DNA of 64,000 nt. Source: Acidimicrobiia bacterium. Its GTDB lineage: Bacteria; Actinomycetota; Acidimicrobiia; Spongiisociales; Spongiisociaceae. The DNA lies in NCBI GenBank assembly GCA_011523635.1, contig WTGI01000009.1, positions 16,781 to 80,780 of the forward strand. The letters run 5' to 3'. The notes beneath the pieces are model-generated. The model was not told the origin of the DNA. It did not search any database and saw nothing but the letters and a program-made list of their open reading frames with translations. The position numbers and the translations under genes were made by a program. Shown one piece after another: positions 1 through 64,000 of this stretch. The first letter of the stretch is position 1. Every line of letters begins with the position of its first letter.

Positions 1-26
1 GGAGATGGGATGAAGCCCTCGCCGAG

Positions 27-437
27 TTGCGCGCCTACCGGAGACTGACCGGGGACACCACCCACATGCCCGTCGAGATGGACTCGCTCCGCGCCTTGAA
101 GCGCCACCGCGATGTGGAAGTTACGTGGGGCCGGTTCGTGGAACTCGGCGGCAACCGTCCCACCGAGGCCGAGGCGAGGGTCGTCTATGCCTCGTACCTG
201 CTCGACAGGGGGAGGGCTGCGGAGGCGTGGACGATCGCCGGACCTGATCGCCTTTCCAGAGATGCCCAGCCGTACGAGAGGCGGTGCTGGTTCGTGGCCG
301 CCCGGGCCGCCCTGGCGATGGGGGAGACGGACCCGGCCGCCCAGCTGACCGAGGCGATCCGGCGGGCGGATCCGGAGATGCCCGGGCTCGAGGAGCTGAT
401 CCGGCAGGTGGAGGAAGCCAGGTCAGGCCGGAGCTAG
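27..437 (+). CDS. hypothetical protein
   Basis: 136-aa ORF in the track with a GC3-rich codon pattern. No motif recognised. It may continue upstream of the window. Confidence 0.35.
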   Translation: MRAYRRLTGDTTHMPVEMDSLRALKRHRDVEVTWGRFVELGGNRPTEAEARVVYASYLLDRGRAAEAWTIAGPDRLSRDAQPYERRCWFVAARAALAMGETDPAAQLTEAIRRADPEMPGLEELIRQVEEARSGRS

Positions 438-550
438 CCCGACCACCCATCTGTATCGCTGAGTCATGGTCTCATACGTATTTCTGTCATACCCACCCCA
501 TACAGTGGTCTACCTATCGCACTTCTCCCTGAGGCGAAGGAGCCAATCCC

Positions 551-907
551 ATGGTCAAGAGCAACAATCCAGCCAAGCCCGAGGACACGAAGCGGCACGA
601 CCGCAACGAGGTTGTCCTGAGAGGCGTGCTGACCACCGCACCGGAGCATCGGGTCTTCGGATCGGGGGCGTCACTGGCCCGCCTGCTGGTGACGATCCGC
701 CTGTCCGCTCCGAGGACCCGGACCGACGTCATTCCGGTAACGGTCTGGGAACCGGAGGCGGCCGTCATCGAAGCCGAACGCGGGACTCCCATCGACGTTG
801 TAGGTCAGGTGCACCGCCGCTTCTGGACCGACGCCGAGGGCCGGCATAGCCGCGTCGAGGTGGTAGCGACCGAGGTCGTGCTCGGCGAGATCGAGGCGAC
901 CGCCTGA
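551..907 (+). CDS. single-stranded DNA-binding (SSB-like OB-fold) protein
   Basis: 118-aa ORF. The layout NEVVLRGVLTT..RVFGSGASLARLLVTI...PVTVWEPEAA...VVGQVHRRFWTDAEGRHSRVEVVATEV follows the SSB OB-fold pattern. It has no acidic C-terminal tail, so the family assignment is tentative. Confidence 0.5.
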   Translation: MVKSNNPAKPEDTKRHDRNEVVLRGVLTTAPEHRVFGSGASLARLLVTIRLSAPRTRTDVIPVTVWEPEAAVIEAERGTPIDVVGQVHRRFWTDAEGRHSRVEVVATEVVLGEIEATA

Positions 908-1013
908 GAACAGGCGCCTGGAACGCAGGCGTAGCGACCGCACACGAACGGCCACCGGGACACCGGCGGGTGTCGATTGCGGGCTATGCACTCCGCAACG
1001 GGATAATGGAAAC

Positions 1014-1784
1014 GTGCGGATTGCAGTTCGTCCCCGATGGATCGTCTTCTCGGTCCTGGTGGTCGTGGTGGCGGTCGCCTGCGTCTTCCTGGGGTTCTGG
1101 CAGTTGAGCCGTCTGGAGGAACGGCGGGCGTCCAATGCCGTCCTGGTCGCCAGGTTGGCCCGTGAGCCGATCCCGCTCGAGGACCTGACATCCGCGCTCC
1201 GGCCGGAGCAGGGGATAGAGGTCGACCCGGCCCACTACGAGCACACGAGAGTGGTTGCCACGGGAAGGCTGACCGAGCGGGGCCGGGTGCTGGTCCGTTC
1301 CCAGGTCGTCAGCGGGCAGGCCGGGGTGCACGGTGTGTATGCGATGGAGTTGGACGACGGAACCGCCGTCCTGGTGAACGTAGGCTGGTTCCCCATCGAC
1401 TCCGAGATCGGCTCGATCGCGGATGCTCTCGGAGGGTCGGGGCATATCGAGTTGACCGGCTTGGTCCGGGCCGACCAGAAGAGACCGGCGCTGGGCCGGG
1501 CAGAGCCCCCCGGACTGCTTGATACCGTGGCTCGGATCGACATCGACCGGATCCAGCAGCAGGTGGAGGCGCCGCTGCTGCCGTTCTGGATACAGATGGT
1601 CGAGCCGGACGATCCGGGCCGCCTTCCCATCCCCGTCCCTCTACCCGAGGCCGGCGAAGGAGCCCACCTGTCCTACGCCGTGCAGTGGTTCTCGTTCGCC
1701 GCCGTCGCCGTCATCGGCTACGCGGCCTTGATGCGTCGGGAGCTCAGGCCGGGCCGTCGGCGGAAGGCGCGGGCAGAGGGTTAG
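1014..1784 (+). CDS. SURF1 family (cytochrome oxidase assembly) protein
   Basis: N-terminal TM followed by WQLSRLEERR, and a C-terminal TM (HLSYAVQWFSFAAVAVIGYAAL). Both are typical SURF1 topology and motifs. Confidence 0.65.
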   Translation: MRIAVRPRWIVFSVLVVVVAVACVFLGFWQLSRLEERRASNAVLVARLAREPIPLEDLTSALRPEQGIEVDPAHYEHTRVVATGRLTERGRVLVRSQVVSGQAGVHGVYAMELDDGTAVLVNVGWFPIDSEIGSIADALGGSGHIELTGLVRADQKRPALGRAEPPGLLDTVARIDIDRIQQQVEAPLLPFWIQMVEPDDPGRLPIPVPLPEAGEGAHLSYAVQWFSFAAVAVIGYAALMRRELRPGRRRKARAEG

Positions 1785-2265
1785 CCAGGTCCTCGATGAC
1801 GCTGACGGACGGCATCCGGTCGAATACCCCCGGGTTGACCGAGATCTTGGTGGAGCGGTCTCCTCCGCCCACGATTATCTCGTCGAGCGACATGATCCGG
1901 GCGTCCACATAGACCGGAAGGTCGCCAGGGAGTCCGAAGGGTGTCACGCCGCCGATCTCCATTCCGGTCAGCTCCATCGTCAACTCGGCGGAGGCGAAGG
2001 ACAGCTTCCGTACCCCGAGGAGGCCACGTACCCGGCGGTTCACGTCGAGTCGGGTGGTGGCGGTAGCCAGGCAGACCGCGTTGTGCCCCAACGGCCGCTT
2101 CGAAGCCACCACGATGGCGTTGGCCGATTGCTCCGGGGAGTAGCCGTACCGCGCGCAGAAGTCCGCCGTGTGGGTGAACGCCGGGTCGATGTCGATGACC
2201 GTGAAGTCGGCTCGGAGGGCTGCCAGAGCGTCCTGGACCCTCTGAGCGATGTCGTTACTCATCAT
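1744..2265 (-). CDS. YbaK/ProX-type aminoacyl-tRNA deacylase domain protein
   Basis: IDPAFTHTADFCARYGYSPEQSANAIVV...AVCLATATTRLDVNRRVRGLLGVRKLSFASAELTMELTGMEIGGVTPFGL matches the YbaK/prolyl-tRNA editing domain. The ORF-track ATG at 2283 may be the start instead. Confidence 0.65.
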   Translation of the reverse strand: MMSNDIAQRVQDALAALRADFTVIDIDPAFTHTADFCARYGYSPEQSANAIVVASKRPLGHNAVCLATATTRLDVNRRVRGLLGVRKLSFASAELTMELTGMEIGGVTPFGLPGDLPVYVDARIMSLDEIIVGGGDRSTKISVNPGVFDRMPSVSVIEDLANPLPAPSADGPA

Positions 2266-2337
2266 CCGGCTGCATGGTGGCACGTGTGATGGCCCGAGCC
2301 AACCGTAAGCCGCCCGAGACGTGCGATACTCACACCC

Positions 2338-2541
2338 ATGGCGATCGATCCGGTGCTGTTGGACATCCTGGTGTGCCCTCTCAGCAAGGCATCTCTCAAG
2401 GAGATCGACGGCGCCCTGGTCTCCACCGATCCGGAGACCAGGATGCGCTACCGGATCGATGGCACCATTCCGGTCATGTTGGTGGAGGAGGGCGAACGGA
2501 TGCCCTTAGACGAATGGAAGGAAGCGATGGCGCGTGGCTGA
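2338..2541 (+). CDS. Trm112 family protein
   Basis: 67-aa protein with LLDILVCPLSKASL...DGTIPVMLVEE, the Trm112/YcaR zinc-ribbon-like signature. Confidence 0.7.
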   Translation: MAIDPVLLDILVCPLSKASLKEIDGALVSTDPETRMRYRIDGTIPVMLVEEGERMPLDEWKEAMARG

Positions 2542-2890
2542 GCAGCGTAACGACACGGTGTTCGGGATGATCCTGAGGGGCGAGATTCCCGCCGACATCG
2601 TCTACGAGGACGAGCTTGCCGTCGCCTTCCGGGACATAGCTCCCCAGGCCCCGGTCCATGTCCTGGTGATTCCACGGCGGCGCGTCCGGAGCCTCGCCCA
2701 CGCCGCAGCGGACGACCAGGCCCTCGTCGGCCATCTCCTGAGCGTGTGCGCGGCGGTTGCGGAGCAGGAGGGCGTGGCCGAGTCGGGCTACCGGGTGGTG
2801 ACCAACATCGGCGAGGACGGGGGACAGTCGGTCGATCATCTCCACTTCCACGTCCTGGGTGGCCGACGGCTGAGTTGGCCCCCCGGCTGA
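2534..2890 (+). CDS. HIT family (histidine triad) hydrolase
   Basis: HLHFHVLGG histidine triad and an N-terminal FGMILRGEIPADIVYEDE motif. It overlaps the Trm112 stop by 8 nt (operon). Confidence 0.8.
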   Translation: MAEQRNDTVFGMILRGEIPADIVYEDELAVAFRDIAPQAPVHVLVIPRRRVRSLAHAAADDQALVGHLLSVCAAVAEQEGVAESGYRVVTNIGEDGGQSVDHLHFHVLGGRRLSWPPG

Positions 2891-3912
2891 CCCGGCGCCC
2901 GGCCGGTGGCCTCTTGGTGGCACTGGCGGTCCTCCTCCTGCCGGCTGGGGCGGGCTGCTCGGCAGGGAACGGGGATCACGTCGTCGAGGTTGCCTTCTAC
3001 GCCTTCTTCGAGCCGGTGAGCTCGTCGGCGGACACCGATCCCGCGTCGCCCGACTTCAACGTTCACGTCGGCTACGAGGCCGACCTTCTGACCGCTATCG
3101 AGGCGATCGAGGGTTACGGCCTCCGGTTCCACCGCACCGCTATTCCCCAATGGAGCGACATCTGGCTGAGGCCGGCCGGTGCCGAGTTCGATCTTGCCGG
3201 TGGGGGCATCACCATTCTCGAGGCCCGCACCCGTGATGAGTCCGGCACAGCGGTCGTGGCGTTCACCGACGGCCACATCGACTTCACCCAGTCACTCCTG
3301 GTTCGCTCCGAAGACGCCCGCCGGTTGCCCGATCACGAGGCGCTCCTGCCTACGGATGTCGTGGGAGTCCTCCCCAATACGACCGGAGAGGCCAGGCTGC
3401 TCCAGCTCCTGGGGGTGGCGGACGAGGACGGGGGTCTCGCGGCCGGCACCCGCATCGAGACACCATCCGGTTGGATAACGGTCGAGACGGACGGTGCCCT
3501 CACCATCAGCGCCGCCCGCGCGTCGCAGGAGTTGGCAGCTCGCAAGCGCCTCATCGCGGCCGATCCCGACCGACCGGAGATCCTCTACCTGGGGGAGGAG
3601 CCCGGCGCGGAGGTCGGGGAGCCGGAGCTCCTGGCCGCACTGGCCGACGGCACGATCGACGCGATAGCCCGAGGCACCGCAGGCAACACGCTCGCGGCGG
3701 CCTCCTCGGGTGACGCCTTCGTAGTCACCGCCCTCGACCCCCGCCCCGAGCGAGGCGGATTCGTGGTAGACATCGACGACACCGGGCTCTTGAAAAAGAT
3801 CAACGAGGCCATCGCCTGGCTGACCGACGAGGGCCGGATCGGCCTGGCCGAGTGGCTGGCCGATCCTCTGGTCTTCCTCGAGCGGGCCGCCCTCTGGGAT
3901 GATCGGTACTGA
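2876..3912 (+). CDS. ABC transporter substrate-binding protein, family 3 (amino-acid type), probable lipoprotein
   Basis: Signal peptide with Cys (LLVALAVLLLPAGAGCS). SBP_bac_3 core GITILEARTRD...VAFTDGHIDFTQSLLVR. The start is uncertain. The track's ATG at 2746 lies inside the HIT gene, so TTG/CTG near 2876-2914 is preferred. Confidence 0.55.
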
Positions 3913-4007
3913 GGGCAGATCATGAGAAAGACCGCATGGGGGTTGAAATCGTCACACCCTCGCCATACATTACCCATCGCCAAGCACCTGCGCCGGTCGA
4001 GAGCTCT

Positions 4008-4171
4008 GCCAATTGGCTCGACCGACCCGAGGGAACAATCAGCTTCTAGGAGCGAAGGACCTTCATCCCGGCATCCAGCCGGGTATGGCCGACCACGCTC
4101 CAAACAGGAAAGGTGGTGGTGGGGGAGGGCCCGGTGCGGAGCGCCGGTTTTGCGGCGCGATTTTCGCGTTC
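4008..4171 (+). repeat. Copy 1 of a ~165-nt repeated structured intergenic element (candidate sRNA, cis-RNA or REP/MITE-like)
   Basis: Aligns over its full length with 10957..11118 and partially with the reverse complement of 43910..44076. Shared parts: GCCAATTGGC start, CCCGGCATCCAGCCGGG hairpin, G-rich (GGN)6 tract, hairpin CCGGTGC-GGA-GCGCCGG followed by TTTT, and a terminal CGCGATTTTCGCG hairpin. Reading frames are not conserved between copies, so it is non-coding. Confidence 0.6.
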
Positions 4172-5274
4172 TCGGGCCGGTCCGGCGGTGGCGCCGGGCG
4201 GTTGTGGTGCTGCTTATCTCCTCGCTGGTGGCTTGCGGTTTCGGATCCGACCCGACCGAGGAGGTGCCTTCCCCGGTCTGCGCGTCCGGGCAGATCGACG
4301 GCGAGGTGGTGCTGCTCAGCCGCGACGGGCAGATGGCGCCGGAGGTCATCGACCGGTTCGAGCGGCGCTACGCGGTGGACGTCAAGGAGCTGTTCTACGA
4401 GACCGACGGTGAGATGCTGTCCCGTGTAACCGCAGGCGCCGACCCGTTCGACGTGGTGATTCTTCGCCAGGACCTGGCGGCGATTCTCTGGCGTGGAGGC
4501 CAGCTCCACGCTCTCGACCCGATCGCCTTGCCGGGTCGGGTCAACCTCGACACGCAGCTCACCCGACCGGACTCGGATACCGAGGGCTTCTACACGGTGC
4601 CGCTCGTCTGGGGCACGGTCGGGATCGGTTTGAATGTCAACGTGGTGCCGGACACGGCCGAAACGAGCTGGGGACTCATCTTCGATCTCTCCCAAGCTTG
4701 GATCTACGCGGGTCGGGTCTCGCTCCTTGATGATCCCCGCCAGGTCATGGCCGCCGCCATGTTCTACCTGGGCTACTCGCCGAACTCGGCGAATCGGGAC
4801 GAGGTGCGGGAAGCCGGCCGGGTGGTGGCGGAGGCGAAGGCCCACTTGAGAGGGTTCGATTCCGAGGACTACGCGGCCAGGTTGGCCGATGGGGGGCTCG
4901 ACCTTGCTCAAGGCCGGTCGGATGACTTCCTGGCGGCCCTTGCGCCCGCCTCGGACGACTTCCTCTACGTCATACCCCAGGAAGGGGCCGCGATCTGGTT
5001 GGAGTCGATGGCCGTACCCGTCACCTCCCAGCATCCGTGCAGTGCCCACTCCTTCATCGACTACCTGCTCGAGCCTCGGACAGGAGCGCTAGTGGCCGAC
5101 CATATCGGAGAGGCCACCGCGAATACGGCCTCGCTTTCGTACCTGATGCCCGAGACCGCCGCCAACCGGACGCTCTATCCGACGCTCCTGGCCAGGGAGC
5201 GGCTGGTGCTCCTCGAATACACGGAGGAACTGGACCTCCTGTACGCCGAGGAGTTCGCTCTGGTGGTGGAATAG
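4150..5274 (+). CDS. polyamine (PotD/PotF-like) ABC transporter substrate-binding lipoprotein
   Basis: Lipoprotein signal RRWRRAVVVLLISSLVAC. SBP_bac_1/8-like body (DVVILRQD, YTVPLVWGTVGIGLN, YVIPQEGA) typical of spermidine/putrescine-binding proteins. The track ORF extends to 3922 only by reading through the repeat element. TTG 4150 or a downstream GTG is the likely start. Confidence 0.5.
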   Translation: MRRDFRVLGPVRRWRRAVVVLLISSLVACGFGSDPTEEVPSPVCASGQIDGEVVLLSRDGQMAPEVIDRFERRYAVDVKELFYETDGEMLSRVTAGADPFDVVILRQDLAAILWRGGQLHALDPIALPGRVNLDTQLTRPDSDTEGFYTVPLVWGTVGIGLNVNVVPDTAETSWGLIFDLSQAWIYAGRVSLLDDPRQVMAAAMFYLGYSPNSANRDEVREAGRVVAEAKAHLRGFDSEDYAARLADGGLDLAQGRSDDFLAALAPASDDFLYVIPQEGAAIWLESMAVPVTSQHPCSAHSFIDYLLEPRTGALVADHIGEATANTASLSYLMPETAANRTLYPTLLARERLVLLEYTEELDLLYAEEFALVVE

Positions 5275-5336
5275 GACGATGTCACTAGGTGTGGTGGAGG
5301 GCCGGTCCGGCGGCGGGAGCCTTGTAGTCTGATCTG

Positions 5337-6044
5337 GTGGCCGACACCGTTCCCAAGCTCCGACCTGTCCTCAAGAAGCGGGCCCCCCACCTTCGGGTCG
5401 AAAGGCGGCTCTGGGAGGTGGGACACGAGGTGGTGGTGGGTGTGGACGAGGTCGGGAGGGGTGCCTGGGCGGGTCCGTTGACTGTCGGAGCAGCCGTCAT
5501 CCCCAAGGACCGGCGCATCTACAAGCTGCGCGACTCCAAGATGCTCACCGAAGCCGAGCGCGAGGCGTTGTTCGATCGCGTGGCCGGCTGGTGTGTTCGG
5601 TGGTCGACCGGCCACGCCGACCACCAGGAATGTGATCGGCTGGGCATGTCGGAAGCCCAGCGCCTGGCCGCCCGCCGCGCGCTCGACGGCTTGGGTCTGA
5701 TCCCCGACCGCATCCTGGTCGACGGTCGCTGGGACTTCGTGGGTGGGGCGAGAACCATCAGGCTGGTCCGGGGGGATGCGACTTCCCTTTCGATTTCGGC
5801 CGCGTCGATCCTCGCCAAGGTGACCCGTGACCGGATGATGCGCCGGGCGGCGGCCCACTATCCGAACTACGGATTCGAGAGCAACAAGGGCTATCCATGC
5901 CCGACCCACAAGGCCGCCCTACAGGCATGGGGTCCGTCTGCCATCCACCGCCGGAGCTGGGTGTTCATGGACCACATGCCCTGGACCGGGATCCCACGCT
6001 ACGTCAGACCGGACCCCCAAGGAGTGCTCTTCGACGCCGGCTGA
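5337..6044 (+). CDS. rnhB: ribonuclease HII
   Basis: GVDEVGRGAWAGPLTVGAAV, DSKMLTEAERE, SISAASILAK and HYPNYGFESNKGYP match the RNase HII catalytic motifs. Confidence 0.85.
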   Translation: MADTVPKLRPVLKKRAPHLRVERRLWEVGHEVVVGVDEVGRGAWAGPLTVGAAVIPKDRRIYKLRDSKMLTEAEREALFDRVAGWCVRWSTGHADHQECDRLGMSEAQRLAARRALDGLGLIPDRILVDGRWDFVGGARTIRLVRGDATSLSISAASILAKVTRDRMMRRAAAHYPNYGFESNKGYPCPTHKAALQAWGPSAIHRRSWVFMDHMPWTGIPRYVRPDPQGVLFDAG

Positions 6045-6106
6045 CACGTTGTCCCTCAGGTAGAAGGTTGTAGCAGACGGCGGAAGCCGGACCTTTATCG
6101 AGAACC

Positions 6107-6901
6107 TCAGCCTGGTAGGAAACCGGCGATGGCGTCGATCACCCGGTCGGGTTGCTCGACCATCATGATATGGCCCGCGCCGTCGATGGTGACTTCCCGC
6201 AGGCCGGCCAAGCGTTCCCGGAGAGGCGCCGCCGCCCGGGACGGCGTCATGATGTCCACCGAGCCGCGGATGAGCAGTGCCGGGCACCGGACCTGGCCCG
6301 CCGCCTCAGGGCCGCCGGTGTAGTCATTGCAGGCGTGGAGGTCCGAAGCCAGGACCCCGGCTGGCGCCCGCTCCCACAACCGGATGGTGCCGCCCATCAT
6401 CCACAGGCCGGGCGTCTGGTGGCCGCCCAGGTGGAAGGGCTTGCCGTGACCCCAGGAGGACATCAACTCGTAGGCCAGGTGCTCTCCCTGCTCGGACGCG
6501 GCCAGCAGACCGGGATGAACCCGGATGGCGGAAGCCCCGCCGCACATGGTGAGGGTGGAAACACGATGCGGATGGCGCGCCGCCGCTTCGAGGGCGATCA
6601 GGGCGCCCATCGAGTGACCCACCAGATGGGCCTTCTCGAATCCCGCCGCCGCCACCAACTCCGCCACCCAGTCGGCGTAGTCCTCGATGGCGCCGAGCGC
6701 CGGACCGTCGGAGGAGCCGTGACCGGGAAGGTCCACCGCCAGGACCGAGAAGCCGTGGTGAGCGAAGTAGCGAGTCTGGAGCTGCCAGGTGGTCTTGTCC
6801 AGTGCTGCTCCGTGGATGAACACGAGAAGCGGTGATTCCCGGTCGAGATCCCGACCGCCGGTGGTGGCGGAGACACTGGAGGCGCGGACGGTCAGTTCCA
6901 C
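6107..6901 (-). CDS. alpha/beta hydrolase fold protein
   Basis: VFIHGAALD...LVGHSMGALIALE nucleophile elbow (GHSMG) with a later His. 264 aa. Confidence 0.6.
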   Translation of the reverse strand: MELTVRASSVSATTGGRDLDRESPLLVFIHGAALDKTTWQLQTRYFAHHGFSVLAVDLPGHGSSDGPALGAIEDYADWVAELVAAAGFEKAHLVGHSMGALIALEAAARHPHRVSTLTMCGGASAIRVHPGLLAASEQGEHLAYELMSSWGHGKPFHLGGHQTPGLWMMGGTIRLWERAPAGVLASDLHACNDYTGGPEAAGQVRCPALLIRGSVDIMTPSRAAAPLRERLAGLREVTIDGAGHIMMVEQPDRVIDAIAGFLPG

Positions 6902-6907
6902 GGCGAC

Positions 6908-8200
6908 CTACCGCTGGGAGGCTCGCAGTGCGGCAGCCAGGTCGTCCAACAGGTCGTCCGGATCCTCCAGGCCCACCGAGAGCCGGATCAGGTCCTCCCC
7001 GACCCCGGCCCTGGCCAACTGGTCGGCGCTCATGGTCGAATGGGTGGTCGAAGCCGGGTGGATCACCAGTGACTTGGCATCTCCGACGTTTGCCAGGTGC
7101 GAGAAGATGCGGAGGCGCTCGATGAACCGCCGGCCGGCGTCCCGCCCACCCTTGATGCCGAACGCCAGGATGGCGCCGCACCCGTCAGGCATCAACCGGG
7201 CCGCCCGATCGTGGTCGGGGTGCTCTGGCAGGTCGGGGTGGATGATCCAGGCCACCTCGTCCCGGCCTGTGAGGAAGTCCAGTACTACCCGGGTGTTGGC
7301 GACGTGCTTCTGCATCCGGATAGCCAGGGTCTCCATGCCCTGGAGGATGTAGAAGGCGTTCTGCGGGGCCAGGGGCGCTCCGAAGTCCCGCAGGCCTTCC
7401 ACCCGCCCCCGGATGATGAAGGCCTGCGTTCCGAACTCCTCGGTGAACCGGAGGCCGTGGTAGCTGGGATAGGGCTCCGTCAGGGTGGGGAACTTGCCCG
7501 AGGCCTCCCAGTCGAACCGTCCGCTATCGACCAGCGCTCCGCCCACGGCCAGCCCGTGCCCGCCGATGAACTTGGTCACGGAGTGGTAGGAGAGATCGAC
7601 GCCCCACTCGAAGGGGCGGAACAGGTAGGGAGTGGCAAACGTATTGTCGAGCATGAAAGGCACCAGGGCCTCGTGCGCGATGGCCGCCACGGCCTCCACG
7701 TCCATGATCTCCAGCCCGGGGTTGCCCAGCGTCTCGCCGTACACCAGCCGGGTCTCGGGGCGGATCGCGTCCCGGAAACCGTCGGTGTCCCGCGGATCCA
7801 CGAACGTGGTCCGGATCCCGAAGCGGGGGAGGGTGGTGCCCAGCAGGTTGTTGGATCCTCCGTACAGGGACGAGGAGGAGACGATGTGGTCGCCGGCCCC
7901 CATGAGTGTGGCGATGGCCAGGAACAGGGCGGACATGCCCGAGGCGGTGGCTATCGCCCCGACACCACCCTCGAGCGCCGCCAGCCGCTCCTCCAGGGCG
8001 GCCACGGTCGGGTTCGAGATCCGGCTGTAGATGTGGCCCTGCCGTTCCAGATTGAACAGGCCGGCCGCGTGTTCCACATCACGGAACACGTAGGAGGTGG
8101 TTTGATAGATTGGGATGGCGCGGGCGCCATGGTCGGAATCGGGATGATGGCCGGCGTGCACGCTCAGCGTGTCGAAGTTCAAAAACTTGGGATCAACCAA
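6908..8200 (-). CDS. metY: O-acetylhomoserine sulfhydrylase (aminocarboxypropyltransferase), PLP-dependent
   Basis: 430 aa. Cys/Met-metabolism PLP fold with HSVTKFIGGHG lysine motif, SRISNPTV, and MetY-typical length. TTG start with AGGAGA RBS. Confidence 0.8.
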   Translation of the reverse strand: MVDPKFLNFDTLSVHAGHHPDSDHGARAIPIYQTTSYVFRDVEHAAGLFNLERQGHIYSRISNPTVAALEERLAALEGGVGAIATASGMSALFLAIATLMGAGDHIVSSSSLYGGSNNLLGTTLPRFGIRTTFVDPRDTDGFRDAIRPETRLVYGETLGNPGLEIMDVEAVAAIAHEALVPFMLDNTFATPYLFRPFEWGVDLSYHSVTKFIGGHGLAVGGALVDSGRFDWEASGKFPTLTEPYPSYHGLRFTEEFGTQAFIIRGRVEGLRDFGAPLAPQNAFYILQGMETLAIRMQKHVANTRVVLDFLTGRDEVAWIIHPDLPEHPDHDRAARLMPDGCGAILAFGIKGGRDAGRRFIERLRIFSHLANVGDAKSLVIHPASTTHSTMSADQLARAGVGEDLIRLSVGLEDPDDLLDDLAAALRASQR

Positions 8201-8296
8201 CGGCTCTCCTATGCGGAGAACAGAGCCTAACGCTGCCGGCGTGCCGGTAGGGAAGGTGGGCGGGGCGGTCCCGGTCGAGGAGGTAGCGAGAGCCGC

Positions 8297-8980
8297 ATGG
8301 ACGAAGTATCGATCAGCTATTGCGGCGACTTCCAGGCCACCATCACCATCGAGCGGCCTGACACCCTGAATTCCCTGGCAGCGTCCACCCTGACCGAGCT
8401 GGCCCGGGCGGCGGCCGAGGTGTCCGCCCGCGGGGACTCGCTCAAGGTGGTGCTGCTGCGGGGTAGGGGCCGCGCGTTCTCATCGGGACTCGACCTGAGC
8501 ATGCTTGAGCCGGACTGCGGAGTCCCCGTCAGGGCGATCGTCCGGGGCGGTCAGACCGTCATGGACGCGTTCGACGCCATCCCTGCGGTCACCGTGGCCG
8601 TCCTCCGGGGGGCGGTGGTAGGGGGTGGCGTGGTGCTGGCGTCGGCGTGCGACCTGAGGATCGCCGCCGAGGACACCTATTTCGCCCTCCCGGAGGTCGA
8701 CCTGGGAGTTCCGATCCGCTGGGGCGGGGCTGCCCGGCTGGTTCGCGAGCTGGGGCCGTCCCTGGCTCGGGAACTGGCGTTGACCTGCCGTCCCTTCACC
8801 GCTCAGGAGGCCAAGGCAGCCGGATTCCTGACCAGGGTGGTTCCTGAGGGAGAGCTCGATGATGCGGTCCGGGAACTGGCGGAAACCCTGTGCGACAAGC
8901 CGGTCCGACCACTCCAGGCCGTGAAGCGGAGCATCGCCGAAGCGGTAGAGGTCATGACGCCCTCCCGCACCGGGTCCTGA
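8297..8980 (+). CDS. enoyl-CoA hydratase/isomerase (crotonase) family protein
   Basis: Crotonase fold pattern: LLRGRGRAFSSGLDL, AVLRGAVVGGGVVLASACDLRIAAEDTYFALPEVDLGV. Confidence 0.7.
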   Translation: MDEVSISYCGDFQATITIERPDTLNSLAASTLTELARAAAEVSARGDSLKVVLLRGRGRAFSSGLDLSMLEPDCGVPVRAIVRGGQTVMDAFDAIPAVTVAVLRGAVVGGGVVLASACDLRIAAEDTYFALPEVDLGVPIRWGGAARLVRELGPSLARELALTCRPFTAQEAKAAGFLTRVVPEGELDDAVRELAETLCDKPVRPLQAVKRSIAEAVEVMTPSRTGS

Positions 8981-9017
8981 GCCGGGCCACGGACGCCGGA
9001 CCCGCATCAGGTCCGGA

Positions 9018-10775
9018 TCAAAGGTCGGCGGCGCCGATGTCGAACAGGATCTCGTCCCCGCTGGTAGCGGCGCCGTGAAGGGCCGTGCTGAGCGGTAGCA
9101 GTTGTTCGAGGTAGAAACGGCAGGTGGTCTCCTTCCGGCGGTTTCCCGCGGCGACTGCGGCCGCTCCGGACTCCGCCATCATCGCTCCGGCCGCCACACC
9201 CCCGAACATGAGGCAGTAGGGGCTGGCGCCCGCCAGCACCCGGTTGGGCCGGTCGGTCTGGGCGAGCAGCCGGCCGGTGGCATCCTCGAGTCGAGAAAGG
9301 GCCGCGTCGAGGCTGTCCGCCGCGGCATACCACCCCACGTCGCGCAAGGCGGCCACGGATGGCCACAACGACCGGATGTATGACCCGACGGTCCGGCCTC
9401 CGTCCATGGGGAGCTTGCGCATTACCAGGTCGATGGCCTGGATGCCGTTGGTCCCCTCGTAGATCGGGGTGATGCGGGCGTCGCGCCAATGCTGGGCGGC
9501 GCCGGTCTCCTCGATGTAGCCCATGCCCCCATGCACCTGGATCCCGATCGAAGCCATCTCCACGCCGATCTCCGTGCACCACGACTTGACGACAGGGGTG
9601 AGGAGGGCGAGAAAGTTGGAGTGCCGGCGGCGCTGATCCTCGTCCGGCGCGGCATGGGACAGGTCCTGATGCATGGCCGCCCGGTAGATCAGGGATCGCA
9701 TAGCCTCCGTATAAGAGCGCATGGTCATCAGCATGCGCCGCACGTCGGGGTGATCGATGATCAGCGACATCGGCTCGGTGGCGCCTACCGCACGTCCCTG
9801 GCGCCGCTCTCTGGCGTAGGCGGCCGCCTGCTGGTAGGCCCGCTCCGCCACGGCCATACCCTGGATGCCCACCGATATCCGGGCGGTGTTCATCATCGTG
9901 AACATGTTCCGCATGCCTTGATCGGGGCCTCCCAGCAGGTATCCGACCGCTCCGCCCCGGTCCTCGCCGTAGGCCATGACACAGGTAGGGGTGGCCTTGA
10001 TACCCAGCTTGTGCTCCAGCGACACCACCTTGACATCGTTGCGCTCGCCCGGCTCGCCGTTTGGGTCCGGCAGGAGCTTGGGCACGATGAACATCGAGAT
10101 TCCCCTGGTGCCGGGCGGGGAACCGGTGATGCGGGCCAGTACCAGATGGATCACGTTGCCCGCCATGTCGTGGTCGCCGTAGGTGATGAATATCTTGGTC
10201 CCGGTCAGGCGGTAGGTTCCGTCCCCGGCAGGATGGGCCCTGGTGTCGAGGGCGCCCACATCGGATCCGGCGTGGGGCTCGGTGAGGTTCATCGTGGCCG
10301 ACCACTGGCCGGTGATCAGCTTGGGAAGGTACAGGTCCCTTTGCTCATCGGTTCCGTGGGCGGCGAGAGCGGTGATGGCGCTGGTGGTCAGCAGCGGGCC
10401 GGTACTGAAGGAGAGGCATCCCGAGGTGAAGAGCTCCTCGACGGCCACCCCGAGGATGCGGGGCATGTCGGCGCCACCCCAACGGGCCGGTGCGCCGATC
10501 GTCCCCCACCCGGCGTCGACGTAGGACTTGTAGGCCTCCTGGAATCCGGGCGGGGTGACCACCCGGCCGTCCTCGAGGGTCGACCCCTCCACGTCGCCAA
10601 CCCGGTTGAGAGGCGCCACCAGATCCTGGACGAAGCGGGCGCACTCTTCCAGCAGTGAGCCCACCACGTCCGGCTCGGCGTGGCGGAACGGTTCGAGGCC
10701 GAGGACGTGATCGAGGCCGGCGATGTGCTCGAGGGCGAAGCGGACGTCTCGGAGCGGGGCAACGTAGCCGGACAT
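9018..10775 (-). CDS. acyl-CoA dehydrogenase (long, FadE-like with C-terminal extension)
   Basis: ACAD N/M/C domains (GTKIFITYGDHD, PIYEGTNGIQAIDLV). The track ATG at 10949 is probably too far upstream. MSGYVAPLRDVRF (~10775) is the likely start. Confidence 0.8.
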   Translation of the reverse strand: MSGYVAPLRDVRFALEHIAGLDHVLGLEPFRHAEPDVVGSLLEECARFVQDLVAPLNRVGDVEGSTLEDGRVVTPPGFQEAYKSYVDAGWGTIGAPARWGGADMPRILGVAVEELFTSGCLSFSTGPLLTTSAITALAAHGTDEQRDLYLPKLITGQWSATMNLTEPHAGSDVGALDTRAHPAGDGTYRLTGTKIFITYGDHDMAGNVIHLVLARITGSPPGTRGISMFIVPKLLPDPNGEPGERNDVKVVSLEHKLGIKATPTCVMAYGEDRGGAVGYLLGGPDQGMRNMFTMMNTARISVGIQGMAVAERAYQQAAAYARERRQGRAVGATEPMSLIIDHPDVRRMLMTMRSYTEAMRSLIYRAAMHQDLSHAAPDEDQRRRHSNFLALLTPVVKSWCTEIGVEMASIGIQVHGGMGYIEETGAAQHWRDARITPIYEGTNGIQAIDLVMRKLPMDGGRTVGSYIRSLWPSVAALRDVGWYAAADSLDAALSRLEDATGRLLAQTDRPNRVLAGASPYCLMFGGVAAGAMMAESGAAAVAAGNRRKETTCRFYLEQLLPLSTALHGAATSGDEILFDIGAADL

Positions 10776-10956
10776 GGGCCGCGATTCTAGGTCCGCCCGA
10801 GCGGCCTTCGACCGGCGTCCACCGGCCGGGTAGAGCTCGGGATCTGCCCCGAAGGCACCAGCGTTTTCTCGCGTTCCCGCAAGAGGGGGTTGAATGTGTC
10901 CTACCTCCGCGGTACGTTGCCCACTGCCAAGCACTGACAACCGGTACATGAACTAT

Positions 10957-11118
10957 GCCATTGGCTTTACCGGTCCGAGGGAACATACGAACTTCATGGA
11001 GCGATCGCCGATTCCCGGCAACCACCCGGGTATGGCCGACCACGCTCCGAACAGCAACGGCGGTGGAGGCGGGGGGTGGGCCCGGTGCGGAGCACCGTTT
11101 TTCGCGACTTTTCGCGGG
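10957..11118 (+). repeat. Copy 2 of the ~165-nt repeated structured element
   Basis: About 80% identical to 4008..4171 with compensatory changes in the hairpin (CGGTGC-GGA-GCACCG versus CCGGTGC-GGA-GCGCCGG). It ends 11 nt before the stop of the minus-strand CGS-family gene, so it is antisense to its neighbours. Confidence 0.6.
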
Positions 11119-11128
11119 ATGTGCGGGA

Positions 11129-12280
11129 CTAGAGGCGGTCCAGCCCTTGCGTCAGGTCCTCGATCAGGTCCTCGACGTCCTCGAGGCCCACGGAGATGCG
11201 CACCAGCCCGTCGGTAATGCCGACCCGGAGACGTTCGGGTTTCTCGACATCGGCGTGGGTCATGGTGACCGGATGGGTGATCAGCGACTCCACCGACCCT
11301 AGGTTCTCCGCCAGGGTCCACACCCGGAGAGATCTCATCAGCGCCTTGGCGGCCTCCACGCCGCCCTCGACCTCGAACCATCCCATGGCGCCGTATCCGG
11401 AGGCCTGCTTGGTGGCCAGTTCGTGCTGGGGGAACGAGGCCAACCCCGGGTAGGAGACACCGGTCACCTTGGGGTGGTCCTCCAAGAACTCGGCCACCGC
11501 CATGGCGTTGGCCGATTGGCGATCCATCCGCTCGCTCAGGGTCTTGCTGCCTTGGAGCGTCAGCCACGCCACCATGGGCGACATGATCAGGCCGGCTGCG
11601 TTCTGCACGAATGCCACCGCCTCCGAGAGCGCCTCCGTCCGGGACACCACCGCTCCACCCACCGTGGCGTTATGACCGTCGAAGTACTTGGTGGTGGAGT
11701 GCACCACCAGGTCGGCGCCGAGCTCGATCGGGCGCTGGAAATAGGGAGTCAGGAAGGTGTTGTCCACTGCGTGGGGGATTCCCAGCGAGGTGGCGATCTC
11801 GGAGACCGCGGCGATGTCCGTGTACTTGAGGGTCGGGTTGGCGGGTGTCTCGGTGAAGACGAGCCGGGTCCGTTCGTTGATCGCGGCCCTCACCGCATCG
11901 AGGTCGGATGTGTCGGCGAAGGTGAAGTCCACCCCGAATCGGGTGAACACCTTGGTGGCGAGGCGGTAGGTGCCCCCGTAGGCGACATCGCTGACCACCG
12001 CGTGATCCCCGGCATTGAGGAGGGCCATGAAAACGGCGTTGGTGGCGGCCATGCCGGACGAGAACGCCGCCGAGCCGATCCCGCCCTCCAGCTTGGCGAC
12101 TCGGGCCTCGAACGCCGTGACGGTGGGGTTGCCGGAACGGGAGTACGAGTAACCGGTAGCCATGTAGTCGTCCACCGACGGCTGCACGAAGGTGGTCGAC
12201 TGATGTATGGGCGTGAGGATGGCGCCACTGGAAGGGTCAGGCGTCACCCCGGCATGTATCTGGTCTGTTCTGAACCCCAT
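11129..12280 (-). CDS. Cys/Met-metabolism PLP-dependent enzyme (cystathionine gamma-synthase / gamma-lyase family)
   Basis: 383 aa, HAGVTPDPSSGAILTPIHQSTTF, YSRSGNPT, HSTTKYFDGHN lysine motif. MetB, MetC and MccB cannot be told apart by eye. Confidence 0.75.
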   Translation of the reverse strand: MGFRTDQIHAGVTPDPSSGAILTPIHQSTTFVQPSVDDYMATGYSYSRSGNPTVTAFEARVAKLEGGIGSAAFSSGMAATNAVFMALLNAGDHAVVSDVAYGGTYRLATKVFTRFGVDFTFADTSDLDAVRAAINERTRLVFTETPANPTLKYTDIAAVSEIATSLGIPHAVDNTFLTPYFQRPIELGADLVVHSTTKYFDGHNATVGGAVVSRTEALSEAVAFVQNAAGLIMSPMVAWLTLQGSKTLSERMDRQSANAMAVAEFLEDHPKVTGVSYPGLASFPQHELATKQASGYGAMGWFEVEGGVEAAKALMRSLRVWTLAENLGSVESLITHPVTMTHADVEKPERLRVGITDGLVRISVGLEDVEDLIEDLTQGLDRL

Positions 12281-12358
12281 CGGCCTCCTAGGACGGTTGC
12301 CAGGTTACCCCGACGTGCGGGATAGCCCGGCCGCGGGCGGGTACCATCGCCAGCCGGG

Positions 12359-13366
12359 ATGATCAACAAGGCGCACACGATCACGACCACCGAGATGCAC
12401 ACCGGCGGGGAGCCGGTCCGGATCGTGGAGTCCGGGTACCCGCCCATCCCGGGGGCCACCATCCTGGACAAGCGCCGCTACGTCCGTGCGGAGCTCGACC
12501 ACCTACGTACGGCGCTCATGCACGAACCGCGCGGCCACTTCGACATGTACGGCGTGATTCCCGTGGAGCCCGACCTTCCCGAAGCCGACCTCGCGGTGCT
12601 GTTCATGCACAACTCGGGTTACTCCACCATGTGCGGCCACGCCGTCATCGCGTTGGGCAGGTACGCGGTGGACAGGGGACTGGTTCCGAAGGTGGCGCCC
12701 GAGACCAGGATGGTGATCCAGTGCCCGTGCGGGCCGGTGGCGGTCCGCATCGAGGTGAACGGAGGCGATGCCGGAGCGGTCGGCTTCGAGAGCGTGCCCG
12801 CCTTCGCCCACACCCTCGACCTTGAAGTGGAAGTAGAGGGTTATGGTACGGTCTCGTGTGACATAGCGTACGGGGGCGCCTTCTATGCCGTAGCCGACGC
12901 CGGCCGGTTCGGGTTGGAGGTGCCGGGTTCTCCGGTCGCGGAACTGGTCACCGCCGCCAACGCTCTCTCCGGAGCAGTGCGGGAGCGTGTCGAACTCGCC
13001 CATACCGATGCCGATGACCTGGGGTATCTGTACGGGTCTGTCCTGACCGACGGCCGGGACGGCGAACCTGTCTCGGCCAACGTTTGCGTGTTCGCCGATT
13101 CCCAGGTTGATCGGAGCCCTACCGGCTCGGGAGTGACCGCTCGGATGGCCCTTGGCCACGCTCGAGGGCAGGTTGGTCCAGGCGAGGTGCGTACCTTCGA
13201 GAGCGTCACCGGATCGACCATGACCGGCCGGGTCGTGGCAGAGGGCGTGGTCGGTGATCTGCCGGCAGTCACAGTGGAGGTATGCGGGGAGGCCTACTAC
13301 ACCGGCGCGGCGTCGTTCGTCATCGAGCCGGACGACCCCTTCCGTCACGGCTTCCTGGTGCGGTAG
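12359..13366 (+). CDS. proline racemase family protein, predicted trans-3-hydroxy-L-proline dehydratase type (Cys/Thr catalytic pair)
   Basis: Family motifs SGYSTMCGHAVIALGRY (first catalytic Cys) and DRSPTGSGVTARMA, where the second catalytic Cys is replaced by Thr. Confidence 0.6.
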   Translation: MINKAHTITTTEMHTGGEPVRIVESGYPPIPGATILDKRRYVRAELDHLRTALMHEPRGHFDMYGVIPVEPDLPEADLAVLFMHNSGYSTMCGHAVIALGRYAVDRGLVPKVAPETRMVIQCPCGPVAVRIEVNGGDAGAVGFESVPAFAHTLDLEVEVEGYGTVSCDIAYGGAFYAVADAGRFGLEVPGSPVAELVTAANALSGAVRERVELAHTDADDLGYLYGSVLTDGRDGEPVSANVCVFADSQVDRSPTGSGVTARMALGHARGQVGPGEVRTFESVTGSTMTGRVVAEGVVGDLPAVTVEVCGEAYYTGAASFVIEPDDPFRHGFLVR

Positions 13367-13391
13367 GGGGACCAGACTCTCTCAGGCCCGC

Positions 13392-13862
13392 TTAGACACG
13401 CGTGAGTTCGGCTTCGAGATGGACCTGAAGGGGCTGGCCGACGGCGGCCATCGACAGCCGGTACCGCATGGTGTCTCCCACCACCCTGATGCTGCGCTCC
13501 ACCCGCGCTACCTCGACGGCGGTCGGGCTCAGCCTGACGTCCTTGGACCGGAAGCACACCTCGTCCCTGCCTATCTCTCCCGTGTGGATCTCGACTATTC
13601 CGGTCGGTTGGGCGATGACAAGCTCGGCCCCGTCCGGACCTCCGGGCCGGATGTAACCCGACTCGGAGTGGAGCGGTTCGGCTCCGCCGGCCCGTCTCGT
13701 CCGTTGCCGGTAGGCGATGAACGGCTTGCCCGGGCCCGGGGTGAAGACGGCTTCCTCGACATACTCGAAGGGTTCGATGGTCGGGTACCGGCCGTTGCCG
13801 TGACCTTTCCAGGTCCCGACCAGGAAGGCCAGCGAGTCCAGGTCGGGGTGCGCTCGGCTCAC
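13392..13862 (-). CDS. nitrobindin / THAP4-like heme-binding beta-barrel (DUF1794, Rv2717c-like) protein
   Basis: [27 protein letters not shown]...SGYIRP...RLSPTAVE...GDTMRY matches the UPF0678/nitrobindin lipocalin-like family. The GTG start overlaps the msrA stop as GTGA, which implies translational coupling. Confidence 0.55.
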
Positions 13863-14506
13863 CGAGGCGCCGGTACCCGGCAGGACACTCCGGTTCCCTT
13901 GAGGCCGCAGTAGCCGTTGGGGATCTTGGCCAGGTACTGCTGGTGGTAGTCCTCGGCGTAGTAGAAGGTGGGCGCCTCCCGGATCTCGGTGGTAACCGGC
14001 CCGTAGCCCCGAGCGGCCAGATCCCACTCGTAGGCCTCCTTGGTCTCCCGGGCTAGCTTGCCCTGGGCCTCGGATGTCCAGTAGATCGCCGACCGGTACT
14101 GGGTGCCCCTATCGTTCCCCTGGCGCATTCCCTGGGTCGGGTCGTGTTCCTCCCAGAACGGCTTCAGGAGGTCTCCGTAGGAGACGACCTCCGGATCGAA
14201 CACCACCATCACCGCCTCGGTATGCCCTGTGTATCCGCTGCAGACTTCCCGGTAGGTCGGATTTGGGGTGAACCCACCCTGATAACCGGCCGCGGTCGTG
14301 TACACCCCGGGAATCTGCCAGTAGATCCGTTCCACCCCCCAGAAGCAACCCATGCCGAAATAGGCGAGATCCATACCGTCCGGGAACGGCGGTGCGATGG
14401 TTCGCCCATGCACGAAATGCGGGCGCGGCTCCAGGACCGGGGCGTCCCGTCCCGGCAGGGCCGACTCCGCCGAGATCAACATGTTCTTGGTGGTCCGGAA
14501 CATCAA
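13859..14506 (-). CDS. msrA: peptide-methionine (S)-S-oxide reductase
   Basis: GMGCFWGVE active-site motif and [26 protein letters not shown], the classic MsrA. Confidence 0.85.
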
Positions 14507-14649
14507 CCCTCACCCTCGTCGCCTACCCGGAATCCTACTCCCGGGCCGTTGCTAGCCTGCACGCCCGGAGCCCTCATCGAGGTACTTCACGGATCCAGAC
14601 CCCCTAGCCTCGCGGTCGCGGATCGGAATCGACATGGAGGTGTGCACGG

Positions 14650-15495
14650 ATGCGCGTCGGGGTGAACATTTTCCTCACCGAATACTCGATCCAGCCGGTC
14701 CAGCTGGGGGAGGAGTTGGAGGCTCGGGGGTACGAGTCGCTCTGGGTGGCGGAGCACAGCCACATCCCGACCAGCCGGGTCACTCCTTGGGGTGGGCGGA
14801 AGAATGCCCCGCCGCTGCCGAAGGAGTACTGGTACACCTACGACTCGTTCGTGGCGCTGGCCGCGATCGCAGCGACCACCGATCGGCTGAAGGTCGGCAC
14901 GGGCATCGCCCTGGTGGCGCAACGGGATCCGATCTGGCTGGCCAAGGAGGTGGCGTCGCTGGACATCATCTCCGAAGGACGGTTCGAGTTCGGGATCGGG
15001 TTCGGCTGGAACCGGGAGGAGATGGCGAGCCACGGCATCGAGTCTCGGACCAGGCACAGGCTGGTCCGGGAGAAAGTCGCCCTGATGAAGGCTCTGTGGA
15101 CTCAGGACCTGGTCTCCTACGAGGGAGAGATGATCAGCCTGGAGGAGAGTTGGGCGTGGCCCAAGCCCTACCAGAAGCCGCATCCCCCCATCGTGATGGG
15201 AAGCGGAGGAGGCCCCATGGCCCTGGCGGCGGTGGCCGAATACTGCGACGGCTGGATGCCGGTGCACCCGCAGAACCTGGCCGGCGACATCGCCACCTTG
15301 CACGGCCTGCTGGAGCAGGCCGGGAGGGATCCGTCGGAGGTTGACATCGGCGTCTACGGCAGCCAGCCGGATCCTGAGCTGTGGAAGGAGTACAAAGCCT
15401 TGGGGGTGTCCCGGGTGACAATCTTCCTACCTCCCGCGCCCGCTGACGTCGTGGTGCCCCTACTCGATCAGCATCGTCACCTGGTCGACAACTAG
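14650..15495 (+). CDS. LLM-class (luciferase-like) F420-dependent oxidoreductase
   Basis: TIM-barrel LLM pattern (VGTGIALVAQRDPIWLAKEVASLDIISEGRFEFGIGFGW) and a mycobacterial-type F420 LLM family C-terminal region. Confidence 0.65.
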   Translation: MRVGVNIFLTEYSIQPVQLGEELEARGYESLWVAEHSHIPTSRVTPWGGRKNAPPLPKEYWYTYDSFVALAAIAATTDRLKVGTGIALVAQRDPIWLAKEVASLDIISEGRFEFGIGFGWNREEMASHGIESRTRHRLVREKVALMKALWTQDLVSYEGEMISLEESWAWPKPYQKPHPPIVMGSGGGPMALAAVAEYCDGWMPVHPQNLAGDIATLHGLLEQAGRDPSEVDIGVYGSQPDPELWKEYKALGVSRVTIFLPPAPADVVVPLLDQHRHLVDN

Positions 15496-15668
15496 CACCC
15501 CGCCCTGCCCGGCCGGCCATTGCGGCCATGGGTGAAGAGCCCTGGGTTCCGGGTGCCTGCTCTGGGACGCGCCTCCCGGATGGCGCCGGTCGACTCGCTC
15601 CGGGCCGGGGCAACCGGATGAAGCGGGTACGATGTCGCGATTGCGAGCGAGCCGGCGAGGATGCGTAG

Positions 15669-15944
15669 GTGAGTTACCAGGGTTACGTACGTGTCATCGG
15701 CGAGGGCGGGAACATCCTGGACGTGGCCGAGGTGTCTTTGGGTGAGATCGACCATCCGGGCCACCGCTGGGGTGGCACCATGACCGTGTGGAGTGGGGGC
15801 GCGCTCGACGGCAAGACCATGATGGTCGATCTGGAGGTCCCCGGTTCCTTCCGGGCGCCCGCCCTGATCCTTCCGGGCCCGGTATCGGGTAGGCAGCGCC
15901 AGATGTCGGTGCTGGGTAGCGGGGACTCGCCCTTCGCCGGCTGA
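15669..15944 (+). CDS. hypothetical small protein
   Basis: 91-aa ORF with coding-like GC3. No motif recognised. Confidence 0.3.
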   Translation: MSYQGYVRVIGEGGNILDVAEVSLGEIDHPGHRWGGTMTVWSGGALDGKTMMVDLEVPGSFRAPALILPGPVSGRQRQMSVLGSGDSPFAG

Positions 15945-15956
15945 ACCTTTACAGCT

Positions 15957-16457
15957 TCAGGGCAGGATCCAGGCCTCCGAGCCGTCGCCCGAAGCCGCCG
16001 CGGCCAGGTTGCGGACGCTGTTGATCACCGCTCCGAGGAGGGCAAGGACCAGGGCGGCATAGATAACCAGGACGGAAAGGATCGGAAGCGAACTCACCAG
16101 GGAAGGAACCGTGGTGGCGGCCGTGTAGAGGATGACCAGCGTGGACCAGGTCATGATCACCGCAACGATGAAGAAGACCGGCTTCGAAGCCCCCTCCGAC
16201 CGACCGATCCCCTTGTATATCAGGGGCGCCAGCACCGCCAGAATCCCGAAGGCGAGCATGGTGGCCTGCGCCCCCGCCCCCAGCAGCACCAGGACCAGGG
16301 CCAGCACCACCGCGATGCTCGAAGACCAGCTTGCGGAGAAGGACCACTGCAGCGGGCCGACCGTGCCCGACCATCCGTCCTGGGAATCGCGCACGGCCGC
16401 GTATGCGATCAGGAGTGCCACCAGGCCGATGGCAATGATCATCGTTTGCGGGTTCAT
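15957..16457 (-). CDS. hypothetical integral membrane protein (4-5 TM)
   Basis: Multiple hydrophobic helices (IIAIGLVALLIAYAAV, IAVVLALVLVLLGAGA, FFIVAVIMTWSTLVILY). The start is probably MNPQTMII. Confidence 0.5.
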   Translation of the reverse strand: MNPQTMIIAIGLVALLIAYAAVRDSQDGWSGTVGPLQWSFSASWSSSIAVVLALVLVLLGAGAQATMLAFGILAVLAPLIYKGIGRSEGASKPVFFIVAVIMTWSTLVILYTAATTVPSLVSSLPILSVLVIYAALVLALLGAVINSVRNLAAAASGDGSEAWILP

Positions 16458-16627
16458 GTGCTCCTCCCGTTCGTTCTGCCAGGCCCGCCAGGAGGGGATG
16501 CTCATCTCTCGCTGGCCGCGGGCTTGTGTTCCGTCCCTTGGTAGTTAGGACTCTACGGTACGCGTGGGCGTTTCACGAGTAGATTCCGCCGCGGACGACC
16601 CGGCCGTTGAGCGATCGGAGGTGCCGG

Positions 16628-16746
16628 TTGAGGTTTGCCGAGGTGGTTGCTACGTCGCGGAAGATCGCGGGCACGAGGGCGCGCCGCGCCAAGGTAGCCG
16701 GTCTGGCCGATCTCCTCGCTCGGGCGGAGCCCGAAGAGATACGGAT
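16628..16746 (+). pseudogene. 5' fragment (about 40 codons) of an ATP-dependent DNA ligase (LigB-like), separated from the rest of the gene by an IS insertion
   Basis: TTG start with a GGAGG RBS. It encodes MRFAEVVATSRKIAGTRARRAKVAGLADLLARAEPEEIR, a LigB N-terminus. The frame resumes exactly at 19866 after the element (EEIR|ILVGFLSGRP). Confidence 0.7.
16739..16746. repeat. 8-bp target-site duplication, left copy (ATACGGAT)
   Basis: Identical 8-mer at 19866..19873, immediately outside the other inverted repeat. Confidence 0.8.
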
Positions 16747-16768
16747 GGGAATTATACGCTTGACTTGA
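16747..16768. repeat. left terminal inverted repeat of the IS1595-family element
   Basis: GGGAATTATACGCTTGACTTGA. Similarity extends a few nt further inward. Confidence 0.8.
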
Positions 16769-16783
16769 AGCGGAGCGGGGTAT

Positions 16784-16960
16784 CAGTCGAGGAGTGCTTC
16801 AGCGGCAGCGTCTAGGAACTCGATGTCATGCTGGTAGGCCGCGATTATCCGCTGGGCGTCGTCGGGCGTGATGAACGTGTTGGTGAGGTCTGAGACCAAC
16901 CGATCGGTCCGTCCCTGCTTCAGGGCTTCAACGTCGGGGGTTGGCTGTTCGTCTGTCATT
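16784..16960 (-). CDS. hypothetical small protein (58 aa) inside the transposon
   Basis: Not in the track because it is under 60 aa. ATG preceded by an AGGAGGGA RBS. MTDEQPTPDVEALKQGRTDRLVSDLTNTFITPDDAQRIIAAYQHDIEFLDAAAEALLD. Confidence 0.3.
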
Positions 16961-17093
16961 CTGGTCCCTCCTGGTGAGTGGTGGCTTCCCGATCAGCGCT
17001 CTGGCTACGTCGATGGGTGTGGCACCCCGATAGGCCGGGTTCTCCGCCGGTGTGTGTGACCACTCATCGACCTTCGCCCGGCGGGTTTCGTCC

Positions 17094-17366
17094 TTAGACA
17101 CCGGCGCCGCCTTCTAGGTCCTGGACCCGAACGGTCAGGTCCGATACCGCGTCGATAAGCGCGGTGACGCCGGACTTGACGAAAGTCATGTCGTTCTCCA
17201 ACCCGTCGAGCCGTCCGTCCATTATGTCGAGTCTGCCGTCTATCCCGTCGAGCCTGCCGTTGATCCTGCCGATATCGCCCTTGATGACACCAAGGTCGTT
17301 CAGGATCACCGAGAACGCGGTCTCGATGTCGAACCCCTTGGGTTGACGGCGCGGCAGCGCGGCCAT
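17094..17366 (-). CDS. small coiled-coil protein with DGxxGRLD heptad-like repeats (passenger gene)
   Basis: The 90-aa version starts at MAALPRRQ with a GGAAGGAA RBS. Repeats are GRINGRLDGIDGRLDIMDGRLDGLEND. It loosely resembles XhlA-like phage coiled-coil proteins. Confidence 0.45.
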   Translation of the reverse strand: MAALPRRQPKGFDIETAFSVILNDLGVIKGDIGRINGRLDGIDGRLDIMDGRLDGLENDMTFVKSGVTALIDAVSDLTVRVQDLEGGAGV

Positions 17367-17449
17367 CTTGGTTCCTTCCAGATTGGACTGACTCGATCCT
17401 AACTCTACCAGCCGGGCGACAACCGTTGTCACGATCCGGTACGCTGGGC

Positions 17450-17567
17450 GTTGCCACCGACAACCCAGGAATCCCGCACCCGTGAGGGACCTGTACCGCA
17501 TGGTCCCTTCGGTCGGTTACGGGTTCCTGTGTCGGTGGCAACGGTACAGACCCCAACCGAAGGGACC
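17450..17567 (+). promoter_or_regulatory. structured 5' leader with RBS-sequestering alternative pairing upstream of the small membrane protein / SLH protein genes
   Basis: 13-bp perfect outer stem GTTGCCACCGACA...TGTCGGTGGCAAC and inner stem GAGGGACC..GGTCCCTTC. The segment GGTCCCTTCGG is also perfectly complementary to CCGAAGGGACC, which contains the GAAGGGA RBS 6 nt before the ATG at 17573. Confidence 0.45.
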
Positions 17568-17572
17568 ACCAC

Positions 17573-17896
17573 ATGGCCGACGATCTTGTACTTGAGGGGC
17601 AACCCGCCGCCCAGCCACCCATTCAGGCCGCCCCGAGCACCCGCGGTATCTTCTACGTGCTGGTCGGAATCCTGATCGTCCTCGCGGGCATTCTGTACTT
17701 CGTAGCTGACCAGGCTCTAGTCAACCCCATCAAACTGAAACAGGACTATTGCGTAGAGAGCGACGGCCAGGTCGTCTGGTCCACCGGCGGCGGCCTGATA
17801 TGCGACCAGAGACCCCTCCAGTCAATCGGTGAGAGCTTCGGCCAGAACGATTGGGTCATCATGGACGGCGCCTCGGCTAACCCCTTCGGCGGGTAG
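17573..17896 (+). CDS. small single-pass membrane protein (passenger gene)
   Basis: 107 aa. TM is GIFYVLVGILIVLAGILYFV. The C-terminal ectodomain has two Cys. Confidence 0.45.
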   Translation: MADDLVLEGQPAAQPPIQAAPSTRGIFYVLVGILIVLAGILYFVADQALVNPIKLKQDYCVESDGQVVWSTGGGLICDQRPLQSIGESFGQNDWVIMDGASANPFGG

Positions 17897-17899
17897 ACC

Positions 17900-18553
17900 A
17901 TGAGAACCAAACAAGTCACAGCCATTGCGTTGGTGCTAGTCCTGGCGGGCGGGTTGTCGGTGTGGGCACAGGCGTCCCGGTTTTCCGACGTACCAGACAG
18001 TCACCCCCAAGCGCACGATATCGAACACGCCGCCGAGCAGGGCTGGTTCGCCGGGTTCGTGGATGGCACGTTCCGACCAGACCAGACCATCTCAGCGGAG
18101 AACGCTCTGAGGGTGTTCAACCGGGCATTCCCCGAAGGTGTCACCCGTGCCGACCTCTCTACGTTCCTGCGGGCTGGGGCCAACCAGTTGGCCACCATCC
18201 ACCATGACGGATATTGGGGCTGCGTGAATGTCACCGATCAGGCCGCCGAACTGTCCGGTGGCGTAGTCGAGTCGATGGTCTTGCAGACCCTCTGCTACCT
18301 GAGAGTCGAACAGCAAATACGCAACGGGCAGGTGTGGGTTATCGCCCGCATCCAGACGCTCACCGACTGCCCGCGAGGCTGGGAGTTGGTGGTGCGCCTA
18401 TCGCCCGGTGAAGGCCTCGCCCCGTCCAGAACGTTAGGAACGGGGTACTCACCGAAGGCGTGGGCCGGTGATGTCCTGGTGGTTGGTGTCCCGTCGAACA
18501 TGGACCGATGGGAAACCCTCGACGTCACATCCGACTGCCACCAGCCCTGGTAA
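17900..18553 (+). CDS. secreted SLH (S-layer homology) domain protein (passenger gene)
   Basis: Signal peptide MRTKQVTAIALVLVLAGGLSVWAQA. SLH motif FSDVPDSHPQAHDIEHAAEQGWFAGFVDGTFRPDQTISAENALRVFNRAF. Cys-containing C-terminal domain of about 140 aa with unknown function. Confidence 0.6.
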   Translation: MRTKQVTAIALVLVLAGGLSVWAQASRFSDVPDSHPQAHDIEHAAEQGWFAGFVDGTFRPDQTISAENALRVFNRAFPEGVTRADLSTFLRAGANQLATIHHDGYWGCVNVTDQAAELSGGVVESMVLQTLCYLRVEQQIRNGQVWVIARIQTLTDCPRGWELVVRLSPGEGLAPSRTLGTGYSPKAWAGDVLVVGVPSNMDRWETLDVTSDCHQPW

Positions 18554-18560
18554 GGGGCTC

Positions 18561-18815
18561 CTATCGACAGAGCCGTTCAAGGGCGTCGTGTCCCTGCCAC
18601 GTCAGCCGCCCGAGGCGGGCATAACGCAGACCACCGCCCGATACGGCGATGGGTTTGCTGGCTTCGAGGTATCCGGCCTGTTCGCACAGGTGGACGTGGT
18701 AGTGAACCTGATCCGTGTCGTACCCGTCGATCTCGGGCACCGCACGCCCGGCAAGAGTGGGGGCCGATTCCGCGTACCGGAGAATCTCGCAGATGAGTTC
18801 CATGACTCGGGACAT
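18561..18815 (-). CDS. DUF2513 family protein (phage-associated small protein)
   Basis: 84 aa. MELICEILRYAE...IDGYDTDQVHYHVHLCEQAGYLEA...GGGLRYARLGRLTWQGHDALERL matches the DUF2513 pattern. Confidence 0.45.
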   Translation of the reverse strand: MSRVMELICEILRYAESAPTLAGRAVPEIDGYDTDQVHYHVHLCEQAGYLEASKPIAVSGGGLRYARLGRLTWQGHDALERLCR

Positions 18816-18828
18816 GCGTCGAAGCCTA

Positions 18829-19833
18829 CTAGGTGGCTAGGGAACTCTGCCCGGTGTCTGCGATCAGGTCTCGGTACATGAGACGGCGTCCGACCATCGC
18901 GGCAACTACGTGCTGCATCTGCGCGAGGGTGTCCCACTCGCGGATGTTCTGACGGCCTGCGAACACGTCGACGTACCGCTGTAGGTGCTTGGGGGAGAGC
19001 CGGTGGTAGACGCCTTTGTGGGCTCGTTTGAGCATCGACCAGAAGGATTCGACTCCGTTGGTGTGAACCATGTCCCTCACGTACTCGCCGACCGAGTGGT
19101 GGACAGCTTCACGGTTGGGGAGGCCGTCGTAGGCGGTTGACCCGTCCGTGTAGACCGGGGCGTTAGGGACGCGGTGTTCTTCGACGAATCCCTGGAGGGT
19201 GCAGGCCGTGGTGTTGGGCACGACTCGGGCGACGACTTGGCCGGTGGTGCGGTCCTTCATACCGACCACGGCGGTCTTACCGACCGGCCCGCGGCCGAGG
19301 TTCTGACGCTTGGAGCGGTGCTTGTTGCGCTCCAGACCGCCCACGTAGGTCTCGTCGACTTCGACCGGCCCCTCGAACAACGGGGCGATACCGGCGAACG
19401 CTTCCCGTATCCGATGGAGCATGAACCAGGCCGTAGCCTGCCGGACTCCGAGGTCACGGTGCAGCTTCATGGAGGACACGCCTTTGAGGCTGGTGAGCTC
19501 GAGGTAGATCGCCCACGCCCACATACGGAGCGGGAGCTTGGAGTCTTCCATGGCGGTGCCGGTCTTCAACGAGAAGTAGCGGCGGCACGTCCGGCAGCGG
19601 TACGGCATCGGCTTGGCGGACTTGACGCGGTAGGCGTCGTCCGATCCGCAGCGCAGGCACGCTATCTCACCGGTCGGCCAGTGGATGGCCTCGAACCAAT
19701 CGACGGCGTGCTGTTCGGTGGCGAACAACTCCGTCATCTGGAGGACGCTGATACCCTCGCGGTGTGCCTTGCCGGGGGCCTTTTGGCTTGCTCTGACAGT
19801 TGTGGTGCTCATGCCTGTATTCTCGCAGGTCAC
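18829..19833 (-). CDS. IS1595 family transposase (ISXO2-like DDE domain plus N-terminal zinc ribbon)
   Basis: CLRCGSDDAYRV...YRCRTCRRYFS zinc ribbon. ISXO2-like core VDETYVGG...KTAVVGMKDR...YTDGSTAY...HTNGVESFWSMLKR. It starts 32 nt inside the right inverted repeat. Confidence 0.85.
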   Translation of the reverse strand: MTCENTGMSTTTVRASQKAPGKAHREGISVLQMTELFATEQHAVDWFEAIHWPTGEIACLRCGSDDAYRVKSAKPMPYRCRTCRRYFSLKTGTAMEDSKLPLRMWAWAIYLELTSLKGVSSMKLHRDLGVRQATAWFMLHRIREAFAGIAPLFEGPVEVDETYVGGLERNKHRSKRQNLGRGPVGKTAVVGMKDRTTGQVVARVVPNTTACTLQGFVEEHRVPNAPVYTDGSTAYDGLPNREAVHHSVGEYVRDMVHTNGVESFWSMLKRAHKGVYHRLSPKHLQRYVDVFAGRQNIREWDTLAQMQHVVAAMVGRRLMYRDLIADTGQSSLAT

Positions 19834-21272
19834 GCCCGGTTTGTCAAGTCAAGCGTATAATCCCCATACGGATCCTGGTCGGCTTCCTCTCCGGCCGGCC
19901 GCGGCAGGGACGTGTTGGCGTGGGCCCGGCCGCGCTGTGGGCTTCGAAGGTCGATCCCGTGCCGGAACCGATCCTCGACATCACGGAGGTAGATCGGGTG
20001 ATCGGCACGATCCCGGGTATCACGGGTTCCGGTTCCCAGGCTCGCCGGACCGACCTGCTCGAGTTCCTGCTCGGTAGGGCCACCTCTGACGAGCAGGACT
20101 ACCTGCGGCGGCTGCTGACCGGAGAACTGCGGCACGGCGCGCTCGAGGGCCTGATGATGGACGCGGTGGCGGTGGCGTCGGGAATCGATGCGGCAGTGGT
20201 GAGGCGGGCCGCCATGCTCGGGGGTGACCTCGGATCGATCGCCGTTCCGGCCCTCACGGAGGGAGCGGAGGCTCTGCAGGCGATGCGCATCGTTCCGTTG
20301 CGGCCGGTCCGGCCGATGCTGGCCTCGACCTCCGCGTCGGCCGCGGATGCGATGGAGTCGTCCGGGCGGGCATCGGTGGAGTGGAAGCTCGACGGCGTCC
20401 GCATCCAGGCGCACCGGTCCGGTTCGCAGGTGGCGGTGTTCAGCCGGCGGCTCAACGACGTCACCGACCGGCTGCCGCTGGTGGCCGAGGTGGTGTCCGG
20501 CCTTCCCGTCTCGAGCGTGGTGCTCGACGGGGAGGTGCTGGCTCATGATCTCGAGGGCCGGCCGGAGCGCTTCGAGCAGATCATGAGCCACTTCGGCACC
20601 CATGAGGAGGGCGGCAGGAAACCGCTGTACCCGCACTTCTTCGACATCCTGCATCTCGACGGCGAGGATCTGATCGACCTTCCCCTCGGACGGCGCATCG
20701 CCGTGCTCGAGGACCTGGTCCCGAGCGAGTGTCTGGTTCCCAGGCTGGTCACCGACCGGGTCGCGGAAGCCGAGGGTGCCTTGTCGGAAGCCCGCCGGAG
20801 CCGCCACGAGGGGATCATGGTCAAGGCGATCGGCTCGACCTACCAGGCGGGCCGGAGGGGGTCGGCCTGGCTCAAGGTCAAGCCGGCCTATCACCTCGAC
20901 CTGGTGGTGCTGGCCGCCGAATGGGGCCACGGGCGCCGGACCGGGCGGCTCTCCAACCTGCACCTGGGTGCCCGGGACGCCGAGAGCGACCGGTTCGTGA
21001 TGGTGGGCAAGACCTTCAAGGGCCTGACCGATGCGATGCTGGCCTGGCAGACCGAGCGGTTCCTGGAGATCGCGGTCCGAAGGGAACGCCATGTCGTGTT
21101 CCTGCAGCCCGAGGTGGTGGTGGAGGTGGCCTTCGACGGGGTTCAGTCGAGCCCGGTGTATCCGGGCGGGGTAGCGCTCCGTTTCGCCCGCGTCAAGCAG
21201 TACCGGCCCGACAAGCCGCCCGTTCAGGCCGACACCATCCAGCGGATCCAGCGGATATTCGAGGAACGCTGA
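19800..21272 (+). CDS. ATP-dependent DNA ligase (LigB-like), 3' portion after the IS insertion point
   Basis: EWKLDGVR (KxDG adenylation motif), then the OB domain and C-terminal LKVKPAYHLDLVV. The track ORF begins at an ATG inside the transposon right end (19800). Native codons resume at 19866 (IRILVGFLSGRPRQ, compare mycobacterial LigB). Confidence 0.75.
   Translation: MWCSCLYSRRSRPVCQVKRIIPIRILVGFLSGRPRQGRVGVGPAALWASKVDPVPEPILDITEVDRVIGTIPGITGSGSQARRTDLLEFLLGRATSDEQDYLRRLLTGELRHGALEGLMMDAVAVASGIDAAVVRRAAMLGGDLGSIAVPALTEGAEALQAMRIVPLRPVRPMLASTSASAADAMESSGRASVEWKLDGVRIQAHRSGSQVAVFSRRLNDVTDRLPLVAEVVSGLPVSSVVLDGEVLAHDLEGRPERFEQIMSHFGTHEEGGRKPLYPHFFDILHLDGEDLIDLPLGRRIAVLEDLVPSECLVPRLVTDRVAEAEGALSEARRSRHEGIMVKAIGSTYQAGRRGSAWLKVKPAYHLDLVVLAAEWGHGRRTGRLSNLHLGARDAESDRFVMVGKTFKGLTDAMLAWQTERFLEIAVRRERHVVFLQPEVVVEVAFDGVQSSPVYPGGVALRFARVKQYRPDKPPVQADTIQRIQRIFEER
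19844..19865. repeat. right terminal inverted repeat of the IS1595-family element
   Basis: TCAAGTCAAGCGTATAATCCCC is the reverse complement of GGGGATTATACGCTTGACTTGA. Confidence 0.8.
19866..19873. repeat. 8-bp target-site duplication, right copy (ATACGGAT)
   Basis: Identical to 16739..16746. Confidence 0.8.
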
Positions 21273-21281
21273 GGGTGACGG

Positions 21282-22574
21282 CTATCGATGGATGCCGTAG
21301 GGGTCCGTGTCGGCGGGTTCGGCCATCGAGATCAGCAGGGCGCTCACCAGGACCACCTGGGCTAGCAGCGCCGCGCATCCGGCCAGGATCAGCCCGAGCG
21401 TGGCGGGGATGCGTACCAGTACGGGGATGACTGCTCCAACTACCCAGGCGAGTTGGAAGAGGGTCTCCGAATAGGTGAAGGTCCGGCCCCGTTCCTCGGG
21501 CCTGACGCTGGCGTGGAGGAGGCCGTCGTATCCGAACTTGGCCGTTCCCCAGGCCAGCCCGGCGAAGAACGCCACGGCCGCGGCCGACCACACGCCGAAC
21601 ACATGGGCGCTGATGAACGCCGCGGCCGCCTCCAGGGCCAGGGCCGCCACCACCATCGGTTCCTCGCGAAGGCGTCGAGCCAGGAACTGCGCCAGCAGCG
21701 ACGCCACGCCGAATCCGGCGCCGGCGGCGAGCAGCAGGCTGCCGAATCCCACTATTCCCGCTTCGTTGTCCCGGAACACAAAGGCCACCAGGAGGAGGAG
21801 GTAGCCGTTCAGTAGGCGGACGATGGCGGTGGCTATGCGGGCGTGGCGGACCGCCCGCCGGGACGCGGGGGACCGGGCGGCATGCACCGCCTCCGCGCCC
21901 GGATCCCGGGCGGCCGGCCGCAGGTCTACTCGCAGACCCAGAGCGGAGACGCCCGACCAGGCGAAGACAACGGCTGCCAGCACGAGGGCGGCTGTGCTTC
22001 CCACCAGATTGATGGCTCCCAGCCCGATCGGGAGGACTGCGCCGCCGGCGAGGATTCCGAGCCGGGCGAGGCGGGCGTTGGCCTCCACCAGATCGGCCGG
22101 ATTCGGTAGCGCGGTGGGCAGGATGGAGCTACGGCTGATCCCGTAGATCCGGGACAGCACCAGGATCCCGAACACCATCGACAGCATCACGAGGTCGGTT
22201 TCCGCTCGCATCATGGCGACCACCAGCACCACCCGCCCGAGCGATCCGAAGGCTAGGCCGGCCCGGTGGCTGCGGGGTAGCCGATGGACCAGCGAGCCGA
22301 GGAGGGGTCCGATCACGGCGAAGGGGGCCAGGGTGAGGAGCAGGAACGCGACCACGTTGCCGCGAGCCTCGGTGGTGGGCACCGAGAAGAAGAGCGTGTC
22401 GGCGAGGGCCAGGGCCACCAGGGCGTCTCCGGTCACGTTGGTGGCGTGGGAGATGGCCAGCCGCCGGAAGGCCCAGCCATGTCGTGAGAACTGTTCCTCG
22501 ATCTTGCGGCCCACGGCCCGGGTGGCGCGGGAAATCTTCGAGGGTGGCCGGGGCGGCGGAGAGGCAGAGCTCAT
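21282..22574 (-). CDS. MFS transporter
   Basis: 430 aa with about 12 TM segments and an MFS-like layout. Confidence 0.65.
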   Translation of the reverse strand: MSSASPPPRPPSKISRATRAVGRKIEEQFSRHGWAFRRLAISHATNVTGDALVALALADTLFFSVPTTEARGNVVAFLLLTLAPFAVIGPLLGSLVHRLPRSHRAGLAFGSLGRVVLVVAMMRAETDLVMLSMVFGILVLSRIYGISRSSILPTALPNPADLVEANARLARLGILAGGAVLPIGLGAINLVGSTAALVLAAVVFAWSGVSALGLRVDLRPAARDPGAEAVHAARSPASRRAVRHARIATAIVRLLNGYLLLLVAFVFRDNEAGIVGFGSLLLAAGAGFGVASLLAQFLARRLREEPMVVAALALEAAAAFISAHVFGVWSAAAVAFFAGLAWGTAKFGYDGLLHASVRPEERGRTFTYSETLFQLAWVVGAVIPVLVRIPATLGLILAGCAALLAQVVLVSALLISMAEPADTDPYGIHR

Positions 22575-22649
22575 ACCATTAACGTAGCGGCGAGCGCCGG
22601 CGGATCGTCTCGCCGGTGACCGCGCAGGAGTCGGACAACCCGGAACGAG

Positions 22650-23537
22650 ATGATGAACTTAAACCAGTTGCAGAAGGTTAAGGAAGGGAGAGGTTTCATC
22701 GCCGCGCTGGATCAGAGCGGGGGTAGCTCGCCCAAGGCGCTGGCGGGATACGGGGTACCGGAGGACGCCTACTCGACCAGCGACGAGATGTTCGATCTGA
22801 TCCACGACATGCGAACCCGGATAATCACCAGCCCCGGTTTCGGCGGGGACAGGATCTTGGGAGCCATCCTGTTCGCCGACACGATGCGCCGCCGGATCGA
22901 GGGTGTTGCCACGGCCCGTTACCTGTGGCAGGAGAAGGGCGTGGTGCCCTTCCTGAAGGTGGACGAGGGTCTGGACGAGGAGCGCGACGGCGTCCAACTC
23001 ATGAAGCCGATGGCCGGCCTGGAGGATCTGCTGGAAGAAGGCCGGGGGTGCGCCGTCTTCGGCACCAAGATGCGCTCGGTCATCAAGCTGGCCGACAGGG
23101 ATGGCATCGAGGCCAACGTGGAGCAGCAGTTCGAGGTGGGGGAGCGGATTCTGGAGGCCGGATTGATTCCCATCCTCGAGCCGGAGGTGGACATCAACAG
23201 CCCGGAAAAGGCCGGAGCCGAGGACCTGCTGCTGCGGGCCATCCTGGCCCGGCTGGGCCGGCTCGGGGACTCGGGCGTGATGCTCAAGCTGACGCTTCCC
23301 AGCCGGGACGATCTGTACATGGGTCTGGTCGAGCATCCCAACGTGGTCCGGGTAGCGGCCCTCTCCGGGGGCTACGACCACGTGGAGGCGTGCGAGCGCC
23401 TGGCCCGGCAACGCGGCATGGTTGCGAGCTTCAGCCGGGCCCTCCTGGAGGGCTTGGCGGTGGACCAGTCCCAGGAGGAGTTCGATGGGGTACTGGACCG
23501 GCTGGTGGGCAACGTGTTCGGAGCTTCGGATACGTAA
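22650..23537 (+). CDS. fda: fructose-bisphosphate aldolase, class I (Gram-positive Fda type)
   Basis: GFIAALDQSGGSSPKAL, VVPFLKVDEGL, GVQLMKPM, LIPILEPEV, VMLKLTLPS. Collinear with Staphylococcus-type class I FBA. Confidence 0.8.
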   Translation: MMNLNQLQKVKEGRGFIAALDQSGGSSPKALAGYGVPEDAYSTSDEMFDLIHDMRTRIITSPGFGGDRILGAILFADTMRRRIEGVATARYLWQEKGVVPFLKVDEGLDEERDGVQLMKPMAGLEDLLEEGRGCAVFGTKMRSVIKLADRDGIEANVEQQFEVGERILEAGLIPILEPEVDINSPEKAGAEDLLLRAILARLGRLGDSGVMLKLTLPSRDDLYMGLVEHPNVVRVAALSGGYDHVEACERLARQRGMVASFSRALLEGLAVDQSQEEFDGVLDRLVGNVFGASDT

Positions 23538-23566
23538 CGTGTGGCGCCTGCTCGGATGACCGAGAC

Positions 23567-24781
23567 ATGAAGCCCCTGGATGACGTACGTGTCATCGAGC
23601 TGGCCAACTGGATCGCTGCGCCCGCGGCGGGCGCGGTCCTGGCCGATCTGGGCGCCGATGTCATCAAGGTGGAGCCCCCCACCGGTGATCCAGTCCGCGG
23701 CTTCCTCCGTTCTCCCGAGGTCAGCGGTTCCGCCGCCGAGGTGGACTATCCGTTCACGGTCAGCAACCGGGGCAAGCGGTCCGTAACGCTGGCGGTCAAC
23801 ACCGGGGCGGGCCGGGAGGCGTTGCTGGTGCTGGCGGGCTCCGCCGACGTGTTCCTCACCAACATGCTCAACTACCGGCTGGTGAAGTACGGCCTGGAAC
23901 CGTCCGACCTGCTGGAGGTGAATCCGCGGCTGGTGGTGGCCCGGGTGAGCGGGTACGGGAGCCGGGGCCCCGAGGCCCACCGGCCCGGCTTCGACATGAC
24001 CGCCTTCTTCGCCCGCGGCGGCATGATCGACACCATGACCCCGCCCGATGGCGACGCTCCCAAGCCACCGACGGGACCCGGCGATCACGCCACTGCCATG
24101 GCGATGGTGGCTGCGATCCTGCTGGGCCTCCGCACCGCCGAGCGGACCGGCCGCGGCCAAGTGGTCGACACCAGCCTCCTCTCCATGGGGATCTGGACCA
24201 TGGCCAGCATGCTGGCCGCCGCCCTGGTAGACGGACGGGACCGTGAACACCGGTCGAGATCGTCCGAGGTCACCGCTCTGAACAACCGCTACCGCACCTC
24301 GGACGGCCGGTGGCTGTTCCTGACCATGCCCGGGGGTGCGATGTGGCGGCCGCTCTGCCTGGCGCTGGGTGTCGAGGACATGATCGATGACATGCGTTTC
24401 GCCGACGCCGATGCCCGTCTGGAGAACATGGCGCTGGTAGTCGAGCGCCTCGATCGAGCGTTCGAGACCAGGACCCTGGCCGAGTGGGGTGAGATCCTCG
24501 ACGAGGCGGGCCTGGTCTGGGGTCCGGCCTCCAGCCTGAGCGAGGTGGCCTCTGATCGCCAGGCCGAGATCCTGGGCCTCTTTCCCGAGATCGAGCATCC
24601 TGGCGCGGGTACGTTCCGCACGGTGGCGACTCCGTTCGAGATGGATGGCGCCGACCTCCGCCCGACCGGCCCGGCCCCCGACCCTGGCGAGCACACCGAG
24701 TCAGTACTACGGGAGATGGGTTGGGATGATGCCCGCATCGAAGCAGCCCGCCTCCGAGGCGCCTTCGGTCCACCTGTATGA
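23567..24781 (+). CDS. CoA transferase family III (CaiB/BaiF-like)
   Basis: MKPLDDVRVIELANWIAAPAAGAVLADLGADVIKVEPPTGDP..., canonical family III N-terminus. The track ORF starting at 22925 is an out-of-context extension. Confidence 0.75.
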   Translation: MKPLDDVRVIELANWIAAPAAGAVLADLGADVIKVEPPTGDPVRGFLRSPEVSGSAAEVDYPFTVSNRGKRSVTLAVNTGAGREALLVLAGSADVFLTNMLNYRLVKYGLEPSDLLEVNPRLVVARVSGYGSRGPEAHRPGFDMTAFFARGGMIDTMTPPDGDAPKPPTGPGDHATAMAMVAAILLGLRTAERTGRGQVVDTSLLSMGIWTMASMLAAALVDGRDREHRSRSSEVTALNNRYRTSDGRWLFLTMPGGAMWRPLCLALGVEDMIDDMRFADADARLENMALVVERLDRAFETRTLAEWGEILDEAGLVWGPASSLSEVASDRQAEILGLFPEIEHPGAGTFRTVATPFEMDGADLRPTGPAPDPGEHTESVLREMGWDDARIEAARLRGAFGPPV

Positions 24782-24839
24782 AGCCACGGCCGGAATGCAT
24801 GAAGTCAAGACCGCGAAGAGCCAACGCTAAACTCAGGGT

Positions 24840-25955
24840 GTGACAGAAGACGGCGGTTCCGCCGCCGGACGCAGGCTCAGGCAGCTAGCCCTGCGGGACC
24901 GGCACGAAGCCCTCGGCGCCCGTTTCGCACCCTTCGCCGGCTGGGAGATGCCACTCCAGTACCAGGGGATCGTCGGCGAGCACCATGCCGTACGTAAAGG
25001 GGTCGGCGTCTTCGATGTCTCTCATCTCGGACGTGCCCTGGTGCAGGGTCCACAGGCGGGCCCCCTGCTCAGATCGGTAACCACTTTCGATGTGAACAGG
25101 CTGGCGGCCGGCAAGGCTCACTACTCGCTCTACTGCAACGAGGCCGGGGGGATCGACGATGACGTGTTCATCTACCGGCTGGTCGGCGAGCGTTGGCTGA
25201 TCGTCCACAACGCTTCCAACGCCGACCAGGACTTCGACCGGCTCCGGTCCGTGTTCGGCGACGAGGCCTCCGAGATCACTGCCGAGACAGCGATGCTGGC
25301 CGTACAGGGTCCGGACGCGATGTCGCTTCTCGGCCGCGTCCTCGGGGACGCCGTCGCCGGGCTCGAAGTGCGCTCGTGCGTGGAGCTCGACTGGGAGGGC
25401 GGGCAGGTCCTGTTTGCCCGCACCGGCTATACCGGCGAGGACGGTGGCGAGTGCATCGTGGGGGTGGCGTACGCCGCGGCGCTCTGGGATGCGCTGATCG
25501 ACGGAGGTGCATCGCCGGCGGGCCTCGGGGCGCGGGACACGTTGCGCCTGGAGGCCGCGTTGCCCCTGTACGGCAACGATCTTGACGCGGCGACGAGCCC
25601 CTACGAGGCCGGATTGGGCTTCGCGGTGACCCTTGATGACGGGGCGCCCTTCACAGGGCGCCAAGCGCTGGCCGAGGCGCAGGAGCGCCCCCGTACGCGA
25701 CGCCTCGCCCACCTCTTGGCGCGCGGGCGCGGTGTACTGCGGACGGGATATGCCGTACACGCTCCGGATGGCGGCGACCCGGTGGCCCGGCTCCGCAGCG
25801 GAAGTTTCAGCCCGAGCTTGCGTCTCGGCATCGGCATGGCCTACCTTCCCGTGGAGCTTGCGAAGACCGGCGCCCGTTTCGATGTCGACGTACGCGGCCG
25901 TATGCTCCCGGTCGAAGTCGTGCGCCGCCCGTTCTACCGAAAGTCGAGGGAGTGA
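24840..25955 (+). CDS. gcvT: glycine cleavage system aminomethyltransferase T
   Basis: FAGWEMPLQYQGIVGEHHAVRKGVGVFDVSHLGR aligns with the GcvT N-terminus. GTG start. The true start may be further downstream. Confidence 0.85.
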   Translation: MTEDGGSAAGRRLRQLALRDRHEALGARFAPFAGWEMPLQYQGIVGEHHAVRKGVGVFDVSHLGRALVQGPQAGPLLRSVTTFDVNRLAAGKAHYSLYCNEAGGIDDDVFIYRLVGERWLIVHNASNADQDFDRLRSVFGDEASEITAETAMLAVQGPDAMSLLGRVLGDAVAGLEVRSCVELDWEGGQVLFARTGYTGEDGGECIVGVAYAAALWDALIDGGASPAGLGARDTLRLEAALPLYGNDLDAATSPYEAGLGFAVTLDDGAPFTGRQALAEAQERPRTRRLAHLLARGRGVLRTGYAVHAPDGGDPVARLRSGSFSPSLRLGIGMAYLPVELAKTGARFDVDVRGRMLPVEVVRRPFYRKSRE

Positions 25956-26359
25956 TGAAGGCCGACTACGAGATTCCCGACAACCTTCTCTACACGGAGG
26001 AGCACGAGTGGCTGCGCCGCGACGAGGAGAATCCGGACCAGGCCACGATCGGCATCACGGACTTCGCTCAGGACAATGTGGGAGACGTGGTGTACCTGGA
26101 CCTTCCCCCCGAGGGAGACAGCGTGTCCGCCGGTGAGACCTGCGGCGAGATCGAATCGGCCAAGACCGTTTCCGACCTCTACGCCCCGGTGGATGGCGTG
26201 GTGGTCGCTACCAACGGGGACCTCGAAGACCAACCGGAGCTGGTTAACGACTCACCCTACGGTGACGGCTGGATGATCCGCGTCTGCATCGCCGACGCGT
26301 CACAGCTCGACGACCTGCTCGACGCCTCCGCCTACCGGACGTTGATCGAGGAGCATTGA
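25952..26359 (+). CDS. gcvH: glycine cleavage system H protein
   Basis: EIESAKTVSDLYAPVDG lipoyl-lysine motif. Overlaps the gcvT stop. Confidence 0.85.
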   Translation: MMKADYEIPDNLLYTEEHEWLRRDEENPDQATIGITDFAQDNVGDVVYLDLPPEGDSVSAGETCGEIESAKTVSDLYAPVDGVVVATNGDLEDQPELVNDSPYGDGWMIRVCIADASQLDDLLDASAYRTLIEEH

Positions 26360-26366
26360 GACCCTG

Positions 26367-27731
26367 ATGTCCGCACGGTCCTCCGGTTCACCGCATCCCT
26401 ACATCCCCGCCACGGAGGCAGATCGCGCCCGGATGCTGGAGCGGATCGGCGCCCCCGATGTGGGCGCGCTATTCGCCGACCTGCCCGCAGCGATGCGGGA
26501 TCCGGCGATCCACCTACCGTCCGCGCTACCGGAGCCGGAGTTGATCGCGTTGATGGAGGAACTCGCCGGCGCCAATGCTGACCCGTGGCGACCTGATTTT
26601 CTGGGCGCAGGAGCGTACCGGCGTTCCATCCCGGTTATCACCGCATTCCTGACCGGGCGTTCCGAGTTCGCCACCTCCTACACGCCGTACCAGCCGGAGA
26701 TCAGCCAGGGAACCCTGCAGGCTGCGTTCGAATACCAGTCGGTCGTCTGCGAGCTGACAGGGATGGACGTTTCCAACGCCGGGCTCTACGACGTAGCCAG
26801 CGCCACCGCCGAAGCCTGCCTGATGGCGGCCCGAGTCACGAAGCGGAGGACGGTAGCACTGCTCGAGCCGATCCATCCCGGAACCGCTGAAGTGGTCCGC
26901 ACGTACGCACGGGGCGCCGGGCTGGGCGTGGATGCTGTCCCGTCGCCCGATGCGATCGGTGAGGAGCACGCCTGCCTGGTGGCCCAGCAGCCGGATTTCC
27001 TCGGGACCATCGTGGATCTCGAACCGCTTGCCGACGCCGCCCATGGCGTGGGTGCGCTGTTCGTGGCCGTCGCCGATCCGTTCGCTCTGGGCCTGCTGCG
27101 CGCGCCGGGTGATGCCGGCGCCGACATCGTGACCGGCGAGGGCCGTGATCTGGCGGGCCCTCCCAACTACGGCGGGCCCTCCCTCGGGTTGTTCGCGGCG
27201 CGCACCAAGTACCTGAGGCAGATGCCCGGCCGCATCGTCGGGCGTACCCGGGAGCTCGCTGACGGAAACGGCAGGGGAGAACAGCGCACCGGATACGTGC
27301 TCACGCTGCAGGCCCGCGAGCAGTTCATCCGGAGGGAGCGGGCCACGTCGAATGTCTCCACCGCTCAGGCCCTGATAGCGGTTGCCTTCACCATCACCGT
27401 CCAGGCGCTCGGCCCGATGGGAATGCGCGAATCCGCAGTGCTCTGCTACCAGCGTGCCCACGACGCCGCCTCACGCATCGCGGCGCTGCCCGGCTACCAG
27501 ACACCCGACCGCGGGCCCTGGTTCCAGGAGTTCCTCGTTCGAGGGCCCGTCCCCGCCGGCGAACTCGCAGCCCAACTGGCGGCGCGCGGTATCGGAGCGG
27601 GTCTCGATGTGTCGGCCCGGCCGGAACCCGAAGCACGCGATGCCTTGCTGTTCGCGGTGACGGAGGCGACGCCCGATGCGCACGTGGACGCGTTGATCAG
27701 GGCGCTGGCGGAGATCGGGGGAGAGGAGTGA
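26367..27731 (+). CDS. gcvPA: glycine dehydrogenase (decarboxylating) subunit 1
   Basis: P-protein N-terminal half: GAGAYRRSIPVITAFLTGRSEFATSYTPYQPEISQGTLQA. Confidence 0.85.
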   Translation: MSARSSGSPHPYIPATEADRARMLERIGAPDVGALFADLPAAMRDPAIHLPSALPEPELIALMEELAGANADPWRPDFLGAGAYRRSIPVITAFLTGRSEFATSYTPYQPEISQGTLQAAFEYQSVVCELTGMDVSNAGLYDVASATAEACLMAARVTKRRTVALLEPIHPGTAEVVRTYARGAGLGVDAVPSPDAIGEEHACLVAQQPDFLGTIVDLEPLADAAHGVGALFVAVADPFALGLLRAPGDAGADIVTGEGRDLAGPPNYGGPSLGLFAARTKYLRQMPGRIVGRTRELADGNGRGEQRTGYVLTLQAREQFIRRERATSNVSTAQALIAVAFTITVQALGPMGMRESAVLCYQRAHDAASRIAALPGYQTPDRGPWFQEFLVRGPVPAGELAAQLAARGIGAGLDVSARPEPEARDALLFAVTEATPDAHVDALIRALAEIGGEE

Positions 27732-29206
27732 GCGGCTCCGGACCCGGCGTAGCGGACTTCGGAGCGCGCCTGAGCTTCGATCGCGGAGAACCGGGCCGCC
27801 GTGCGGTCGATGTGCCTTCGTGGGCGGGGGAGGAGGCTCCTCTTCCGGACGATCGTCTGCTGCGCGACTCCGTGCGGTTGCCAGAGCTAAGCCAGGGAGG
27901 GCTGGTCCGCTACTACACGGCCCTGTCAGTTCGGAACTTCGGGATCGACTCCGGTACGTACCCGCTGGGCTCCTGCACCATGAAGTACAACCCGAAGGTC
28001 AACGACACGATGGCGTCCCTTTTCGGGTTCGCACGAGCACATCCGCAGGCCCCGGCGGAGGACGTCCAGGGCACGCTGCGTATCCAGTTGGAGTTGGGTC
28101 GTGGTCTGGGCGAGCTCACCGGCCTACCAAATGTCAGTTTCTCTCCCGCGGCGGGTGCGCACGGAGAGCTGGCAGGTGTTCTCATGGTGGCCAGCGCCCT
28201 CGATGATCGGGGAGAGCTCGAGACCCGCCGCCGCATCCTCGTTCCGGATTCGGCCCACGGCACCAACCCGGCGACGGCCACCATGGCCGGATTCAAGGTC
28301 ACCCAGATCCCGACCGGCGCCGACGGCTCGCTCGACCGGGCCACGATCGAGCGAGAACTCGACGAGACGGTGGCGGCCGTCATGGTCACCGCGCCCAATA
28401 CCCTCGGGTTGTGGGAGCGCGGCATCGAGGAGGTCGCCGGACTCATCCACGACGCCGGCGGGTACCTGTACGGCGACGGAGCGAACTTCAACGCGATCAT
28501 GGGCCGCGTGCGCTTCGGAGACCTGGGCTTCGATGTCGTCCACCTCAACCTCCACAAGAGCTTCAGCACCCCCCACGGTGGCGGAGGTCCGGGCGCCGGA
28601 CCCGTGTTGTGCTCCGAGGAACTGGCCCCATACCTGCCCACGCCGGTGGTGGAGGAAAGCGATGACGGTCTGGTACGCCTGGTCGCGCCCGAGCGCAGCA
28701 TCGGCCGGCTCCAGCAGTTCCAGGGCAACGCCGCCGTCCTGGTCCGGGCCTATGCGTACATGCGGGCCTTGGGGCTCGACGGCCTGCGCGCCGCCTCCGG
28801 CCAGGCCGTGCTCAACGCCAACTACGTGCGCGCTCTGCTCCATGGTCACTACGACCTGCCGTACGACCGCCCGGTGCTGCATGAGGTGGTCTTCTCCGGC
28901 TCCCGCCAGCGCCGGGAGCTCGGGGTGCGAACCTACGACATCGCCAAGCGCCTGATCGACCATGGTTTCCACCCGCCGACCGTCTACTTCCCGTTGATCG
29001 TCGAAGAGGCCCTGATGATCGAGCCCACCGAATCCGAGCCTCCCGAGGCCATCGAAGCGCTGGTCGAAGCCCTCATCTCGGTGGCGGAGGAGGCCGAGAG
29101 CGATCCCGACACGCTGCACCACGCGCCCTGGACCGCACCCATAGGCCGCCTCGACGAGGCCACCGCCGCCCGCCGCCCCGTACTCCGCTGGCAGGACGGC
29201 TCGTAG
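27728..29206 (+). CDS. gcvPB: glycine dehydrogenase (decarboxylating) subunit 2
   Basis: HLNLHKSFSTPHGGGGPGAGPV PLP-lysine region. 4-nt overlap with gcvPA. Confidence 0.85.
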   Translation: MSGSGPGVADFGARLSFDRGEPGRRAVDVPSWAGEEAPLPDDRLLRDSVRLPELSQGGLVRYYTALSVRNFGIDSGTYPLGSCTMKYNPKVNDTMASLFGFARAHPQAPAEDVQGTLRIQLELGRGLGELTGLPNVSFSPAAGAHGELAGVLMVASALDDRGELETRRRILVPDSAHGTNPATATMAGFKVTQIPTGADGSLDRATIERELDETVAAVMVTAPNTLGLWERGIEEVAGLIHDAGGYLYGDGANFNAIMGRVRFGDLGFDVVHLNLHKSFSTPHGGGGPGAGPVLCSEELAPYLPTPVVEESDDGLVRLVAPERSIGRLQQFQGNAAVLVRAYAYMRALGLDGLRAASGQAVLNANYVRALLHGHYDLPYDRPVLHEVVFSGSRQRRELGVRTYDIAKRLIDHGFHPPTVYFPLIVEEALMIEPTESEPPEAIEALVEALISVAEEAESDPDTLHHAPWTAPIGRLDEATAARRPVLRWQDGS

Positions 29207-29290
29207 GATCCCATTTCAGGCTGTTCCAAAGTCAGACGTCGGAACAGCCCTCCGCGAAGGCGGCGCTTCGCGACTGTGTAGCCTGGGAGC

Positions 29291-30913
29291 GTGTTCGAGC
29301 ACCCGATCCGATGGGAGTCCCGACGCTCGCCGATCCTGTCGACGAGGGGTGTGGTGGCCTCGAGCCAGCCGCTGGCCACCCTGGCCGGTGTCTCGGCGCT
29401 GCAGTCGGGCGGCAATGCGGCCGACGCCGCCGTTGCGACCGCCGCGGCGCTGGCGGTGGTCGAACCGGGTTCCACGGGCATCGGCGGTGACTGCTTCTCC
29501 CTCTTCTATGACGCCGGCCGAGGCGTGGTCGATGCCGTCAACGGCAGCGGACGAAGCCCCAAGGCTCTGACACCGGAAATGGCCGGGGGACCGGCCGGCT
29601 TCGATCCCCAGGGACCCCACGCGGTGACGGTGCCCGGCACGGTCGCAGGCTGGGTGGACACCGTGGAGCGCTTCGGGCGAATGTCGATGGCTGAGGTGCT
29701 GGCGCCGGCCATCGCGCTGGCCGAGCACGGGTTTCCGGTGACGCCCATAATCAGCGCCGGCTGGGAGGGGCAAGAAGATCTCTTGAGGGCCAAGGGACCT
29801 GCCGGCCACGATCTGCTGGTGGACGGCCGTGCTCCCAGGCCAGGGGAGGTGTGGAGAAACGCGTCGATCGCCCGGGTGATGCGCGCCGTGGCGGAGGGCG
29901 GCGCCGATGCCTTCTATAGCGGGTGGCCGGCGCGGGCCATCGTCGAGGCTGTGCAGCTGAACGGCGGCTGCATGACGGCCGACGATCTCCGAGATCACCG
30001 TTCATCCTTCGACAACCCGATCTCAACCACCTACCGTGGCTACACCGTCTACGAGTGTCCTCCCAACGGCCAAGGCATCACCGCGCTAATGGCTCTGAAC
30101 ATCCTGGAGGGATTCGACATCCCTTCGACCCGACCGAGGTCGCCGGAAGCGTTGCACCCGACCATCGAGGCGATCCGCCTGGCCTTCGCCGACGCCCGGG
30201 CCTACGTCGCGGATCCCACCCGCTCCCGCGTCCCCGTCGCCGCCATGCTCAGCAAACGGTACGCGGCGAAGCGTCGCCGGCTCATCTCCTACGAGGGCGC
30301 CATCGAGTTCGCAACCGCCGGACACCTGCCGGGCGGCTCCGACACCGTCTACCTATGCACGGTCGACGGAGAGGGGAACGCATGCTCCTTCATCAACAGC
30401 AACTATCACGGCTTCGGAAGCGGCATCGTGCCCCGTAGCTGCGGATTCAGCCTCCAGAACCGCGGTGCCGGGTTCGTCCTCGAAGCGGACCACCCCAATA
30501 CCCTGGAGGGCGGGAAGCGCCCCTACCACACCATCATCCCCGCCATGCTCACCCGGTCCGACGGGTCGCTCGTGGGGCCATTCGGGGTGATGGGCGGGTG
30601 GAACCAGCCCCAGGGACATGTCCAGGCGGTGATCAATCTGGTGGACCGCGGCATGGATCCCCAGAGTGCCATAGACGAGCCTCGCTTCTCGATCTACGAC
30701 GACCCGCCCAATGGTCCTATCTGGGTTGAGGACACCATTGACGAGGGCACGATCAGCGCCTTGGCCCGACTCGGGCATCCCGTCCGTCCCGCTTCGGGCG
30801 CCCTCAGAACAAGGGTGGTAGGCCAAGGGCAGATCATCGTGCGCGACCCGGACACCGGCGTCCTCTGGGGCGGCTCAGATCCCAGGGGCGACGGCTGCGC
30901 CATCGGTCTCTGA
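29291..30913 (+). CDS. ggt: gamma-glutamyltransferase
   Basis: GSTGIGGDCF, TVYLCTVDGEGNACSFINSNYHGFGSGIVP (autoprocessing Thr region), GGWNQPQGHVQ. Confidence 0.8.
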   Translation: MFEHPIRWESRRSPILSTRGVVASSQPLATLAGVSALQSGGNAADAAVATAAALAVVEPGSTGIGGDCFSLFYDAGRGVVDAVNGSGRSPKALTPEMAGGPAGFDPQGPHAVTVPGTVAGWVDTVERFGRMSMAEVLAPAIALAEHGFPVTPIISAGWEGQEDLLRAKGPAGHDLLVDGRAPRPGEVWRNASIARVMRAVAEGGADAFYSGWPARAIVEAVQLNGGCMTADDLRDHRSSFDNPISTTYRGYTVYECPPNGQGITALMALNILEGFDIPSTRPRSPEALHPTIEAIRLAFADARAYVADPTRSRVPVAAMLSKRYAAKRRRLISYEGAIEFATAGHLPGGSDTVYLCTVDGEGNACSFINSNYHGFGSGIVPRSCGFSLQNRGAGFVLEADHPNTLEGGKRPYHTIIPAMLTRSDGSLVGPFGVMGGWNQPQGHVQAVINLVDRGMDPQSAIDEPRFSIYDDPPNGPIWVEDTIDEGTISALARLGHPVRPASGALRTRVVGQGQIIVRDPDTGVLWGGSDPRGDGCAIGL

Positions 30914-30929
30914 TCCCTCTACTTCTCTA

Positions 30930-31631
30930 TCACCTGCGATGAGGCTGCGGGCGTTCGTCCAGCGTCAGATCGGTCAGCGCAGTGAGGGGTGCCGGGACGC
31001 CGGAGCCGGACTCCAGGTCTGCCGACGGGGTTGCCCGGCCGAAACGGGTCGTGATCGGTACCGTCCCCGCCCACCAGGGGCCTTCGATGTCCTCAGGATC
31101 GTCGATCGGATCCCCGGTTCTCACCTTGGCTGACGCTTCCACCAGAGGGAGTTCCAGGACCAGGGTCTTGCGCAGCTCGGACTGTGACGGTGGGCGGACA
31201 TCGTCCCAGTGCGCTACTACGTGGTCGGTGATGAGCCTGAGCGCTTCGAGCTTCCGCCGATCGTCGCGGATCCGACGACCGCGGCCCCGCACCACCACCG
31301 AGCGGTAGTTCATCGAGTTGTGGAAGGGGGAGCGGGCCATCACGAGCCCGTCGAGGTGCGTCACGGTGGCGCAAATCTCCTGCTCTTCACCAGAACTGAG
31401 GAGGTGATTGGCGATGGCCCCGTGCAGGTAGAGCATTTCGTCGTCGCGGCCGTAAGCCATCGGGAGAACGAGGGGTCCGTCAGGTGTGGAAACACCGACA
31501 TGGGCTATGACGCCGGCGTCCAGAATCTCCAGCACATCTACCCGGTCGTAGCGGGCCCGATCCCGACCACGGCGCACCCTCGTGCGGGCAGACGGCGGCG
31601 TATGGCTGTGCTGAGGCGCAAGGTCGTCCAT
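30930..31631 (-). CDS. pyridoxamine 5'-phosphate oxidase-like (FMN/F420-binding split-barrel) family protein
   Basis: PNPOx-like N-terminal pattern (VLEILDAGVIAHVGVSTPDGPLVLPMAYGRDDEMLYLHG). Confidence 0.5.
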   Translation of the reverse strand: MDDLAPQHSHTPPSARTRVRRGRDRARYDRVDVLEILDAGVIAHVGVSTPDGPLVLPMAYGRDDEMLYLHGAIANHLLSSGEEQEICATVTHLDGLVMARSPFHNSMNYRSVVVRGRGRRIRDDRRKLEALRLITDHVVAHWDDVRPPSQSELRKTLVLELPLVEASAKVRTGDPIDDPEDIEGPWWAGTVPITTRFGRATPSADLESGSGVPAPLTALTDLTLDERPQPHRR

Positions 31632-31763
31632 GGCCGGGGGAGGGTAGCGTCCCCGCCTGAGTAGTCGCTTGCCGCCGGAGGGTGTCAGGATTGCCCGGCC
31701 CTTGCGCCCGCTCGAGAAGTGCTAGACTAAGTCTTGTGGACTAAGTTGGTTGGGAGACACCAT

Positions 31764-32009
31764 ATGCAAACCGTCAACATGCATGAAGCCAAGACCCACC
31801 TGTCGCGGCTCGTGGCGGCCGCGGCGAATGGCGAGCCATTCGTTATCGCACGGGCCGGGACCCCTCTGGTCAAGGTGATAGCGGTCGACGCTCCGGCGCC
31901 TGGACCAAAGCGGCGTGTGGGGTTCCTAGAGGGCCGGTTCTCCGTACCCGATGACTTTGATCGCATGGGCGCCGGGGAGATAGCGGGCCTGTTCGAATCT
32001 GACGCGTGA
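31764..32009 (+). CDS. type II toxin-antitoxin system Phd/YefM family antitoxin
   Basis: MQTVNMHEAKTHLSRLVAAAANGEPFVIARAGTPLVKV. 4-nt overlap with the downstream PIN gene. Confidence 0.7.
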   Translation: MQTVNMHEAKTHLSRLVAAAANGEPFVIARAGTPLVKVIAVDAPAPGPKRRVGFLEGRFSVPDDFDRMGAGEIAGLFESDA

Positions 32010-32392
32010 GCCTGCTACTCGATACGCACATCCTGCTGTGGGTGGCGGGTGAGCCCGACCGGCTGCCCGAACAAGTGCGTTTTGTGGTCGAGAACCCGGG
32101 CACTGAGGTCCTTTACAGTGCGGCGTCACTGTGGGAGATTGCCATCAAGAGCGGCCTGGGCCGGACCGACTTTGCGGTGGATCCGCGTGTGCTGCGCCGA
32201 GGTCTGCTAGAGAACGGCTACACGGAGTTGCCGGTAACCGGCACCCATGCGGTTGCGGTCGACTTGCTTCCTCCCATCCACAGAGACCCCTTTGATCGCA
32301 TGCTGGTGGCCCAGGCACAGATCGAAGGAATAACGCTACTGACCGCGGACGCCACCCTAGGGCTCTACCAGGGCCCCATCGAGGTCATCTAG
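32006..32392 (+). CDS. vapC: type II toxin-antitoxin system VapC family toxin (PIN domain)
   Basis: LLLDTHILLW...SAASLWEIAIK...LLTAD with PIN acidic residues. 128 aa. Confidence 0.75.
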   Translation: MSLLLDTHILLWVAGEPDRLPEQVRFVVENPGTEVLYSAASLWEIAIKSGLGRTDFAVDPRVLRRGLLENGYTELPVTGTHAVAVDLLPPIHRDPFDRMLVAQAQIEGITLLTADATLGLYQGPIEVI

Positions 32393-32425
32393 CAGGCCGA
32401 GTCCAACCGTCGGAGCGGGCCAGGC

Positions 32426-33262
32426 TCAGAGGGTCTGCCGGACCTTGTCGGCCCCGTGGAACAGGATGTCGCGCACCGCATCCGAGGCCTTGCTGTGGAA
32501 CTTCACCGTTTCCGGGTCGAAGTCCCTGGTGGGCCGAGGAGTGTGGGTGAAGTGCCGGTAGGTGTCCTGGCCGCGGACCAGGGCCGCGCTGTCCCAGTCG
32601 CCGATGATCTGGCGAGTTCTGGTCGGCATGTAGTGGAACGAGACCCCGATCCGGCGGTCGCCGGACGTGTTGGGGGAGGAGGCATGAGCCAGCCGGCCGT
32701 TGTGCATGGAAATCTCGCCGGGCCGTAACGGCATCGTGACGGTGTCGGCCTCGTCGACCTCCACCGTTATCTCCTGGCCGCGGGTCAGCATGTTGTCCTC
32801 TTGGAACGTGTCGCTGTGAGGCATGAACTCACCCCGGTGGCTTCCCGGCAGAACGCTCATGCAGCCGCTCTCGGGTGTGGCGGGCGACAATGCCAGCCAC
32901 ACCGTGATCAGGTCGTCGGTGTCCAGCCCCCAGTAGTTGAGGTCCTGATGCCAGGACACGTAGGACTTGGTCTCGGGCTCCTTGATCCAGAACAGAGTGT
33001 TCCAGCACAGGATGTTCTCGCCGATCAGGTCCTCGACCGCGTCGAGAACGGTGCCATCACGCATCAACTCGTCGACCCAGCGGAACAGCAGGTGGCACTT
33101 GTTGCGAAGGGCCCCGGATACCGGACCGCCCTGTTCGGATTCGAACTGTTCAAGCGTCCGCCGGTAGCCGGCCGCACGGGTCGCATCCATCACCCGGACC
33201 GGGCAGATGTACCCGTCTTGCCGGTACTGAGCAACCTCCTCGGCATTCAGGCGTTTGAGCAT
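32426..33262 (-). CDS. phytanoyl-CoA dioxygenase (PhyH) family Fe(II)/2OG oxygenase
   Basis: WHQDLNYWG...GSHRGE...MHNGRLAHASSPN (His-x-Asp...His facial triad). The start is probably MLKRLNAEE. The track extension to 33475 is GC-rich and non-coding-looking. Confidence 0.65.
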   Translation of the reverse strand: MLKRLNAEEVAQYRQDGYICPVRVMDATRAAGYRRTLEQFESEQGGPVSGALRNKCHLLFRWVDELMRDGTVLDAVEDLIGENILCWNTLFWIKEPETKSYVSWHQDLNYWGLDTDDLITVWLALSPATPESGCMSVLPGSHRGEFMPHSDTFQEDNMLTRGQEITVEVDEADTVTMPLRPGEISMHNGRLAHASSPNTSGDRRIGVSFHYMPTRTRQIIGDWDSAALVRGQDTYRHFTHTPRPTRDFDPETVKFHSKASDAVRDILFHGADKVRQTL

Positions 33263-33361
33263 CACACTTCCCCTCGGTAACCGCGCGCCCGAGCCTAGCG
33301 ATGGCGTCTCCAGCGGTGTCCGGAGGGTTCCGTTCAAGCGCGGCGATATAAGCTCGGGAGC

Positions 33362-34777
33362 ATGCAGGCATCCGACGCGGTCCCCGGTAGCCAGACAACC
33401 GTGGAAGGCCCCGCCGAGTCCATCGTCAGGTCTGTCCGCGACGGCAGGCGGACCGCCCGCGAGGTGGTCGAGCATTACCTCGAGATCGCCGAAGCGAAGA
33501 ACCCGGACCTCAATGCCTTCACCGAACTCGACCGCGTCGGCGCGCTGCGGCAGGCCGATCTAGTCGACGCCGGATCCCGCGCCGGCTCGCTGGCGGGCGT
33601 CCCGATCGCCCTCAAGGACCTGATCGATCATGCCGGGCATGTGACGACCGCCGGGTCGGGCTTCTACCGCCACGAGGCTGAGGTGTCGGCCCCGGTTGTC
33701 AAACGCTTGGAGGCCGCGGGGGCGATCATCATGGGCCGGACCGGGCTGGACGAGTTCGCGTACGGAGGCACCTCCGAAAATCCCTGGTTCGGGGTGGTTC
33801 GCAACCCTTGGGACCGCACGCTGTCGCCGGGCGGGTCGTCCGGGGGGTCGGCCGCGGCTGTCGCGGCGGGGATGGCCCCGGCCGGCATCGGCACGGACAC
33901 CGGAGGTTCGGTACGGGTGCCGGCCGCCATGTGCGGCGTGGTCGGCCTCAAGGTGACCCACGGCCGCGTCCCGCTCACCGGGGTGTTCCCGTACGCCGGA
34001 TCGATGGACACCGTGGGACCGCTGGCCACCAGCTGTGCCGACGCTCGCCTCATGTACAGGGCGATGAAGGGGTTCGACCGGAGCGACCCCTGGTCCGACC
34101 CCAGGGATCTGCCCGGCCGCAGGCTCCGCTCCCTCAACCGGGTCCGGGTTGCCTTGCCCGTAGGCTGGCTCGAGTGGGTGCCGACATCGGATGAGATCAG
34201 GACCGCGTTCGAAACGTTCTGCGACCGGCTCGGGGAGACCGGCACCGGGGTCGAACTGCTCCGGGATCCGGCTCTGGTCCCGGATCCGATCCGCATGGCG
34301 CTGTCCTCCGCCGAGGCAGCCGCCGTCCATCGGCAGTGGATCGACGACCCTGACAAGCCATACGGAGCCGAAGTGCGGGGGCGCGTCGAGACGGCGATCC
34401 AGACCACGACCGACGAATACGTGCGCGCTTTGCGATGGAAGGCCGGAATCATCCAGGCGGCGCGGAGGATTTTCTCCGAATACGACCTGATCCTGACGCC
34501 GACGGTCGGCCACAACCGCAAGACGATCGGGGTCGACGGAATCGTGGTAGGGGGTGAACGCCATTGGACCGGCGACGTCATGGGCGGCTTCACGTCCCCG
34601 GTCAACGTACTGGGCTGCCCGGCGATCTCCCTGCCCCTTGCCGACGAATGGACGCCGCCCCCAGCGGTGCAGTTGATCGCGCCCTGGTGGCAGGAGGAGC
34701 TCCTGCTCGACGTCGGGGAGTTCCTCGAACGGACCGGCCTCGTGGCTTGGAGACCTCCTCCTGACCCCACCCCATAG
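33362..34777 (+). CDS. amidase (amidase-signature family)
   Basis: GGSSGGSAAAVAAGMAPAGIGTDTGGSVRVPAAMCGVVGLKVTHGRV, the AS-family Ser-cisSer-Lys signature. Confidence 0.75.
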   Translation: MQASDAVPGSQTTVEGPAESIVRSVRDGRRTAREVVEHYLEIAEAKNPDLNAFTELDRVGALRQADLVDAGSRAGSLAGVPIALKDLIDHAGHVTTAGSGFYRHEAEVSAPVVKRLEAAGAIIMGRTGLDEFAYGGTSENPWFGVVRNPWDRTLSPGGSSGGSAAAVAAGMAPAGIGTDTGGSVRVPAAMCGVVGLKVTHGRVPLTGVFPYAGSMDTVGPLATSCADARLMYRAMKGFDRSDPWSDPRDLPGRRLRSLNRVRVALPVGWLEWVPTSDEIRTAFETFCDRLGETGTGVELLRDPALVPDPIRMALSSAEAAAVHRQWIDDPDKPYGAEVRGRVETAIQTTTDEYVRALRWKAGIIQAARRIFSEYDLILTPTVGHNRKTIGVDGIVVGGERHWTGDVMGGFTSPVNVLGCPAISLPLADEWTPPPAVQLIAPWWQEELLLDVGEFLERTGLVAWRPPPDPTP

Positions 34778-34908
34778 GCCAGCTTTACATAACGTGCATT
34801 ATGGGACATCCCGATCAGTTCCGGATGGCCATCTCTGAGCCCCCTACCTTGTCCAAGTCCACTACCGGTCCACTAATCCGGTTGACGCTCTCTTTACCGG
34901 ATGGTCGA

Positions 34909-36015
34909 TTAGTCGGTTGTGGAGTCAAGTCCGAATGCGGACTCGACTGTCCTGATCGTGTTTTCGTCCTTTAGCCTGCATGCCGTGATTTGTGAGGCGA
35001 AGAGGCCCTTCTCCCAGACCGCTTCTTCGATAGGCCGGGTGCCGAGCCACTCAACCGGTACGACCATCTCGGTCCGTTCCGGGTCGTCCGAGGCTGCGCG
35101 CTGCCACTTTTCGTCTCTCAGTTCCGGTTGATCGAGTAACGGCTGTAGGCCTCCGTTGATCTCGATTCTGGCATGGCGAGCGGGCGCCATCTCGCCGGTG
35201 ACTCGGCCTAGGCCGACATAGCCGGCGCCACCGACGTATGCGAAGACGCGCTTTCCGGGCGTGAGGTTGCGGAGTGGCTTCCAGTACCACGATCCACCGC
35301 CTGCGTTAAGGAGCCCGTACTTTCTGGCTATGGACCAGCGGTCGGGATACGGGTCCTCGACTCGGCCTAGGACGCAGTAGAAGTCCCGGCCGTTCCATGG
35401 CCTGCTCTTTCTTCGCGATGGTCGCTGGGTCGTGTCTCCGTCTGGTTGTGGATCGAGCAGCCATGTCCGGGCGAGGTAGTCACGGCCATCGTCGCTGAAG
35501 TGGCGGAAGAACACGGCGTTGATGGGCACGCCGTAGGACTCTGCGAGGAACTCGACGATGCGATCAGATGTCAGGTCGAGTTCGGACGCGATGATCGTGA
35601 ATTGCTGGTCGGCGTTAACCACATCCGGCAGCGGGCTGTCGAATCGCTCGGCGAAGGCCTCTCCGAGGTCGGTGTCGCCATCATGGTGGTCCAGGTAGAT
35701 CTGCTCCAGGTCCTCGACGCCTAGATCCTGTACCCAAGATCCGTAGTCGAGTGTTTGGGCGACAACGTCGCGAGGAGTCCGATCACGCTTTAGCTCGAGG
35801 ACATGGGCGCGACCGTCAGCATCTAGGGCCAGGAGATCAATGTATCCGCCATATCGGGTCCGCACCTGGCGCCCGACGACAAGCAGATCCATCCCGCACA
35901 TGCCGGGATCTTCAGCCAGCATATCCTCGAGACGCTGTTCCGAGTCGAGCGGTGATGACACCAGATGCCGAGGCCCCGCATCGGTCATCCTCCAGATCGC
36001 CATCTCGACAGCCAC
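34909..36015 (-). CDS. NucS-like (DUF91, PD-(D/E)xK) nuclease-domain protein with an uncharacterised C-terminal beta-rich domain
   Basis: N-terminal GRQVRTRYGGYIDLLALDADGRAHVLELKRDRTPRDVVAQTLDYGSW parallels the NucS C-terminal nuclease motif (GRQV..G.IDLL..D.dG..VV.ELKR...DVV.Q.L.Y..W). The C-terminal half (WYWKPLRNLTPGKRVFAYVGGAGYVGLGRVTGE) resembles a PUA/EVE-like fold. Confidence 0.45.
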   Translation of the reverse strand: MAVEMAIWRMTDAGPRHLVSSPLDSEQRLEDMLAEDPGMCGMDLLVVGRQVRTRYGGYIDLLALDADGRAHVLELKRDRTPRDVVAQTLDYGSWVQDLGVEDLEQIYLDHHDGDTDLGEAFAERFDSPLPDVVNADQQFTIIASELDLTSDRIVEFLAESYGVPINAVFFRHFSDDGRDYLARTWLLDPQPDGDTTQRPSRRKSRPWNGRDFYCVLGRVEDPYPDRWSIARKYGLLNAGGGSWYWKPLRNLTPGKRVFAYVGGAGYVGLGRVTGEMAPARHARIEINGGLQPLLDQPELRDEKWQRAASDDPERTEMVVPVEWLGTRPIEEAVWEKGLFASQITACRLKDENTIRTVESAFGLDSTTD

Positions 36016-36184
36016 TTGAATCCTCCTCTACACCGGAACCTACATGATGTCATGCGGCAGTGACACTCCCCCGAATCGAGGGGCCTTCTTGTTGAGCGGC
36101 GGCCCGAGGTTCTGATCGGGTCCGGTAACCGCGCCAGCGACACTAGGTGAGCGTGGCGGATGAGGAGATGGGTCGACGGGAGAA

Positions 36185-38446
36185 TCAGTCGTTCTCGAGG
36201 GTGTTGATGATCTGTTCACGCAGATCTTGGGGTCCGGGTTGGCTGAGGTCCTCGCAGACGACGCGTTGGATGTGTCCTGTGAAGGGGAAGGGTGGTTGGT
36301 AGTCGTCGCACACTGGCGTCCCGTAGTCCCCGCCGACCAGCAGGCGCCCTAGTCGGAACTGGGTGGTGAGAGGATTGTCCGAGAGGTCCATGGCGCCCAC
36401 CTCTTGACCATTCAGTGCCAGGCTGATGGTGTGGTCGGTCGCGTTCTCGGTGTGCAGGAGTTCGATCTTGTGGGTGCCTGCCGGAATCCGTCCGGCGGCC
36501 ACGAGCCGTTCGGGTGTGCCGCGCAGATTGAAGGTCAAGACGGGGTGGCCGTCTAGGAAGTAGAGGGCCCACCCTTGGTCGGTGAAGTGGTCCATCATGC
36601 CGAGCCGCTGGGTGCATATGATTCCGGCGGCGTTCCGATCTGCGCCTATTTCGATATCGGCGACGAGGCGGAAGCTGGACACGAGAGCGGAAGTGAGGAT
36701 GGGCCCTCCCCCGGGTAGGTAGACGTATCGGCGCCGGCCGACGTGCGGGGGTGGCTCGATGGCGGCGGCCTGGTTCGAATCCCAGAAGCCATCCATGAGC
36801 GGTAGAACGTGATTCCGGTCAGCTTCGCGCCACCAGAGTTCAACGAGGTCATCCAACCGCTCGGGGTACTCCCCCGCTACGTCATTCGCCTCTGAGAAGT
36901 CCTCCTCCAGGTTGTATAGCGACCACCGGTCCGACCCGTAGTCATCGCTGCCCTCGATGAGCTCGCGCTCGGCTTCCAGCATGCTGCCGACATGGTCGGT
37001 CGTCGCCTTCCAGCCCTCGTGGTAGATGGCGCGGGAACCCAACATCTCGAAATACTGGGGAGTCCGTTCTATCCGGGCGTCGGCTTCACGGAACGTGGGC
37101 AGGAGGCTCTCTCCGTGGAGGGGCTGCTGGTCGACACCGTCGAGCACGGCAGGGGTGTCGACTCCAGCTGTTTCGAGGATCGTGGGCATGAGGTCGATGG
37201 CGTGACAGAATTGCGGGCGCACATCGCCGTTGTGCTCGGCCGGGATGCCCGCCGGCCACCTCATGATGAGGGGGGTACGAACCCCGCCGAGCCAGGTATA
37301 TCGCTTCCAGAGCCGAAATGGCGTGTTGCCGGCCCAGGCCCATCCCCAGGCGTAGTCGCTCGCTACTCCTACTCCCCCGAGGTCGTCTACGTGCCTCGCC
37401 ATCGAGTCGATGTCATCTTTGGCTGCTCGGTGCCCGTAACGGCGCACCATGCCGTGGGGCCCTGCGTCGGCGCTGGCGCCGTTGTCGGACAGGAACATCA
37501 CCAGGGTGTTGTCGGCTATGCCCATCGCATCCAGGAACTCCATGAGGCGCCCTATCTGGGCGTCGGTATGCGTGACGAACCCGGCGTATACCTCCATCAT
37601 GCGGGCATAGAGTTGGCGTTCCTTGAGCGGCAGATCCTCCCATGGGGCCACCCAGGAGGGGCGCTCGGTGTTGATGGTGCCGGGTGGTACGACGCCCAGT
37701 TCCTTCTGTCTCAGGAAGGTGCGAGAACGCGCCGCCTCCCACCCGTCGTCGAACCGTCCGCGGTAGGGCTCGATCCAGGCGTCGGGGACCTGGTGAGGTG
37801 AGTGAGGCGCCGCGGTGGCGAAGTACAGGAAGAACGGCTTGTCGGGTGCTGCTTGCTGCTGATCCTGCATGAGCCGGATCGCTTGAGACGCCAGGTCCTC
37901 GGTCAGGTGATAGCCCTCCTCGGGGGTCAGTGGCGGCTCTACGAACCGGTTGTCGCAGACGAGATGCGGCGTCCACTGATCGGTCAGTGCGCCGAGAAAG
38001 CCGTAATAGCGCTCGAAGCCGAGACCGAGGGGCCAATGCTCGAACGGACCTGCCTGGTTGCGGTCGAAGCGGGGCGTCAGGTGCCACTTTCCCACCGCAA
38101 GGGTGCTGTACCCGGCGTCACGCATCAGCCTGGGAAGGGTTCCCGCAGACTTCGGGATCCGCCCGGTATAGCCGGGGAACCCCATCGGGACCTCGGGACC
38201 GATCCCCATACCGACCGCGTGATGGTTGCGACCTGTCATGAGCGTGGCTCTCGTCGGTCCGCATAGTGATGTGACGTGAAAACCGTTGTAGCGGAGGCCG
38301 TCGTCCGCGAGCAGGTCGATGTTGGGAGTGGCGATCTCGGCGCCGTAGCACCCGAGCTGCGCAAAACCCAAGTCGTCAAGGACGATCAGGACGACGTTCG
38401 GAGCACCCATGGGTTCGTTAATGATGGGGGTATCCGGGGAGCTCAC
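36185..38446 (-). CDS. arylsulfatase (formylglycine-dependent sulfatase family)
   Basis: LCGPTRATLMTGR (CxPxR FGly motif), GKWHL, and large sulfatase N- and C-domains. 753 aa. Confidence 0.8.
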   Translation of the reverse strand: MSSPDTPIINEPMGAPNVVLIVLDDLGFAQLGCYGAEIATPNIDLLADDGLRYNGFHVTSLCGPTRATLMTGRNHHAVGMGIGPEVPMGFPGYTGRIPKSAGTLPRLMRDAGYSTLAVGKWHLTPRFDRNQAGPFEHWPLGLGFERYYGFLGALTDQWTPHLVCDNRFVEPPLTPEEGYHLTEDLASQAIRLMQDQQQAAPDKPFFLYFATAAPHSPHQVPDAWIEPYRGRFDDGWEAARSRTFLRQKELGVVPPGTINTERPSWVAPWEDLPLKERQLYARMMEVYAGFVTHTDAQIGRLMEFLDAMGIADNTLVMFLSDNGASADAGPHGMVRRYGHRAAKDDIDSMARHVDDLGGVGVASDYAWGWAWAGNTPFRLWKRYTWLGGVRTPLIMRWPAGIPAEHNGDVRPQFCHAIDLMPTILETAGVDTPAVLDGVDQQPLHGESLLPTFREADARIERTPQYFEMLGSRAIYHEGWKATTDHVGSMLEAERELIEGSDDYGSDRWSLYNLEEDFSEANDVAGEYPERLDDLVELWWREADRNHVLPLMDGFWDSNQAAAIEPPPHVGRRRYVYLPGGGPILTSALVSSFRLVADIEIGADRNAAGIICTQRLGMMDHFTDQGWALYFLDGHPVLTFNLRGTPERLVAAGRIPAGTHKIELLHTENATDHTISLALNGQEVGAMDLSDNPLTTQFRLGRLLVGGDYGTPVCDDYQPPFPFTGHIQRVVCEDLSQPGPQDLREQIINTLEND

Positions 38447-38452
38447 GGGGCA

Positions 38453-39274
38453 TCAGATCCGGATTATGCGCGGATCGCCGCCGACGAACACCTTGCCCTT
38501 GAAGCCCCGCCGGACCTCGCGGGCCATGCGCCTCACCGCCCGCCGGCCGGTGGCATCTCCGTTCCCGCCGAAGTGCACGATTGCCACCATTCGCACACCC
38601 GCCTCCGAGGCGATTCGGCCCACATCCGTCGATGACGTGTGGAAATCCCCGAGACCCTTCTCCCGGATGATCTCGTCGGTGGCAGTGCACTCGTGGATGA
38701 GCAGGTCGGCTCCCTGGGCCAGCCGTATCATTTCGTCCGACGGCGCCGTGTCTCCCGAATAGGCCACTGATCCCTGTTCGGTATCCAACCGGTATGCCCA
38801 GGCGTCGAGAAACGGGGAGTGGGGAACGGCAGCCGCCGTGACCCTCCAATTCTCTCCCTCGTGGACGACCCCGGGGGCCTCCACGTCGCCGGCCAGTACC
38901 TCGATTCCCCCCGGATCCATGCCGACCGAGCCGTCTGTGCGAGAGGCGATGTCACGGGCATAGAAGCCGTCCGGGCCGATGAGGGCCTCGATGAGCGCGG
39001 CCGTGCCCTTCGGTCCGTAGACGGGGACCGGCTCGGTGCGCCCGGTGAGCCACGAGCCGAACAGGAACTCGACCAGGCTCATGTTGTGGTCGAAGTGGCT
39101 GTGCGAGATGAAGAGCGCCGATACCTCCGCCGGGGGGATGCCGACTCGGAAGAGACGGCTGACCGCTTTCCGGCCGCAGTCGAACATGACGTTGGTGTCC
39201 CCGAAGGACACGACATGGGCCGGGCCGCCTCGGGTGCGGTGCCACCACCCGGAGCCCAGAATCGCTACTCGCAT
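38453..39274 (-). CDS. MBL-fold metallo-hydrolase (RNase Z/ElaC-like)
   Basis: HSHFDH metal-binding motif and downstream His/Asp ligands. Confidence 0.7.
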   Translation of the reverse strand: MRVAILGSGWWHRTRGGPAHVVSFGDTNVMFDCGRKAVSRLFRVGIPPAEVSALFISHSHFDHNMSLVEFLFGSWLTGRTEPVPVYGPKGTAALIEALIGPDGFYARDIASRTDGSVGMDPGGIEVLAGDVEAPGVVHEGENWRVTAAAVPHSPFLDAWAYRLDTEQGSVAYSGDTAPSDEMIRLAQGADLLIHECTATDEIIREKGLGDFHTSSTDVGRIASEAGVRMVAIVHFGGNGDATGRRAVRRMAREVRRGFKGKVFVGGDPRIIRI

Positions 39275-39311
39275 GTCAGGTCCCAGGAGCCTGCGGTGGC
39301 CGCGGGGTTGC

Positions 39312-39851
39312 TCAAACCCCCGCCTTGTCGGTCACCAGGTCGGCGACCTGCAGCCATCCGTAGGCCACCTCAGCAAGGTCTGCTCCGGCGACGTCGATGG
39401 TTCTGCTGTCGATCGGTTCCCCTCCGAGCGCCTCGTAGAAACGGCACGCCGGATGGTTGTCCTTCGCCACCCACAGCAGCATCGAGTCGAACCCGTCCGC
39501 CAACAGCCTCTCCGCCACGGCCGAGACGAGGAGGCGCCCCAAACCCCTGCGCTGGTACTGCTCGAGCAGGTAGACGAGATAGAGCTCTCCCAGGTAAGTC
39601 TCGTTCCCGGTTCGCTCCGGCCCTCCCGCGGCCAAGCCGACCACATCACCGGACTCGGTTTCCGCGAGGAAGTTGCTGACGATGGGCCGCGCGGTCGTCA
39701 GGACCTGTTGCCAGAACGACTCCCTATCCCGGTACGAGAGTCCGGCCAAGAACTCGTCGGGCAAGATGCCGGCATAGGTGGACCGCCACGAATCGACGTG
39801 AACCCTGGCGAGCGAGCCGGCATCCCGCGGTTCCGCAGTCCTGATACGCAT
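39312..39851 (-). CDS. GNAT family N-acetyltransferase
   Basis: QRRGLGRLLV acetyl-CoA-binding motif. 179 aa. Confidence 0.7.
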   Translation of the reverse strand: MRIRTAEPRDAGSLARVHVDSWRSTYAGILPDEFLAGLSYRDRESFWQQVLTTARPIVSNFLAETESGDVVGLAAGGPERTGNETYLGELYLVYLLEQYQRRGLGRLLVSAVAERLLADGFDSMLLWVAKDNHPACRFYEALGGEPIDSRTIDVAGADLAEVAYGWLQVADLVTDKAGV

Positions 39852-39862
39852 GGATGTGCTGG

Positions 39863-40300
39863 CTAACCGGGGAAGGTGACCGGGCCTACTACGTCCTCAA
39901 CGTCGGCAGCGTCGATGACCACGCGGCCGCGGTCGATGGCCGACTGCTTCATGGTGTCGAGGTCCACTCCCGGCGGTGGCGGTGCGAAGCTGAGCACGAA
40001 CGAGACCGTGGCAGAACCCCGGTTCTCCACTCCGAAGGGCATCCCCCTCGGAATGTGGAGCGCGTCGCCGGGAGAAAGAGCCACACGGTCCTCGTCGAGG
40101 ATCCCGTCCAGGCGTCCCTCGAGCATGAACAGCGACAACTCGAACAGCTCGGCCTCCTCGGCATCGGGCGGCATGTAACCGCCCGCGGGCACGTGGGCCA
40201 CGTAGGAGAACAGTTCCTTCCCGGCGACCAGCGGCCGGTAGTAGTAGCCGTCGTCGGCGTGCTGGTAGGCCTCGACTTCGGTGAACCTTCGGATGGACAT
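39863..40300 (-). CDS. cupin domain protein
   Basis: Short beta-barrel sequence with G(X)5HxH-like and PxGxxH-like elements. The start is probably MSIRRF. The N-terminal Asn/Pro/Thr-rich extension in the track is doubtful. Confidence 0.45.
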   Translation of the reverse strand: MSIRRFTEVEAYQHADDGYYYRPLVAGKELFSYVAHVPAGGYMPPDAEEAELFELSLFMLEGRLDGILDEDRVALSPGDALHIPRGMPFGVENRGSATVSFVLSFAPPPPGVDLDTMKQSAIDRGRVVIDAADVEDVVGPVTFPG

Positions 40301-40373
40301 GATCACGGTCCCTGGGCAGGCGAATTCAGTGTCCCACCCTAGTGCTGGTCCTGATCGGGTCGAGTGTGGGTGG

Positions 40374-41608
40374 CTATCCGCCGGGGTGGGGTTGTTGGGG
40401 GTGGTATTTGTTGAGGAAGGCCTGGTAGGCGCGTTGTTGTTGTTCATGGGGGCTGAAGTATTCGAGGTTGGTGGGGTGCCGGTAGTGGGGCCAGGTTCGG
40501 GGTGGGAGGAGCCGGCGGCGGTGTGGTGGTGTGTGGGGGTCGATCTGCTGTCCGCGCCGGTGAACGGCGATGTGGTGGTGGTACCAGCAGAGCGTGGCGA
40601 GGTTGCCAGCCGTGTCGGCGCCGCCGTCGCGTCTGGGGATGACGTGGTGTGCCTGGAGCCGGTAGCTGCTCTGGCATGAGTCGATGACGCACTTGCGGTC
40701 CCTTGCGAGAACCGCTCGGCGGAGCCGTTTGGGAACGTGGCGCCGGGTTGGTCTGATCTCTACGACCTGGCCGTTGTTGATGGTGACGGGTTCGGTGCGT
40801 CCTTCGCATTCGACCGCCTCGACGGTTTGAGGTCCGACTCGTGGACCGTTGAACAGTTCGACTCCTTGGGTGTCATTCGATTGGTCTGCGAGGGTTTGGT
40901 CCTTGATCAACATGATGACCGGTTCCCGGCCGGCGGGGTCGCCTGGTGTGAGGTTCTGGTCCAGGTCGTCTTGGGCCATGGTGGTTAGCCCGATGGCCTG
41001 TTTCTGAGCGGGTGTCAGCTCAGAATCGGTGTCTGTGCCGTGGGTGAGGCGTGGGATCTGGTCGGAGCGGCGATCCAGGGCGTGGCGTACGATCTGGCCG
41101 TCGGTGGCAGTCAGCCTGCCTGAGAGGTGCCACACGGCGCCGTCATCCGACGCTCTCAGGTTGACGTACTGTCTCTCGAACGCGCTCCGCTCGTTTCCCC
41201 GGCTGATCTTGCGGAACCTGGTGGCCAGCTTCGTGACCCCGGCCAGGTCGAGATCCTCCGAGGCAGCGAGATCGGAGGGGCTGGCTCCAGCTTGCAGGAG
41301 ACGCTGCTGGGAGACGGTGCGGTCGAACGGCAGGTGGCCGCGTCCTATGAGGTCGATGGTGTCGTCGTCCAGCCGGGCGCCAGGTAGGCGAGATCACGCG
41401 CCACCGTATGAGGTATGTCCAGCCTCGATGCTGTCCAGTCGATGAGGGATCGGTATCCGTCCCGGACGATCCCCCGGTGGCGGACCACCATCTTGAGCCA
41501 GGCGAGCTGGCGGCCCCGGAGCCGGTCGATCTCCCCCTGGGCGTCTTTGAGGTTGTTCTCGGCGACCAGAATGGAGTCGGCGTCATGAAAAGTCGGTGTT
41601 TCGTACAT
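40374..41608 (-). pseudogene. DUF222 domain / HNH endonuclease (actinobacterial 13E12-type), apparently frameshifted
   Basis: The N-terminal DUF222-like segment (41345..41608) and the C-terminal HNH segment (CVIDSCQSSYRLQAHHVIPRRDGGADTAGNLATLCWYHHHIAVH, 40374..41135) lie in different frames with no single ORF joining them. Confidence 0.45.
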
Positions 41609-41742
41609 GCCAACTAATATAATGGCTGTCTATGACAAACTATTTCTTACAATCGCAGAAATCTAAAAAATTAACGATTTCGGCATACCCAACGGCTGGG
41701 TTGGGGGAAGCATCCCGGAGAGCAATTCGAGTTGGTCGGTGT

Positions 41743-42969
41743 TCATCCGGGCTGCTCGGCGAATACGTGGATGGTGCCCGAATAGGTCGATACCCATACC
41801 TCGTTGTTGAAGGGGTCGTAGGTGATGCCGATGGGTCTGGGGGTGGTGTCGAACTCCTGGAGGATCGTGAAGTCGCTGGTCCGTACCTTGCTCACGGTGT
41901 GCGACCTGTAGTTGACGACATATAGAGCCGTGCCATCGGAGGAGATATCCATGGTGCGGGGTGCCTGGCCGGTCCGTATGCGGCGGATGACCTGTCCCGA
42001 GTCGAGATCGACTGCTATGACCGCGTCCTCTCCGTTGAGCGTGGCGTACAGGGTCTTGCCGTCCGGGCTCAATACCAGGTGGCGGGGCGAGATCCCGACC
42101 TTGCGTATGTATGTCGGCGCCGGTGGGCTTGCCGTCCCGGTGTCGCCGTTCTCGGGTGAGAAGGCCGTAAGGTCGATGGCGGCTATGCCGGTGGACCCCA
42201 TCACGGCCACGTAGGCGGTCCCGCTGTCGCTCGTGACCGCAACTCCCCTCGGGTGGCGACCGACGTCGATCTCCGCGAGGGTCTTATGCGTGACCAGGTC
42301 GATCACGGTGACATCGAAGCCGCACCAGTTCGATACCACCAGGAGACGGTTGTCCGGCGTTACGGCCAGGTGTTTCGGTACGGGACCGACCGGATAGACA
42401 CGGTCGATCTCGAGCGCCGTAGTGTCTATGCGGTATACGAAACTGTCCTGTCCCTGGTCCTTCCCGCAGGTGTCGCTGCCGGCTTGCGGGTCGTATCCAG
42501 GACCGTACATGCGGTAGTTGGATACGAATGCGAACGATCCGTCCGACGTGAAGGCCGCCTCCACGGGTGCTCCCCGGTAGACATCTCCGGTGGCGTCATA
42601 CCCGAACTCCCGCAGGTTGACGGAGTCGTCGATGGTCTTGACGATGCGCTTCGTGTGGTCGAGGACCGAGATGGTGTGCCGGTACATCATGTTCTGAGCG
42701 AGGTACAACCCGGTTCCGGACGCCACGACCGATTTGGGGGCGAGATCGCCGGCGATCCGGGCCACCGGGTACATCACGAGCTGGTCGTTCTTCGGGCGCG
42801 GGATCGGCACCAGGAATCCGTTCACGACCATGGTGCCGAACGGCGCGGTGTCTGTCCGTGGCTCGCCGGCCGCCTCGACCGGGAGTGCCGGAGCGGGGAG
42901 TCCGAGGAGAAGGGCAACGCTCGCGGCCACGAAGCGGGACGCCACCCTCACGCGCATCGAGGTCGGCAT
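41743..42969 (-). CDS. secreted YVTN-family beta-propeller repeat protein
   Basis: Signal peptide (RFVAASVALLLGLPAPALPVEAAG). Repeated blades with motifs such as YVAVMGSTGIAAIDL, TLYATLNGEDAVIAVDLDSGQV, ALYVVNYRSHTVSKV. Flanked by AT-rich islands. Confidence 0.6.
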   Translation of the reverse strand: MPTSMRVRVASRFVAASVALLLGLPAPALPVEAAGEPRTDTAPFGTMVVNGFLVPIPRPKNDQLVMYPVARIAGDLAPKSVVASGTGLYLAQNMMYRHTISVLDHTKRIVKTIDDSVNLREFGYDATGDVYRGAPVEAAFTSDGSFAFVSNYRMYGPGYDPQAGSDTCGKDQGQDSFVYRIDTTALEIDRVYPVGPVPKHLAVTPDNRLLVVSNWCGFDVTVIDLVTHKTLAEIDVGRHPRGVAVTSDSGTAYVAVMGSTGIAAIDLTAFSPENGDTGTASPPAPTYIRKVGISPRHLVLSPDGKTLYATLNGEDAVIAVDLDSGQVIRRIRTGQAPRTMDISSDGTALYVVNYRSHTVSKVRTSDFTILQEFDTTPRPIGITYDPFNNEVWVSTYSGTIHVFAEQPG

Positions 42970-43142
42970 CCGGAACCGGATCGGCCTTTTGGAGGATGCC
43001 TTCCAAACATGTACAACATCATATCAACCCTCTATTATATGAATCAATCGCTCAATAGCAACTCCGGATTCCGTACCCCACCTGGGCCGGACTATGGACG
43101 GCGCGGTGGTAGGTTCTGGGGTGATCCATCGGTATCGGCGTT

Positions 43143-43892
43143 TTGGAGGTGGGTGTGAGGAGTCATGAGGTCGACTACCGGATTGTCGGTGATGACCTGC
43201 AATTCGTGGAGGTGGAACTGGACCCGCAGGAGACGGTGGTGGCCGAGTCCGGGGCGATGATGTATATCGAGGACGGCATCACGTTCGAGGTCAAGATGGG
43301 CGACGGGTCGGAGCCCAACCAGGGAGCCTGGGGAAGGCTCAAGTCGGCCGGCAAGCGGGCGCTGGCGGGCGAGTCGGTGTATCTCGGCCACTTCACCAAC
43401 GAGGGCGGCGGCCGGCGCAAGGTTGCGTTCGCAGCTCCGTATCCGGGAAAGATCGTGCCGCTCGACCTCGCGCAGCTCGGTGGCCGGATCCGGGCCCAGC
43501 GGAACGCGTTTCTCTGCGCGGCGCGGGGCACCAAACTCGATATCGCCCTCAACCGGAAGCTCGGCGTCGGCTTCTTCGGCGGCGAGGGTTTCATCCTCCA
43601 GGACATCTCGGGCGACGGGATGGCGTTCTTACACGCCGGCGGCACCATCGTCGAGAAGCACTTGACCGGCGAGAAACTCCGGATAGACACCGGTTGCGTG
43701 GTGGCGTTCGAGCCCCAGATCGAGTTTTCGATCGAGCGGGCCGGACGGGCGTCGACCATGTTCCTGGGCGGCGAGGGGCTGTTTCTGGCGACCCTGGAAG
43801 GCGCCGGACGGGTCTGGTTGCAGTCGCTCCCCTTCAGCAAGGTGGTCGACGAGGTCATCCGCCACATCCCGCCGCCCAGCAGCAGCGGCTAG
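43143..43892 (+). CDS. AIM24/TIGR00266 family protein
   Basis: Characteristic N-terminus ([30 protein letters not shown]) and C-terminus ([11 protein letters not shown]). Confidence 0.65.
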
Positions 43893-43909
43893 CGGCCTGA
43901 GTCGGCCAA

Positions 43910-44076
43910 GAACGCGAAAATCGCGGGAGCGGGCTCCGCCCGCCGGGCCCTCCCCACCGCCACCACCTTGGTCGGGGCGCGTTTTGCTATGCCCTGGTGG
44001 GGGCTGCCCCGAACGATTTGATCCGTCGAGAGGCCTGGTAGACGTCCGAACCGGGCCGTTGGTAATTACGGTTATC
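43910..44076 (-). repeat. Copy 3 of the repeated structured element (minus orientation, 5' half diverged)
   Basis: The reverse complement carries ...AAGGTGGTGGCGGTGGGGAGGGCCCGGCGGGC-GGA-GCCCGCTCCCGCGATTTTCGCGTTC. It has the same G-tract, a GGA-loop hairpin with covarying stem, and an identical terminal CGCGATTTTCGCGTTC. It lies directly downstream of msrB on the same strand. Confidence 0.5.
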
Positions 44077-44157
44077 CACTAACATACAACGGTGGTGTGA
44101 CATGTTCAACCCCTCTGTGGAGGTGACCGCCGCAGGTTGTGGGGAATCCCAGCCGGG

Positions 44158-44571
44158 TCAGTCGCGTTCCAGGTCGAGCGAGGCGGAGTTCATGCAGTAG
44201 CGCTGGCCGGTCGGCTGCGGGCCGTCGGGGAAGACGTGGCCCAGATGTGACTCGCAATTGCCGCACACCACCTCGGTACGCACCATGCCGTAGCTGTAGT
44301 CGTGGCGCTCCTCCACCGGGGCTCCGTCGACCGATTCGTAGAAGCTCGGCCATCCGGTCCCGGAGTCGTACTTGGTCTCGCTGCGGAACAGCGGGATCCC
44401 ACAGCCGACGCACATGTAAGTGCCGGCGTCCTTGGTGTTCCAGTACTCGCCGCTGAAGGCCCTCTCGGTACCGGCTTCGCGAGCCACGTGGTACTGCATC
44501 GGGGTCAGCTTCTCCCGCCACTCCTCCTCGGTTTGCGGGATGGCGGCTGCTTTGCTCGGGGTCGGGGTCAT
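44158..44571 (-). CDS. msrB: peptide-methionine (R)-S-oxide reductase
   Basis: CxxC...CxxC zinc motif ([11 protein letters not shown]...[14 protein letters not shown]) and catalytic region (RYCMNSASL). Confidence 0.8.
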
Positions 44572-44766
44572 TCTCCGGTTCCTTCCCTTGGTGGCGCTGG
44601 CTTCCGACGCGACTGGCAGGCTCCGTACGACCGACAACGGAATCGGTGCCAGGACCCCTGCAATAGCGATCGCAATGATCCTATCCTTATGTCATGGCAA
44701 CTGAACATGAACGCCCGGGCGGGGCTGTCAACAGACTCCCCGGCCCAATGATCCTAACCCTGTCCC

Positions 44767-46491
44767 ATGGCGGCTGAACCCGTGGGTCCCGCCGCCGCCT
44801 CCTCGGGCAACCAGCCCCCGAGCGGGTGGAGATCGACCAGGGACTACTTCCTCGCCGGGCTGGTGGCGAGCGGGTTCGCCGTGGCCTTCTCCGAGATGCT
44901 CGCCTCGTTCTTCGTGTCGGCGCCCTCGCTGGTGCTGACGATCGGGCAGAGGTTCATCGACATCACCCCGGCCGCCCTCAAGGACTGGGCCATCGCCGTC
45001 TTCGGCACCAACGACAAGGCGGTCCTGATCGGAGGGATCGTGGTGGTGACGATCATCATCGGCGGCCTGCTGGGTGTGTTGGCCCGCGAGCGCATGCCGC
45101 TGGCTGCGATGGGGTTCGTCGCCTTCGGGGTGCTCGGCTACGCGCTGGGAATCACCGACCCGCTCGCCACGGCAGGCGCCACCTTCATTCCCGCCATAGC
45201 GGCGGCCGGGAGCGGCATCGCCGTGCTGGTCCTGCTCCGTCGCCTCCTCCAGGGACCTGCCGCCGAGGCCGCCGAGGCTATCGATGCCACCGGGGCCGTG
45301 TCGCCGGACTCCCGGCGGGCGTTCATGACCGCTTCGGGCGCCGCAGTCGTTCTCGCGGCGGGCCAGGTGGTGATCGGGCGGCTCGCCGCCGGCCGGACGC
45401 AGTCGGTGGTGGCGGCCCGCGAGCAGGTCACGCTTCCCACGGTGGCCGCCTCACCCTCGACGACCGCCGCCCCCGCCAGCACCACCACGGTGGCTGCCAC
45501 CGTGGCTGTCGAGGAAACGGCGGTGGCGGAGACCACGGCCACCACCGCGGCCGAGACGGAGGTGGTACGCACCGTGGCGGATCCGACACCCGCCCAGATC
45601 GCCCAGGTGGAAGGGGTGTCGGAGTTGATCACGCCCAACGAGACCTTCTACCGGATCGACACCGCGCTCAGCATCCCCAACGTCGACCTGGACACCTGGG
45701 AGGTCAGCTTCACCGGCCTGGTGGACTCACCCTTCAGCCTCACCTATGACGAGTTGACGGCCCTTCCCATGGTGGAGCGCTACATCACCATCTGCTGCGT
45801 CTCGAACTCCGTGGGAGGCGACCTGATCGGCAACGCCAAGTGGCTCGGCGTTCCCCTGAAGGATCTGGTGGAGCGGGCCGGCGTCCGGCCCGAAGGCACG
45901 CAGTTGATCGGTCGCTCGGTCGATCGCTTCACGGTCGGCTTCCCCACCGAGGCGGTATTCGACGGGCGAGAAGCGTTGCTGGCGATCGGCATGAACGGAG
46001 AGCCCCTTCCGGTCAGGCACGGCTTCCCCGCCCGGCTGGTGGTCTCCGGCCTGTACGGGTACGTCTCCGCCACCAAGTGGCTGTCCGAGGTCGAATTCGC
46101 CCGCTGGGAGGACTTCGACGCCTACTGGATACCGCGAGGTTGGGCCAAGGAGGCCCCGATCAAGACCCAGTCCCGGATCGATACGCCCCGCCCGGGCACC
46201 GTGGCCGTCGGCACGCAAGCCATCGCCGGAGTGGCCTGGGCACAGAATCTAGGCATCGACAGGGTCGAGGTCCAGGTCGATGACGGGCCGTGGATGGAGG
46301 CCATCCTGCCTGAGGAGCTCGCCATTGACACCTGGCGCCAGTGGCACGTCGAGTACGACTTCACGCCAGGCCCCCACACCATTGCGGTGAGGGCCACGGA
46401 CCGGTCCGGGTACACCCAGACCTCCGAGATAGTCCCGCCCCGGCCGGACGGAGCGACCGGCTACCACACTGTCCAGGTGGTAGTGGTCTGA
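44767..46491 (+). CDS. membrane-anchored molybdopterin-dependent oxidoreductase (sulfite oxidase / MsrP-like family)
   Basis: N-terminal polytopic membrane domain, an Ala/Thr-rich linker, then a Moco-binding SUOX-family domain (YRIDTALSIPNVDLDTWEVSFTGLV...ITICCVSNSVGGDLIGNAKWLGVPL) and a dimerisation-like C-terminus. Confidence 0.65.
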   Translation: MAAEPVGPAAASSGNQPPSGWRSTRDYFLAGLVASGFAVAFSEMLASFFVSAPSLVLTIGQRFIDITPAALKDWAIAVFGTNDKAVLIGGIVVVTIIIGGLLGVLARERMPLAAMGFVAFGVLGYALGITDPLATAGATFIPAIAAAGSGIAVLVLLRRLLQGPAAEAAEAIDATGAVSPDSRRAFMTASGAAVVLAAGQVVIGRLAAGRTQSVVAAREQVTLPTVAASPSTTAAPASTTTVAATVAVEETAVAETTATTAAETEVVRTVADPTPAQIAQVEGVSELITPNETFYRIDTALSIPNVDLDTWEVSFTGLVDSPFSLTYDELTALPMVERYITICCVSNSVGGDLIGNAKWLGVPLKDLVERAGVRPEGTQLIGRSVDRFTVGFPTEAVFDGREALLAIGMNGEPLPVRHGFPARLVVSGLYGYVSATKWLSEVEFARWEDFDAYWIPRGWAKEAPIKTQSRIDTPRPGTVAVGTQAIAGVAWAQNLGIDRVEVQVDDGPWMEAILPEELAIDTWRQWHVEYDFTPGPHTIAVRATDRSGYTQTSEIVPPRPDGATGYHTVQVVVV

Positions 46492-46518
46492 TCCGGCGGG
46501 GACCTTCTAGTGGTCTGC

Positions 46519-46555
46519 TGGTCTTCGGCGCCAAATCCGACATTTGGTCTTCGTC
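46519..46555. repeat. 35-nt hairpin-containing repeat, copy A (GGCGCCAAATCCGACATTTGGTCTTCGTCTAACG)
   Basis: 33/35 identical to the reverse complement of 47803..47838. It has an internal CCAAAT/ATTTGG stem and lies 28 nt after the stop of the Mo oxidoreductase gene. Confidence 0.6.
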
Positions 46556-46919
46556 TAACGCGGCAGTTGGGTGCGGCGGTCGTCGTGTACTGGCCGACAT
46601 TCGTTCGGCTGCTTCAGGAACTGAGTGCTGTACCGTGATTGAAGACCGGTACATGGAGTTGCTGGGTGATGTTATGGCCCTGGTTCGTGCGCTCCGTGTG
46701 CACGGCCACCATATATTGAGACCGCTGGGCTATCAGCCTGGGATGCCAGCCATCCGATAGTGGCCTCACGGTTCGAGCTTCGCGCTGCGACGAACAACGT
46801 GTGTCACGGTCGGGCCCCCTTGTCTCCGGGCACGGACTTGCGAGACGATATTGGTGAGGACGCGAGGCGCGAAATGCCGAGCCGAGTTGAGCTTGCTTGA
46901 GCCCGCGGGATGCTCCCGG

Positions 46920-47726
46920 TCAGGACCGTTCGAACGCGATTTGTCTCATCTCCCACTCGATGGTCGATTTTGGGCTGGAGCCGCGCGCCATCACGTCGAG
47001 TTCGTAGGCCAGCCGACGGATTGCGTCTGCGCCATACGTGTCGGTAGCGAATCTTCGGTGTCGCCACGCCTCCATATTGAGGCGGAACATCTCCGCTGCG
47101 CGCCGGTCCAGCACGGGCAGTGACCGGACTCCGTTCGCCCTCGTCTGGAGAAACTCCGGCAACCTGATCGTGTCCAATACAGGGCCGATGTAGAGGGTTC
47201 TTCCCTCGTGGTTCAACAGCGAGTTCACGACTTCCAGGTACCGTGACAGCACGCGGTTCGAAGTGGTGATCGACTCCACTTCGTCCAGCAGTAGTACACC
47301 ACCTCTCACAAGCTGCGATCCCCATGCACCGATCACAGCCTCCGGATCCCGAAGGTGTGTAGCCACGAATCGCGCGTACAGAACATCCGCCGGGCCTATA
47401 GGGAAAGGGACAGCAGTCGCATCATGAACGAGGTACCGCTCACTCCCTCGTGCGGTACGCTGCGCCTGGGCCACGTACACCTCGGAGGTGTCCATCCCAA
47501 CTGTTAGGCGCGGTTTCAGTGTTCTGGCGATGAGGCGGGTCGTGTAGCCGGGTCCGCATCCGATGTCTACAGCGAGATTCGGCGGGTCGGGAACTGCCTC
47601 GTTGACGAAGCTACGCGAGGACTCGGCAAAGATCCGGGCCAATAGCCTCAACCGGTCGGAAGCCGTGCTGTCGTCGCCGAACATGTACTCCGCCTCGCCC
47701 GGATCGCTTACCCGTCGTTCAGGCAT
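46920..47726 (-). CDS. class I SAM-dependent methyltransferase (small-molecule type)
   Basis: VDIGCGPGYTTRLIA (motif I) plus post-I and II motifs. The start is probably MPERRV. Confidence 0.65.
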   Translation of the reverse strand: MPERRVSDPGEAEYMFGDDSTASDRLRLLARIFAESSRSFVNEAVPDPPNLAVDIGCGPGYTTRLIARTLKPRLTVGMDTSEVYVAQAQRTARGSERYLVHDATAVPFPIGPADVLYARFVATHLRDPEAVIGAWGSQLVRGGVLLLDEVESITTSNRVLSRYLEVVNSLLNHEGRTLYIGPVLDTIRLPEFLQTRANGVRSLPVLDRRAAEMFRLNMEAWRHRRFATDTYGADAIRRLAYELDVMARGSSPKSTIEWEMRQIAFERS

Positions 47727-47802
47727 GAAGCTGCCATATCTGCCGGAGTTGGCCCAGATCGTGTTGCCCAACCCCAAGCAGCCCACTTGTGGCCTCCCCT
47801 CC

Positions 47803-47838
47803 CGTTAGACGAAGACCAGATGTCGGATTTGGCACCGA
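47803..47838. repeat. 35-nt hairpin-containing repeat, copy B (inverted relative to copy A)
   Basis: CGTTAGACGAAGACCAGATGTCGGATTTGGCACCG, 15 nt after the yebC stop on the yebC sense strand. Confidence 0.6.
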
Positions 47839-47852
47839 TGCTCGGCCAACCC

Positions 47853-48593
47853 CTACTCGGCCAGAGCAGCCAGGTAATCGTCGGGGATGTCGAAGTTCCC
47901 GTAGACGCCTTGCACGTCGGCCAGTTCGTCCAGCGTGTCCACCAGGCGCAGGACCCTGGCGGCGCCGGAAGCGTCCAGCGGGATGGTCGTGGAGGGGAGT
48001 TGGGTGATCTCGGCGGTCTGCACGGACAGTTCGGCCTCCGCGAGGGCGTCCCGGACCGCCGGGAAGTCGGTCGGAGCCGTGATCACCTCGAACTGGTCCC
48101 CGCTCTCGCGGACGTCCTCGGCGCCCGACTCCAGCGCCGCCATCAAGACATCATCCTCCTCACCTTCTACTAGAAGGTAACCCTTCTGGTCGAAGAGGTA
48201 GGCAACTGAGCCCGGCTCGCCGAGGTTGCCCCCGTTCCGGGTGAAGGCGGACCGGATGTCGGAGGCGGCCCGGTTCCGGTTGTCGGTGAGCGCCTGCACC
48301 AGCAGCGCCACTCCCCCGGGTGCGTAGCCTTCGTAGAAGACCGTGTCGAGGCGCTCGCCCACCAGCTCTCCGGTACCCCGCTTGATGGCCCGCTCTATGT
48401 TGTCCTTGGGAACCGAGGCAGACCTGGCCTTGTCGATAGCGGTGGCCAGCACCGCGTTTCCTGCCGGATCGCCACCACCCTGGCGAGCCGCCGCCTCGAC
48501 GGCGCGGCACAGCTTGGCGAACAGGTTGCCCCGCGCCGCGTCCTGGCGCCCCTTGCGGTGCTTGATGTTCGCCCACTTGGAATGACCGGCCAT
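47853..48593 (-). CDS. yebC: YebC/PmpR family DNA-binding transcriptional regulator
   Basis: MAGHSKWANIKHRKGRQDAARGNLFAKL, the diagnostic YebC N-terminus. 246 aa. Confidence 0.85.
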   Translation of the reverse strand: MAGHSKWANIKHRKGRQDAARGNLFAKLCRAVEAAARQGGGDPAGNAVLATAIDKARSASVPKDNIERAIKRGTGELVGERLDTVFYEGYAPGGVALLVQALTDNRNRAASDIRSAFTRNGGNLGEPGSVAYLFDQKGYLLVEGEEDDVLMAALESGAEDVRESGDQFEVITAPTDFPAVRDALAEAELSVQTAEITQLPSTTIPLDASGAARVLRLVDTLDELADVQGVYGNFDIPDDYLAALAE

Positions 48594-48602
48594 CGAGTCT
48601 TC

Positions 48603-49163
48603 TCAGGCCACCAGGTCGATGAGCATCCGGTGGACGCGGTGATCGCCCGTGAGTTCGGGGTGGAAGGCGCACGCCATGACATGGTCCTTTCTTACCAGCA
48701 CGGGCCGGCCGTCGTGGCTGGCCAGCACCTCGATGTCGGGTGCGGTGCTGTCCACCAAGGGCGCCCTTATGAAGACCGCCGGGAACGCATCCTCCCAGCC
48801 ATCCACGGCCAGGTCGCACTCGAACGACTCGTTCTGGCGGCCGAAGGCGTTCCGCTCCACCACCATATCGAGCGCTCCCAGCTGGGGTTGCTCTCCCCTG
48901 GTCACTTTCGAGGCCAGGAAGATCATCCCGGCGCAGGTGCCGAGGGTGGGGAGCCCGTCCGAGATGCGCTTGCGAAGAGGATCGACCAGCCCGTAGAGGG
49001 TGGCGAGCCGCCCGATAGTGGTCGACTCCCCTCCCGGGATGATCAGCGCGTCGATGCCTTCCAGATCGCCGGGCCTCCGGATCTCCCGGGGAACGCCTCC
49101 GGAGGCGGCCACCATCCGGGCGTGCTCGCGGACGTCTCCCTGGAGGGCGAGCACCCCGACCAC
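48603..49163 (-). CDS. pdxT: pyridoxal 5'-phosphate synthase glutaminase subunit
   Basis: VGVLALQGDVREH, GTCAGMIFL (catalytic Cys), class I glutamine amidotransferase of the PdxT type. Confidence 0.85.
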   Translation of the reverse strand: MVGVLALQGDVREHARMVAASGGVPREIRRPGDLEGIDALIIPGGESTTIGRLATLYGLVDPLRKRISDGLPTLGTCAGMIFLASKVTRGEQPQLGALDMVVERNAFGRQNESFECDLAVDGWEDAFPAVFIRAPLVDSTAPDIEVLASHDGRPVLVRKDHVMACAFHPELTGDHRVHRMLIDLVA

Positions 49164-49189
49164 CGGAGCCGGCGCCTCGGGCGCGGTCG

Positions 49190-50092
49190 CTACCAGCCTC
49201 GCTCCTGCATCCGCTGGCCGGCGGGAATGTCGTCGATCTCGATCCCCACCATGGCCTCACCGAGATTGCGGGACACCTTGGCGATGATCTCGGGATCGCG
49301 GTAGAAGGTGGTGGCCTCCACGATGGCCCGGGCCCGGACCGCCGGGTCGCCGCTCTTGAAGATTCCCGAACCCACGAAGATGCCGTCGCATCCCAGCTGC
49401 ATCATCATGGCGGCGTCCGAGGGCGTGGCGATGCCACCGGCGGCGAAGTTGACCACCGGCAGGCGGCCCGACCCGGCCACCTCTCGCAGCAGTTCGACCG
49501 GTGCGCCCATGTCGCGTGCCAGAGCCATCATCTGGTCGTCGCCTGCGGCGGCCGCCTGAGCGATCTCCCGGTTCATCCGCCGCATATGGGTGACGGCTTC
49601 GACCACGTTGCCCGTGCCCGGCTCCCCCTTGGTGCGGATCATGGCCGCGCCCTCCGCGATCCGGCGCAGCGCTTCCCCGAGGTTACGGGCGCCGCACACG
49701 AACGGCGTGGTGAAGGCCCACTTGTCGATGTGGTGATTGTTGTCGGCGGGGGTGAGGACCTCGGACTCGTCGATGTAGTCGACCCCGAGGCTCTGGAGCA
49801 CCTGCGCCTCCACGAAGTGTCCGATCCGGGCCTTGGCCATGACCGGAATCGAGACCGCCTCCATGATCTCCTGGACCTTGCTCGGGTCGGCCATCCGGGC
49901 CACTCCCCCGTGGGCCCGGATGTCGGCCGGAACCCGCTCCAGTGCCATGACCGCCACCGCCCCGGACTCCTCTGCGATGCTCGCCTGGTCGGCGTTGACG
50001 ACATCCATGATCACGCCGCCCTTGAGCATCTCGGCCAGGCCACGCTTGACCAGCAACGTGCCGGTCGTCTCCGCCTTGGTGCCCTGTTCCAT
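49190..50092 (-). CDS. pdxS: pyridoxal 5'-phosphate synthase lyase subunit
   Basis: [46 protein letters not shown]...[34 protein letters not shown], near-canonical PdxS. Confidence 0.9.
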
Positions 50093-50172
50093 GGCGAATT
50101 CGTCCTTTCGATAGTACCAGTTATCAGGAATATTCTACCGGGTCCAAGCCTCAACGCAACCTTTAGAAGTTG

Positions 50173-51276
50173 CTATCCGGCGCGGGCGGCCAGGCGGTAC
50201 AACTCGACGTACCGGGACATCACCCTCCCCCAGTCGAACCGTTCGACCCGGGCCGAGGATCCCCCCGCCAGGCGTTCCCTCAGGCCGGGGTCGGCCAGCA
50301 CCGCCTTGAGGGCGCCGGCCAGGGCGGCGGGGTCGCCGTTCTTGAACATGAGGCCCGTCCCGCCGAGTACGTCCTCGAATGCGGGCAGGTCGCTGGCCAC
50401 CACGGCGCATCCCGCCGCCATGCCCTCCGCGACGGTTATCCCGAAGCTCTCTCCACCCCGGTTGGGGGCGCAGAACACGCCGCTACCGGCCAGGACGGAG
50501 CGCTTCTCGGCCTCCGACACCCGGCCCAGGTACTCGACGCCCTCGGTCGGGGGCGACTCCCCGCCACCGACCACCACCAGCCGGGCGTCCGGCACCTCGG
50601 AGCGCACGACCGGCCAGGCGGACAGCAGAAGGTCCCGGCCCTTACGAGGGTCGGGCCGGCCTACGAAGGCCACCCGGCGAGGATGGCGCCGCGCTTCGAC
50701 CCGGAAGGAGGGCACATCGACGGCGTTGGGTATCTCCACCGGGTCGAGACCGAGTTGCTCCACGGCGCTCCGGGCGGTCCGGCTCACCGCGGTGGCCACC
50801 ACGTCTCCCAGCAACAGCCTCACCAGGCCTCTCCCCCATCGGTACGCGGCGCGGAACATGGGAGACGGATCGGCGTGGAAGGTGACCACCGTGGGTCGTC
50901 CGGTCCGGAGCGCCGCCCATCCGACCAGGGGAACCATGGGCTCGTGGACGTGGATGACGTCCGCGCCGGCCACGGCTGCCCGCACCCGGCGGACGGCTAC
51001 GGGAGACAGGGCGATGGGCGCTCGGGACCGGTTTACCGGAAACATGACCGGCCGGCCAGCGTTCGTCGCCGCAGCGCCGGATCCGGCTCCCGGACCCACG
51101 GCGAAGGCTTCCTCGCCCTGCCGCCGCAGATGCTCGACCAGCCCGAGTACCTGCTGCTGGACACCGCCCGGGATGTCGAGGGCGTAGGGCGAGATGACGG
51201 CGACCCTCAAGCATCCTCCCGGCGCCGCTCGAGGAAGTCGCGGTCGGACGGCCAGTTGGGTTGTACGAGGTGCCAT
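50173..51276 (-). CDS. GT4 family glycosyltransferase (PimA-like phosphatidylinositol mannosyltransferase candidate)
   Basis: GT-B fold with GGV N-terminal motif (VAVISPYALDIPGGVQQQV) and C-terminal EX7E-like region. Synteny with pgsA1 and the acyltransferase as in mycobacterial pgsA1-patA-pimA. The start is uncertain because of overlap with the upstream gene. Confidence 0.65.
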   Translation of the reverse strand: MAPRTTQLAVRPRLPRAAPGGCLRVAVISPYALDIPGGVQQQVLGLVEHLRRQGEEAFAVGPGAGSGAAATNAGRPVMFPVNRSRAPIALSPVAVRRVRAAVAGADVIHVHEPMVPLVGWAALRTGRPTVVTFHADPSPMFRAAYRWGRGLVRLLLGDVVATAVSRTARSAVEQLGLDPVEIPNAVDVPSFRVEARRHPRRVAFVGRPDPRKGRDLLLSAWPVVRSEVPDARLVVVGGGESPPTEGVEYLGRVSEAEKRSVLAGSGVFCAPNRGGESFGITVAEGMAAGCAVVASDLPAFEDVLGGTGLMFKNGDPAALAGALKAVLADPGLRERLAGGSSARVERFDWGRVMSRYVELYRLAARAG

Positions 51277-52112
51277 TGGGTGGGTGCTTCCCGGATCATG
51301 TCCTCGTACCGGTGCGCCAGCTGCTGGGTGATGCTGGCCATCCGGTCCGGGTCCTCCAGACCGGGATCCTCGATGGGTGCGAGCACCACCACTCGGTGAC
51401 CCGCGCCCCGCTTGAAGTACGAGACCACGGGGAGCAGGACCGCGGCGTTGCGGATCGCCAGGGCAGCCGGGCCGGCCGGCAGGGTGGTCCTCTCACCGAA
51501 AAACTCCACCTCCACGCCGCGCCCGCCGATGTCACGGTCGGCGACCAGCGCGATGACCCGTCCCTCCATCATGTCGTTGCGCAGGGCCCGCATCGTGGAC
51601 AGGCCCTCCGCCAGCACCACCCGGATTCCGAGTTGGGCCCGCATGCCGGTGAACCACCGGGCCAGGCGGCGGTTGGCCAGCGCCTCCGCCACGGCGGTGA
51701 TCTGGACGTTCGCATCCTCCGCCAGGGTGCCCGCCAACTCCCAGTTCCCCACGTGGGGAAGCGCCGCCACGATCGGTCTCCCCGTCTCCTGGGCTGCCCG
51801 GACGTGTTCCAGCCCGGTCAGCGTCACCCGCGACCTCACCGCATCCGCCCGCCGTGGGCGGAACCAGAGCGTCTCCGCCCAGTAGCGACCGTAGGCGCTG
51901 AACACTTCCCGGGCCGCTCGCTCCACGGCCCGCGCATCGCCCCGGCCGAGAACCCTTCCCATATGCCGGATCGCCATGGCCTTGCGCTCCCCCGCCCAGA
52001 GCCAGCAGAGCCGGCCTGCCCAGCGACCCAGGTGGCGGACGATCGGTTCGGGTAGAGCTCCGAAGATCCCGGCGCCTGCCCGGTAGGTCAGGTAGGTGAG
52101 CAGGTCAGTCAC
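51207..52112 (-). CDS. lysophospholipid/lipid A-type acyltransferase (HtrB/PatA-like)
   Basis: LPHVGNWELAG (HX4D-like acyltransferase motif region) and LpxL/PatA-like length. Sits between pgsA-like and the GT4 gene. Confidence 0.65.
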   Translation of the reverse strand: MTDLLTYLTYRAGAGIFGALPEPIVRHLGRWAGRLCWLWAGERKAMAIRHMGRVLGRGDARAVERAAREVFSAYGRYWAETLWFRPRRADAVRSRVTLTGLEHVRAAQETGRPIVAALPHVGNWELAGTLAEDANVQITAVAEALANRRLARWFTGMRAQLGIRVVLAEGLSTMRALRNDMMEGRVIALVADRDIGGRGVEVEFFGERTTLPAGPAALAIRNAAVLLPVVSYFKRGAGHRVVVLAPIEDPGLEDPDRMASITQQLAHRYEDMIREAPTQWHLVQPNWPSDRDFLERRREDA

Positions 52113-52734
52113 CCGATGACAGCTGCCGCCAGGTCTTGAAGAACCGTTGGAACACGGTTAGCCAGGTGAGGATGGCCATGAGCCACAGCATGACCGAGAC
52201 CTGATCGAAGAGGAATCCCGCCGCGAAGAGGATGACCCGCTCGGCCCGGCCCATCAGGCCGCCCCGGCCCTCGACGCGCCCGATGTCGGCCTTGGCGCGC
52301 AGGTAGGAGATGACCAGCGAGGCCCCCAGGCTCAGCACGCAGAGCACGACGAGCGCAGGATCGCCCTCCTGGGGTGAGAGCCGGGAGGTGAGCCAGAAGG
52401 AGCAGGCCGCGAACATGGCCGTCTCGCCGATACGATCGAATACGGAGTCGAGCAGGGCGCCGCGGGGCGAATCCGATCCCGACGCCCGGGCAACCGACCC
52501 GTCCAAACCGTCGAGAGCCGAACCGCCCAGGATCACCAGGGCGCCGAAGACCACGCTGCCGGTGGCCAGCAAGATGGATCCGATGAGGGTTACCACCAGC
52601 CCGGTGACGGTCAGGTGGGCGGGTCGCACCCCGAAGCGGGCCAGGCCACGACCGATTGGCGCCACGACTTTCTCGACATGCTCGCGGGCCCAGACTTCGA
52701 TCACGGTGGCTCCTTCCGCTCGGGAAGCTACCAC
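52105..52734 (-). CDS. CDP-alcohol phosphatidyltransferase (phosphatidylinositol-phosphate synthase PgsA1-like)
   Basis: DGLDGSVARASG (DG..AR...G...) and later D residues, with multiple TM segments. Confidence 0.75.
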   Translation of the reverse strand: MVASRAEGATVIEVWAREHVEKVVAPIGRGLARFGVRPAHLTVTGLVVTLIGSILLATGSVVFGALVILGGSALDGLDGSVARASGSDSPRGALLDSVFDRIGETAMFAACSFWLTSRLSPQEGDPALVVLCVLSLGASLVISYLRAKADIGRVEGRGGLMGRAERVILFAAGFLFDQVSVMLWLMAILTWLTVFQRFFKTWRQLSSGD

Positions 52735-52793
52735 AGACGGCGAGCATCGTATGATTGCCTACACTCGGATGCCCCACAAGGAAGCGGAGGAGG

Positions 52794-54833
52794 ATGCGAC
52801 CGGAGAACATTCGAAATGTGGGCCTGTTCGGCCATGGAGGTTCCGGTAAGACCTCCCTGGCAGAGGCCCTCCTTTTCAACGCCGGCGAGATCAACCGCAT
52901 CGGCTCCGTCGATGACGGCAACACGGTCATGGACCACGAGCCCGAGGAGATCGAGCGCCAGAGCTCGCTGGGGCTCGGAGTGGCGTCCTTCGATCACAAC
53001 GGTACCCGGGTCAACCTCATCGACACACCCGGGTACGCCGACTTCGTGGGGGAAGCGCTGGCGGCGTTGCGGGCCGTCGACCTGGCCGTCTTTGTGGTCT
53101 CCGCCGTGGATGGCGTCGAGGTCCAGACCGAGATCCTCTGGGAAGCCGCCCGCCTGGAGGGCATCCCGAGGGTGGTATTCGTCAACAAGCTCGACAGGGA
53201 CCGCGCCTCGTTCTCCCGCACCCTGGACGAATTGGTCGAGGCCTTCGGCAAGCGTATCGCTCCGATCCAGATACCGGTCGGAGAGGAGGACAGCCTGAGC
53301 GGAGTGGTCCGGCTGGTGTCGGGGCGCGCCTACCGGTACGGATCGGGCCTCACGAAGGGCAATCCGGTCGACATTCCACCCGAGGTTGCCGATGCCTTCG
53401 AAGAGACCCGTTCAGCCCTGGTGGAGTCGGTGGTGGAGACCGACGACGATCTGCTGGAGGCCTACTTCGAGGGCGAGGAGCCGTCGGCGGACCGGATGGT
53501 GCAGGTCATCCACGACGGGATGCTGGCCGGAGACATCTTCCCGGTGCTGGTGGGTTCCGCCGGTTCCCTGGTGGGAATCGACACGCTGGCCGAGTTCGTG
53601 GTCGACTTCGGCCCCGATCCCCTGGAGCGGACGGTGCCTGCGACGCGGAGCGGCGAGTTGGCACCCGATGCCGACGCACCGGCGGTGGCCTACACCTTCA
53701 AGACCTCGGGGGATCAGTACGTGGGCCGGGTCAATACCTTCCGGGTCTTCTCGGGCTCGTTCAGGCCCGACACGGTGCTCGAGAACCCCGGCGGGGACAA
53801 GCTCAAGATGTCCAGCCTCTTCTCGCTCCAGGGCAAGGACCACGCCGCGCTGCCGGAGGTGACGGTCGGGTCCATCGGGTCGGTGGCCAAGCTCGACCGG
53901 CTGCGGGTGGGCGACACGCTTCGGGCCCCCGGAAGCGATGTCGAGATCGCGCCGGTCCGGGTGCCCCGCCCCGTACACGAGGTGACGGTATCGCCCCGAT
54001 CCACCCAGGATGAGGACAAGCTCTCGACCGCCCTGGCCCGCATCCAGGAGGAGGATCCCACCATCATGGTGGAGCGTCGCGCCGAGACCAGCGAAACGGT
54101 CCTCTCGGGCCTCGGGGAGGCCCACGTCAGTGTCACGCTGGCCAAGGTGGCGCGGCTCTTCGGGGTCGAGGTGGACACGGGCGTGCCGCGCATCCCGTAC
54201 CGCGAGACCATCCAGGGGCGGGCCGACGTGGAGGGCAAGCACAAGAAGCAGTCGGGCGGGCGGGGCCAGTTCGGCGTGGCATACGTGCGGTTCGAGCCCA
54301 ACCAGCGCGGCGAGGGTTACGAGTTCGTGGACCAGATCAAGGGCGGGTCGATTCCCCGGAGCCTTATCCCGGCGGTCGACAAGGGGATCCGGGAGGCCCT
54401 CGCCCGGGGCATCCTGGCCGGCTATCCGGTTATCGACGTCCGGGCCACCGTCTATGACGGCAAGTTCCACTCCGTCGACTCCGATGAGCTCAGCTTCCGG
54501 ATGGCGGGGATCATGGCAGTCCGGGCGGCGGCCTCCGACCTGCGGGCTACCATCCTCGAACCCATCGCCGTGGTCACCATCCGGGTACCCGAGGACTACA
54601 TGGGCGACGTGATCGGTGACATCAACGCCAAGCGGGGGCGGGTGCTCGGGATGGACGCCGACGGGCGGAGCCGGGTCCTGAACGTGGAGGTCCCGATGGC
54701 CGAGGTGCAGCGCTACTCCGTCGATCTGCGATCGATGACCGGAGGGCGTGGATCCTTCGACATCGAGTTCGCCCGCTACGAGCCCGCTCCGCCCCAGGAA
54801 GTGCAGCGGGTCGTGGCGGCGGCCAAGGCCTAG
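52794..54833 (+). CDS. elongation factor G family GTPase (EF-G paralog)
   Basis: G1 GHGGSGKTSL, G3 DTPGYADF, G4 NKLD, then EF-G domains II-V. Shorter than canonical FusA, so it is a paralog. Confidence 0.75.
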   Translation: MRPENIRNVGLFGHGGSGKTSLAEALLFNAGEINRIGSVDDGNTVMDHEPEEIERQSSLGLGVASFDHNGTRVNLIDTPGYADFVGEALAALRAVDLAVFVVSAVDGVEVQTEILWEAARLEGIPRVVFVNKLDRDRASFSRTLDELVEAFGKRIAPIQIPVGEEDSLSGVVRLVSGRAYRYGSGLTKGNPVDIPPEVADAFEETRSALVESVVETDDDLLEAYFEGEEPSADRMVQVIHDGMLAGDIFPVLVGSAGSLVGIDTLAEFVVDFGPDPLERTVPATRSGELAPDADAPAVAYTFKTSGDQYVGRVNTFRVFSGSFRPDTVLENPGGDKLKMSSLFSLQGKDHAALPEVTVGSIGSVAKLDRLRVGDTLRAPGSDVEIAPVRVPRPVHEVTVSPRSTQDEDKLSTALARIQEEDPTIMVERRAETSETVLSGLGEAHVSVTLAKVARLFGVEVDTGVPRIPYRETIQGRADVEGKHKKQSGGRGQFGVAYVRFEPNQRGEGYEFVDQIKGGSIPRSLIPAVDKGIREALARGILAGYPVIDVRATVYDGKFHSVDSDELSFRMAGIMAVRAAASDLRATILEPIAVVTIRVPEDYMGDVIGDINAKRGRVLGMDADGRSRVLNVEVPMAEVQRYSVDLRSMTGGRGSFDIEFARYEPAPPQEVQRVVAAAKA

Positions 54834-54851
54834 GAGGGACAAGCGCAGCTC

Positions 54852-56132
54852 ATGGAGAAGGCAACCATCCGTGTCGATGGCGAGGACGCGATCGACGTAC
54901 CGATCGCATCGGGAACGGAGGGTGAACGGGCGCTCGACATCCGGCGCCTCCGGGCGGCCTCCGGGATGGTCACGCTCGATCCCGGATACGGGAACACCGC
55001 GGAGACCTCCAGCGAGGTCTCGTTCATCGACGGCGAGGCAGGGATCCTCCGTTACCGCGGCTATCCGGTGGACCAGCTGGTCGAGAACTCCACGTTCCTG
55101 GAGGTGGCCTACCTGCTGGATAGGGGCGAGTTGCCCACCTCCGACCAGATGGCGTCATTCGAGAGCCGCATCGCGGAGCACCGCGCCCTGCCCGAGGGGT
55201 TCGAGAAGGTACTGGAGGCTCTCCCGCCCGGTACCCATCCGATGCAGAAGATCGCCACCGCGATCGCCCTGCTGAGCGCCTACTTCCCGGGAACGGGGGG
55301 ACCGGGAGAGGTGGAGGCCAACCGCCTGGCCGCTACCCGCCTGGTGGCGATGATGCCGGCGCTGGTGGCGTGGTCGCACCGCAGCGATCGGGACCGGGTG
55401 TACATCGATCCCGACCCCGGCCTCGGTTACGTGGCCGACTTCCTGAACATGACCTTCAACCCCGGCGACGCGGGCTACGAGCTCAAGTCGACCCATGTCC
55501 AGGCCATGGAGGCGTTGCTGATCCTCCACGCCGACCACGGCCAGAACCTGTCCACCTCGGCGGTCCGGCTGGTCGGGTCGGGACAGACCGACCTGTTCTC
55601 CTCGATATGCGCCGGCGTCCTGGCGCTGTCAGGCCCCCTGCACGGCGGCGCCAACCAGCGGGTCATCGAGATGCTGGAGGACATCCGGTCCGCCGGCGGG
55701 GACACCGGGCTGTTCCTGGACCGGGCAAAGGACAGGAACGACCCCTTCCGGCTCATGGGCTTCGGCCACCGGGTCTACAAGAATTTCGATCCCCGGGCGC
55801 TGATCATCAAGCGGCACGCCCGCGCCCTGCTCGACTACCAGGCCAATCCGTTGCTCGATCTGGCTCTGAAGCTGGAGCAGGAGGCCCTGGCGGACGACTT
55901 CTTCATCCGGCGGCGCATCTACCCCAACGTGGACTACTACTCGGGCATCATCTACCAGGCGATGGGCTTTCCGAGCGAGATCTTCACGGTGCTGTTCGCC
56001 CTGGGCAGGCTGCCCGGATGGCTGGCGCAGCTGCGGGAGATGAAGGAGTCGTCGAGCGCCCCCCTCAAGCGCCCGCGCCAGATCTACACCGGCTACCCGC
56101 AGCGAGACTACGTGCCCCAGGCGGAGCGTTGA
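54852..56132 (+). CDS. citrate synthase
   Basis: GYRGYPVDQL, HADHGQNLSTSAVRLVGS, GFGHRVYKNFDPRA, the canonical citrate synthase catalytic His/Asp regions. Confidence 0.85.
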   Translation: MEKATIRVDGEDAIDVPIASGTEGERALDIRRLRAASGMVTLDPGYGNTAETSSEVSFIDGEAGILRYRGYPVDQLVENSTFLEVAYLLDRGELPTSDQMASFESRIAEHRALPEGFEKVLEALPPGTHPMQKIATAIALLSAYFPGTGGPGEVEANRLAATRLVAMMPALVAWSHRSDRDRVYIDPDPGLGYVADFLNMTFNPGDAGYELKSTHVQAMEALLILHADHGQNLSTSAVRLVGSGQTDLFSSICAGVLALSGPLHGGANQRVIEMLEDIRSAGGDTGLFLDRAKDRNDPFRLMGFGHRVYKNFDPRALIIKRHARALLDYQANPLLDLALKLEQEALADDFFIRRRIYPNVDYYSGIIYQAMGFPSEIFTVLFALGRLPGWLAQLREMKESSSAPLKRPRQIYTGYPQRDYVPQAER

Positions 56133-56611
56133 CGGACGGGATCCGCATTCCTGCCGACGTGGCGCGGGAAGCGGGCGTTCCGGACGACCTGGACTCCGGA
56201 CAGCTGGGTCCGTACCGGTTCCCATCCCCGGCCCGTCGCCGGATCGGCGGCCGCATCTACCTGACCGCAGGGCTGCTGGCCGTGTTCGGTGCGCTGGCCA
56301 ACCTCGGTGCCGGCCTGTGGGTGGTCGCGCTCGGGCTGCTGGCCCTCGCCTACGTTCACTACCGCACGGCCTGGTCGCTGGCGATAGACCAGGAGCGGGC
56401 GCTGGACATGGCCGCAGCCCTGGCCCCGTTCCCGGTGGGTCACGCCTCGGCCGCCCTCGGGTTCGTGGGAGGGCGGTCACGCCCGGTCTGGAACCTCATC
56501 CTGTACTCGGCGGAGGACCCGCCCCTGATGCGGGCGCTGGTACGGATAGATGCGGTCAGCGGGCACAGGATCGACGAGGTGTACACGGAGCAACTGGAGC
56601 AACCTGACTGA
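56129..56611 (+). CDS. hypothetical membrane protein
   Basis: TTG start overlapping the citrate synthase stop. Two hydrophobic helices (IYLTAGLLAVFGALANLGAGLWVVALGLLALAYV). The track shows it only as the tail of a longer out-of-frame ORF. Confidence 0.3.
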   Translation: MTDGIRIPADVAREAGVPDDLDSGQLGPYRFPSPARRRIGGRIYLTAGLLAVFGALANLGAGLWVVALGLLALAYVHYRTAWSLAIDQERALDMAAALAPFPVGHASAALGFVGGRSRPVWNLILYSAEDPPLMRALVRIDAVSGHRIDEVYTEQLEQPD

Positions 56612-56638
56612 GCCCGCCGGGGGCTCGGATAGTACGTT

Positions 56639-58651
56639 TCAGCCGGGAGGCCGGGCGGCATCGACCAGCTCGGCCAGCGCCTCGTCCATCGGAACGCCCC
56701 GCCTCTCTCTCTTCTGCGACCGGAGGCGAAGACCGACGGTGCCGTTACCGGCATCCTGGTCGCCCACCACCAGGATCGCCGGGACCTTCCGGGTTATGGC
56801 CTGGCGGATCTTCTCCCCCAGCTTGCCCGGTCCCGAGGCGGACTCGACCCGTAGGCCCGCGTCCCGGAGCCCGCCCGCGACCCGGCCGGCGTAACCGTCG
56901 TGCCGGTCGGCGACCGGTACGACCACGGCTTGGACGGGCGCCAGCCACATCGGCATGGCGCCGGCGTAGTGCTCGACCAGCACCCCCAGGAAGCGCTCCA
57001 CGGAGCCGAACTTGGCGGCGTGGATCATGACGGGTCGTTCCCTGGTGTCGGCGGGCGTGACGTATTCGAGGCCGAACCGCTCCGGAAGGGAGAAGTCCAC
57101 CTGGATGGTGGACATCTGCCAGCGGCGCCCGATGGCGTCATCGACATACACGTCGATCTTGGGGCCATAGAAGGCGCCCTCGCCCTCCGCCACGCGGTGA
57201 GGGATGCCCGCCGTGGCGAGGGCTTGGGCCAGCGACTCCTCGGCCAGTTCCCACAACTCCTGCTCCCCGACCGACTTCTCCTCCGGGCGGGTCGACAGTT
57301 CGGCCCGAAAGTCGTAGAAGCCGAAGTCTTGAAGAAGTCGGAGCACGAAGTCGAGGTGGAGCTGCAGCTCGGACGGGACCTGGTCGCGGGTGCAGAAGGT
57401 GTGGGAGTCGTCCTGGGTGAACCCCCGCGCCCGGAGCAGGCCGTGTACCACGCCCGACCTCTCGTAGCGGTACACGGCGCCCAGCTCGGAGAGGCGCATG
57501 GGGAGGTCCCGGTACGAGCGGGCGTCCGAGCGGTAGATCATCACGTGGAACGGGCAGTTCATCGGCTTCACGCGGTACTCGACACCCTGGTCCATCTCCA
57601 GGCCGGGGTACATGTTCTCCGCATAGAAGTCCAGGTGGCCGGACGTCTTCCAGAGATCGGCCCTGGCCAGATGGGGCGAGAACACGAAGTCGAAGCCGTA
57701 GGCCTCGTGGATACGCCGGCTGTAGTCCTCGACGAGGCGCCTCAGCATGCCGCCCTTCGGGTGCCACACGGCCAAGCCCGGGCCGAGGCCCTCCGGGAAC
57801 GAGAACAGGTCGAGTTCACGGCCCAGCTTGCGGTGGTCGCGGCGCGCCGCTTCCTCGATCCGGTGGAGATGGGTCCGGAGCGCCTTGCCCGACTCCCAGG
57901 CGGTTCCGTAGATGCGTTGCAGCTGGGGACGCTTCTCGTCCCCCCTCCAGTATGCCCCCGCCGTCCGCATGAGCTTGAAGGCCTTCAACCTTCCGGTTGA
58001 AGGTAAGTGTGGGCCCCGGCACAGGTCCACGAAGCCATCGTTGCGGTAAACGGACACCACGTCCCCGGAATCGACCTCCGACTCGTCCACCGAGCGGATT
58101 ATCTCGAGCTTGTACGGGTGTTCCCGGAACAGCTCCAGCCCCGCGGCCCGGGACATCTCCTCCCGGACGAAGGGCTGATCGGCCGCGATGATCCGGTCCA
58201 TCTCCTCCTCGATCGCATCCAGGTCGTCGGGCGTGAACGGCCGCCCGATGTCGAAGTCGTAGTAGAAGCCGTCGGTGATGGCGGGGCCTATGGCGAAGGT
58301 GGCTCCCTCGAAGAGTCCGAGTACCGCCTGGGCCATTATGTGGGCTGCCGAGTGGCGGAGCACATGGCGACCCTCCTCCGATTCCGGGGTGACGACCGCG
58401 AATCGCCCCCCGGCATGGATCGGCTGCTCCAGGTCCATCAGGACGCCGTCCACCGACACCGCCACGGCCGCGCCGGCCAGGCGCGGGTCGATCGATCCGG
58501 CCACCTGGAGGCCGGTCACTCCGGCCTCGCGGCGGATGAGGGTTTGGTCGGGAAGGATCAGTTCGATGCTCACGGCCGGGTCCGGGAAGATGGATTCGCC
58601 ATCGTAATCAACGACCCGGCGGCGGCCGGTATTCCTCCCGGCGCCGGCCAC
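56639..58651 (-). CDS. thrS: threonine--tRNA ligase
   Basis: TGS and second-additional domain (ADQPFVREE), class II core motifs (FRAELSTRPE, HRVAEGEGAFYGPKID) and an anticodon-binding C-terminus. 670 aa. Confidence 0.9.
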   Translation of the reverse strand: MAGAGRNTGRRRVVDYDGESIFPDPAVSIELILPDQTLIRREAGVTGLQVAGSIDPRLAGAAVAVSVDGVLMDLEQPIHAGGRFAVVTPESEEGRHVLRHSAAHIMAQAVLGLFEGATFAIGPAITDGFYYDFDIGRPFTPDDLDAIEEEMDRIIAADQPFVREEMSRAAGLELFREHPYKLEIIRSVDESEVDSGDVVSVYRNDGFVDLCRGPHLPSTGRLKAFKLMRTAGAYWRGDEKRPQLQRIYGTAWESGKALRTHLHRIEEAARRDHRKLGRELDLFSFPEGLGPGLAVWHPKGGMLRRLVEDYSRRIHEAYGFDFVFSPHLARADLWKTSGHLDFYAENMYPGLEMDQGVEYRVKPMNCPFHVMIYRSDARSYRDLPMRLSELGAVYRYERSGVVHGLLRARGFTQDDSHTFCTRDQVPSELQLHLDFVLRLLQDFGFYDFRAELSTRPEEKSVGEQELWELAEESLAQALATAGIPHRVAEGEGAFYGPKIDVYVDDAIGRRWQMSTIQVDFSLPERFGLEYVTPADTRERPVMIHAAKFGSVERFLGVLVEHYAGAMPMWLAPVQAVVVPVADRHDGYAGRVAGGLRDAGLRVESASGPGKLGEKIRQAITRKVPAILVVGDQDAGNGTVGLRLRSQKRERRGVPMDEALAELVDAARPPG

Positions 58652-58747
58652 GAGGCGATTGGTTCCAAGCGGTCTTTGACCGGCGGTCAGTGGCCCCTAC
58701 GGACACTGGAACGATCCATGCTGATACAATCGATCATATATAACTAT

Positions 58748-58782
58748 GAACTAGCAACTAGCAACTAGCAACTAGCAACTAG
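58748..58782. repeat. tandem heptanucleotide repeat (GAACTAG + 4x CAACTAG) in an AT-rich island
   Basis: Five perfect head-to-tail 7-mers. On the minus strand these read TAGTTGC x5 immediately after the stop codon of the MshD-like gene, which is itself inside the repeat. Confidence 0.8.
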
Positions 58783-59671
58783 TCCAGCGGTAGGCGCGGT
58801 CGGTGCGTTCGGTGGTGAAGCCGAGGCGCCGGTAGAGGTTCACGGCGGCGACGTTGGCCGAGTCCACGTAGAGGATCGCTCTGGTGGCATGCCTGTGGCG
58901 AGCGAGGTAGTCGAGCCCGTCGAGTGCGATGGCGCGGCCCAGTCCGCGGCCGAGGAAGGCGGGATCGACCGCCAGTACGTAGATCTCGCCCAGCGCGCCC
59001 CCGTCGGGTGCCGGCGTATCGTGGACCTTGGTCCAGTGGAATGTGACCAGGCGGCCGTCGATCCGGCCGGTGCGGAGTCCGCGGGGATCGAACCACGGCA
59101 TCGAGGTCCGCCGCGCCAGGTCCTGTAGTGACCAGCCGCCCTGCTCGGGGTGGCCCTCGAAGGCCCGGTTGTTGACCTCGATAAGGGCTTGCGCATCCCG
59201 GTCGACATCGAATCCGGCGAACCGGACGCCCGCCGGTGGCCGGCCGATGCCGGGGACGGGAAGTGCGGCCGCCATCAGGTACAGATCTCGTTCGTGGGTG
59301 AAGAGCGCACGTGGAGGCTCGAGGGCCGCGGTGTGGAGCCAGAGCACCGCTTCCTCGATCCCGGCGGCATCCAGGTCCTCGACGACTCCGGTGAGAAACC
59401 GTTCCGGCCGGCCGGAGTCGTCAGCCAATTCCAGCGTCCAGACCCTCCCGTCGGGGTTGGAGGCGGCGAAGGCATAGGAGACCAGCCTTCCGCCTGCCCA
59501 CGCGGCGTAGCCCAGTCCCCCACTGCCAGGGTCGTTCATGGCTGCTCGAAGGACCTCCCCGAAGGGCGGGGCGCCCTGCTTCTCGGTGACCCTGGCGATG
59601 AGATTCACCAGCTGCTCCCCGAGTTCGCCCGGCGAAGTGCGACATACCTCCATTGGCGCCGGAGGGTACAA
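58772..59671 (-). CDS. tandem-GNAT acetyltransferase, mycothiol synthase (MshD)-like
   Basis: About 300 aa with two GNAT modules. The C-terminal module has YVLAVDPAFLGRGLGRAIALDGLDYLARH...LYVDSANVAAVNLYRRLGF. Confidence 0.55.
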   Translation of the reverse strand: MYPPAPMEVCRTSPGELGEQLVNLIARVTEKQGAPPFGEVLRAAMNDPGSGGLGYAAWAGGRLVSYAFAASNPDGRVWTLELADDSGRPERFLTGVVEDLDAAGIEEAVLWLHTAALEPPRALFTHERDLYLMAAALPVPGIGRPPAGVRFAGFDVDRDAQALIEVNNRAFEGHPEQGGWSLQDLARRTSMPWFDPRGLRTGRIDGRLVTFHWTKVHDTPAPDGGALGEIYVLAVDPAFLGRGLGRAIALDGLDYLARHRHATRAILYVDSANVAAVNLYRRLGFTTERTDRAYRWTSC

Positions 59672-59710
59672 CTATCCTCCGGGTGGAATAGGCGTCGGAG
59701 GGTTAGTGCC

Positions 59711-60574
59711 GTGACCTGGTCGGACGATCAGAAGCCGCCGGAGGGTACCCGCCGTCCGGGGGACTCCCGCTGGTCCGGAGTCCGCCAAGCCGATCAGGTG
59801 CCGGTGACCGATGCGATGGTCACGCCCCGCTCGGAATCCGGCGAAGCGCGGACCGTTGCGGGCGTCCCGGAGGGCGAACCACGCTTCTGCCCCCAGTGCG
59901 GTCAGCAGTGGACACCCAAGACCTTCATCTGCCAGTCGTGCCGTCACCGGATAGGACGGCCCGAATCCCCGGCCCGGACAGGACGGTTCGCCTCCGGCCC
60001 GGGCTCCATGCGGCGGATTGCTCTGATCCTGGCGGTGGTGGCCGGCCTGGTGCTCGGGCTGCGAACCCTTACCAGCCGTGACTCCTCCACGGAGGCCGTG
60101 GAGCCCGCCGTCGAGACCACATCTTTGCAGAGCGACGCGGCGGCCCTGGAGTTCTACGCGGACGAGATCTCGCTGCTGGCCCTGGACGTGGCGGATGCGA
60201 TGGACACCGGGCGGCAGATAAACGACGGTTGGGACAGCGGCAGCCTCGAGTACGACGCGGCTGTCGAGCAGATGGGCGCCCTGGTGTCCCGGGTGACCGT
60301 CCTTTCCGCCCGGCTGGCCCGGGTGGACGCGCCGCCGGGGATCAGCACCCGGCTGCAACAGGGTCTGGCCGGCTCTCTCGCCTCCTTCATCGCGGCGGCG
60401 GAGACCATGCAGGAGGGCCTGGAGTCGACCGATACCGGGGAGACCCGTCGCGCCGGCCTGCTGGCCTTCGAGACGGCTGCCTTCGAGTTCGGCCTTCTGG
60501 CCGGCCAGGTGGCTACTGCGGTCGAGGAGGCGCAACCGGCTCCGGACGGCGTCGAGGGCGGCGCGGACGGGTAG
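59711..60574 (+). CDS. hypothetical protein with zinc ribbon (CPQCG...CQSCRH) and one TM helix
   Basis: GTG start. The track ORF begins far upstream on the opposite face of the GNAT gene. IALILAVVAGLVLGL is the TM helix. Confidence 0.35.
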   Translation: MTWSDDQKPPEGTRRPGDSRWSGVRQADQVPVTDAMVTPRSESGEARTVAGVPEGEPRFCPQCGQQWTPKTFICQSCRHRIGRPESPARTGRFASGPGSMRRIALILAVVAGLVLGLRTLTSRDSSTEAVEPAVETTSLQSDAAALEFYADEISLLALDVADAMDTGRQINDGWDSGSLEYDAAVEQMGALVSRVTVLSARLARVDAPPGISTRLQQGLAGSLASFIAAAETMQEGLESTDTGETRRAGLLAFETAAFEFGLLAGQVATAVEEAQPAPDGVEGGADG

Positions 60575-61496
60575 ACCGCGGCGGGTCTGACGGGGGTTCC
60601 GGTCGCCCCCGCCGGCGCCGGGAGTTCGACTCGCGGCCCAGCGCCTGGGTCAGCACGCCGGCCGCCACGATGGCTCCGCCCGCCAGGATGGCGACGCTGG
60701 CCGTCTCGTCGAAGAGCCACCACACCCAGAGCGGCGCCAGCACGATCTCGATCATCGAGATGAGCACCGACTCGGCCGGCCTCACGTATCGCGCTCCTAC
60801 CGTGTACAGCGCCAACCCACCGGCCAGGGCGACTCCTCCGAGCCAGAAAGCCACCACCAGGTCCCGCGGGCTCGGGGCGGCGCCGCCGATCAGCCAGCTC
60901 GTGGCCGCGGCCGTTATCAGACCTGACACGGCGATGGCCGGCAACATGTCGACATGCCTGCGGCGACGCTGCAGCACCGTGAACACGGCGAATCCGAGCG
61001 CCGACAGGAGGGCCAGCAAGGCTCCAGGCGAGATCCCCGCCGACCCGTCCGGGCCGTTCATCACCGCGATGCCGGCCAGCACCAGCGCCATTGCCAGCCA
61101 GGTGATCCGGGTGATGGGCTCCTTCAACAGCGCCCATCCCAGCAGCCCGGCCAGGACCGGCGCCATGCTGAAGATGAACACCACCTCGGCCACAGTGGTG
61201 AGGCTGAGGGCGTACACGAACGCGATGGAGGCCATGGAGATGGAGGCGCCGGCGATGACCCCGTCGGCGCCGATGTCTGCGAACGAACGGGCGAACCCCC
61301 GTCCCCGGCGCATGGCCACCCAGGCGCCGATCACCACGACCTGGGCTATGGCCCGGTAGAACAGTATCTGCCAGGTGGTGGCGGTGTCCATGATCCTCAC
61401 CCCGAGGCCGAGCGTGCTCCAGAGGGTCCCGGCCGCGGCCAACAGCAGGATTCCCCTGGCGCGGGCAGGTAGGAGGGTGGCGGTCCGGATCGTCAT
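60513..61496 (-). CDS. DMT superfamily (EamA-like) transporter
   Basis: Ten TM helices in a duplicated EamA-domain architecture. Confidence 0.7.
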   Translation of the reverse strand: MTIRTATLLPARARGILLLAAAGTLWSTLGLGVRIMDTATTWQILFYRAIAQVVVIGAWVAMRRGRGFARSFADIGADGVIAGASISMASIAFVYALSLTTVAEVVFIFSMAPVLAGLLGWALLKEPITRITWLAMALVLAGIAVMNGPDGSAGISPGALLALLSALGFAVFTVLQRRRRHVDMLPAIAVSGLITAAATSWLIGGAAPSPRDLVVAFWLGGVALAGGLALYTVGARYVRPAESVLISMIEIVLAPLWVWWLFDETASVAILAGGAIVAAGVLTQALGRESNSRRRRGRPEPPSDPPRSTRPRRPRRRPEPVAPPRPQ

Positions 61497-61508
61497 GCTG
61501 ATCCGGAC

Positions 61509-62378
61509 TCAGTGGTCTGTCATGGTCCGGATCCATGCCACGATGTCATCGAGGATCATTCCGCCTACCGGCTCCTGCAAGGAGGCGTGCCGGACGCCCG
61601 GATACAGTCGCCGCTCGACGTTGGGGAGCCGAGCCAGTGCGTCACTCGTCGTCGGTGGCACGAGCGTGTCGTCCTCGCCGTGCGTCACCAGGCACGGGGC
61701 CGAGAAGCGGTCGAGGGATGCGCCGACCCGGTCCATCGTGCTGAGCAGATGGGCGCCCAGCCGGACCGTGGTACGCGGTTCCAAGAGCGGATCGGCGAGA
61801 TAGCCGGCAACGAAGGAAGTGTCGTTGAATATCTGGTCGGGGTTGATCGGGTTGGCCAGGGTCAGGGTGGGAACCAGCCCGGCCAGGATCGGGGAGGCCC
61901 TCCGTTTCCAGGCCGGTACGACGGCGTCCACGGCGGGTGCATTGAGCACCACCAGGTCGGGTTGGCGATGGCGCGACATGGCGTAGTCGAGGGTGAGGAG
62001 GCCTCCGGCGGAGTGGCCCAGCACGACTCCGGGGAGGCCGCGATCCAGCAACCGGGCCAGGTTGTCCGACAACTGGAACAGATAGGAGTGCCAGTCCGCT
62101 ATGTCGGCCCGGGTTCCCCCGGACGCTCCGAAGCCCATCAGATCGAAGGCGTGGGTGTCGATACCGGCGGCCGCCAGCCGGGCACCGACGTCCCGGTAGC
62201 GACCCGAGTGCTCCGCCAAGCCGTGGACGATCAGGAGGGAGGCCCATGGATCCTCGGCTTCCCACCGGCGGCGCAACTCGGTGACGCCGCCTCGGGTGGT
62301 GACGATCTCCATGCTGGTGGCGGGCGGGGCGGTCATTCGATGGAACCTTGCCTGGGAGCCGGGGTGGTCCATGGCCAC
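61509..62378 (-). CDS. alpha/beta hydrolase (lysophospholipase / monoacylglycerol lipase-like)
   Basis: LLIVHGLAEHSGRY, LGHSAGGL nucleophile elbow. 289 aa. Confidence 0.65.
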   Translation of the reverse strand: MAMDHPGSQARFHRMTAPPATSMEIVTTRGGVTELRRRWEAEDPWASLLIVHGLAEHSGRYRDVGARLAAAGIDTHAFDLMGFGASGGTRADIADWHSYLFQLSDNLARLLDRGLPGVVLGHSAGGLLTLDYAMSRHRQPDLVVLNAPAVDAVVPAWKRRASPILAGLVPTLTLANPINPDQIFNDTSFVAGYLADPLLEPRTTVRLGAHLLSTMDRVGASLDRFSAPCLVTHGEDDTLVPPTTSDALARLPNVERRLYPGVRHASLQEPVGGMILDDIVAWIRTMTDH

Positions 62379-62589
62379 GAAGTAGCCGGCATTCTAGGGG
62401 TCTGTCTGTCGAACGGCGGCGTGGTATGCGCTGGCCGGCGGCGTTCCTCGCAAGGCCCGCTGACGAAGGCGTACCCGCAGCGGTACGTTGAGGAAGCGGA
62501 ACGCAGCGAGGGCCGTCGATGGCCGCCAGAGCACGCCAGGTTGTTTGACAGGCAGACCCCTGGGTCCCCTCGGGGGTCCCTTGACGTCA

Positions 62590-63009
62590 CTAGCCTGACG
62601 TGCTCCGGTTGCGGTCGGTCAGCCGGGTCACGAGCGGCGGCCCGGAGTGACGGGTCGGGACCAGCTCGGATCCGGATGGTGGTGCCGAATCCAGGCCGTA
62701 CTTGAAGACCAGGTGCAGGTAGTCACGCCGGTACAGCAGCCTGATGTCCACGTCGGGATACCGGGCCCGGAACAGGCGCACCTTGCGCTTCTTCTTGGTG
62801 ACCAGGCTCTGCTTCATGGTGGTCAGCTCCACGAAGACGTCCTCGTCCGGCAGGTAGAAGTCGGGGGTGAAGCTCTTGGTAGGCCGACCCTCTTCGTCCC
62901 ACTGGATGGGAAACGAGCGGGGCTCGTACTCCCAGCGCACGTGGTAGAAGTCGAGCAGCCGGGCGAACTGGATCTCGCTGTGGTGGGCGAAGGCGACGCC
63001 GGCAGGGGA
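62590..63009 (-). CDS. hypothetical protein, possible PD-(D/E)xK nuclease-like fold
   Basis: FTPDFYLPDEDVFVELTTMKQ (D...E.K pattern). The probable GTG start is upstream of the track ATG (VAFAHHSEIQFARLLDFYHVRWEYEP...). Confidence 0.3.
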   Translation of the reverse strand, partial: SPAGVAFAHHSEIQFARLLDFYHVRWEYEPRSFPIQWDEEGRPTKSFTPDFYLPDEDVFVELTTMKQSLVTKKKRKVRLFRARYPDVDIRLLYRRDYLHLVFKYGLDSAPPSGSELVPTRHSGPPLVTRLTDRNRSTSG

Positions 63010-63038
63010 AGATGTGACCGGACTCGGGCCGGAGGAGG

Positions 63039-63614
63039 TCAGCTGTTGGCCGCCTCGGGACCGGATTGGAGTTCAGCAAAAGGGAGCTCGGCCTGCACCG
63101 CGCTCGGAGCGAAGTCCAGCAACTCACCCTTGAGATCACGCTGGATCCGTCCGACGGCGATGGCGAATACTCCCTGACCCCGCTGGAGCGCGTCCATCAG
63201 GTACTCCTGGGTTCCCTCACGGTCGAAGCTGGTCAGGATGGTGGCGCCGTCGCTGATCAGGTTGGCTTCGGAGAGGGGTAGGTCGATCTCCTGCTCGCGG
63301 AGCCACTCGACCGCCGTCCGGATCCGGTTGAGGTGGAGGCCCGTGTCGAGGAGGCCCTTGATCACCCGTAGCTGGACGAGGTCGGAGAAGGAGTAGAGCC
63401 GCTGGGTCCCGGATCCCTGCGCCGCTATCAGTGAAGGCTGCAGGAGGTCGGTGCGATCCCAGTAGTCGAGCTGGCGATAGGTGATCCCGGCCAGCTTGCA
63501 CACCTGGGGCGCCCGGTAGCCCTGCATCGCCTCAGCCGGGTTCTCGGTATTGATATCTCGGTCCATCGGAACGGGACTCCCCTCCCCGGCGGGTCGGCGC
63601 CGACCCGCTGTCAC
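63039..63614 (-). CDS. MerR family transcriptional regulator
   Basis: HTH VCKLAGITYRQLDYWDRTDLLQP. The start may be at MDRDIN (63566). Confidence 0.7.
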   Translation of the reverse strand: MTAGRRRPAGEGSPVPMDRDINTENPAEAMQGYRAPQVCKLAGITYRQLDYWDRTDLLQPSLIAAQGSGTQRLYSFSDLVQLRVIKGLLDTGLHLNRIRTAVEWLREQEIDLPLSEANLISDGATILTSFDREGTQEYLMDALQRGQGVFAIAVGRIQRDLKGELLDFAPSAVQAELPFAELQSGPEAANS

Positions 63615-63863
63615 CGGGTCATTACAGCCAGGTAATTACCTGTGTGCGAGCCGTACGATAGACCATCGGGAGCCGCGTTCCAACGGTTTCCCGGGGATGC
63701 CCACCCCCCGGGCGCGGGGATTTGCCCTGGGTTCAGCCCGGCCTGGACGATCCGTTCCGAGTCGGTTCAGGCCGTCTGAGTTTCACTGCGCAGGGGCTGA
63801 GAACCACGGGAAACAGCAGGAGAAAGAACCACGGCAGCCTTGACTTGACCTCAATAATAATTA

Positions 63864-63898
63864 ACGACTATCAACTAACAACTAGCAACTAAAAACTA
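63864..63898. repeat. degenerate tandem heptad repeat (ACGACTA TCAACTA ACAACTA GCAACTA AAAACTA) in an AT-rich island
   Basis: Same NCAACTA heptad family as 58748..58782. Again it overlaps the stop codon of a minus-strand gene. Confidence 0.6.
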
Positions 63899-64000
63899 AC
63901 CGCTCCTGAAGTCCTCTGGCGACAGATCTTCGAGGAACTCCCGGAAGGCCTCCACCTCCGCCTCCTGGTGGTCGTCCTTGATCTCGATGCCGGCGTCGTC
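63896..64000 (-). CDS. partial CDS (C-terminal end only; gene continues beyond the window)
   Basis: Open minus-strand frame ...DDAGIEIKDDHQEAEVEAFREFLEDLSPEDFRSG* ending with TAG at 63896..63898. Confidence 0.3.
   Translation of the reverse strand, partial: DDAGIEIKDDHQEAEVEAFREFLEDLSPEDFRSG

Follow-up and report, generated by a model that had tools for sequence, protein, structure and literature searches.

A family of intergenic repeats with a covarying RNA fold in sponge-associated Acidimicrobiia, probably a large and old set of sibling small RNA genes

Results

Three copies in the window and dozens in related genomes

Within the window (the whole 64,000-nt stretch of Acidimicrobiia DNA analysed here), a repeat unit lies between a SBP_bac_3 gene and a SBP_bac_8 gene, the latter encoding a PotD-like solute-binding lipoprotein, and it recurs at two further places such that the three copies occupy 3943-4174 (+), 10890-11122 (+) and ~44113-43906 (-) (Table 1). 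Copies 2 and 3 both face convergent genes. Copy 2 is followed by a Cys/Met-metabolism PLP enzyme gene, the TAG stop of which reads CTA at 11129-11131, and copy 3 follows an msrB (SelR) gene of the same orientation and converges with a gene of the AIM24 family, which ends in a TAG stop at 43890-43892 (gene identities from Pfam). Scanned in full with the covariance model and no filters, the window returned exactly these three copies. By BLASTN, copies 1 and 2 aligned over 3938-4168 and 10885-11116 with 74.9% identity (239 columns, E=4e-35) and their flanks bore no relation to each other, while copy 3 represents a diverged subtype of which BLAST detects only the last ~70 nt and the promoter. A preliminary description of this DNA, made from its letters, had reported three ~165-nt repeats in unrelated surroundings and listed their modules; we found every one of those modules where it had been placed, and the repeat is real, but the unit extends ~70 nt further upstream than 4008, beginning with a promoter that the copies share, and the predicted RNA is ~200 nt long.

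Table 1. Features predicted at the three window copies and at the adjoining PotD-like gene.
Feature	Position	Strand	Basis or remark
Copy 1 promoter	3943..3971	+	-35 TTGAAA 3943-3948, 17-nt spacer, -10 TACATT 3966-3971
Copy 1 predicted RNA, subtype A	3975..4174	+	Covariance-model match 193.5 bits, E=7e-47; MFE fold; pair counts
Copy 1 P1	3994-4000 with 4018-4024	+	
Copy 1 P1a	4008-4010 with 4015-4017	+	
Copy 1 junction GAGGGAACA	4029-4037	+	
Copy 1 P2	4049-4054 with 4096-4101	+	
Copy 1 P2a	4067-4071 with 4079-4083	+	
Copy 1 G tract, (GGU)3 GGGGGAGGG	4112..4132	+	Overlaps invariant GGGCCC; invariant G positions in 63 copies
Copy 1 terminator-like hairpin, CCGGUGC-GGA-GCGCCGG	4131-4147, then UUUU 4148-4151	+	Sequence
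Copy 1 terminal hairpin, CGCGA-UUU-UCGCG + UUCU	4156..4172	+	Within codons 3-8 of the PotD-like gene
PotD-like solute-binding lipoprotein gene (SBP_bac_8), probable start	4150..5274	+	Pfam match
Copy 2 promoter	10890..10918	+	TTGAAT 10890-10895, 17-nt spacer, TACGTT 10913-10918; aligned to copy 1 promoter
Copy 2 predicted RNA, subtype A	10922..11122	+	Covariance-model match 151.1 bits
Copy 2 terminator, CGGUGC-GGA-GCACCG	11083-11097, then UUUUU	+	6-bp stem and U5; called by the terminator scan
Copy 3 predicted RNA, subtype B	43906..44075	-	Covariance model 55.7 bits, E=4e-12, at 43907-44067; subtype B alignment
Copy 3 promoter	44081..44109	-	TTGAAC 44109-44104, 17-nt spacer with TGTCACAC, TATGTT 44086-44081

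Searching with a DNA pattern from the 3' end and then with a covariance model, we recovered 63 copies from the window and 53 genome loci, the source being ~9 Acidimicrobiia MAGs (Ca. Spongiisocius and relatives), and metagenome contigs supplied 22 further copies. A single 3.67-Mb chromosome carries at least 20. The count of three thus holds for the window only, the family being dozens strong in related genomes; an isolated set of three copies absent from relatives, which the preliminary description would have taken for a recent duplication artefact, is not what we see. The Rfam comparison it had proposed matched no family: Rfam 15 at gathering thresholds gave 0 matches across the whole window, and at E<=10 the copy 1 region (3900-4250) gave a single match, to snoZ6 at 13 bits on the opposite strand, which we attribute to chance. 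The family is absent from the catalogued RNA families of Rfam 15, and a literature search on Spongiisocius or on sRNAs in sponge Acidimicrobiia found nothing.

A common fold backed by covariation

The copies fall into two subtypes (A and B) that share one fold with helices P1, P1a, P2 and P2a, unpaired junction motifs that are invariant across both (AAGCACC, GAGGGAACAU and ACCAAGG), and a 3' module, likewise invariant in both, composed of the tract (GGN)n-GGGGGAGGGCCC, a GC hairpin and UUUUCGCG. At its 5' boundary the unit opens with an A/G-rich stretch and then GGGGTTGAA, and it closes at the 3' boundary with UUUUCGCGUUCUU, with or without a small hairpin.

In the 63-copy alignment, where pair counts are inflated because the alignment was fitted to the model's own structure, 22 of the 31 modelled pairs had compensatory changes, 86.9% of cells were paired as against 24-44% with partners slid by 1-3 columns, and the observed pair values were reached by none of 500 shuffles. 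Subtype A alone gave 89% paired cells and 7 covarying pairs (2 of 500 shuffles). Covariation is greatest in P1, P2 and P2a, and the family has a conserved secondary structure backed by covariation, which bears out its earlier description as a structured non-coding repeat. There are 60 G-U/U-G pairs versus 33 A-C/C-A pairs, an excess that supports the strand given here as sense, and the orientation of promoter and terminator agrees. Between orthologues, the whole element is conserved at 0.75-0.94 and third codon positions of neighbouring genes at 0.81-0.86, with no clear excess for the element; what selection can be seen thus falls on the pairs and motifs and not on the sequence as a whole. Long-range helices suggested by RNAalifold for subtype A (5' GCC..GC.CC with GGGCCCGGYG) were put aside, as they involve invariant columns and clash with the covarying 3' hairpin.

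The GGN units are variable at their third positions and change in number by steps of 3 nt (e.g., L008 versus L034), which, with an ATG ahead of the tract in copies 1 and 2, could be read as a small glycine-rich peptide that starts at ATGGCCGAC and uses (GGN)n as Gly codons. Such an ATG exists, however, in only 27 of 58 full-length copies and in none of subtype B, its distances to GGGCCC and to UUUUCGCG make up nine frame combinations without a conserved stop codon, and U/C variation at third positions would equally be tolerated if the tract paired with G or A residues of the 5' end. With a reading frame that is not conserved, the peptide is effectively refuted and we give it next to no credence, and the claim that the unit is non-coding stands.

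The G-rich tract and the 3' end

Every copy contains (GGN)3-5 GGGGG N GGG and hence a G-quadruplex motif. With gquad enabled, ViennaRNA placed a quadruplex in the tract of 3/3 window copies and lowered the MFE by 10-14 kcal/mol, as the preliminary description had anticipated, but the tract might instead be engaged by the 5' end (3977-3988 in copy 1) in a candidate closing helix P0. For P0 (5' UCGCCA..CACC with GGUG.UGGCGG), 96% of cells were compatible, covariation was not significant, and the duplex energy was no better than that of shuffled 5' ends (-12.2 versus -10.8, sd 3.4); we retain it as a possibility. On these models the tract may serve as closing helix, as G-quadruplex or as a seed. 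Sites complementary to the G-rich handle, as candidate targets in trans, were not enriched in the window (11 matches versus 8.5 expected).

Downstream of the tract, equivalent GC hairpins of varying sequence occur throughout the family, with stems that vary by compensatory change. Our terminator scan demanded at least 5 T; it called the hairpin of copy 2 and not those of copies 1 (4 T) and 3, whose U tracts are shorter or interrupted. The loop of this hairpin had been called an invariant GGA and, by extension, a site for a CsrA-like binder; GGA holds for the three window copies only, and relatives have GAA, GGC, CAC and others, which weakens the case for such a binder. A CsrA-binding sponge RNA would be expected to present several conserved GGA motifs in hairpin loops, which the variable loop does not bear out. 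The terminal CGCGA/UCGCG hairpin, also described earlier, is present in copy 1 but is not universal, the conserved core there being UUUUCGCG, which is kept in nearly all copies.

Predicted promoters

Sigma-70-type -35 and -10 elements with a 17-nt spacer precede all three window copies and ~60 relatives. At copy 1, the promoter scan gave 9/12 matches versus 0.1 expected, with a conserved GTCACA in the spacer (3951-3956) and a predicted transcription start near 3978, and the aligned copy 2 promoter scores under the scan threshold. The pattern TGTCAYA-N9-11-TANNNT occurs 4 times in the window versus 0.04 expected and also precedes protein-coding genes there, with one site 46 nt upstream of the ATG of an SSB gene and another 7 nt upstream of a leaderless-type ATG. 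Judged by its sequence, the element would have a promoter of its own directly upstream, as befits a stand-alone sRNA gene.

Copy 1 and the start of the PotD-like gene

At copy 1 we found the arrangement that had first been described, with the hairpin at 4131-4147, the T tract at 4148-4151 and the TTG at 4150. On the argument of the signal peptide, the PotD-like gene probably starts at this TTG, inside the 3' end of the element, giving a predicted N-terminus MRRDFRVLGPVRRWRRAVVVLLISSLVAC with a lipobox at its end (frame and signal peptide both read from the sequence), and the GGAG in the hairpin loop is likely its Shine-Dalgarno sequence. The N-terminal extension of the open reading frame (3922-4149) is spurious, as had been argued, and comprises 76 codons rather than the 90 first given. 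We found no other promoter-like site between the stop of the upstream gene and TTG 4150, and since the terminator overlaps the putative Shine-Dalgarno sequence and start, the PotD-like gene is probably expressed by read-through. Copy 1 would then be the de facto leader of this gene, at this locus only.

The attenuation or termination control proposed in the preliminary description, extended from this arrangement to the family, would make the element a leader, attenuator or riboswitch-like device that acts in cis on the gene behind it via the terminator. Copy 1 suits it well, the hairpin, U tract and second hairpin overlapping the Shine-Dalgarno sequence, TTG start and first codons; about one quarter of copies lie <100 nt ahead of a co-directional gene, and a multi-helix junction with invariant unpaired nucleotides and a possible P0 next to the terminator resembles aptamer architecture. 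Yet where the neighbour is convergent, as for copies 2 and 3 and at least 16 relatives, there is no downstream gene to regulate; the genes that do follow other copies are functionally unrelated (a dehydrogenase, an FAD oxidoreductase and TrmL-like, AMP-binding and MobA-like proteins); a ligand-sensing leader in tens of copies per genome would have no precedent; and no Rfam riboswitch matched. For the family as a whole, a leader role is already contradicted and we hold it to be quite improbable, such that attenuation is plausible as a local effect at copy 1 and does not extend family-wide.

Genomic neighbourhoods and inheritance

Across 59 copies, 16 have the stop codon of a convergent gene within 30 nt downstream, typically at ~20 nt, and only 14 are followed by a co-directional ORF, which speaks against intergenic attenuation as the general function. 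The neighbouring genes, which may be convergent, co-directional or divergent, are functionally unrelated, and no functional theme emerged among them. The same flanking genes recur in several species: one copy lies beside rplQ, and another between msrB and AIM24, as at copy 3 and also at loci L036 and L045, with only the 3' module left at L028, behind an inserted methyltransferase gene. For most subtype A copies the closest relative is in another genome (mean best match 85%, with 87-98% identity in the clearest orthologue pairs), and the best within-genome match averages 79%. These orthologous positions, unrelated neighbours and either orientation point to stand-alone sRNA genes, and neither to leaders nor to a recently active mobile repeat.

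Sharp unit boundaries nevertheless hint at past transposition-like spread, and with them comes a competing account in which the unit is a repetitive intergenic "punctuation" element, similar in role to REP/BIME or Correia elements, that spread in the past and was kept for its portable transcription signals. It would supply an outward promoter to co-directional genes and a terminator to both strands, its C-rich antisense strand would be a possible Rho loading site for convergent genes, and the fold would serve chiefly in termination and in stabilizing transcript ends rather than in an RNA that acts in trans. Several observations fit: sharp boundaries amid unrelated flanks, the at least 20 copies per genome, the 16 of 59 copies that end so close to a convergent stop, the 14 immediately followed by a co-directional gene with no space for a promoter of its own, units that are head-to-tail neighbours, and a 3' module that persists alone where the body is lost (L028) or is joined elsewhere to other bodies. 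CTAG, moreover, follows UUUUCGCG by 18-27 nt in 10 of 46 dereplicated loci (0.34 expected). Against it, the boundaries have no visible terminal inverted repeats or target-site duplications, the within-genome paralogs are old and the orthologues kept across species with no sign of recent mobility, a promoter and terminator role needs none of P1, P2 and P2a, where covariation is strongest, and the invariant unpaired junction motifs of both subtypes are left unexplained. We regard this account as rather unlikely, if the one that most deserves to be kept in mind.

More specific mobile origins were rejected. Against a MITE or REP-like mobile repeat, the 3' boundary does not repeat the 5' boundary in inverted form, the flanks show no duplication, and best matches are higher to other genomes than within a genome, beside the same genes across species. 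An IS630-type or MITE origin, suggested by the recurring CTAG, lacks inverted repeats, and most instances of the CTAG contain the TAG stop of a convergent gene. An origin from a transposon-associated system (IS200/IS605 TnpB omega-RNA or IS110 bridge-type RNA), whether as its guide or scaffold RNA or as a remnant of its end, would account for a conserved structured scaffold in many sharply bounded copies, and at one locus (L032) an IS110-family transposase gene is inserted precisely in the G tract. That sole transposase interrupts the unit rather than forming part of it, so that the element can be a target of IS110-type systems; no nuclease or transposase gene adjoins intact copies among the inspected loci, the copies keep their synteny and are old, conservation at the 5' end sets in at the predicted start, a terminator follows the 3' end, and no variable guide segment is visible. 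This origin is, in our judgement, very improbable.

Discussion

A large, old family of sibling sRNA genes as the probable explanation

We interpret the repeat unit as a gene for a folded non-coding RNA of ~200 nt with its own predicted promoter and terminator, and its copies as independent genes of a large and old paralogous ("sibling") sRNA family of sponge-associated Acidimicrobiia, a reading to which we give a probability of roughly 0.6. Transcription would begin at the predicted promoter, the architecture of which matches protein-coding promoters of the organism, and would end at the GC hairpin and the U-rich tail that follows it. The resulting RNA would comprise two helical domains, P1/P1a and P2/P2a, linked by the junction motifs and followed by the G-rich handle, and would most likely act in trans. 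The invariant junctions and handle could provide all members with one platform, which would either bind a shared protein partner or base-pair with C/U-rich RNA, and individual specificity might come from loops that differ between paralogs and are kept between orthologues. One may speculate further, at distinctly long odds, that the family is the RNA part of an undescribed regulatory system or ribonucleoprotein specific to the sponge-symbiont order Ca. Spongiisociales, co-regulated via the spacer palindrome TGTCACA, in which one protein binds the junction and the G-quadruplex-forming handle and the paralog loops pick the targets.

An uncatalogued class of structured RNA with clear covariation, found in many intergenic regions of an uncultivated symbiont lineage, merits an Rfam entry. 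Its annotation would also improve gene calling, as false N-terminal extensions such as that at 3922-4149 would be removed. If the RNAs are expressed, the family would be among the largest sibling-sRNA families known, with an unusual G-rich conserved module, and it opens a concrete way into the study of post-transcriptional regulation among sponge symbionts.

Comparison with known systems

Several known systems share one feature or another with the family. Like the protein-sequestering RNAs of the CsrB and RsmZ type, the RNAs carry GGA motifs, one of them in a hairpin loop of 3/3 window copies, but GGA motifs are few per RNA and the loop changes among relatives. Sponge RNAs titrate C-rich sRNAs, as RosA does for RoxS in Bacillus, and the actinobacterial 6C RNA is itself C-rich; by a purely hypothetical analogy, an exposed GGGGGAGGG could pair with C-rich loops, whereas the G tract may instead be sequestered in a helix or quadruplex. 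REP/BIME, Correia/NEMIS, ERIC and RUP elements likewise exist as dozens of sharp-edged, foldable intergenic copies, often at the 3' ends of genes, and some carry promoter or terminator activity. In contrast to these, the Acidimicrobiia copies are without terminal inverted repeats or target duplications, run complete from promoter to terminator, are old, diverged and orthologously retained, and have a specific multi-helix RNA fold with covariation.

The nearest likeness is to sibling sRNA families, among them FopS of Bacteroides thetaiotaomicron, LhrC1-5 of Listeria and NgncR_162/163 of Neisseria, which have several diverged copies per genome, occur as stand-alone intergenic genes with a promoter and terminator (predicted in our case), and combine a common fold and conserved motifs with loop sequences that differ (PMC11697453, PMC5880928, PMC9973317). 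The Acidimicrobiia family has no sequence or Rfam relationship to them. In those families the conserved motif, rich in C or CU, is directed at Shine-Dalgarno regions, and the one in the Acidimicrobiia family is G-rich. With at least 20 copies per genome, the family exceeds any well-studied sibling-sRNA family that we know of.

Copies and their boundaries

Evaluating the copies in the window (Table), we found every module that the preliminary description had listed at 4008-4171 and 10957-11118, and a filter-free covariance-model scan returned exactly the three copies in 64 kb that it had counted. A BLASTN search of copy 1 against the window aligned 3938-4168 with 10885-11116 of copy 2 (74.9% identity, 239 columns, E=4e-35), the flanks being unrelated; the same search matched copy 3, on the minus strand, through its last ~70 nt (43906-43969) plus a 20-nt block (44094-44113). 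From these alignment limits, similarity begins ~70 nt 5' of the boundaries first proposed. In a three-way alignment of the window copies the extra 5' block reads GGGGTTGAA-N3-GTC-N2-ACC...TA-N2-TT, which, judged from its sequence, is a predicted -35/-10 pair with a 17-nt spacer; at copy 1 the promoter scan gave TTGAAA-17-TACATT (9/12 matches versus 0.1 expected).

Nearly all family members conserve the block TGTCACAC-N9-TAYGNT, and the motif TGTCAYA-N9-11-TANNNT occurs four times in the window versus 0.04 expected. Because the motif also precedes other genes, the 5' flank of the family fits the general promoter architecture of the organism, which in turn supports independent transcription of the units. 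The occurrence at 24824 may be a remnant family copy. More speculatively, TGTCACA, a short palindrome within the promoter spacer, could be an operator. The region 41600-41700 is strikingly AT-rich, in a window of 66.6% GC overall, and may be foreign DNA.

Table. Coordinates of family copies and associated features (L-handles denote family loci in other genomes)
Feature	Position (strand)	Description
Copy 1	3943-4174 (+)	Subtype A; flanked by SBP_bac_3 and SBP_bac_8 solute-binding-protein genes, both co-directional
Copy 1 hairpin	4131-4147	CCGGUGC-GGA-GCGCCGG
Copy 1 U tract	4148-4151	UUUU
Copy 2	10890-11122 (+)	Subtype A; acyl-CoA dehydrogenase gene (divergent) on one side, Cys/Met PLP-enzyme gene (convergent) on the other
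Copy 3	44109-43906 (-)	Subtype B; after msrB, facing convergent AIM24-family gene
TGTCAYA motif		At copy 3
TGTCAYA motif	485-506 (+)	46 nt 5' of SSB gene ATG (551)
TGTCAYA motif	41616-41637 (-)	AT-rich patch; -10 hexamer 7 nt before ATG near 41607, leaderless-start geometry
TGTCAYA motif	24824-24845 (-)	Directly followed by GGCTCTTCGCGGTCTTGAC, like family 3' end
CTAG	11129-11132	Example in window
CTAG	43889-43892	Example in window
IS110-family transposase gene	L032:2215-3510 (OZ241858.1)	344 aa; DEDD_Tnp_IS110 and Transposase_20
~125-nt insertion	L054:1797-1930	Terminal inverted repeats CCCCGATTCTTCATG ... CATGAAGAATCAGGG
Tandem 35-nt repeats	L022:2300-2420 (-)	Three units, GCTCACGACGCGCCACACCACACCACAAACCTAAG, in place of subtype A promoter region
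Methyltransferase gene	L028:594-2000 (RHO1_bin_64)	294 aa; locus orthologous to copy 3

Relatives in genomes and metagenomes

A pattern built from the shared 3' end (GGGGNGGGCCCGG-N14-24-CGCGAYTTT), run against a single genome for each species, matched 64 loci, about 50 of them from roughly nine Acidimicrobiia MAGs and the remainder isolated chance matches in unrelated taxa. Seventeen lie on one 3.67-Mb chromosome of Ca. Spongiisocius OZ241858.1, a member of the Acidimicrobiia order Ca. Spongiisociales (NCBI taxonomy), and others in Ca. S. variivorans, RHO1_bin_64, SB0664_bin_25, CO36404bin_8, p16x65bins.30, OZ219922/3, RHO1_bin_3 and CBDCBK01. Sponge hosts of individual MAGs are those suggested by isolate names; a survey of sponge MAGs described Actinobacteriota populations common to R. 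odorabile, C. matthewsi and I. ramosa (PMC8163846). A covariance model trained on 29 subtype A copies recovered 63 copies in the window and 53 genome loci, some being second copies only a few kb away from another, and 22 further copies on metagenome contigs, confined to WGS sets MKWU01 and LXNI01 plus five JGI contigs, two of which are marginal matches only. Chance accounts for the remaining ~60 metagenome loci listed as matches to the G-tract pattern (the (GGN)n run of the 3' module). With dozens of copies thus found in genomes and metagenomes, the possibility that only three exist, with none in relatives, falls away.

Genomic context and age

Of 59 copies, 16 have a convergent gene whose stop codon lies within 30 nt downstream, and 14 precede a co-directional ORF; the neighbors share no functional kinship (among others rplQ, a deaminase, Gfo/Idh/MocA-type oxidoreductases, an ABC permease, a monooxygenase, a dehydrogenase, an FAD oxidoreductase and a TrmL-like gene). 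These mixed orientations and unrelated neighbors rule out a leader role across the family.

For most subtype A copies the nearest relative lies in another genome (mean best match 85%, clearest orthologue pairs 87-98%), and the best within-genome paralog averages 79%. Flanking genes are shared as well: copy 1 has a counterpart with 98% identity and the same flanks in RHO1_bin_64, which makes the source of the window a close relative of this MAG; the rplQ-adjacent copy occurs in four MAGs, and the msrB/AIM24 copy in the window and two other loci (L036, L045). We therefore read the paralogs as older than these species, and retained. Neither terminal inverted repeats nor target duplications were seen at unit boundaries, and the family does not have the appearance of a recently active mobile repeat. 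Conservation between orthologues, taken over the whole element, is no more than roughly equal to that of third codon positions in neighbor genes, so that selection is evident on pairs and motifs rather than on the entire sequence.

Several loci have been altered. At the copy 3 orthologue L028, a methyltransferase gene replaces promoter and body, the 3' module alone being kept (G tract, hairpin, UUUUCGCG). An IS110 insertion in L032 falls exactly within the subtype B G tract (...GGTGGTGGCGGTG / ... / GGGGGAGGGCCCGG), and the multicopy tract may be a preferred target of this sequence-specific IS family. The ~125-nt insertion, which looks like a MITE and is found also in L023, L033 and L004, interrupts the 5' portion of subtype B copies at a point flanked by CCGTAA and AAGTACC, displacing the promoter. 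Degenerate ~35-nt tandem arrays (core AACCTNAGG) lie 3' of copy-2-like units in L003, L027, L043, L046 (two places), L022 and L040, often led by an almost perfect palindrome of 20 bp (GGGCGTCATATATGACGCCC in L046); copy 2 itself has no such array. CTAG occurs 18-27 nt 3' of UUUUCGCG in 10/46 dereplicated loci versus 0.34 expected, mostly as the TAG with which a convergent gene terminates ~20 nt away from the element (TAG in ~8/9 independent convergent cases versus ~38% of stops in these genomes), with a small variable hairpin between UUCUU and CUAG.

Copy 1 and the PotD-like gene

The sequence favors the TTG start at 4150 proposed for the PotD-like (SBP_bac_8) gene, as this is the only in-frame start giving a normal lipoprotein signal peptide (MRRDFRVLGPVRRWRRAVVVLLISSLVAC); starting at the next, GTG 4204, would shorten the signal to 10 uncharged residues. 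The hairpin loop places a GGAG 8 nt 5' of the TTG, and the conserved CGCGAUUUUCGCGUUCU of the element supplies the first codons (RRDFRVL). The ORF extension 3922-4149 is, as suspected, an artefact covering promoter and RNA body, but its length is 76 codons rather than 90. Between the end of the upstream gene (3912) and the start codon the promoter scan found no other promoter-like site, so expression of the PotD-like gene probably relies on read-through at the element's predicted terminator. Attenuation, as the preliminary description had it, is thus reasonable locally, but as a by-product of the position of copy 1 and not as a family trait.

Anatomy, fold and strand

Subtype A comprises AUCGCCAAGCACC, helix P1 (ACCGGCCG/CGGCCGG) around a small hairpin P1a, GAGGGAACAU, helix P2 (GGAGCG/CGCUCC) around P2a (CCCGG/CCGGG), and conserved CAUGGCCGACCA. 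Subtype B keeps this layout but not the helix sequences: CCGUAAGCACC, P1 GCGGUCCGG/CCGGACCGC, GAGGGAACAU, and P2 GUCGAGC/GCUCGAC around a CCCC/GGGG hairpin. Both share the 3' module of ACCAAGG, (GGN)3-5, GGGGGAGGGCCCGG, a GC-rich hairpin whose sequence varies, and (CGCGA)UUUUCGCGUUCUU. All 63 copies are invariant at the junction motifs, the tract's G positions, GGGCCC and UUUUCGCG.

In the subtype A alignment, 89% of a hand-drawn structure is paired versus 25-44% with partners slid, and seven pairs covary, a level reached by 2/500 shuffles. Across 63 copies, 86.9% of cells pair versus 24-44% in slid controls, with compensatory changes in 22/31 pairs (125 cells) and 0/500 shuffles reaching the observed values, figures biased toward the covariance model's structure, to which this alignment was fitted; A-versus-B differences in P1, P2 and P2a are visible in plain MAFFT alignments too. 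G-U pairs (60) exceed A-C mismatches (33), and the predicted promoter and terminator are oriented to match; both point to the G-rich strand as the RNA. No reading frame is conserved (ATG in 27/58 copies, nine frame classes to downstream landmarks), in agreement with the preliminary description.

How the G tract acts admits three readings. It may pair with the 5' end (CACC/GGUG, UCGCCA/UGGCGG) to close a three-way junction as helix P0, which is used in MFE folds of all three window copies, is compatible with 96% of cells and would account for third positions U or C opposite G or A, yet its covariation is not significant and its duplex energy no better than with shuffled 5' ends. The RNA G-quadruplex raised earlier is predicted by ViennaRNA (gquad enabled) in the tract of all three copies, lowering the MFE by 10-14 kcal/mol. 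Alternatively, GGGGGAGGG could be an exposed site for pairing or protein binding; the window shows no enrichment of the complementary sequence.

Comparison with known systems

We consider it reasonably probable (about 0.6) that the copies are independently transcribed structured sRNA genes, and hold any specific molecular mechanism with much lower confidence. Rfam 15 returned no family match, and we found no literature on RNAs of the Spongiisocius lineage or sponge Acidimicrobiia. Closest in concept are sibling sRNA families and repetitive extragenic elements. The former (FopS, LhrC, NgncR) are likewise stand-alone gene units with a common fold, but the Acidimicrobiia family is set apart by how many copies it has and by its conserved G-rich module; the latter resemble it in copy number and preference for gene ends, whereas the Acidimicrobiia family has a full predicted promoter-to-terminator unit, a covarying multi-helix fold and old copies retained at orthologous sites.

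What the first reader, a model, noticed from the sequence alone, without database searches (positions are those of the whole stretch)
10957..11118. Copy 2 of the structured repeat sits antisense between two minus-strand genes (CGS-family stop and acyl-CoA dehydrogenase start)
The + orientation here is opposite to both neighbouring genes. The element ends 11 nt from the stop of 11129..12280(-) and lies about 180 nt upstream of the dehydrogenase start on the other strand. A cis-acting attenuator would be expected to keep its orientation relative to the gene it controls. This copy therefore argues for either an independently transcribed small RNA (it has its own GGA hairpin plus T5 terminator on the + strand) or a REP/MITE-like element that functions as a hairpin on either strand, for example as a 3' mRNA stabiliser or bidirectional terminator.
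Basis: partly seen in the sequence, partly recalled or inferred. Interest (0 to 1): 0.55.

Follow-up and report, generated by a model that had tools for sequence, protein, structure and literature searches.

The report
Multicopy small-RNA gene of sponge symbionts
The repeat between the two minus-strand genes is one copy of an undescribed family of about 177-nt structured small-RNA genes, each with its own promoter and terminator, found 8 to about 31 times per genome in sponge-associated Acidimicrobiia and oriented independently of its neighbours.

Summary
The unit is about 10864..11116 (+). It has a -35/-10 pair (10890-10895, 10913-10918), a 177-nt RNA (10926..11102) and a hairpin plus T5 terminator. 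The window holds three copies: 3943..4172 (+), this one, and a diverged one at 44109..43917 (-). A pattern scan found 110 stretches, all in nine Acidimicrobiia MAGs (order Ca. Spongiisociales where classified). There were none in viral contigs and no Rfam match. A covariance-model alignment of 100 distinct copies gives 93% paired cells and 202 double-change cells, against 49 in shuffles. No copy lies inside a gene. The downstream gene is on the opposite strand in 59 of 84 cases, so copy 2 is typical, not an exception. Copy 2 has same-orientation orthologues in three other genomes. These are 87-90% identical, like the flanking coding DNA, while the adjacent spacer is 62-77%. In a sister lineage the same spacer holds the element inverted. 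No terminal inverted repeats, copy-specific target duplications or conserved reading frame were found. Best reading: an independently transcribed, trans-acting small-RNA gene of a dispersed family. Its function is unknown and transcription is untested.

The parts
10864..10879 (+). Upstream T-rich/CGCG motif, here the variant TTTTCTCGCGTTCCCG. Family consensus is TTTTCGCGTTCTCG.
   Evidence: TTTCGCG sits at a fixed -23 from the -35 box in 39 of 82 copies, against 0.07 per kb outside elements. Sequence read.
10890..10895 (+). -35-like hexamer TTGAAT, preceded by GGGGG
   Evidence: Aligned with TTGAA in all pattern-retrieved copies. It is variable in copies retrieved without using the promoter. 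The consensus scan did not call it.
10913..10918 (+). -10-like hexamer TACGTT, 17 nt after the -35 box
   Evidence: TAnGTT lies at the same distance from the RNA 5' end in 30 of 30 copies retrieved with an RNA-core pattern only. The equivalent pair in copy 1 (TTGAAA-17-TACATT) is called by the promoter scan.
10926..11102 (+). Predicted 177-nt RNA. The start is inferred 7-8 nt after the -10 box and the end is the T5 run.
   Evidence: Covariance model R1 hit at 10926..11103, 146.1 bits, E about 5e-29.
10926..10935 (+). Conserved 5' end GCCAAGCACU, proposed 5' strand of closing helix P0, which would pair with 11062..11070
   Evidence: GCCAAGCAC is exact in 27 of 30 unbiased copies. P0 is almost invariant, so covariation is uninformative. 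Window copy 3 has the compensatory ACCG/CGGU.
10940..10974 (+). Hairpin P1 (ACCGGUA/UACCGGU) with a 21-nt loop that carries the self-complementary GCCAUUGGC at 10957..10965
   Evidence: Six of the seven P1 pairs have 24 to 33 double-side changes each. Self-complementary loop words occur in 72 of 78 distinct loops, against 11% of shuffled loops.
10975..10985 (+). Conserved unpaired junction CCGAGGGAACA
   Evidence: GGG is invariant and AACA nearly invariant in the 79-sequence alignment.
10998..11048 (+). Long arm: P2 (GGAGCG/CGCUCC), P2b (GCC/GGC), P3 (CCCGG/CCGGG), and the near-invariant AUGGCCGACCA
   Evidence: P2 is 98% paired with AU to GC exchanges. P2b is 96% and P3 89% paired.
11060..11079 (+). 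G-rich tract GCGGUGGAGGCGGGGGGUGG, which includes the proposed 3' strand of P0
   Evidence: GGUGGUGGCGGGGG is nearly invariant across the family.
11083..11102 (+). Intrinsic terminator: stem CGGUGC/GCACCG, loop GGA, then T5
   Evidence: Terminator scan. All 7 terminator pairs show changes on both sides across the family.
11100..11116 (+). Two TTTCGCG motifs after the terminator (CGCGA-CUUU-UCGCG), repeating the upstream motif
   Evidence: all four window matches to the TTTCGCG-containing search pattern lie at the 3' ends of the three copies. 63 of 82 copies carry the motif downstream.
3943..4172 (+). Copy 1 of the family: promoter 3943..3971, RNA 3979..4151, 3' motif CGCGATTTTCGCGTTCT at 4156..4172. 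It lies directly before a PotD-like binding-protein gene.
   Evidence: (146.4 bits).
43917..44109 (-). Copy 3, diverged: promoter TTGAAC 44109..44104 and TATGTT 44086..44081; RNA 44072..43917
   Evidence: nhmmer E=5e-8, sequence, model hit at 23.5 bits, E=0.001.
9018..10775 (-). Neighbour, not part of the element: acyl-CoA dehydrogenase gene, divergent from the element's promoter
   Evidence: Pfam. Public gene calls of 585 aa.
11129..12280 (-). Neighbour, not part of the element: Cys/Met-metabolism PLP enzyme gene, convergent with the element. Its stop codon is 26 nt beyond the T5 run.
   Evidence: Pfam PF01053, E=6e-143.

Best explanation
Copy 2 is a free-standing gene for a structured small RNA of about 177 nt. 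It belongs to a previously undescribed dispersed family found in sponge-associated Acidimicrobiia. Each unit carries its own housekeeping-type promoter and starts at the conserved GCCAAGCAC. The RNA folds into a hairpin with a self-complementary loop (P1) and a long irregular arm (P2-P2b-P3), probably closed by a 5'/3' helix. It is followed by a G-rich tract and ends at an intrinsic terminator. The RNA most likely acts in trans, not on the neighbouring genes. The conserved unpaired motifs suggest a bound partner, and the palindromic loop suggests RNA-RNA kissing. Units have spread by duplication into intergenic DNA, mainly between convergent genes, and are then inherited stably. Shown: the repeat, its anatomy, the covariation, the orientation statistics and the purifying selection. 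Inferred: transcription, the start site, action in trans and any partner.
For: There are two close copies and one diverged copy in the window. A scan found 110 stretches in nine MAGs, 8 to about 31 per genome, plus 31 metagenome hits, several of them on contigs of the Aplysina aerophoba sponge assembly MKWU. Viral contigs gave none. Promoter: copy 1 is called by the scan. In 30 copies retrieved with an RNA-core pattern alone, the -10 TAnGTT and a spacer GTC lie at a fixed distance from the RNA 5' end in 30 of 30. Terminator. Structure: 93.3% of cells are paired. There are 202 double-change cells, against 48.8 +/- 5.5 in shuffles and 53 or fewer in slid controls. Eighteen pairs have changes on both sides. 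G-U to A-C is 69:34 in P1, P2, P2b, P3 and the terminator. Independence from neighbours: 0 of 100 copies lie inside genes, and the downstream gene is on the opposite strand in 59 cases against 25. Flanking genes are functionally unrelated. Selection: orthologous copy 2 in four genomes is 87-90% identical, against 62-77% for the adjacent spacer and mostly 85-91% for flanking coding DNA. 60 of 98 copies have a same-orientation syntenic counterpart in another genome. Not coding: conserved blocks fall in all three frames relative to the conserved ATGs.
Against: There are no expression data. The consensus promoter scan does not call copy 2's own hexamers. Single-sequence folding energy is no better than shuffles (z = -0.42 and -0.22). 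P0 and P3 hardly vary, so they rest on conservation alone. No target or partner was identified. High copy number, truncated and decayed copies, contig breaks at copies in SB0661_bin_4, and terminal direct-repeat motifs also fit a selfish repeat. Gene orientations come from my own ORF and codon-usage gene finder. Many copies are orthologues, so they are not independent counts.
Confidence: 0.72

Rival explanations
1. A selfish, non-autonomous mobile repeat (MITE-like or a mobile promoter cassette). Its promoter, hairpins and terminator would serve only its own spread or be incidental, and the RNA would have no cellular role.
For: Genomes carry 8 to about 31 copies, with lineage-specific subfamilies. 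Many SB0661_bin_4 copies sit at contig ends, as expected of recent near-identical repeats. The element is present, absent or inverted in the same CGS-dehydrogenase spacer in different lineages. Some copies are truncated or interrupted. The same TTTTCGCG(TTCTCG) motif occurs at both ends. Copies are enriched in convergent spacers, 28 observed against 11 expected, p=3.5e-7. REP-like arrays lie next to many copies.
Against: There are no terminal inverted repeats. There are no copy-specific target-site duplications; words shared between flanks are the family motif, with the same distribution as mismatched flank pairs. No transposase or other recurrent neighbouring gene was found. Orthologous copies are kept at coding-like identity while the neighbouring spacer decays. 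Outside the SB0661 lineage most copies, 60 of 76, are syntenic between genomes.
Confidence: 0.2
2. A cis-acting antisense regulator. A signal-dependent terminator would let transcription run into the 3' end of the convergent gene, here the Cys/Met PLP enzyme. This would resemble riboswitch-controlled antisense RNAs.
For: The downstream gene is convergent in 59 of 84 copies (binomial p=0.0003). Copy 2's T5 run ends 26 nt from the stop codon. The 3' arm of P3 could pair with the 5' arm of the terminator in 81.5% of cells.
Against: The bias is accounted for by a preference for convergent spacers. Within tandem spacers, orientation is unbiased at 24:16, p=0.27. Convergent genes have no common function. 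In the sister lineage the same spacer holds the element in the sense direction. Neither candidate anti-terminator shows covariation. No Rfam riboswitch matches, including the SAM classes.
Confidence: 0.1
3. A strand-symmetric hairpin element that acts as a bidirectional terminator or 3' stabiliser for the flanking mRNAs.
For: Many copies lie within 13-100 nt of the stop codon of a convergent gene. The terminator hairpin is G+C-rich.
Against: The element is asymmetric. The promoter and the T-run occur on one strand only. On the minus strand the hairpin is followed by GGCCCACCCCCC, not by a T-run. It is about 240 bp long with conserved unpaired motifs, far more than a terminator needs. G-U exceeds A-C 2:1 on the + strand. 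The minus-strand fold is no better than shuffles, z=+0.31.
Confidence: 0.05
4. An invertible promoter cassette (inverton) that flips in place and switches transcription toward one neighbour or the other.
For: At all four loci shared between the SB0661/ROBB21 lineage and the Spongiisocius-type genomes, the element is inverted relative to the shared genes. This holds for 14 of 14 cross-lineage pairs.
Against: There are no flanking inverted repeats. Nine population contigs that span the window locus all have the same orientation at 98-100% identity, and a tenth holds only the last 51 nt. All 73 syntenic pairs among the closer genomes keep the orientation. The transcript is terminated inside the cassette.
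Confidence: 0.05
5. A small protein gene on the + strand. In two related contigs, gene callers called a 135-aa ORF over 10895..11302.
For: ORFs at 10894..11217 and 10955..11302. A called gene in L005 and L007. Conserved ATGGAGCG and ATGGCCGA.
Against: Copies differ by indels that are not multiples of three. Conserved blocks fall in frames 22:22:13 and 26:19:8 relative to the two ATGs. Variation is compensatory in helices. The ORF runs antisense through the end of a well-supported gene.
Confidence: 0.02

Closest known systems
Sibling small-RNA gene families, for example NsiR1 of Anabaena (about 12 tandem copies, each with its own promoter and terminator), Qrr1-5, LhrC1-5 and the cia-dependent csRNAs (recalled from my own knowledge, not tested here)
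   Same: Several paralogous short RNA genes per genome, each a complete transcription unit in intergenic DNA, with a conserved fold and conserved unpaired motifs.
   Different: There is no sequence or Rfam relationship. Copy number is higher (8 to about 31) and the copies are dispersed, not tandem. The RNA is longer and more elaborately folded. The conserved unpaired parts are purine- or G-rich, not the C/U-rich seeds typical of Gram-positive sRNAs. No regulator, target or chaperone is known.
Correia/NEMIS elements of Neisseria and other promoter- or terminator-bearing MITEs (own knowledge)
   Same: Short, ORF-less, intergenic, multicopy units that can bring promoters and terminators next to genes and are transcribed into structured RNA.
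   Different: Correia elements have terminal inverted repeats and a TA duplication. This element has neither. It is strongly asymmetric and its orthologous copies are under purifying selection.
REP/BIME and REPIN elements (own knowledge)
   Same: Intergenic, repeated, hairpin-forming and frequent after convergent genes. Genuine REP-like arrays lie directly 3' of many copies in related genomes.
   Different: REPs are 20-40-nt imperfect palindromes without a promoter. This unit is about 240 bp, has a polarity and contains a multi-helix RNA.
Putative mobile promoters (repeated promoter-containing segments; own knowledge)
   Same: The promoter plus the first 10-60 nt is also found fused to unrelated downstream sequence in L030, L042, L046, L070 and L086.
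   Different: Most copies carry the complete RNA and a terminator, so the promoter does not normally read into a gene.
Riboswitch-controlled antisense RNAs, such as the S-box upstream of antisense ubiG-mccBA in Clostridium and the B12 riboswitch of AspocR in Listeria (own knowledge)
   Same: A structured RNA with a terminator points into the 3' end of a sulfur-amino-acid gene.
   Different: No riboswitch family matches. There is no functional theme among the convergent genes and no supported anti-terminator. Orientation is reversed in a sister lineage.
Kissing-loop dimerisation sites such as the HIV-1 DIS (own knowledge; a resemblance in how it might work only)
   Same: A self-complementary 6-10-nt word is exposed in a hairpin loop, and its changes preserve the palindrome (CCGAUCGG, CCAAUUGG).
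   Different: Dimerisation is untested. The palindrome could equally be a DNA-level protein site.

Membership tests
Any Rfam 15 family (including SAM-I/IV, T-box, raiA, HEARO, 6S, Y-RNA-like) | Score at or above the family's gathering threshold | tested here: not met
   No hits in the whole window at the gathering threshold. E-value mode on copies 1 and 2 and on two other subfamily representatives gave only chance-level hits of 21 bits or less, against gathering scores of 35 or more.
Cis-regulatory leader (riboswitch or attenuator) | Lies 5' of, and in the same orientation as, the regulated gene | tested here: not met
   The downstream gene is on the same strand in only 25 of 84 copies. Copy 2 is antisense to both neighbours.
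Cis-regulatory leader (riboswitch or attenuator) | Recurrent functional class of downstream genes | tested here: not met
   Pfam scans of 24 same-strand and 43 opposite-strand downstream proteins show unrelated functions. Recurrences are orthologous loci.
Cis-regulatory leader (riboswitch or attenuator) | Conserved alternative (anti-terminator) pairing | tested here: inconclusive
   The 5' segment against the terminator 5' arm is 67% paired, no better than controls. The P3 3' arm against the terminator 5' arm is 81.5% paired but nearly invariant.
MITE | Terminal inverted repeats | tested here: not met
   No consistent inverted repeats flank the unit in the window or in three SB0661-type loci. 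The shared end motif is a direct repeat.
MITE | Copy-specific target-site duplications | tested here: not met
   The longest words shared by 5' and 3' flanks are the family-wide TTTTCGCG motif. The distribution equals that of mismatched flank pairs.
MITE | Short, ORF-less, multicopy, with presence/absence polymorphism | tested here: met
   About 240 bp with no conserved frame. 8 to about 31 copies per genome. Absent from the same spacer in L014.
REP/BIME | A 20-40-nt imperfect palindrome without polarity | tested here: not met
   The unit is about 240 bp with a promoter and a T-run on one strand only. G-U to A-C is 69:34.
Independently transcribed sRNA gene family | Own promoter at a fixed distance from a conserved 5' end | tested here: met
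   -10 TAnGTT in 30 of 30 unbiased copies. Copy 1's promoter is called by the scan. This is sequence evidence only.
Independently transcribed sRNA gene family | Own intrinsic terminator | tested here: met
   for copy 2. All 7 terminator pairs covary. A T4 run follows in 27 of 30 unbiased copies.
Independently transcribed sRNA gene family | Conserved secondary structure with compensatory changes | tested here: met
   93.3% paired, 18 pairs with double changes, and 0 of 500 shuffles reach the observed values. The caveat is that the alignment was fitted to the model.
Independently transcribed sRNA gene family | A discrete transcript is detected | not testable with these tools
   No transcriptome data are available here.
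Independently transcribed sRNA gene family | Trans targets or a protein partner | not tested
   Only fragments of the genomes are held, so no target search was attempted beyond the window (one search found no other complementary site).
Inverton (invertible promoter) | Flanking inverted repeats and both orientations within one population | tested here: not met
   No flanking inverted repeats. Nine spanning contigs of the window population all have the same orientation.
Small protein gene | Conserved reading frame | tested here: not met
   Frames are scattered 22:22:13 and 26:19:8.

The most novel reading that the evidence does not exclude
This is a new class of bacterial structured RNA, specific to obligate sponge symbionts. 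It is made from many dispersed promoter-terminator cassettes. The palindromic hairpin loop would let the RNAs pair with each other. The near-invariant unpaired motifs (GCCAAGCAC, GAGGGAACA, AUGGCCGACCA, GGUGGUGGCGGGGG) would bind a dedicated partner, giving an abundant multimeric RNA or RNP with a symbiosis-related role. The cassettes would also be able to invert or re-insert at the same spacers.
Probability: 0.3. Interest if true: 0.8.

Novelty: new member of a known kind. Interest (0 to 1): 0.6.

Why it matters
This adds a well-populated RNA family with no Rfam counterpart: more than 100 examples, clear covariation and defined ends. It comes from an uncultivated, ecologically important symbiont lineage in which non-coding RNAs are unexplored. 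It also shows that a repeat which looks like a misplaced attenuator is a stand-alone gene. Copies next to transporter or sulfur-metabolism genes should therefore not be annotated as leaders or riboswitches. The family is compact and has precise predicted 5' and 3' ends, so it can be tested directly in existing sponge metatranscriptomes. Its inverted orientation at shared loci in a sister lineage, its conserved end motifs and its self-complementary loop are concrete unexplained features that could reveal how such RNA genes multiply.

Tried and rejected
1. Known RNA family: Rfam was searched at the gathering threshold on the window and in E-value mode on four copies, with nothing found.
2. SAM or sulfur riboswitch, suggested by two Cys/Met PLP genes nearby: no Rfam hit, and flanking genes across the family are unrelated.
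3. Thermodynamic signal: single-sequence folds are no better than shuffles on either strand, so only comparative evidence was used.
4. RNAalifold on the MAFFT alignment recovered only P2. A hand-drawn structure and a covariance model were needed.
5. Two anti-terminator models were tested and are not supported.
6. Coding potential was rejected.
7. Target-site duplications and terminal inverted repeats were not found.
8. Phage origin: no matches in viral contigs.
9. CsrA-type GGA sponge, ribosomal anti-SD decoy and hammerhead-like core were considered by eye. The GGA, GGAGG and CUGAUGA-like words are not conserved across subfamilies, so these ideas were dropped without a formal test.
10. Literature: no paper mentions Spongiisocius, and none describes such an RNA.
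11. Flank alignment between the window and L013, to tell inversion from re-insertion: the spacers are too diverged.

Full report
**What is at the coordinates**

The window has 66.6% G+C. The stretch 10913..11116 (+) matches 3966..4168 (+) at 75.8% identity over 211 nt, E=1.6e-32. The two copies differ by indels that are not multiples of three.

Pfam identifies 11129..12280(-) as a Cys/Met-metabolism PLP enzyme. It identifies the ORF ending at 9018(-) as an acyl-CoA dehydrogenase. Public gene calls on 16 contigs that carry the same locus start the dehydrogenase at window position 10775.

The hairpin with a GGA loop and T5 is found by the terminator scan at 11083..11097.

It includes GGGGG-TTGAAT (10890..10895), a 17-nt spacer, TACGTT (10913..10918) and the conserved GCCAAGCAC at 10926. 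In copy 1 the equivalent TTGAAA-17-TACATT is called by the promoter scan. Copy 2's own hexamers fall below that scan's threshold.

A third, diverged copy lies on the minus strand at 44109..43917.

**A large family in one lineage**

Loci fetched through homologues of the neighbouring binding protein showed the following:
- The element is in the same spacer and orientation in a related genome (L011).
- Three copies occur in a more distant one (L013). One of these is in the same CGS-dehydrogenase spacer but in the sense direction.
- A third lineage (L014) has none, and its spacer is only 58 nt.

A pattern built from the promoter and the RNA 5' end found 110 stretches in the species-representative genome collection. 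All are in nine MAGs labelled Acidimicrobiia, "bacterium" or Candidatus Spongiisocius, with 8 to about 31 per genome apart from one MAG with a single match. The genus belongs to the order Ca. Spongiisociales.

A second pattern, taken only from the P2 arm of the RNA, found 31 metagenome stretches and none in viral contigs. Several of those lie on MKWU contigs, which is the Aplysina aerophoba sponge assembly.

Among the loci checked, the closest genome to the window is RHO1_bin_64. It has orthologues of copies 1 and 2 on one contig (L119, L118). No Rfam family matches any subfamily, and no paper was found.

**Anatomy**

In the 30 copies retrieved without using the promoter:
- The -10 TAnGTT and a GTC in the spacer sit at a fixed distance from the RNA 5' end in 30 of 30.
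- GCCAAGCAC is exact in 27 of 30.
- The -35 hexamer varies.

I drew a structure by hand, built covariance model R1 and realigned 101 matches, of which 100 are distinct. On that alignment:
- 93.3% of cells are standard pairs.
- 18 of 37 pairs have changes on both sides.
- There are 202 double-change cells, against 48.8 +/- 5.5 in shuffles (0 of 500 reach the observed value).
- With the 3' partners slid by 1-3 columns there are 53 or fewer.

The signal is strong in P1 and the terminator and present in P2. P0, P2b and P3 are nearly invariant, so they are not informative. The alignment was fitted to the model, which favours the structure; the slid controls argue the signal is real.

G-U pairs outnumber A-C 69:34 in P1, P2, P2b, P3 and the terminator. 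This fits an RNA read from the promoter-bearing strand. Window copy 3 has ACCG/CGGU where the others have GCCA/UGGC. That is the only compensatory support for the closing helix P0.

The P1 loop carries a self-complementary word in 72 of 78 distinct loops, against 11% of shuffled loops. The changes preserve the palindrome: CCGAUCGG in most copies, CCAAUUGG in copy 1 and CCAUUGG in copy 2.

Conserved blocks fall in all three reading frames, so the element is not coding.

**Relation to neighbouring genes**

I predicted genes with a simple ORF and codon-usage finder. It reproduces the public calls for the window. Results for the 100 distinct full copies:
- None lies inside a gene.
- The downstream gene is on the opposite strand in 59 and on the same strand in 25.
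- The upstream gene is on the same strand in 54 and on the opposite strand in 38.
- Copy 2's arrangement, opposite to both neighbours, is shared by 24 copies.

Copies are enriched in convergent spacers, 28 observed against 11.2 expected (chi-square p=3.5e-7). Within tandem spacers the orientation is unbiased at 24:16. Flanking genes have no common function. These counts include orthologous loci, so they are not independent.

**Selection and inheritance**

Copy 2 has orthologues in the same place and orientation in L011, L073 and L118. In pairwise comparisons the element is 87-90% identical. The adjacent 105 nt of spacer is 62-77% identical. The flanking coding DNA is mostly 85-91% identical.

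Across the data, 60 of 98 copies have a syntenic, same-orientation counterpart in another genome, giving 73 pairs.

None of the SB0661_bin_4/ROBB21 lineage copies does. At the four loci this lineage shares with the others, the element is inverted relative to the shared genes in 14 of 14 pairs. I could not decide between in-place inversion and re-insertion for three reasons:
- The spacers are too diverged to align.
- There are no flanking inverted repeats.
- There are no copy-specific duplications.

Nine population contigs that span the window locus all show the same orientation; a tenth holds only the last 51 nt.

**Signs of repeat behaviour**

- TTTCGCG sits at a fixed -23 from the -35 box in 39 of 82 copies and again after the terminator in 63 of 82. 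It occurs at only 0.07 per kb elsewhere.
- In some loci the motif forms 2-5 tandem units of about 21 nt.
- Some copies are truncated, interrupted, or fused by their promoter and 5' end to other sequence.
- In SB0661_bin_4 many copies lie at contig ends.
- REP-like hairpin arrays follow about 40% of copies in related genomes, but not in the window.

**Interpretation**

The best-supported reading is a free-standing gene for a structured small RNA. It belongs to a dispersed family that multiplies by duplication into gene-poor spacers and is then kept by selection. It is not a regulator of the CGS-family or dehydrogenase genes.

What the RNA does is unknown. The near-invariant unpaired motifs and the palindromic loop point to a bound partner and to RNA-RNA kissing, and I favour action in trans. 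These steps are inference.

Two candidate anti-terminators lack covariation. This weakens a switch model, as do the unrelated neighbouring genes. A purely selfish repeat explains the copy number but not the coding-like conservation of orthologous copies. A symmetric terminator hairpin is contradicted by the element's polarity.

**Comparison with known systems**

In how it works, the element most resembles sibling sRNA gene families such as NsiR1, Qrr and LhrC (from my own knowledge). In its genomic behaviour it partly resembles promoter-bearing dispersed repeats. It fails the defining tests for MITEs, REPs, riboswitch leaders and invertons, and it matches no curated RNA family. I classify it as a new family within the known kind "multicopy, independently transcribed small RNA genes". 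Transcription remains the decisive untested point.

Noticed in passing
window 43917..44109 (-): A third, diverged copy of the family, with its own TTGAAC/TATGTT promoter and a compensatory ACCG/CGGU in the proposed closing helix. Its 5' end is ACCGUAAUUACC instead of GCCAAGCACC.
   Followed up: partly
L013:10477-10722, L061:1826-2074, L016:2448-2735, L089:3458-3717 versus their counterparts in seven other genomes: At every locus shared between the SB0661/ROBB21 lineage and the Spongiisocius-type genomes, the element is inverted relative to the shared flanking genes (14 of 14 pairs). No inverted repeats or duplications explain it.
   Followed up: partly
L019, L076, L062, L114, L109, L038, L101, L120, L022, L048, L055, L096: the 100-130 nt after the element's terminator: Arrays of REP-like units (CAGGGCGTCA-n5-7-TGACGCCCTG followed by CCTCAGG) lie directly 3' of about 40% of family copies. 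None lies next to the window copies.
   Followed up: no
L042:3700-3860; also L093 and L030, after the terminator: The end motif TTTTCGCG(TTCT/AGTT) is repeated 2-5 times with a period of about 21 nt, resembling iterons or a protein-binding array.
   Followed up: no
L137, L144, L146 (contig ends): In three metagenome contigs the element's 3' part is replaced after GGGUGGUGGUGGGGGAG by G-rich repeats (GGTTTGGGGGGTTGG), and the contig ends there.
   Followed up: no
L044 (minus strand, about 170 nt after the match at 924-968): One copy is cut after the GGGTGGT tract by a low-G+C insertion. By eye, its ORF looks like a DUF4065/Panacea-type antitoxin domain. This was not tested.
   Followed up: no
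window 58726..58795 and 63857..63912: 7-nt tandem repeats (CAACTAG-like) in locally A+T-rich DNA, at two places 5.1 kb apart.
   Followed up: no
window 46508..46560 / 47803..47855, and 16738..16768 / 19844..19874: Inverted repeats of 53 nt (83% complementary) around 1242 nt, and of 31 nt (90%) around 3075 nt. They may be insertion-sequence ends or invertible segments.
   Followed up: no
window 44673..44706 / 44746..44779, and 17197..17272: A 34-nt direct repeat 73 nt apart, overlapping the start of the ORF at 44767. Also a 21-nt tandem repeat (3 units).
   Followed up: no
window 4138..4152: Public gene calls start the PotD-like binding-protein gene at TTG 4150, inside the T-run of copy 1's terminator. 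The loop GGAG lies 8 nt upstream. Copy 1's terminator may therefore overlap that gene's ribosome-binding site.
   Followed up: partly
window 6908..8200 (-) and 11129..12280 (-): Two Cys/Met-metabolism PLP enzymes lie 3 kb apart, with an alpha/beta hydrolase next to the first. This first suggested a sulfur riboswitch, which the data do not support.
   Followed up: yes

What the first reader, a model, noticed from the sequence alone, without database searches (positions are those of the whole stretch)
16628..21272. Precise IS1595-family insertion splits a LigB-like ATP-dependent DNA ligase gene
Seen directly in the sequence: a 3,119-bp element is bounded by 22-bp inverted repeats (GGGAATTATACGCTTGACTTGA / GGGGATTATACGCTTGACTTGA). 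It is flanked by a perfect 8-bp direct repeat ATACGGAT, which matches the 8-bp target-site duplication typical of IS1595-family elements. If the element and one repeat copy are deleted, the upstream 40 codons (MRFAEVVATSRKIAGTRARRAKVAGLADLLARAEPEEIR, TTG start with GGAGG RBS) join in frame to ILVGFLSGRPRQGRVGVGPAALW..., giving a ligase of about 505 aa with the KxDG motif. So this is a recent, clean insertion. The ligase is now either inactivated or expressed as an N-truncated form from an in-element ATG at 19800, possibly driven by an outward promoter in the right end of the element.
Basis: seen in the sequence. Interest (0 to 1): 0.75.

Follow-up and report, generated by a model that had tools for sequence, protein, structure and literature searches.

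The report
Cargo-carrying IS1595 element splits ligase gene
A 3.1-kb jumping gene of the well-known IS1595 family, carrying five extra genes, has inserted cleanly into a non-essential ATP-dependent DNA ligase gene of an uncultured Acidimicrobiia bacterium; close relatives still have the intact gene, so this is a real, textbook event rather than a new kind of biology.

Summary
The element spans 16747-19865 (3,119 bp). It has 22-nt terminal inverted repeats (21/22 match) and a perfect 8-bp direct repeat, ATACGGAT. Removing the element plus one repeat copy restores a 505-aa three-domain ATP-dependent DNA ligase (NCBIfam PRK03180 equivalog, full length).

Syntenic "empty sites" exist. A 95-96% identical contig (L016) and several 86-90% identical contigs carry ATACGGAT once at exactly this position in an intact ligase gene. 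Four related elements with the same ends sit elsewhere with different 8-bp duplications, so the repeat is a target duplication and not part of the element.

The transposase has the IS1595 zinc ribbon and DDE domain with invariant D153/D223/E255/K262. About 2 kb of the element is cargo: five ORFs, including an SLH-domain protein and a DUF2513 protein. This makes it a "transporter IS".

The identical insertion was assembled on 14 contigs from at least 8 samples, with 0 differences in 3,119 bp. It is therefore a single, recent event that is widespread in this population.

Position 19800 is TTG, not ATG. No full outward promoter is present, only an outward TATAAT in the terminal repeat. The ligase is most likely inactivated.

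Verdict: new member of a known kind, low interest.

The parts
16617..16621 (+). GGAGG ribosome-binding site of the ligase gene, 6 nt before the TTG start
   Evidence: Direct reading. Homologues start at the same residue, MR[FL]AEVV.
16628..16746 (+). 5' fragment of the ATP-dependent DNA ligase (codons 1-39 plus 2 nt). As it stands it reads on into the element for 7 codons (MGIIRLT) to a TGA at 16766-16768.
   Evidence: ORF list. The reconstructed protein is identical over its first 70 aa to the intact P0245.
16739..16746 (.). Left copy of the 8-bp target-site duplication ATACGGAT
   Evidence: present once in the empty sites L001-L004 and L016.
16747..19865 (-). Whole IS1595-family element with cargo (3,119 bp, 62.6% GC against 66-69% in the flanks). 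The transposase is on the minus strand.
   Evidence: BLAST of the window against empty-site contigs breaks exactly at 16746/19866 with an 8-bp overlap in the subject.
16747..16768 (+). Terminal inverted repeat distal to the transposase (IRR in IS convention): GGGAATTATACGCTTGACTTGA
   Evidence: The same repeat bounds sister elements in L005, L017-L019.
16783..16959 (-). Cargo ORF, 58 aa, no family match
   Evidence: Called as a gene in all independent assemblies. No Pfam, NCBIfam or PADLOC hit.
17094..17366 (-). Cargo ORF, 90 aa from the ATG at 17366, with 7-aa (21-nt) repeats GRLDGID; probably coiled coil
   Evidence: (repeat family D1). Only weak PHROG hits.
17449..17568 (+). Conserved structured intergenic region. 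It contains a long hairpin (17449-17543). It also allows an alternative 12-nt pairing, GGTCCCTTCGGT with ACCGAAGGGACC, that covers the putative RBS of the next ORF.
   Evidence: MFE -69.3 kcal/mol, z = -3.99. Conserved in L020 and L027, with 8 pairs changed on both sides. No Rfam match.
17573..17896 (+). Cargo ORF, 107 aa, with one hydrophobic (membrane-like) segment
   Evidence: Partial homologue in L027.
17900..18553 (+). Cargo ORF, 217 aa, with a hydrophobic N-terminus that looks like a signal peptide (by eye) and an S-layer-homology (SLH) domain
   Evidence: Pfam SLH 2e-05, 24.9 bits against a cut-off of 20.8. Only 12 homologues in 5.8 billion proteins. One is next to a related IS1595 transposase (L020) and one is from Candidatus Spongiisocius.
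18561..18815 (-). Cargo ORF, 84 aa, DUF2513, 13 nt downstream of the transposase on the same strand
   Evidence: Pfam DUF2513 2.2e-13. phrog_585 6.5e-08. A 45% identical homologue lies in the sister element L019.
18829..19812 (-). IS1595-family DDE transposase, 327 aa from the ATG at 19812
   Evidence: Pfam and NCBIfam. Invariant C52/C55/C73/C76 and D153/D223/E255/K262 in an 18-sequence alignment. An identical protein, P0121, is found on 14 contigs.
19819..19847 (-). Inward-facing sigma-70-like promoter for the transposase: -35 TTGACA inside the terminal repeat, 17-nt spacer, TG-extended -10 GAGAAT
   Evidence: It is the only such site in 16400-20100, but one site is also what shuffles give, so this is a consensus match only.
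19844..19865 (-). Terminal inverted repeat proximal to the transposase (IRL in IS convention). It contains an outward-facing TATAAT at 19856-19861 on the + strand.
   Evidence: direct reading.
19866..19873 (.). Right copy of the 8-bp target-site duplication ATACGGAT
19866..21272 (+). 3' fragment of the ligase (residues 38/40-505: the rest of the DNA-binding domain, the adenylation domain with K211, and the OB domain). Gene callers annotate a 450-aa ORF from the GTG at 19920.

Best explanation
An autonomous IS1595-family insertion sequence carries about 2 kb of passenger genes, which makes it a 'transporter IS'. It transposed once into codon 38-40 of a chromosomal LigB-type ATP-dependent DNA ligase gene in an uncultured Acidimicrobiia bacterium.

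Mechanism (inferred from family knowledge). The DDE transposase, with its zinc ribbon, binds the 22-nt terminal inverted repeats and joins the element ends to staggered cuts 8 bp apart in the target. Repair of the gaps then duplicated ATACGGAT.

Consequences for the ligase. [quoted passage not shown] The ligase is therefore most probably inactivated. This should be tolerable because ATP-dependent ligases are accessory to the essential NAD+-dependent LigA.

Timing and spread. The event is recent, with no sequence change since insertion. The insertion allele is nevertheless the one assembled in every sample in which this population was found.

What is shown and what is inferred. Shown: the boundaries, the target duplication, the empty sites, family membership, intactness of the transposase, and the cargo. 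Inferred: the transposition chemistry, loss of ligase function, and dispensability of the ligase.
For: - Boundaries, IRs and TSD.
- Empty sites. L016 is 95-96% nt identical, its ±40 bp around the target is identical, and its ligase P0245 is 98.2% identical over all 505 aa. L001-L004 and L022 are 86-90% identical and have the same neighbouring genes. In each case the two BLAST segments overlap by exactly the 8 bp of the TSD.
- Sister elements with the same IRs have different 8-bp duplications: ATTTATAT, TTCGTATA, ACATATTG, AGTTCGAC. Removing one of them (L017) restores a 1,050-codon helicase-like frame.
- Transposase family and catalytic residues.
- Reconstructed ligase. PF04675 + PF01068 + PF04679. 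PRK03180 equivalog at 683 bits against a cut-off of 641, residues 1-503. Gap-free alignment across the junction, with invariant V42-G-F-L and G47/P49-R-Q-G-R just after it.
- One event, real and recent. The identical junctions appear in 14 contigs from JGI, ENA and Logan assemblies of at least 8 samples. There are 0 of 3,119 differences in the element while the flanks vary. dN/dS of the reconstructed gene against the intact allele is 0.17, compared with 0.14-0.15 between intact lineages.
- The lost N-terminus is structural. Residues 1-46 are three confidently modelled helices (pLDDT 83-94) of the helical DNA-binding domain, with invariant residues V6, S10, T16, R17, R19, R20, K22 and L26.
- Literature. 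IS1595 family features (PMC8101967). ISs with passenger genes are called transporter ISs (PMC3129680). LigB architecture and LigA essentiality (PMC1920237).
Against: - No expression or activity data exist, so 'inactivated' is inference.
- The 3' ORF is intact. It has an in-frame GTG at 19920 preceded by AGGGA, and the terminal repeat carries an outward-facing TATAAT (19856-61). This could act as a -10-only promoter in an actinobacterium, so a 450-aa N-truncated protein cannot be excluded.
- No LigA gene lies in the window, so the redundancy is assumed and not shown.
- No second copy of this exact element was found, so its current mobility is not demonstrated.
- An empty allele was not found in the window's own samples.
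Confidence: 0.93

Rival explanations
1. The insertion did not kill the gene. An N-truncated ligase (450 aa from the GTG at 19920, or 490 aa from the TTG at 19800) is transcribed from the right end of the element and keeps some function.
For: The 3' ORF is intact in all strains. dN/dS shows no relaxation. An outward-facing perfect TATAAT lies 4 nt from the right tip (19856-61). AGGGA lies 10 nt before the GTG at 19920. Gene callers annotate the 450-aa ORF.
Against: The lack of relaxation is equally explained by recency, since the element shows 0 differences. No -35 element and no outward promoter were found by the scan. A transcript from the TATAAT would start near 19868 and so could not include the TTG at 19800, which also has no Shine-Dalgarno sequence. 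Either product lacks 2.5-3 conserved helices of the DNA-binding domain and 8 invariant residues.
Confidence: 0.1
2. The element is an old, fixed and now immobile relic, and the split ligase is a long-standing pseudogene rather than a recent event.
For: All 14 contigs that carry this transposase have it at this one locus. Only one copy is seen per genome.
Against: The TSD is perfect and the IRs match 21/22. The transposase is full length with all catalytic and zinc-binding residues. There are zero substitutions in 3,119 bp across strains whose neighbouring DNA differs by 2-4%. Neither ligase fragment has a frameshift or stop codon, and only 9 aa differ from an intact allele. The closest relative at 95-96% identity is still empty.
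Confidence: 0.04
3. The junctions are an assembly chimera: a mobile element misjoined into the ligase locus by a metagenome assembler.
For: The window is a metagenome contig (identical to JGI Ga0326861_10000012), and the flanks show mosaic divergence.
Against: The same two junctions, to the base, were assembled independently by three pipelines (JGI, ENA, Logan) from at least 8 samples. The junctions carry the exact signature of transposition: an 8-bp duplication of a sequence that is single in the empty sites.
Confidence: 0.01
4. The 3.1-kb unit is not one IS but a compound or nested structure: a ~1.1-kb IS1595 plus unrelated captured DNA that does not move with it.
For: Typical IS1595 members are about 1 kb. 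The cargo differs completely between sister elements.
Against: There is no internal copy of the terminal repeat, even allowing 8 mismatches. The TSD flanks the whole 3,119 bp, so the whole unit moved in one event. Four sister elements of 2.3-4.1 kb are also bounded by the same IRs with their own 8-bp TSDs around transposase plus cargo. A related transposase sits next to a related SLH gene in L020.
Confidence: 0.03

Closest known systems
IS1595 family insertion sequences with passenger genes ('transporter IS'; ISNwi1-type ends)
   Same: It has the zinc-ribbon plus DDE_Tnp_IS1595 transposase as a single ORF. The catalytic motif is D-D-E with K at +7. The target duplication is 8 bp. The terminal IRs start with GG. 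Extra genes unrelated to transposition lie inside the IRs (PMC8101967, PMC3129680). The ends, GGGAATTAT, fit the ISNwi1-group end consensus 'ggnnatTAT' as I recall it from ISfinder; I could not verify this here.
   Different: There is no named relative: the best annotated transposases in the plasmid collection are at most 45% identical. By ISfinder practice it would therefore get a new IS name. Its cargo set (SLH protein, DUF2513, three orphans, a structured leader) is not one I know to have been described. Assignment to a subgroup is not tested.
Bacterial LigB-type ATP-dependent DNA ligase (mycobacterial LigB; NCBIfam NF002868 / PRK03180)
   Same: [quoted passage not shown] This architecture is as described for Mtu/Atu LigB (PMC1920237).
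   Different: Here the gene is interrupted after codon 39. It is not in the Lhr-helicase/phosphodiesterase/nuclease operon described for many LigB genes (PMC10140301); its neighbours are a small membrane protein and an MFS transporter.
Archaeal three-domain ATP-dependent DNA ligases (e.g. PDB 4eq5, 2cfm, 3gde)
   Same: These are the closest solved structures (E about 1e-89 over residues ~75-503), with the same three-domain plan.
   Different: The similarity does not reach the first ~75 residues by sequence. The comparison is a structural reference only and not a membership claim.

Membership tests
IS1595 family (insertion sequence) | Transposase with the C-terminal DDE_Tnp_IS1595 catalytic domain | tested here: met
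   PF12762 2.7e-38, profile positions 3-153 of 153. NF033547 185 bits against a cut-off of 75. Invariant D153, D223, E255, K262.
IS1595 family (insertion sequence) | N-terminal zinc-ribbon domain (present in all groups except IS1016) | tested here: met
   PF12760 27.7 bits against a cut-off of 25.4. C52, C55, C73 and C76 are invariant in 18 homologues.
IS1595 family (insertion sequence) | 8-bp target-site duplication generated on insertion | tested here: met
   ATACGGAT is present twice here and once in five empty-site contigs. Four sister elements have other 8-bp duplications.
IS1595 family (insertion sequence) | Terminal inverted repeats bounding the element, and a single transposase ORF | tested here: met
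   22-nt IRs matching 21/22. One uninterrupted 327-aa ORF.
IS1595 family (insertion sequence) | Demonstrated transposition activity of this element | not testable with these tools
   Activity is only inferred, from the perfect TSD, the intact transposase and the empty sites.
ISNwi1 subgroup / 'transporter IS' (ISNwi1+) | End consensus ggnnatTAT and a DDEK motif (criteria recalled from ISfinder, not verified in a held paper) | tested here: inconclusive
   The ends GGGAATTAT / GGGGATTAT and D-D-E-K(+7) fit. However, the defining table could not be retrieved, and no ISNwi1 reference sequence was available for comparison.
ISNwi1 subgroup / 'transporter IS' (ISNwi1+) | Passenger genes unrelated to transposition lie inside the IRs and move with the element | tested here: met
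   Five ORFs lie between the IRs. The TSD flanks the whole unit, and there is no internal IR. Sister elements carry other cargo inside the same IRs.
LigB-type ATP-dependent DNA ligase | N-terminal DNA-binding domain (PF04675) + adenylation domain (PF01068) with the KxDG lysine + OB domain (PF04679) | tested here: met
   All three domains are found in the reconstructed protein. K211-L-D-G is invariant. The PRK03180 equivalog cut-off is passed. This holds only after removing the element in silico.
LigB-type ATP-dependent DNA ligase | Intact, expressible gene encoding an active nick-sealing enzyme | tested here: not met
   The gene is split at codon 39/40 by 3,127 bp. The 5' part terminates in the IR. 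Activity itself is not testable here.

The most novel reading that the evidence does not exclude
The cargo of this IS may be more than junk. A small operon encodes a secreted SLH-domain protein and a membrane protein. It is preceded by a conserved, covarying ~120-nt structured leader with an anti-Shine-Dalgarno switch that has no Rfam family. This operon may be a new cis-regulated cell-envelope module spread between symbiont phyla by IS1595 elements. Its benefit, or a benefit of losing LigB, could explain why the ligase-disrupting allele is the only one assembled in at least 8 samples.
Probability: 0.1. Interest if true: 0.45.

Novelty: new member of a known kind. Interest (0 to 1): 0.2.

Why it matters
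The main value is for annotation. The 450-aa 'ATP-dependent DNA ligase' called in public records of this organism is the 3' remnant of an IS-split gene. The element is an unnamed, cargo-carrying IS1595 member whose relatives occur in Acidimicrobiia, Gemmatimonadota and Proteobacteria MAGs.

It is also a clean natural example, with both filled and empty sites available. It shows an IS moving 2 kb of passenger genes in one step and knocking out an accessory DNA-repair ligase in an uncultured population. It does not change any concept of transposition or DNA repair.

Tried and rejected
- Rfam on the element (E up to 1) and on the whole window (gathering threshold): no hits. tRNA scan of the window: none, so the element is not a tRNA-targeted island.
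- PADLOC on the cargo: only one hit, at noise level. PHROGs: only unknown-function families. There is therefore no evidence that this element's cargo is a defence system, although sister elements carry an HNH gene and a methyltransferase-Mrr gene.
- Exact 505-aa reconstructed ligase in the 15-billion-protein collection: absent.
- Exact 31-nt empty-site junction in JGI metagenome contigs: 0 hits. A 20-nt core finds only the ~89% relatives plus three chance matches. No within-sample polymorphism could be shown.
- Dating the insertion from strain divergence was rejected. The differences between strains are clustered in abrupt ~10%-divergent tracts that begin at 20969, which are recombination or assembly mosaics, so they are not clock-like.
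- An internal IR copy, which would indicate a compound structure: none with up to 8 mismatches.
- The ISfinder subgroup table could not be retrieved from the paper library.
- Genomic context of the Candidatus Spongiisocius SLH homologue: not on record.
- The AlphaFold model was confident only for the DNA-binding domain (residues 1-175). The catalytic core was poor because the alignment had only 13 sequences, so no fold search was run.
- A 16-nt core of the leader in viral contigs: only chance-length matches.

Full report
**1. The observation**

Reading 16400-21500 and checking by script confirms every coordinate in the finding.
- GGGAATTATACGCTTGACTTGA lies at 16747-16768.
- Its near-perfect inverted copy lies at 19844-19865 (GGGGATTATACGCTTGACTTGA when reverse-complemented, 21/22 identical).
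- The distance from the first to the last base of the element is 3,119 bp.
- ATACGGAT lies immediately outside both ends, at 16739-46 and 19866-73.

The repeat finder returns this as the longest inverted pair in the region (I1). The IR pattern with up to 3 mismatches occurs only at these two places in the 64-kb window, against 0 in 100 shuffles.

The element has 62.6% G+C, against 66-69% for the flanks.

**2. What the element is**

*The transposase.* The largest ORF is 18829-19812 on the minus strand, 327 aa from the ATG. It matches Pfam DDE_Tnp_IS1595 (2.7e-38, full profile) and Zn_ribbon_IS1595. It also matches NCBIfam transpos_IS1595 (185 bits against a cut-off of 75). In an alignment with 17 homologues of 65-86% identity, the four zinc-binding cysteines (C52, C55, C73, C76) and D153, D223, E255 and K262 are invariant. 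The enzyme therefore looks catalytically intact.

*Transposase promoter.* The one sigma-70-like site in the region faces inward. Its -35 TTGACA lies inside the terminal repeat, and its TG-extended -10 lies upstream of the transposase ATG. This layout is as I recall it for many ISs, but it is only a consensus match, and one site is also what shuffles of the region give.

*The cargo.* The remaining ~2 kb holds five ORFs. All five are called as genes in every independent assembly.
- A 58-aa ORF and a 90-aa ORF with heptad-like repeats, both on the minus strand.
- A 107-aa membrane-like ORF and a 217-aa protein with a hydrophobic, signal-peptide-like N-terminus (by eye) and an SLH domain, both on the plus strand.
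- An 84-aa DUF2513 protein directly behind the transposase.

No internal copy of the terminal repeat exists. The 8-bp duplication flanks the whole unit, so all 3,119 bp moved together.

This matches what the literature calls an IS with passenger genes, or 'transporter IS', first described for the IS1595 family (PMC3129680, citing Siguier et al. 2009). The family definition is an 8-bp TSD, a single transposase, and a zinc finger plus DDE_Tnp_IS1595 (PMC8101967).

**3. The split gene**

Joining 16628-16746 to 19874-21272 gives a 1,518-nt ORF of 505 aa.
- It passes the NCBIfam equivalog PRK03180 'ATP-dependent DNA ligase' (683 bits, cut-off 641) over residues 1-503 of 505.
- A search of 5.8 billion proteins finds thousands of uninterrupted homologues. 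The best have 90% identity and 100% coverage.
- In the alignment there is no gap at the junction. The junction sits in ...EPEEIR|ILVGFLSG..., followed by the invariant V42-G-F-L and G47/P49-R-Q-G-R.

The architecture, a ligase core plus an N-terminal DNA-binding domain, is the LigB type described for mycobacteria and Agrobacterium (PMC1920237). So 'LigB-like' is a fair label.

**4.

*Distant relatives.* The contigs that encode the 90% homologue P0002 have the same neighbours as the window: a 166-aa membrane protein upstream, and an MFS transporter, aldolase, CoA-transferase and glycine-cleavage genes downstream. BLAST of the window against them gives two segments, one ending at 16746 and one starting at 19866. 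In the subject these segments overlap by exactly 8 bp, and that overlap is ATACGGAT, present once.

*Closest relative.* Cluster look-up found P0245 (MDE0369602.1), an intact allele 98.2% identical to the reconstructed protein and identical over its first 70 residues. Its contig, L016, is 95-96% identical in DNA. It is identical for 40 bp on each side of the target, and again has ATACGGAT once.

**5. Is the 8-mer part of the element?

A scan of one genome per species for the terminal repeat, together with look-ups of transposases ~85% identical by the look-up's own figure (83-84% when aligned to the loci by tblastn), gave four complete sister elements. All are bounded by the same repeat (0-5 mismatches).

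| Locus | Size | 8-bp duplication | Host or cargo |
|---|---|---|---|
| L005 | 4,056 bp | ATTTATAT | Longimicrobiales MAG |
| L017 | 2,317 bp | TTCGTATA | HNH cargo |
| L018 | 2,660 bp | ACATATTG | methyltransferase-Mrr cargo |
| L019 | 3,436 bp | AGTTCGAC | small ORFs, including a DUF2513 homologue |

The duplications all differ, so they are target-derived. Removing the L017 element restores a 1,050-codon helicase-like frame. That is a second clean gene disruption by this IS group.

**6. Age and spread**

The window is identical to JGI contig Ga0326861_10000012. The identical transposase occurs on 14 contigs from at least 8 samples, assembled by three pipelines, and always at this locus. This rules out an assembly chimera and indicates a single copy per genome.

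Among these contigs the element shows 0 differences in 3,119 bp. The flanks differ by up to 2-4%. Those flank differences are concentrated in abrupt tracts, for example from 20969 onward. These look like recombination or assembly mosaics, so I did not use them as a clock.

The reconstructed ligase differs from the intact L016 allele at 34 nt and 9 aa, giving dN/dS 0.17. That is the same as between intact lineages (0.14-0.15).

Taken together, the perfect TSD, the intact transposase, the intact ligase halves and the zero variation support a recent, single insertion that is now the allele assembled wherever this population is seen. Polymorphism remains untested.

**7. Consequence for the ligase**

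The 5' fragment now encodes 39 native residues plus MGIIRLT and stops inside the repeat.

The frame opens only at 19797.

No outward -35/-10 promoter is found. However, the conserved end motif contains a perfect TATAAT at 19856-61 facing outward, 4 nt from the tip, with its mirror image at the left end. In actinobacteria, where to my knowledge -10-only promoters are common, this could fire. The transcript would then begin near 19868. It could only serve the GTG at 19920, which is preceded by AGGGA and is the 450-aa ORF that gene callers annotate.

Such a product lacks residues 1-55. In an AlphaFold model whose DNA-binding domain is confident (pLDDT 80-95 for residues 1-120), residues 3-46 form three helices of that domain, and the insertion cuts helix 35-46. 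Eight invariant residues lie in this segment.

I therefore rate inactivation as most likely (about 0.8, given that the insertion is real) and a functional truncated enzyme as possible (about 0.1). Tolerance of the loss is inferred from family knowledge: NAD+-dependent LigA is the essential bacterial ligase, and ATP-dependent ligases are accessory (PMC1920237). No LigA gene is in the window, so I could not confirm it.

**8. Host and distribution**

Members of the same 90% ligase cluster are labelled Acidimicrobiia. The SLH cargo protein has only 12 homologues. One is from Candidatus Spongiisocius (Acidimicrobiia), and one lies next to a 72% identical IS1595 transposase (L020).

Transposase relatives of 65-77% identity carry source labels of Candidatus Palauibacter, Gemmatimonadetes, Gammaproteobacteria and Acidimicrobiia, or no taxon label at all ('bacterium'); an Alphaproteobacteria MAG (L006) carries the terminal repeat and a 61% identical transposase. 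The IS group therefore crosses phyla.

Annotated plasmid-borne relatives are at most 45% identical, and all are labelled 'IS1595 family transposase'. This is an unnamed member of the family. The ends, GGGAATTAT, fit the ISNwi1-group consensus as I remember it, but I could not retrieve the defining table. Subgroup membership is left inconclusive.

**9. Verdict**

The finding is correct and is now well documented. It is an ordinary IS insertion by a new, cargo-bearing member of a known family into an accessory repair gene. Interest is low.

The only mildly unusual item is a conserved, covarying structured leader inside the cargo. It is recorded under things noticed in passing.

Noticed in passing
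window 17449-17568 (+); also L020 ~4095-4225 and L027 ~305-445: A structured intergenic region lies inside the IS cargo, upstream of orf107. It forms a long hairpin (MFE -69.3 kcal/mol, z -3.99). It is conserved in three loci, with 8 base pairs changed on both sides. A 12-nt segment, GGTCCCTTCGGT, is exactly complementary to ACCGAAGGGACC over the putative ribosome-binding site. This suggests an RNA switch that controls translation. It has no Rfam family. Only three sequences are available, so the evidence is weak.
   Followed up: partly
L005 1760-5815; L017 5925-8241; L018 5948-8607; L019 5948-9383: Sister IS1595 elements with the same 22-nt ends and their own 8-bp duplications carry entirely different cargo: an HNH endonuclease, an N6/N4 methyltransferase fused to an Mrr-like nuclease domain, or several small ORFs. 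This IS group therefore acts as a general shuttle for 1-3 kb of genes, across Acidimicrobiia, Gemmatimonadota and Proteobacteria MAGs.
   Followed up: partly
L017 4045-9519 (-): One sister element splits a ~1,050-codon AAA_11/AAA_12/DUF559 helicase-like gene. Removing the element plus one TSD copy restores the frame. This is a second clean gene disruption by this IS group.
   Followed up: yes
window 16751-16756 (- strand) and 19856-19861 (+ strand): Both terminal repeats contain a perfect TATAAT hexamer facing outward, 4 nt from the tip. It is part of the conserved end motif. It could act as an outward -10 element that turns on neighbouring genes after insertion. This is untested.
   Followed up: no
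window 20969-21300 and beyond, versus L009/L012: Strains that share the identical insertion are identical from about 15608 to 20968. They then switch abruptly to ~10% local divergence (30 differences in 300 bp), including a 3-nt deletion that removes the ligase stop codon. This looks like a homologous-recombination tract from a related lineage, or a strain-mosaic assembly.
   Followed up: partly
window ~15516-15568 versus L002 2344-8927: The 86-90% relatives carry an extra ~6.6-kb block between the luciferase-like gene and the genes upstream of the ligase. The block encodes a 493-aa SLH protein, a peptidoglycan-binding protein, and an ABC/FtsX (MacB-like) transporter. It is absent from the window and from L016.
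   Followed up: no
window 21264-21272: The window's ligase ends ...IFEER*, whereas the closest relatives end ...IFEERG* or ...IFEERGG*. This is a small C-terminal difference of unknown relevance.
   Followed up: no
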